Source: Escherichia coli | GTDB lineage: Bacteria; Pseudomonadota; Gammaproteobacteria; Enterobacterales; Enterobacteriaceae | Length of the DNA: 773 nt | Direction: 5' to 3' (one strand) | Assembly (NCBI RefSeq): GCF_003334335.1 | Contig: NZ_QOWQ01000151.1 | Part shown: positions 1-773 of the stretch, piece by piece | Position numbering within the stretch: the first letter of the stretch is position 1 | How the letters are laid out: every line of letters starts with the position of its first letter | Made by a program: the position numbers and the translations under genes | The notes under the pieces: generated by a model | The model's input: only the letters and a program-made list of their open reading frames with translations | What the model was told of the DNA's origin: nothing | The model's database searches: none

Positions 1-773
1 GCCAGCGGCAGGCCGCGATGGTCGCAGTGGTACAGGTGGATTTTTCGCGCCGGCGTGTACACCGGGTCCATCTGGTTTTGCATCTGCTCCACGGTCAGGC
101 CGCACGATGCCAGCCAGCGGCGGCTTTCCTCACTCACCCGGTCAGCCAGGATTTCACTTTCCAGCCGGTCGAGCATCTGCACCAGCACCGGCGGGAACAC
201 CACACTGCCACCGTCTTCGCCGCCGGACTGCTGAAGGGCATCCGCCAGGCTGCGGCGCTGCGTTTTCGCCAGCTCACCGGTGGCGGTTTCAACTCTGATG
301 AGTGGCGTGAAGCTCCCCGGCTGATAAATCGTCTGGATGCGGGTTCTGTCGTTCTGTATTGTGGTCAGCCGGTCGCCGTCCCAGCCGTACCAGGTCACTT
401 GCGGTTTCCGTGACAGCGACATCCAGCCCGTCAGGTCCCGTTCACGCCGCCACACCCGTTTTGCCACCCTGCGGCCCAGCGGGTCGTAAAGATAGCGACT
501 TTCGACCAGCGGCTCTTCATATTGTGTCCGCGTGTAGTGCACCAGCCGGTGCTGACTGTCGTAATGGTACCGGTGAGTCCGCTCATCATCCGTGCGGATA
601 ACCCCTTCCGGGATGAGGTCGGTTTTCTCTGTCAGCCTGCCGTGACGGTCATACCGGTAAAGATAGTGCGCGTCACGGGCGATACGGTTATCCGGCCACA
701 TGCTGAGGGTGCTGTCCGGGTGCAGCTCCGGGTCGGGCAGGCGGTTACCTGCCGGGTCTGTGGCATACGGGAT
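1..773 (-). CDS. rhs: Rhs-family core protein (YD-repeat polymorphic toxin shell), internal fragment, partial at both ends
   Basis: Seen in sequence: the minus-strand frame with codons starting at 773 is open for 257 codons to position 3, with no stop. The translation carries repeated YD-repeat motifs ([47 protein letters not shown]) and ends in [15 protein letters not shown]. Established knowledge: I recognise this from memory as the C-terminal part of the conserved core of E. coli-type Rhs proteins (RhsA/B/C/D family); no database search was run. The paralogue or strain cannot be assigned from this fragment, so the symbol is given at family level only. GC of about 63% matches the known compositional signature of Rhs cores. 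Confidence 0.9.
3..41 (-). other. Start of RHS repeat-associated core domain ([14 protein letters not shown]), truncated by the window edge
   Basis: Translated residues 245-257 resemble the conserved Y-x-x-D-H-L/R-G motif that opens the RHS repeat-associated core domain just upstream of the DPxGL boundary in Rhs and YD-repeat toxins. The domain continues past position 1. Confidence 0.65.
351..398 (-). other. YD-repeat motif (protein level), [16 protein letters not shown]
   Basis: Translated residues 126-141: [10 protein letters not shown], a YD-repeat variant with Trp in the aromatic positions. Confidence 0.6.
459..494 (-). other. YD-repeat motif (protein level), [12 protein letters not shown]
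   Basis: Translated residues 94-105: Y-L-Y-D-x-x-G-R-R, a close match to the YD-repeat consensus. Confidence 0.75.
528..575 (-). other. YD-repeat motif (protein level), [16 protein letters not shown]
   Basis: Translated residues 67-82 contain a Y-x-Y-D...R-L core typical of YD repeats. This copy is degenerate, with Gly replaced by His. Confidence 0.6.
624..659 (-). other. YD-repeat motif (protein level), [12 protein letters not shown]
   Basis: Translated residues 39-50 of the minus-strand frame match the YD-repeat consensus (aromatic-x-Y-D-x-x-G-R-L). Confidence 0.75.

Follow-up and report, generated by a model that had tools for sequence, protein, structure and literature searches.

The stretch of DNA analysed here, referred to as the window over its whole length of 773 nt, carries on its minus strand a reading frame (the reverse complement of nt 3–773) which runs through 257 codons with no stop; the remaining five frames contain between 1 and 13 stops each. 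By itself, this open frame is modest evidence at a GC content of 62.7%: a stop-free frame was also found in 102 out of 5,000 dinucleotide-preserving shuffles. Since about 2% of the shuffles behave in this way, it is homology, rather than the ORF, that decides the identity of the window. The window protein (residues 1–257) matched the NCBIfam family NF041261, RHS_core, colinearly over positions 913–1169 of the 1261 of the model, with E = 1.7e-166 and 556 bits, and full-length copies containing the same window reached 2,645–2,663 bits against a curated cut-off of 2,000. Nucleotides 3–773 are the codons for residues 899–1155 of the Rhs protein, in all five of the contexts in which the surroundings could be read, and codon 1156 begins in nt 1–2. 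The window protein had no match in PHROGs, and hence no link to phages emerged. Almost certainly, the window comes from the interior of an E. coli clade I rhs gene (RhsA/RhsB/RhsC type), in the conserved and GC-rich core, where it covers residues 899–1155 of about 1,400 and belongs to the scaffold of the protein. The feature is a textbook segment of the E. coli rhs core and is already known. Sequences of E. coli rhs cores date back to the late 1980s, and the general architecture of core, tip and immunity gene, together with the PxxxxDPxGL boundary and the displacement of tips, has already been published (PMC2935791, PMC3150448).

The features recognised in the window are reported in Table 1. 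A motif scan of the window protein revealed clear YD repeats at residues 37–50, 67–80 and 92–105, and a degenerate one at residues 126–138. The model TIGR01643, YD_repeat_2x, matched the window protein with E = 9.7e-6 and its best stretch at residues 61–83; Pfam RHS_repeat gave only weak matches on the fragment, one of them at residues 38–52, and twelve matches at E ≤ 0.001 on a full-length copy. The counterpart of the degenerate repeat in the solved Rhs structures is the conserved (F/Y)GWDGDR, and G130, W131 and G133 of the window protein are nearly invariant in the alignment of homologues. At the other end of the protein, the last 13 residues matched positions 1–13 of Pfam PF03527 and aligned with ‘FFHTDHLGTPL’ of Tse5; on a full-length copy, the same family was found at residues 1143–1178 with E = 2.5e-14. 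The start of PF03527 within the window is the point where the C-terminal plug, i.e., the aspartyl autoprotease region, begins. The window encodes the last YD-repeat strands of the β-cocoon, a subfamily-specific helical module of about 70 residues, and the first strand of the plug. In addition, the published primer rhsAF, the forward primer common to rhsA and rhsC in a study on EDL933 (PMC7216683), is an exact match at nt 478–497.

An earlier note, made from the letters alone, had placed the window inside an Rhs polymorphic-toxin core and had described an uninterrupted minus-strand ORF with YD repeats. Both statements were borne out, the former by the NF041261 match and the latter by the 257 open codons with their three clear repeats and the degenerate one. 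The further statement that the ORF ends at the start of the core domain was approximately correct: the first 13 positions of PF03527 do lie at the end of the window, but TIGR03696, Rhs_assc_core, was located at residues 1170–1247 in the five readable contexts and starts 15 residues beyond it.

Table 1. Features located in the 773-nt window (nucleotide coordinates of the strand presented).
Feature	Position (nt)	Strand	Basis
Inner part of a clade I rhs core ORF (E. coli)	1–773	−	NF041261; 100% DNA identity to rhsA/rhsB/rhsC copies
YD repeat, Rhs residues 935–948	624–665	−	Motif scan; weak Pfam RHS_repeat match
YD repeat, Rhs residues 965–978	534–575	−	Motif scan; TIGR01643 best stretch
YD repeat, Rhs residues 990–1003	459–500	−	Motif scan; rhsAF primer site inside
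Degenerate YD-type repeat	360–398	−	Aligned with Tse5 and with RhsA of P. protegens
Helical module of about 70 residues (window protein 165–234, Rhs 1063–1132)	72–281	−	phmmer gap and AlphaFold2
First 13 residues of Pfam PF03527 ‘RHS protein’	3–41	−	Fragment match, E = 0.016
Stretch common to the window and the rhsA orphan fragment	1–207		Part of the 471-nt crossover homology

The helical module sits between the last β-strand of the cocoon and the C-terminal plug. A phmmer search against the PDB left this stretch unaligned, and the distance from the last YD strand (…PL(I/L)R(V/L)E) to the plug (…HxDHLGTP) is 3–30 residues in the solved Rhs proteins vs. about 70–76 in E. coli. An AlphaFold2 model of residues 899–1247, a fragment of 349 residues for which 48 sequences were used, had a mean pLDDT of 85.9 and predicted helices at window residues 165–170, 176–183, 195–209, 215–223 and 228–234, with a pLDDT of 75–96 for this block. 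A scan of 1.84 billion representative proteins returned 421 relatives at E ≤ 1e-30, and a segment of variable length, with the recurring pattern LAxxL…FP…LExEL…LSExSxxWL…GLxxEQ, is retained at this place in relatives with identities as low as about 35%. This confidently predicted module is the one feature that the solved structures leave unexplained. There is a small chance that it is functional rather than a neutral loop, for instance as an anchor or chaperone of the tip, or as a latch for the release or export of the toxin.

By megablast, the window was present in 3,886 of the 5,426 complete E. coli genomes, at 17,565 places in total and with a median of 5 per genome. Exact copies were found in five genomes, in each case in a main rhs gene: in rhsA of UMNF18, YY76-1 and EH09-18-41, with yibF/selAB and mtlA as neighbours, in rhsB of CPF6, adjoining nikR and yhhJ, and in rhsC of JMF1, adjoining ybfA/kdp. 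The same 773 bases are thus found at three unrelated chromosomal loci. The rhsA gene of K-12 differs from the window at 1 base out of 773, a synonymous G/C difference in an Ala codon at position 237, and we observed that most of the other copies share this difference with K-12 rhsA. Which of rhsA, rhsB and rhsC contains the exact haplotype varies from strain to strain, as would fit an exchange of sequence between the cores.

What follows the core was read in five contexts holding the window, namely four of the exact copies and K-12, which departs from the window by one synonymous base; whatever is said of the tip, of the immunity gene or of whether the gene is intact refers to these other genomes, in which the same 773 bases occur. 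In these contexts, the motif DPIGL occurs at residues 1221–1225, 66 residues past the coding end of the window, and PxxxxDPxGL spans residues 1238–1247, with its Asp at 1243, i.e., 88 residues past the coding end. We rejected DPIGL as the cleavage boundary on two grounds: in the solved structures, the chains left after cleavage terminate at the motif that aligns with 1243–1247, those of Tse5 and of the S. bongori Rhs core stopping at the L aligned with residue 1247, and only the second motif has a P at position −5. To the left of position 1, the paralogues remain identical at about 90–100% of ungapped positions for 240–270 nt and then become random with respect to each other. Moreover, the GC content is 62% in the core, 37–41% in the tips and 31–34% in the genes downstream.

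The tips that follow the final L consist of 130, 162, 164 and 150 residues, are mutually unrelated, and are each followed by a small gene, which is yibA, yhhH, ybfB or yibG. The tip of RhsA belongs to Pfam Ntox34 (E = 3e-42) and precedes YibA, a HEAT-repeat protein; the C-terminal region of RhsA has been described as growth-inhibitory and neutralised by yibA (Hill and colleagues, as summarised in PMC3150448). The RhsB tip is DUF4329 (E = 1e-38), followed by YhhH, which matched Imm-NTF2-2 with E = 1e-24. Neither the RhsC tip (L006 6274–6726) nor the rhsA orphan tip (L004 6238–6726) gave a significant Pfam or NCBIfam family, and the same holds in both databases for YbfB (L006 5948–6274) and YbfC; the sequence of YbfB, the putative immunity protein, looks like that of a small hydrophobic membrane protein. 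For YibG, annotated in the records as a Sel1 repeat protein, the matches were below threshold, with Pfam TPR_27 at E = 0.013 and NCBIfam MerG at E = 0.0047, far below the cut-off. Further downstream, at both rhsA and rhsC, there are orphan cassettes made of a core fragment, a tip and a small gene. It is in the two tips without a family, those of RhsC and of the rhsA orphan, both of which adjoin exact copies of the window, and not in the window, that unknown biochemistry remains.

The earlier note had anticipated much of this arrangement. It had expected DPxGL within 80–100 residues of the core domain, where PxxxxDPxGL was found at 88; a short variable tip and then a small gene, as seen in the tips of 130–164 residues and their downstream genes; orphan cassettes beyond them, as at rhsA and rhsC; and a variable part starting a few hundred bp to the left of the window, in agreement with the loss of paralogue identity at 240–270 nt. 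The suggestion that the adjoining part is potentially novel did not hold in the contexts found, which are the classical rhsA, rhsB and rhsC loci of the K-12 type.

At the opposite side, the start codon of the full-length copies lies 2,694 nt beyond position 773. This agrees with an N-terminus expected about 3 kb past the window, although the orphan copy at the rhsC locus has no N-terminus there. As for the PAAR or other delivery domain that had been proposed for this end, a Pfam search with residues 1–180 of RhsA found DUF6531 at residues 46–123 (E = 1e-17) but no PAAR family match; it has been stated that the long rhs genes of EDL933 have a PAAR domain (PMC7216683). The literal tetrapeptide PAAR does occur at RhsA residues 5–8, in ‘KPAARQGD’ (L003 10444–10455, minus strand). 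[quoted passage not shown] No vgrG, eagR or other T6SS gene is annotated within 7 kb of the rhsA, rhsB and rhsC copies, whose neighbours are yibF/selAB/mtlA for rhsA, nikA-R/yhhJ/rbbA for rhsB and ybfA/kdpFAB/phrB for rhsC.

Within E. coli, the known proteins closest to the window are RhsA, RhsB and RhsC of K-12 (NF041261; clade I of Jackson et al. 2009, PMC2935791), with identical DNA or 1 base out of 773 different, the same residues 899–1155, the same DPxGL boundary, tips, downstream genes and GC contrast, and no difference in the window. Beyond E. coli, the top matches of both phmmer and Foldseek were T6SS Rhs effectors, i.e., Tse5 (8cp6), RhsA (7q97), Tse15 (8uy4) and the S. bongori proteins (8qjb-d). 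The solved T6SS Rhs proteins, P. aeruginosa Tse5, P. protegens RhsA, Tse15, S. bongori Rhs and P. laumondii Rhs-Tre23 (7pq5), share with the E. coli protein the YD cocoon strands, the (F/Y)GWDGDR strand, the plug with two aspartates and the DPxGL cleavage site. They differ in having PAAR or VgrG-linked N-termini, whereas the Pfam match in E. coli is DUF6531 only.

From these homologues, which are 20–33% identical to the E. coli protein in the region of the window, and from the literature on their mechanism (PMC8765631; bioRxiv 10.1101/2024.02.26.582050), the mode of action can be inferred. The YD repeats would wind into a closed shell around the C-terminal toxin, and the C-terminal plug would work as an aspartyl autoprotease in which D1221 and D1243 cleave the chain behind L1247, the last residue of PxxxxDPxGL. 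The two aspartates are 22 residues apart, a spacing identical to that of the catalytic D1324/D1346 in P. protegens RhsA (PMC8765631) and of D1369/D1391 in A. baumannii Tse15 (8uy4), and are the putative catalytic pair. The tip, once cut free, would remain enclosed in the shell until its delivery to a neighbouring cell, and the producer would be protected by what the small downstream gene encodes. The near-identical cores and the orphan core fragments are substrates of homologous recombination that swaps the tips, and the window itself is an invariant scaffold carrying no information on the tip attached to it.

Two other systems can be compared with it. TcB-TcC and YenBC, subunits of the ABC (Tc) insecticidal toxins, have the same encapsulation shell and C-terminal aspartyl autoprotease, with a Foldseek E around 1e-8 and a phmmer match confined to the last ~60 residues before DPxGL, beyond the window; they differ in their β-propeller N-terminal cap, in the delivery via TcA and in their eukaryotic targets (PMC8765631). 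The CdiA-CT/CdiI modules of contact-dependent inhibition follow the same logic, with a conserved delivery body, a polymorphic tip, an adjacent immunity gene and downstream orphans, with the boundary marked by VENN instead of the PxxxxDPxGL of Rhs (PMC3150448), but their fold is unrelated and they are exported by two-partner secretion.

The ends of the 773-base record deserve attention, since both are branch points between rhs copies. The base directly to the left of position 1 (locus position 7000 in the locus records L001–L006) differs, G or C, between two core haplotypes. To the right of position 773, the full-length core continues with GCGGATATCC, and the orphan junction (L006 5902/5903) continues with ATCAATGCCC; this junction was found in 2,666 of the 5,426 complete genomes. 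Because both ends of the record coincide with branch points between copies, it is probably a contig that the assembler cut at the boundaries of a repeat and that represents more than one copy. The extension past position 1 proposed in the earlier note therefore has several answers: DPxGL, tip and small gene were indeed found, but in place of a single outcome there are at least four different tips.

The frequency of the orphan junction also bears on the possibility that the copy sampled is a silent orphan of the ybfO type, downstream of rhsC, in which case the tip to the left would be an unexpressed spare, followed by ybfC, and nothing would be found 3 kb past position 773. The ybfO-type orphan of the rhsC locus carries the whole window (L006 5130–5902) at 98.3% identity, and its homology to the full-length cores stops exactly at window position 773. 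On the other hand, there are 13 differences between the window and the orphan copy that was examined, and the five exact matches among the complete genomes are all located in main genes; furthermore, the record, if it is a collapsed repeat, stands for both kinds of copy at once. For these reasons we regard an origin from the orphan as unlikely. The preferred reading, an internal segment of a clade I core shared by several loci, was also weighed against the origin of the window from a decayed rhs pseudogene that no longer makes a toxin. One of the exact copies, rhsA of UMNF18 (L001 6334–10468), is annotated as frameshifted, and we observed that the frame open across the window extends from 10338 to 6337 and does not reach the annotated start; judging from these coordinates, the lesion is near the 5′ end of the gene, outside the window. 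However, the window has neither a stop nor a frameshift and is one synonymous base from the intact rhsA of K-12, and the annotation treats four of the five exact copies as intact, which makes a decayed gene very improbable. Finally, the idea that the real feature is a 131-codon ORF on the plus strand (nt 18–413) or a structured RNA can be set aside as having practically no chance: frame 2 of the plus strand does have one stop in 773 bases, but ORF 18–413 matched no NCBIfam or PHROGs family and is annotated as a gene in none of the six records, no Rfam family reached the threshold on either strand (E ≤ 1; the best, the b55 sRNA, gave 19.9 bits vs. a gathering value of 70, with E = 0.94), and the fold of the coding strand had an unremarkable z-score of −1.07. 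A GC-rich coding frame is expected to have long open frames on the strand facing it, and ORF 18–413 is most likely an antisense artefact of this kind.

Part of the clade I core segment read here also lies in a homology through which tips are exchanged. It has been reported that the rhs cores are near-identical and their tips exchangeable (PMC2935791), and the window cannot tell which tip adjoins it, because the core is identical across the paralogues. A window that falls in a near-identical, multi-copy core cannot be tied to one locus, and claims about its tip therefore need long reads or the assembly graph. As regards the orphan fragments, a blastn comparison with the loci showed that the one at the rhsA locus carries nt 1–207 of the window at 97% identity. 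In EH09-18-41 (L004), one of the strains with an exact copy, a deletion of 1,753 nt fuses the rhsA core to the orphan tip, with yibG next to it, and has removed the Ntox34 tip and yibA. Comparison of L004 6238–7207 with L003 4485–5453 and 6737–7207 placed the crossover in a shared stretch of 471 nt (L003 6737–7207 / 4984–5453) which includes nt 1–207 of the window. The same fusion of core to orphan distinguishes two published genomes of EDL933 (PMC7216683). Other traces were observed around the remaining loci: downstream of rhsB/yhhH (L005 4145–5772) there are a truncated HEAT-repeat pseudogene, similar to yibA, and a transposase of ISEc1 (ISAs1 family), and the ISAs1-family remnants ybfD and ybfQ lie downstream of rhsC. 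The insertion sequences and the yibA-like pseudogene suggest past traffic of cassettes between the rhs loci.

Follow-up and report, generated by a model that had tools for sequence, protein, structure and literature searches.

The GC-rich core of an Escherichia coli Rhs element: a 773-nt internal coding segment, the compositional step beyond it and the exchangeable tips

Based on sequence matches, we assign a 773-nt stretch of E. coli DNA, analysed here at its full length and referred to as the window, to the interior of the core ORF of an Rhs element of the RhsA/B/C subfamily, encoded on the minus strand. Both the base composition and the codon usage of the window are outside the host range. 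High GC characterises the entire 3.7-kb core and ends abruptly at the PxxxxDPxGL boundary. Taken jointly, a piece of an Rhs core within a composite element, in which a GC-rich core carries an AT-rich, exchangeable tip, is very probably the best explanation of these observations. The GC anomaly of the Rhs core has been known for some thirty years, and finding it here is correct and ordinary; Hill and colleagues reportedly described the combination of GC-rich core and AT-rich tip in Rhs elements as early as the 1990s.

An internal piece of an Rhs core ORF

Frame 0 of the minus strand is open from one end of the window to the other, with 257 codons and 0 stops, and overruns both window ends (Table 1). 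The predicted product matches the NCBIfam equivalog NF041261 RHS_core ('RHS element core protein') over positions 913-1169 of 1261 with an E-value of 1.7e-166 and 556 bits, the whole-protein cut-off of 2000 bits being out of reach for a fragment of 257 aa. An earlier interpretation of the DNA by a model that saw the letters and an ORF list (the sequence-only reading) had already placed the window in an Rhs core, and the profile match bears this out. 'RHS element core protein' is also the annotation of full genes in which the window occurs unchanged. In five genomic contexts, comprising four 100% matches and K-12 rhsA, the window corresponds with equal numbering to residues 899-1155 of a 1247-residue core. 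YD peptide repeats are present: TIGR01643 YD_repeat_2x reaches 25.9 bits, versus a cut-off of 15.8, at product residues 61-83, and Pfam PF05593 RHS_repeat gives weak matches at residues 38-52 and 66-83. The match to PF03527 'RHS protein' is weak (model positions 1-13 of 38, i-E 0.016) because the domain is cut by the window end; in the full gene the RHS repeat-associated core domain runs past window position 1 up to the PxxxxDPxGL motif.

Table 1. Features of the 773-nt window and E. coli genes that contain it unchanged
Feature	Coordinates	Strand	Details
Internal segment of Rhs core ORF (RhsA/B/C subfamily, assigned by sequence match)	3..773	-	257 codons; nt 1-2 form a partial codon
YD (RHS) repeat units	525..662	-	Product residues 38-83; TIGR01643 and weak PF05593
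Stretch alignable to solved Rhs beta-cocoon structures	261..725	-	Product residues 17-171, sequence alignment
Start of 'RHS protein' / RHS repeat-associated core domain	3..41	-	Product residues 245-257; PF03527
100% matches			rhsA (UMNF18), rhsB (CPF6), rhsC (JMF1), 'RHS element core protein' (YY76-1; EH09-18-41; both at the rhsA locus)

What would such a protein look like? In sequence alignments the product matches Tse5 of P. aeruginosa (8cp6_B, E 8.6e-14, query 24-165) and the Rhs core of Salmonella bongori (8qjb/8qjc/8qjd, E 2e-8 to 5e-8, query 17-171), and the part of these solved cocoons to which residues 17-171 align is the C-terminal third. The likeness to T6SS Rhs effectors (Tse5, 8cp6; S. 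bongori, 8qjb-d; Photorhabdus Rhs1, PMC8636562) lies in the YD-repeat shell and in the succession of core, aspartyl-protease plug and toxin tip. In a published structure, the Rhs cage encapsulates the toxin and undergoes aspartyl autoproteolysis (PMC8636562). Carrying the cocoon and the autoproteolysis mechanism over from the homologues to this protein, we propose that the core would form a YD-repeat beta-cocoon enclosing a variable C-terminal toxin, that the toxin may be freed by aspartyl autoproteolysis at the PxxxxDPxGL boundary, and that a small immunity gene would follow downstream of the toxin tip. Sequence search found no counterpart in solved Rhs structures for product residues ~172-244 (window ~42-260, minus strand). 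On its N-terminal side are the last PDB-aligned YD repeats and on its C-terminal side the RHS-associated core domain; in GC content it does not differ from the remainder of the core. Enterobacterial homologues cover this stretch, and most Pseudomonas and Curvibacter matches end near residue 181.

Beyond internal coding sequence, the window contains nothing. It holds no promoter-like or terminator-like sites, no Chi sites, 0 direct repeats and two weak inverted repeats only. Rfam at a permissive E-value returned one chance-level match (b55, E 0.94, with 19.9 bits where the gathering score is 70), and PADLOC, run on the product and on the antisense ORF, gave no defence-system match. The antisense ORF starts with ATG and would encode 131 aa at 18-413 on the plus strand, opposite the Rhs frame; plus frame 2 is interrupted by one stop only across its 257 codons, which is the expectation for a frame facing a GC3-rich gene. 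We rejected the ORF at 18-413 as a gene, since it is without a family match and antisense to a GC3-rich gene. The likeliest reading is a shadow ORF of that gene, and the plus-strand ORFs of the window are not to be annotated. The safe label for the window is Rhs core coding sequence, minus strand.

Base composition and the step at the core boundary

With 245 C and 240 G, the window has 485 G+C in 773 nt, or 62.74%; the sequence-only reading had arrived at the same 485 (about 63%) by a hand count. GC is even along its length (57-66% in 100-nt windows). The host background was taken from E. coli K-12 MG1655, as six samples of 50 kb each (300 kb in all, 50.5% GC). Overlapping 773-nt windows of this sample (n=295,368) have a mean of 50.45% (sd 5.1), a 99.9th percentile of 59.9% and a maximum of 60.9%, and 0 of the 295,368 reach 62.7%. 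Codon positions tell the same way. In the window (minus strand, frame 0) GC1/GC2/GC3 are 66.5/45.5/75.9%, versus means of 58.6/41.2/56.8% in 164 long ORFs of the K-12 sample, among which the maximum GC3 is 69.8%. A comparison of GC and codon usage with the host, which the earlier reading had called for, thus came out as that reading anticipated. The flanks of the rhsA locus have 51.3% GC, and flanks in E. coli chromosomes with the exact window sequence 50-52%. The argument had been made on the supposition of an enterobacterial host, and the window is indeed 100% identical to chromosomal rhsA, rhsB and rhsC of E. coli.

With the minus strand as coding strand, the gene has its 3' end past window position 1, where a sharp fall in GC had been predicted. 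This fall is seen 274 nt on: the core ends there in five of the five contexts, with PxxxxDPxGL at residues 1238-1247, outside the window, and GC drops from 61.6-61.7% in the core (GC3 72%) to 37-41% in the C-terminal extension of 130-164 aa (GC3 26-31%). Measured in 200-nt windows, the rhsA context has 60-69% GC across most of the core, with one such window at 54.5%, and just beyond position 1 the values pass through 55.5, 44.5, 37.5 and 35.5%. On the other side, past position 773, high GC goes on for ~2.7 kb as far as the start codon. The 1 kb downstream of the extension has 34-39% GC in four of the five contexts; in the rhsC context it has 51%, because an orphan core fragment there raises the GC.

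The same pattern is on record: a conserved G+C-rich core and an A+T-rich core-extension of 130-177 aa were described by Jackson et al. 2009 (PMC2935791), so the statement about the literature in the earlier reading was accurate. The window is a member of the E. coli RhsA-B-C-F subfamily (clade I of that study) at 100% nucleotide identity, with no difference, and is like the subfamily in its GC-rich core and AT-rich extension, its PxxxxDPxGL boundary and its downstream immunity and orphan-tip genes. SMA1610 of Serratia marcescens, from clade II, has a like step, from a core of 67.7% to a tip of 46.4% G+C (PMC2935791, Fig. 4), and likewise a low-GC trough reaching downstream across orphan tips (PMC2935791). 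Unlike the window, SMA1610 belongs to the other clade and to a host of other base composition, and the E. coli step (61.6% to 37-41%) is relatively larger.

Across the five contexts, four different C-terminal extensions follow the same core window, two of them at the rhsA locus (K-12 versus EH09-18-41). Judged by sequence, the differing rhsA tips over an identical or near-identical core window would represent tip replacement in situ, and four extensions on the same core agree with the model of C-terminal displacement in Jackson et al. 2009 (PMC2935791). Variable toxin domains are set off by the PxxxxDPxGL motif, and in E. coli the C-terminal region of RhsA is neutralised by YibA, whose gene lies downstream (PMC3150448). 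The individual rhsA tips measure 162 aa after PVINVDPQGL in EH09-18-41 (L006 7238-11467) and 130 aa after PVTNTDPLGL in K-12 (L002 11334-15467).

Copies in E. coli and homologous cores in other taxa

By megablast the window is found in 3886 of 5426 complete E. coli genomes, at a median of 5 places per genome (1-10 copies). At least 99% identity to the window is reached by 2051 records, and 100% identity across all 773 nt by five; K-12 rhsA differs from it by one base (99.9%). Because identical copies sit in rhsA, rhsB and rhsC, the window is not assignable to a single locus or strain. Whole cores of 3741 nt differ by only 13-62 nt. Identity over 773 nt at three loci, together with near-equal cores, amounts to strong concerted evolution among Rhs copies. 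The UMNF18 rhsA (L001 11334-15468) is annotated as a frameshifted pseudogene, of 4135 nt versus 4134 in K-12, and its window part is intact.

Presence is patchy among strains, as the genome count indicates, and mobility genes are nearby, ISAs1-family transposase genes being located downstream of rhsB and rhsC. They occupy the distal end of the elements, at L003 5145-6281 for rhsB (yhhI) and at L004 3467-4605 for rhsC (ybfD/ybfQ pseudogenes), and we take them to be the H-rpt components of Rhs elements. Orphan Rhs fragments are located downstream of the main gene, at L001 9485-10441 and 8760-8978 and at L004 5397-6917, each with its own short GC peak; the peak at L001 10001-10400 rises to 54-62.5% inside a trough of 32-40%. 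These fragments match the 'dissociated tip' arrangement of Jackson et al. 2009 (PMC2935791).

Outside E. coli, a scan of contigs from a collection described as one genome per species returned 28 loci with Rhs core homologues, 17 of them usable. At these 17 loci the homologous core segment has 48-67% GC, with 16 at 56-67% and one, from Pseudomonas (L039), at 48%; core-segment GC shows no significant correlation with the GC of the flanks, which ranges from 48 to 69% (r = 0.20, p = 0.44). The tips are AT-rich at all loci examined. The nearest relatives outside E. coli come from Escherichia albertii, Pseudocitrobacter and Citrobacter, which are enterobacteria and whose flanks have about 50-58% GC, and among the 28 loci of this one scan there is no GC-rich donor lineage with a close homologue. 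In E. albertii the core ORF starts with MSGKPAARQGDMTQYGGSIV (L013 7307-7366). This start resembles what we take to be a PAAR-type N-terminus, and its sequence would suggest mounting on a T6SS spike.

Rhs core segments were also met on short contigs of MAGs labelled Collinsella, Bacillota, Candidatus Nanosynbacter, Lachnospiraceae and Oscillospiraceae (L015, L020, L024, L029 and L032). The segments on these five contigs are 73-100% identical to the E. coli protein, and the contigs are almost certainly mis-binned enterobacterial DNA. Although the query was from E. coli, no E. coli record is among the 28 loci. The representative chosen may account for this, or the pattern or deduplication behaviour of the scan.

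Origin of the GC richness and its implications

How might a core of such composition have come to reside in E. coli? We propose that the Rhs element would be a genetic composite, in which a GC-rich core is joined to an AT-rich exchangeable toxin tip with its immunity gene. The core would bear the compositional signature of a GC-richer ancestry and be off equilibrium with its host; tips would arrive separately via C-terminal displacement, and recombination between copies would keep the cores near-identical. We infer this composite, non-equilibrium origin with a confidence that is about evenly balanced between yes and no. The sequence-only reading had cited atypical composition as something that has been interpreted as a sign of horizontal origin: the atypical composition stands, and the origin itself is an interpretation for which the data give neither proof nor refutation. 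When polymorphisms among five E. coli cores are polarised against the orthologue from E. albertii, they comprise 45 S->W and 27 W->S changes. The S->W excess is marginal (binomial p = 0.044) and, for these five cores and one outgroup, implies an equilibrium of ~49% GC. It is consistent with an above-equilibrium composition that is decaying toward that of the host, and it speaks weakly against upkeep by GC-biased conversion. Since mutation in bacteria is AT-biased, any set of bacterial polymorphisms is also expected to contain more S->W than W->S changes.

The same observations bear on a different explanation, namely that high GC belongs to the Rhs family itself and is being kept up actively, either by GC-biased gene conversion during copy homogenisation or by selection acting on codons or on mRNA. 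The identical 773 nt in rhsA, rhsB and rhsC and the 13-62 differences in 3741 nt clearly attest to homogenisation of the copies, and core segments stay at 56-67% GC in 16 of 17 loci despite flanks of 48-69%. The missing correlation between core and flank GC could equally reflect a compositional set-point of the family. Moreover, the rhs family has been argued to be ancient in Enterobacteriaceae (Jackson et al. 2009, PMC2935791), yet its cores are without amelioration; a simple recent import that is not yet ameliorated is therefore less obvious. However, dominant GC-biased conversion predicts the opposite of the observed direction of change, S->W exceeding W->S, and of its low implied equilibrium. 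The Pseudomonas homologue at 48% GC argues against a universal set-point, and the sample is small (five cores, one outgroup, 17 loci). On balance we consider active maintenance of a family-intrinsic GC content unlikely. Its stricter form, a family-wide set-point at ~56-67% GC that is independent of the host and held by GC-biased gene conversion or selection, appears slightly more doubtful still.

Could the high GC instead, with no anomaly at the nucleotide level, be nothing but the amino-acid composition of a YD-repeat protein, rich in Arg, Gly, Pro and Asp? The 257-aa product is rich in these residues (R 31, D 21, P 17, G 15), and when the same 257 residues are written with the codon usage of the K-12 sample they already give 56.0% GC, versus 52.3% for K-12 background coding DNA. 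The observed coding GC is 62.6%. Amino-acid composition covers just ~3.7 of the 10.3 percentage points of excess, approximately one third, and GC-ending synonymous codons make up the other two thirds or so. Window GC3, versus 57.5% expected with host codon usage, is above that of all 164 long ORFs sampled. Individual codons illustrate the difference between the window and the K-12 sample: CGG accounts for 39% versus 10% of Arg codons, and the shares of GAC, GTG and ATC are 81% versus 39%, 79% versus 38% and 80% versus 42%, respectively. The GC-ending codons behind the excess (CGG, GAC, GTG and ATC) are seldom preferred by E. coli. Re-encoding with K-12 codon usage leads us to reject amino-acid composition as the sole cause, an explanation with very little probability left to it. 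That the window is compositionally ordinary in a host that itself has ~62-63% GC, the finding named beforehand as fatal to the anomaly, is more improbable again. Distant homologues with a core that matches their host in composition do exist in the GC-rich Pseudomonas and Curvibacter, but the exact window sequence sits in E. coli chromosomes, and these matches, the flank GC and the GC of the 300-kb K-12 sample, which place E. coli host DNA at about 50-51%, reject a GC-rich host.

What are the implications for the Rhs family? A GC-rich core with an AT-rich tip is a textbook case of a gene with composite base composition and has little import beyond correct annotation. The persistence of GC-rich cores in a reportedly ancient enterobacterial family poses a modest question. 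If a set-point of the family were true, Rhs cores would lend themselves naturally to testing gBGC in bacteria.

Follow-up and report, generated by a model that had tools for sequence, protein, structure and literature searches.

The question raised by this locus is what to make of a segment of an Escherichia coli Rhs core that is free of YD repeats and lies between the last of these repeats and the RHS-associated core domain. An earlier note, made from the sequence alone, had suggested that this segment could be a helical insertion or linker in the shell, of a kind that tends to vary more than other positions of Rhs paralogues. The stretch of DNA analyzed here (773 nucleotides, hereafter the window) contains a single long open reading frame, the reverse complement of positions 3-773, which comprises 257 codons, is free of stops and is open at both ends. 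Depending on the E. coli strain, the genes to which the window DNA is 100% identical are annotated rhsA, rhsB or rhsC; because all three match at 100%, the window is not assignable to one paralogue. Of 5,426 complete E. coli genomes, 3,886 contain this sequence, and the median copy number is five per genome. The following features are used throughout, all on the minus strand, together with the numbering of K-12 RhsA (L001:3307-7440, 1377 aa), which is 99.9% identical to the window over 773 nt.

Positions 3-773, minus strand: internal fragment of the rhs core open reading frame, RhsA residues 899-1155 (translation and 100% identity to annotated genes).
Positions 468-494, minus strand: YLYDPLGRR, the final canonical YD repeat ahead of the insert, RhsA 992-1000 (sequence; aligned to the YD repeats of Tse5 and of the S. 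bongori Rhs).
Positions 42-293, minus strand: repeat-free block, RhsA 1059-1142, 84 aa, 9.2 kDa, pI 4.7 (translation; alignments to PDB entries break here).
Positions 3-41, minus strand: start of the Pfam RHS domain PF03527, truncated at the window end (PF03527 match).

The host gene is an archetypal, fully annotated and long-known E. coli Rhs core of the rhsA/B/C type. K-12 RhsA matches the NCBIfam model NF041261 "RHS element core protein" with 2647 bits over residues 1-1247 (the RHS_core cut-off is 2000 bits), and Pfam RHS PF03527 over residues 1143-1179 (E = 2e-14). Its YD repeats are recognized by TIGR01643 (E = 5e-41, five stretches) and also by PF05593. TIGR03696 matches residues 1170-1247, a self-cleavage motif DPxGx18DPxG is present (DPIG, 18 residues, DPLG), and the C-terminus is an Ntox34 toxin; these last three elements all lie beyond the window, inside which only the start of PF03527 falls. 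Compared with the E. coli RhsA, RhsB and RhsC proteins covered by NF041261, the window shows no difference and is the archetype itself, with the block included in the span of the model (1-1247). Within these E. coli cores, the insert carries no annotation of its own, as residues 1059-1142 are covered by no Pfam family. The signal of the window is purely protein-coding. An Rfam scan gave one match, below threshold (19.9 bits, for a gathering score of 70), no direct repeats and no promoter-like or terminator-like sites were found in the window, and its two inverted repeats are weak (71-83% complementary).

The YD-type motifs of the window are YRYD, YHYD and YLYD, and neither YD nor any repeat-type Y-x pair occurs within the block (positions 42-293), as had been noticed earlier. 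The block also lies where it had been placed, PF03527 starting at RhsA 1143, directly after it. The peptide had been correctly identified (VETATG...TPARK) and corresponds to residues 161-244 of the translated fragment; the limits given for it, residues 160-244 and positions 42-296, ran one codon too far upstream. Similarly, the stretch QQSGGEDGG is found at positions 207-233 and not at about 210-236. To evaluate the composition of the block, all 84-residue windows of RhsA 46-1247 were used as the baseline. Aromatic residues (Y/W/F/H) are at their minimum in the block, with 3.6% for a mean of 13.4% (1.5th percentile), and the helix-forming residues A/E/L/Q/M/K reach 42.9% for a mean of 30.4%, in the top 1% of windows. 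The composition is thus unlike the rest of the core, as proposed, but not in every respect that was proposed. Of the enrichment in E, R, L, A and Q, only the part concerning A/E/Q held (26% vs 18%, top 3%), whereas arginine is less frequent than in the flanks (8.3% vs 13.9%) and leucine is equal to them. The description of a charged segment had to be dropped, since D/E/K/R account for 26.2% of the block and for 26.3% of the core on average; the block is acidic and hydrophilic, with a net charge of -4 and a GRAVY of -0.44. It is therefore repeat-poor and compositionally distinct, though not distinctively charged.

Comparison with solved structures indicates where in the shell the block is inserted. 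When RhsA is aligned to the solved Rhs shells, every one of the alignments is interrupted at residues 1058-1063 and picks up again at residues 1139-1149. The two sides of the break are held by conserved anchors, PGxFxPLxRxE (PGSFTPLxRxE in E. coli) on one side and xxHxDHxGxP on the other, both of which align to Tse5. The length found between them varies widely among Rhs cores, according to sequence alignment:

S. bongori Rhs (8qjb, 8qjc, 8qjd): 2 residues at the insert site.
P. protegens RhsA (7q97): 5 residues.
Advenella Rhs (8qja): 13 residues.
Tse5: about 34 residues.
Tse15: about 40 residues.
E. coli Rhs: 79-81 residues.
Positions 42-284, minus strand: net insertion relative to the S. bongori Rhs, RhsA 1062-1142 (alignment).

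Judged from these alignments, the block is a real insertion when set against any of the solved Rhs shells, and it occupies the tip of one beta-hairpin. The PAAR-linked Rhs core of S. bongori (8qjb, 8qjc, 8qjd) has only a short turn at the same hairpin, two residues long in the alignment, the turn reading Lys-Gly-Gln; the loop 1312-1315 of that protein is the same site and was singled out by its authors as length-variable among Rhs cores (bioRxiv 10.1101/2024.02.26.582050). The C-terminal plug of Tse5 (1092-1168) aligns to RhsA residues 1170-1247 approximately, which leaves just one hairpin between the insert and the plug and protease domain.

We then turned to structure prediction with two AlphaFold2 runs, the first on RhsA 46-1245 with a 30-sequence alignment, and the second on an excerpt, RhsA 1044-1163 (120 residues), with 28 sequences. 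The shell model has a mean pLDDT of 81.9 and a pTM of 0.75, and superposes with a TM-score of 0.84 on Tse5 and of 0.83-0.85 on P. protegens RhsA and the Advenella Rhs. As a predicted model, RhsA would therefore have the closed beta-cocoon fold. The excerpt model (pLDDT 87.7) reproduces the five helices of the shell model on a stem of two strands, and AFDB models of E. coli Rhs proteins, RhsB among them, superpose on it with a TM-score of 0.94 and 1.1 Å. Over helices 3-5, the pLDDT is 83-94 across both runs (83-87 in the shell run); in the shell model, with its 30-sequence alignment, helix 2 and the Gly/acidic loop reach only 66-75. The predicted elements are as follows, from upstream to downstream in the protein:

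Positions 282-305, minus strand: upstream strand of the hairpin stem, PLIRVETA, RhsA 1055-1062, part of the PGSFTPLxRxE anchor (AF2 strand at model residues 1010-1017; excerpt strand 12-18).
Positions 267-281, minus strand: predicted helix 1, TGELA, RhsA 1063-1067 (AF2 helix 1018-1022; excerpt helix 20-24).
Positions 225-248, minus strand: predicted helix 2, LADALQQS, RhsA 1074-1081 (AF2 helix 1029-1036; excerpt helix 31-38).
Positions 207-221, minus strand: GEDGG, five-residue Gly/acidic indel in the loop between helices 2 and 3 (alignment; pLDDT 66-69).
Positions 147-191, minus strand: predicted helix 3, the longest, RhsA 1093-1107 (AF2 helix 1048-1062; excerpt helix 50-64, pLDDT 93-94).
Positions 105-131, minus strand: predicted helix 4, EESRRWLAS, RhsA 1113-1121 (AF2 helix 1068-1076; excerpt helix 70-78).
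Positions 72-92, minus strand: predicted helix 5, VEQMQNQ, RhsA 1126-1132, ending at 1131 in the shell model (AF2 helix 1081-1086; excerpt helix 83-89).
Positions 24-47, minus strand: downstream strand of the hairpin stem, RKIHLYHC, RhsA 1141-1148 (AF2 strand 1096-1103; excerpt strand 98-105).

The prediction for the insert is thus a helical fold standing on a hairpin stem of its own. Several of these elements carry conserved residues. In the upstream anchor, P, G, F, P, L, R and E are invariant in the alignment. Helix 2 has the conserved motif SLAExLQQ, in which Leu is invariant, and helix 3 the motif LxxLExEL, with an invariant Glu. Helix 4 has the motif S..S..WL, with W and L nearly invariant, and helix 5 is preceded by a conserved CGLT turn. 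The conservation of helix 3 follows a 100-degree periodicity with 3.5 times the mean power, which provides evidence for an amphipathic helix from the sequences themselves, independently of AlphaFold. The GEDGG loop has the lowest pLDDT of the block (66-69) and is a low-confidence loop. Elsewhere in the predicted shell, short N-terminal helices are the only helical part besides the insert region.

To assess how widely the insert is shared, we examined its homologues. The block is present in every enteric homologue examined, with either 81 or 86 residues between the anchors, in the genera Escherichia, Shigella, Salmonella, Citrobacter, Hafnia, Kluyvera, Lelliottia and Pseudocitrobacter. The difference between the two lengths is the five-residue Gly/acidic stretch, missing from the 81-residue inserts (Salmonella and Citrobacter type), the placement of the gap being ambiguous by about two residues. 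An insert of 86 residues is also carried by a fragment of the S. Typhimurium SPI-6 Rhs. More distant relatives (43-55% identical), including proteins named from Serratia silvae and Citrobacter farmeri, carry alignable inserts of 77-80 residues, whereas the inserts that a few metagenomic relatives have at this hairpin, 96-109 residues long, are apparently unrelated. The positions conserved in the insert are mainly hydrophobic or structural (SLAExLQQ, LxxLExEL, S..S..WL..CGLT). The block is at the same time the 84-residue core window with the highest entropy among 30 full-length or partial cores, only 0.18% of windows being higher. Between RhsA and RhsD-type proteins, identity is 63-68% in the block and 78-88% in the shell. 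For the K-12 pair, the values are:

Insert, RhsA vs RhsD: identity 68%, dN/dS 0.27.
Flanking 100 residues, RhsA vs RhsD: identity 81-88%, dN/dS 0.07-0.09.
Shell overall, RhsA vs RhsD: identity 78%, dN/dS 0.17.

From its dN/dS and lower identity, the insert evolves faster than the shell, yet it is clearly constrained. It is under purifying selection; positive selection was considered for the RhsA/RhsD pair and rejected at a dN/dS of 0.27. The blocks of RhsA, RhsB and RhsC are 95-100% identical, and their inserts 98-100%, despite unrelated C-terminal toxins; the insert is therefore not adapted to the cargo and does not co-vary with the toxin domain.

These results bear on most of what the earlier note had put forward, and confirm it in part. 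The evidence supports its main proposal, an insertion that is helical and comparatively variable. Among Rhs cores, the block is indeed the most variable window, with RhsA and RhsD types 63-68% identical; its indel lies in the Gly/acidic stretch, with the length otherwise fixed in enteric cores and RhsA, RhsB and RhsC 95-100% identical. The block is not invariant across cores, and both the shell and the excerpt model predict it as helical and not as ordinary beta-strand shell repeats. Of the two terms offered, a helical insertion agrees with the alignment breaks and the five AlphaFold2 helices, whereas a mere linker does not agree with a pLDDT of 83-94, conserved hydrophobic positions and a dN/dS of 0.27. 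An effect on shell closure or processing, which the note also suggested, would have to be reconciled with published shells that lack the insert and yet close and self-cleave normally.

We also looked for relatives of the insert outside the family. A Pfam scan with the insert alignment (15 members) returned nothing significant, the best E-value being 0.2 apart from weak matches to GrpE. These GrpE matches (6.6e-5, in 2 of the 15 members) were taken as coiled-coil-like noise. The insert profile gave a best E-value of 0.2 against PDB sequences (DNMT1 and DYRK1A, by chance) and did not retrieve Tse5. A Foldseek search of the PDB with the excerpt model gave a best E-value of 1.7, and the AFDB50 matches of this model are Rhs proteins only. 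Taken alone, the insert thus has no match among Pfam families, PDB sequences or solved folds. What is already known is the gene, the presence of the insert within family models and AFDB predictions, and the length variability of the site. The helical insert of the E. coli type is not described in the published accounts of Rhs1, P. protegens RhsA, the S. bongori and Advenella Rhs, Tse15 and Serratia Rhs2, and a conserved five-helix domain at this hairpin in the enteric Rhs clade seems to be undescribed.

Two solved shells do have sizeable inserts at this site. Residues 1031-1062 of Tse5 (P. aeruginosa PA2684) form Helical Region 2, a helical surface protrusion resolved by cryo-EM (PDB 8cp6; PMC10684867); they correspond to index 984-1015 of 8cp6_B (+47) and were aligned to RhsA 1063-1139. 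Helical Region 2 and the E. coli insert occupy the same hairpin tip in the last turn of the cocoon, and both are helical (by prediction for E. coli), but the region has about 34 residues in Tse5 and the insert about 80 in E. coli. A likeness between PPELLQL and PPVLVQML had pointed to homology of the contents as well, and it was rejected by shuffled controls. In 500 shuffles of the inner 34 residues of the Tse5 segment, the insert HMM gave a mean of 32.7 bits, compared with 31.9 bits for the real Tse5, and 338 of the shuffles scored equal or better. Since the HMM does no better on Tse5 than on its shuffles, the equivalence between the two proteins is positional only. In Tse15 of A. baumannii (8uxt, 8uy4), residues 1256-1267 are a solvent-exposed exterior loop (PMC11461821), and lie in the middle of an insert (1243-1282, about 40 residues) at the same site as in E. 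coli. The Tse15 insert is disordered and half as long, whereas that of E. coli is predicted to be a folded helical domain.

We propose that the block is probably a lineage-specific, five-helix accessory mini-domain, about 80 residues long and carried on the exterior of the cocoon by a hairpin of its last turn. This mini-domain would sit on the tip of a single hairpin of the Rhs beta-cocoon, with one further hairpin between it and the C-terminal plug and aspartyl-protease domain downstream, and would project from the outer surface of the shell like the shorter inserts of Tse5 and Tse15. It could act as an accessory surface module near the C-terminal pole, either as a buttress or as a docking or contact surface. 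It would not belong to the machinery of encapsulation and self-cleavage, because shells with two to five residues at this site close and cleave; published Rhs shells with such a short turn still deliver toxins too. We favor an exterior location because the region at the same site is a surface protrusion in Tse5 and an exterior loop in Tse15. This positional analogy is joined by an argument of volume. With volumes of about 11,000 cubic Å for the 9.2-kDa insert and about 17,500 cubic Å for a toxin of 130 residues, the two would together fill some 90% of the published Rhs cavity (about 32,000 cubic Å), which favors the outside. On both grounds, the insert may well be exterior.

The helices could conversely line the cavity near the C-terminal plug, where they would contact or restrain the unfolded toxin or the cleaved termini. 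Such a position would suit amphipathic helices and a site close to the plug and the protease domain, and amphipathic helices are known inside Rhs shells, the anchor helix of P. protegens RhsA being an example. We nevertheless consider this arrangement unlikely, as both solved shells with inserts here (Tse5 and Tse15) place them outside, the insert does not co-vary with the toxin that it would touch, the shared volume would leave the cavity nearly full, and an evolution faster than that of the shell is typical of surface decoration.

The positional match with Tse5 suggests another alternative, in which the insert would be an enlarged counterpart of Helical Region 2, that is, a dynamic surface element contacting the target-cell membrane and aiding toxin delivery. 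Both regions sit on the same hairpin and are helical, and Region 2 of Tse5 rearranges to touch the membrane in a molecular dynamics simulation of 1 microsecond (PMC10684867). The proposal made for Tse5 comes from simulation and is tied to a pore-forming toxin, whereas the toxins of E. coli-type Rhs are enzymatic, such as Ntox34 in RhsA. The two inserts share no sequence similarity, and that of E. coli is acidic (pI 4.7, net charge -4) and hydrophilic (GRAVY -0.44). A membrane-contacting role by analogy with Tse5 thus appears quite unlikely. An unstructured, low-constraint spacer or linker, tolerated because hairpin tips accept insertions, would account for the most variable window of the core, for the indel and low pLDDT of the Gly/acidic loop and for the lack of a known-domain match, but is highly improbable, being contradicted by helices 3-5 predicted at pLDDT 83-94 in two independent runs, a length fixed at 81 or 86 residues across genera, invariant or nearly invariant L, E, W, L and C-G-L positions, and a dN/dS of 0.27, far below neutrality.

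The exterior mini-domain, if real, has consequences for what has been written on Rhs surfaces. The authors of the Tse5 study reported that the protrusion has no counterpart in Rhs1 and P. protegens RhsA, and that homologues whose toxins are enzymatic lack Helical Regions 1 and 2 (PMC10684867). Their Foldseek list includes E. coli RhsA-D, which may or may not be contained in the aligned subset (PMC10684867). E. coli Rhs proteins, with their enzymatic toxins, have a larger predicted helical insert at the site of Region 2, so that, if the insert is exterior, the link between helical protrusions and pore-forming cargo would need to be revisited. The surfaces of T6SS Rhs proteins were likewise called smooth and free of protrusions by the authors of the S. 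bongori study (bioRxiv 10.1101/2024.02.26.582050). This description would fail for the E. coli type, and the generalization with it for the archetypal E. coli proteins, should the insert be on the outside. In the solved T6SS Rhs shells the domain is missing or short, whereas the most abundant Rhs family of E. coli, Shigella and Salmonella has it.

A bolder version of the exterior mini-domain can be envisaged, although we regard it as doubtful. The insert would be an exterior module peculiar to Rhs effectors of the Enterobacterales type, an enlarged and independently evolved counterpart of Region 2, required for a step of delivery such as docking to a partner of the secretion apparatus or of the target cell, or triggering the opening of the C-terminal pole. 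How Rhs cocoons open and release their toxins is treated as an unresolved question in published discussion. If this were the case, removal of the insert would spare cocoon folding and self-cleavage and would abolish intoxication, and helical protrusions at this site would not be a specialty of pore-forming toxins, contrary to the Tse5 paper. For now, the insert is an unannotated structural detail of a known gene, and only evidence of a function would raise it above a modest footnote. A second protrusion of Tse5 (873-914) lies at a place where E. coli Rhs has only about five residues. Being well delimited and probably self-folding, the E. coli insert would be a plausible permissive site for a tag.

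The study of the Pseudomonas aeruginosa Rhs toxin Tse5 states in section 10 of its main text that homologues carrying enzymatic toxins lack Helical Regions 1 and 2 (PMC10684867). The Foldseek list in its Supplementary Data 1 nevertheless contains E. coli K-12 RhsA-D, which may or may not be among the 13 sequences that the paper aligns (PMC10684867). At the position of Region 2, these four proteins carry an insert of 81 residues that is predicted to be helical. The second large protrusion of Tse5, Predicted Helical Region 1 (residues 873-914), is in part unmodelled (PMC10684867), and its E. coli equivalent was located by alignment.

Window 705-719 (RhsA 917-921): site equivalent to Tse5 Region 1, within a coil at window 666-767 (RhsA 901-934)

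At this site Tse5 has about 33 additional residues and E. coli about 5, and E. coli therefore lacks Region 1. The surrounding RhsA residues 901-934 are predicted by AF2 to form a long irregular coil (pLDDT about 70). Compared with Tse5, the E. coli Rhs proteins thus have Region 1 missing and Region 2 enlarged.

Large inserts at the Region 2 hairpin are also found outside the enteric proteins. Three metagenomic Rhs relatives of the DHLGTP type (P0216, P0233 and P0242) carry 96-109 residues at the same hairpin, charged and rich in Ala, Gln and Glu. No alignment was found between these three inserts and the enteric one, which suggests that this site has been expanded repeatedly. Variation was also seen within the insert itself. 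Two E. coli proteins annotated as partial, P0001 and P0040, carry deletions inside it (21 and 31 residues) that take out its predicted helices 3 and 4 (homologue alignment A1). In P0001, a segment ([10 protein letters not shown]...LYHCDHR) is present again after the YYDP motif. Recombination between copies of rhs may have produced these two proteins, or they may be pseudogenes or artefacts of assembly. In three database variants, P0054, P0069 and P0089, about 25-30 residues over helix 2 and the Gly/acidic loop are out of frame, and the frame is restored ahead of helix 3.

Equivalent to window about 190-265: out-of-frame stretch in the homologue sequences P0054, P0069 and P0089

Either compensated frameshifts or errors in sequencing may account for these departures.

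The insert was also found truncated in a chromosomal rhs remnant of K-12.

L001:8321-8790: first orphan rhs core fragment of K-12, downstream of rhsA and yibA

Core homology in this fragment (94% nucleotide identity) runs from RhsA residue 1087 onward, a position inside the insert and directly past the Gly/acidic loop; the orphan therefore keeps predicted helices 3-5 and lacks helices 1-2. Helix 5 contains Met1129 and Met1133, and many short database proteins begin at one or the other of these residues; such starts probably derive from ORF calling on fragments of this kind. The rhsA copy of E. coli UMNF18 that matches the window at 100% (L002:3306-7440) is annotated as a frameshifted pseudogene; the 773-base window sequence itself is intact within it.

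Rhs elements typically show a compositional break, with G+C dropping from the core to the toxin tip. The window has 62.7% G+C, the core of K-12 rhsA (L001:3307-7440) 61.6% and its C-terminal toxin-encoding tip 40.2%. The G+C of the insert is 65%, and it is therefore not compositionally foreign to the core.

The strand opposite to rhs also contains an open reading frame.

Window 18-413, + strand: 131-codon ORF with an ATG start, antisense to rhs

No promoter-like sites were found in the 773 nt of the window, and antisense ORFs are expected in coding DNA at 63% G+C.

Follow-up and report, generated by a model that had tools for sequence, protein, structure and literature searches.

A fragment of an Rhs core gene

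The window, by which we mean the whole 773-bp stretch of Escherichia coli DNA that was analysed, is an ordinary internal piece of the conserved 3.7-kb core of an E. coli rhs gene of the RhsA-B-C type, and this gene fills it from end to end on the minus strand (positions 1–773). The identification is based on the open reading frame, on the match to the RHS_core family and on the exact placement of the sequence in full-length genes. On the minus strand, frame 1 (read from the reverse complement) is open over all 257 codons, and the remaining two frames of this strand are interrupted by stops throughout. Open reading frames on the plus strand (e.g., positions 18–413, 131 aa) were rejected as antisense shadows, since the minus-strand frame is fully open and has a very strong family match. 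The fragment corresponds to nucleotides (nt) 2695–3467 of the full-length gene, that is, to codons 899–1155 plus two bases of codon 1156, with the frame open at both ends; a window position p is thus converted to gene nt 3468−p, and positions given as nt hereafter refer to the gene.

The translated residues 1–257 aligned with positions 913–1169 of the 1261 positions of the NCBIfam model NF041261 (RHS_core; E value of 1.7e-166, 556 bits); the curated cut-off of this model (2000 bits) applies to the whole protein and is out of reach for a fragment spanning a fifth of the model. Where the identical 773 bp occur in a full-length gene, its annotation is RHS element core protein, RhsA, RhsB or RhsC. 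YD-repeat motifs, which form part of the Rhs beta-cocoon shell, were located at positions 525–662 (minus strand; translated residues 38–83) on the basis of TIGR01643 and of sub-threshold Pfam RHS_repeat matches. TIGR01643 (YD_repeat_2x) matched residues 61–83 with an E value of 9.7e-6 and 25.9 bits, against a cut-off of 15.8, and a Pfam scan of the fragment returned RHS and RHS_repeat below threshold only, the latter at residues 38–52 and 66–83 (E values of 0.05 and 0.7). The G+C content of the window is 58–66%.

Comparison with the solved Rhs cocoons 8cp6_B (Tse5) and 8qjd_A (the Rhs core of Salmonella bongori) aligned residues 17–171 of the translation with the C-terminal portion of their shell (E values of 8.6e-14 to 2.3e-8), a distant similarity. 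Only these residues were matched, and residues 172–257 (window positions 1–258) had no sequence counterpart among the solved Rhs structures; judging from the alignments, this segment may be a lineage-specific insertion in the shell.

Toxin delivery by Rhs proteins involves export, autoproteolytic release of the tip and protection by a cognate immunity protein. Neither a tip nor an immunity gene is present in the window, and it includes no flanking sequence. The PxxxxDPxGL motif lies outside the window, at residues 1238–1247 in every intact full-length gene that contains it; the core ends at nt 3741, such that the variable toxin tip starts 274 nt past window position 1. Divergence between the sequences sets in directly after this motif, which has been described as the demarcation of Rhs tips, with a sharp boundary between conserved core and variable tip (PMC3150448).

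Copies of the core in complete E. coli genomes

The five rhs loci of K-12 MG1655 were compared with the window. The rhsA, rhsB and rhsC genes of this strain are collinear with the whole window, with reading frame and gene position (nt 2695–3467) matching, and differ from it by 1, 6 and 16 bases, respectively (identities of 99.87%, 99.22% and 97.93%). Further copies in this genome are the ybfO orphan (98.58%), the 207-bp remnant in yibJ (96.6%), rhsE (78.0%) and rhsD (77.7%). The five places found by megablast in K-12 were all at least 96.6% identical to the window, and the copies at 78% (rhsD and rhsE) are not counted among them. These last two genes belong to a second core type, homologous to and collinear with the window at an identity of only 77.7–78.0%; they are too divergent to have long k-mers in common with it, so they would not collapse with it in an assembly and do not enter the megablast counts given below. 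Over their full length (3,741 nt), the K-12 rhsA, rhsB and rhsC cores were 96.7–98.9% identical to one another. The closed genome of strain CPF6 contains two copies at 100% identity to the window, in addition to an orphan (98.6%) and rhsC (98.3%), and its genes at the rhsA and rhsB sites are identical from nt 82 to nt 3467, that is, over 3,386 consecutive bases. The sequence-only reading had claimed that several near-identical cores of several kb occur per genome, and the K-12 cores and the CPF6 pair bear this out.

That reading had also proposed mapping the window to the complete genome. When the window was searched by megablast against 5,426 complete E. coli genomes, 3,886 of them matched, giving 17,565 places in total; a matching genome had between 1 and 10 places (median of 5), and 2,051 records had a best place at 99% identity or above. 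Sixty matching records were sampled at even spacing; 59 of them had a full-length match, and each of these 59 had two to six places. A few complete genomes had one matching place, and the multi-copy status is not universal. Five closed genomes have an exact match; in none of them was it a lone occurrence without another copy above 90% identity, each containing three to six places. Statements about identity within genomes are drawn from the place counts and from four genomes examined by hand.

Orphan remnants and exchange between copies

The orphan remnant of the ybfO type, found downstream of rhsC–ybfB, spans the whole window. It lacks core nt 1–2694, its homology to the core beginning exactly at nt 2695, and it continues into a different tip, followed by ybfC. 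It differs from the window at 11–13 sites in K-12, CPF6 and JMF1 and at a single base in Res13-Lact-PEA12-26. The orphan of the yibJ type, at the rhsA site, has 454 bp of homology with the main gene (nt 3261–3714), of which the first 207 nt (nt 3261–3467) correspond to window positions 1–207 on the minus strand; the 207-bp hits were 96.6–97.1% identical in K-12, UMNF18 and YY76-1. As positions 1–207 are also present in this orphan, the copy number is higher there than in the rest of the window.

The rhs genes owe their name to recombination between the nearly identical rhsA and rhsB sequences, and orphan modules are common (PMC3150448); in Salmonella, recombination between main gene and orphan through 522 bp of 95% identity has been demonstrated (PMC3967940). 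The earlier claim that the cores act as substrates for homologous recombination is in line with this published background and with two cases in the genomes compared here. The first is the rhsB gene of UMNF18 (25760–29995 in fetched-locus coordinates). Seven sites discriminate rhsA from rhsB of K-12 within window positions 237–360 (minus strand; nt 3108, 3123, 3125, 3174, 3177, 3183 and 3231), and UMNF18 rhsB carries the rhsA-type allele at all seven of them (nt 3108–3231), with B-type bases from nt 3468 on. It differs from K-12 rhsB at exactly these seven sites. The patch of at least 124 bp is consistent with gene conversion between paralogues, as judged from the distribution of alleles.

The second case concerns the gene at the rhsA site of CPF6 and EH09-18-41 (4,230 nt; 3505–7734 of the CPF6 locus and 11238–15467 of the EH09-18-41 locus, in fetched-locus coordinates). 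Up to nt 3672, this gene agrees with K-12 rhsA at each of the 34 informative sites; from nt 3714 onwards, all informative sites match the yibJ orphan, and the gene is collinear with yibJ–yibG. The rhsA tip and yibA are missing, and yibG comes next. A single switch from main gene to orphan is thus located at nt 3673–3713, inside the 454-bp homology. The switch could result from a recombination between main gene and orphan in which the rhsA tip and yibA were lost, or it could reflect the arrangement that preceded the displacement of an old tip by a new one. It corresponds to the single main-to-orphan switch of the rhs locus of Salmonella Typhimurium (Koskiniemi et al. 2014, PMC3967940), a case from another species and another locus, in which the homology was 522 bp at 95% identity, compared with 454 bp (yibJ) or 1,020 bp (ybfO) here. 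The Salmonella event was demonstrated (PMC3967940), whereas the one in E. coli is read from a comparison of genomes.

Contig ends at paralogue junctions

Both ends of the window coincide with positions at which copies of the core part company. Window position 773 corresponds to nt 2695, the first base of homology with the ybfO-type orphan. When a full-length gene was compared with the loci by BLAST, this homology started exactly at nt 2695, in K-12 as well as in JMF1, and a base-level view showed that the orphan bases upstream of nt 2695 are unrelated to the core. The ybfB–orphan junction was found in 2,668 of the 5,426 complete genomes. Window position 1 corresponds to nt 3467, the last shared base before a branch point, as seen in the mismatch lists, the base-level view and the graph fork described below. 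At nt 3468, rhsB-type copies have a G and rhsA-type copies a C, and a cluster of SNPs separating the A and B types begins at this base (nt 3468, 3471, 3479, 3487, 3494, 3495 and 3510). With one end at the start of the orphan homology and the other at the first A/B SNP, the window is the maximal segment shared between two branch points. We therefore consider that it is very probably a collapsed repeat node of the multi-copy Rhs core, produced by short-read assembly. Homologous recombination and gene conversion would transfer sequence among the copies at the rhsA, rhsB and rhsC sites and the truncated orphans; the window would be the maximal stretch common to several copies, bounded by the start of the orphan homology and the first SNP separating the types; and a short-read assembler would have emitted this unresolved repeat node as a stand-alone contig standing for two or more genomic copies. 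For the actual source, we infer the collapse from the boundaries, their recurrence in other contigs and the node obtained in silico.

The same boundaries recur elsewhere: the exact 257-aa translation was found on at least six other public contigs from 11 samples, and all six were exactly 773 bp long. To judge from the record names, they were produced by different assemblers; two are in NCBI assemblies and four in ENA metagenome assemblies. Each differs from the window by 1–5 nt, so they do not duplicate a single record, and the variable sites, with one exception, also vary between paralogues; the seven sites discriminating rhsA from rhsB are among those that vary between the six contigs. Although the contig index places the exact 257-aa sequence on these six contigs, the protein cluster table does not list it, and the total number of public contigs with the 773-bp node is probably larger than six. 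One of the contigs has a coverage of 34.7 in its record name (cov_34.7), the only depth value encountered.

A short contig of this kind might also come from a genome with a single-copy core, being short for unrelated causes, such as low coverage or metagenome fragmentation. The minimum of one place per matching genome would allow for such a source, and metagenome assemblies commonly yield short contigs. However, both ends fall exactly on paralogue junctions, for which we estimate a random chance of about 1e-5 to 1e-6 on the assumption of a handful of forks in the 3.7-kb core, and six other contigs terminate at the same two bases. In addition, there are three to six places in each of the five closed genomes that match exactly, and none of the 59 records of the full-length sample was a one-place genome. 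We thus regard a single-copy source as highly improbable.

The node could be reproduced from the copies in one closed genome. A de Bruijn graph was built from the three rhs loci of CPF6, which contain all four places of this genome, and was analysed by simple path-following. With k = 77, only two forks next to the window path failed to reconverge, one incoming at nt 2694 and one outgoing at nt 3468, and nothing but simple SNP bubbles lay between them; after bubble popping, the node extended from nt 2695 to nt 3467 and was identical to the 773-bp window. With k = 31 or 55, the split at nt 3468 re-joined and the node was not reproduced. The fork at nt 3468 stayed open for any k of 77 or more. 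With k of 99 or more, however, the orphan no longer joined the path, as it shares only 92 nt before its first SNP, and the node was likewise not obtained. The name of one of the contigs with the same boundaries suggests k = 141, which would require a genome with an orphan matching the main copy for longer. An orphan of this kind exists in Res13-Lact-PEA12-26, and no closed genome reproducing the 773-bp node at k = 141 was found. Res13-Lact-PEA12-26 was considered as a positive control and dropped, owing to its empty rhsB site, to a different allele shared by its rhsA-site gene and rhsC, and to two of its six places not having been fetched.

The forks bounding the window might alternatively reflect several E. 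coli strains mixed in one metagenome rather than paralogues within one genome. Four of the six contigs with the same boundaries are indeed from ENA metagenome assemblies, and the G/C difference at nt 3468 is also found between strains at one locus (YY76-1 and K-12, rhsA site). However, the fork at nt 2695 is a structural junction between orphan and full-length gene that exists within single genomes (the 2,668 of 5,426 mentioned above), both forks were reproduced from CPF6 alone, and the two remaining contigs are from NCBI genome assemblies. A strain mixture is therefore very unlikely to be the origin of the forks and, had it contributed, the locus and the tip would still be unassignable.

Another view would be that the 773-bp segment is a discrete biological unit, either a preferred conversion tract or a cassette, with ends that are recombination hot spots. 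This would fit the mosaic allele patterns inside the window and the conservation of the orphan junction at nt 2695 in thousands of genomes. However, the conserved junction is explained by the vertical inheritance of one ancient truncation, and the patches of exchange end elsewhere (nt 3108–3231 in UMNF18 rhsB, the switch at nt 3673–3713, and the identity of the CPF6 pair over nt 82–3467); nothing but the divergence of the copies marks the window ends in the sequence. We consider a discrete unit to be extremely unlikely, and a repeat collapsed between paralogues remains the reading that we favour.

The caveat of the sequence-only reading, that short-read assemblies often collapse or mis-join such copies, was supported for collapse by the ends at branch points, the recurrence of the 773-bp length and the CPF6 graph, whereas no sign of a mis-join was seen in the window. 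It is general knowledge of de Bruijn-graph assembly that rRNA operons and IS elements likewise give rise to short stand-alone contigs that end where the copies diverge and have the same length across assemblies. The collapse of an rRNA operon or IS element merely breaks scaffolds, whereas the rhs repeat sits inside a toxin gene, so that the link between core and tip is broken. A literature search returned no explicit report of short-read collapse at rhs. The biology of the multi-copy Rhs core encountered here is established knowledge that our data confirm, and what is added, namely that the contig ends at paralogue junctions, amounts to a technical diagnosis without new biology; the value of the result is accordingly practical or technical rather than scientific.

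Assignment of locus, tip and immunity gene

The window was found at 100% identity in five closed genomes, at three chromosomal sites as judged by the flanking genes. The exact 773 bp are located at the rhsA site (yibF to yibA/yibH) in UMNF18, YY76-1 and EH09-18-41, at the rhsB site (nikR to yhhH) in CPF6 and at the rhsC site (ybfA to ybfB) in JMF1; in CPF6, the exact window is present at both the rhsA and the rhsB sites of the same genome. The tips and immunity genes joined to the identical window include those with yibA, a yibJ-type tip followed by yibG, those with yhhH and those with ybfB, amounting to at least four pairs. The window can therefore not be attributed to one rhs locus or to one toxin tip. 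It had been proposed from the sequence that a core fragment of this size could not be assigned to a particular rhs locus, and that any tip or immunity assignment would hinge on correct linkage; the occurrence of the exact sequence at all three sites, two of them in CPF6, confirmed the former, and its association with at least four different tip/immunity pairs the latter.

The uncertainty extends beyond the full-length genes. In Res13-Lact-PEA12-26 (O157:H16, NZ_CP062876.1), it is the orphan after rhsC that is one base off the window, whereas the gene at the rhsA site and rhsC have the same 13 differences from it, both of them being annotated with internal stops. With a window-type allele on an orphan in this strain, the window is not assignable even to a full-length gene as opposed to an orphan. 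Given the four or more tip/immunity pairs in closed genomes and the possible orphan origin, the contig should not be named rhsA, rhsB or rhsC in annotation, should not be linked to a tip or an immunity gene, and should not be counted as one gene. Long reads would be needed for a tip or immunity assignment.

Two further features of these loci were recorded. The rhsB site of Res13-Lact-PEA12-26 is empty, with a hicA/hicB toxin-antitoxin pair between yhhJ and nikR. The rhsA gene of UMNF18 (7334–11468 in fetched-locus coordinates), which contains the exact window, is annotated as frameshifted, with a length of 4,135 nt versus 4,134 and one extra base upstream of the window; it could be a real pseudogene or the product of a sequencing error in an older assembly.

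Rhs fragments under other labels

A scan of species-representative genomes with window positions 120–179 yielded only two exact matches, both on short contigs in unrelated metagenome-assembled genomes (MAGs). These are SFGN01000288.1 (2,340 b), from a MAG of a Lachnospiraceae bacterium, and QFQM01000625.1 (1,548 b), from a MAG of Flavobacterium psychrophilum. The latter is 100% identical to the region of K-12 comprising the 3′ end of rhsA, yibA and yibJ. In SFGN01000288.1, sequence like that of the rhsA locus and sequence like that of the rhsB locus are joined across a shared HEAT-repeat gene, and both ends of the contig lie in the 3′ repeat of the core. The rhs contigs in the Lachnospiraceae and Flavobacterium MAGs look like mis-binned contamination.

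Similar fragments were found in PLSDB under Klebsiella pneumoniae plasmid labels. The linear record NZ_CP069827.1 (2,340 b) is equivalent to core nt 1241–3578. The circular record NZ_CP054971.1 (2,294 b) contains an rhsB tip, yhhH, a yibA-like gene and a 3′ remnant of the core, and is a circular permutation of SFGN01000288.1. Closed E. coli chromosomes contain the arrangement of NZ_CP054971.1 in linear form (in 915 genomes, 80% or more of it is covered), and the circular form of the record is most simply explained as a graph loop between direct repeats. The circles close through the 3′ repeat of the core, in a segment overlapping window positions 1–207. It is very unlikely that recurring small circles with an rhs tip and immunity gene are real excised DNA, the reciprocal product of recombination between main gene and orphan; if they were, they would provide a physical vehicle moving tip–immunity modules between loci or even between species. 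Rhs fragments mislabelled as Klebsiella plasmids or placed in Lachnospiraceae and Flavobacterium bins can mislead surveys of toxin distribution or horizontal transfer.

PLSDB also contains records of 4.8, 1.2, 1.3 and 1.0 Mb filed as E. coli plasmids, with two to five places matching the window; these records look like chromosomes or chromosome fragments labelled as plasmids.
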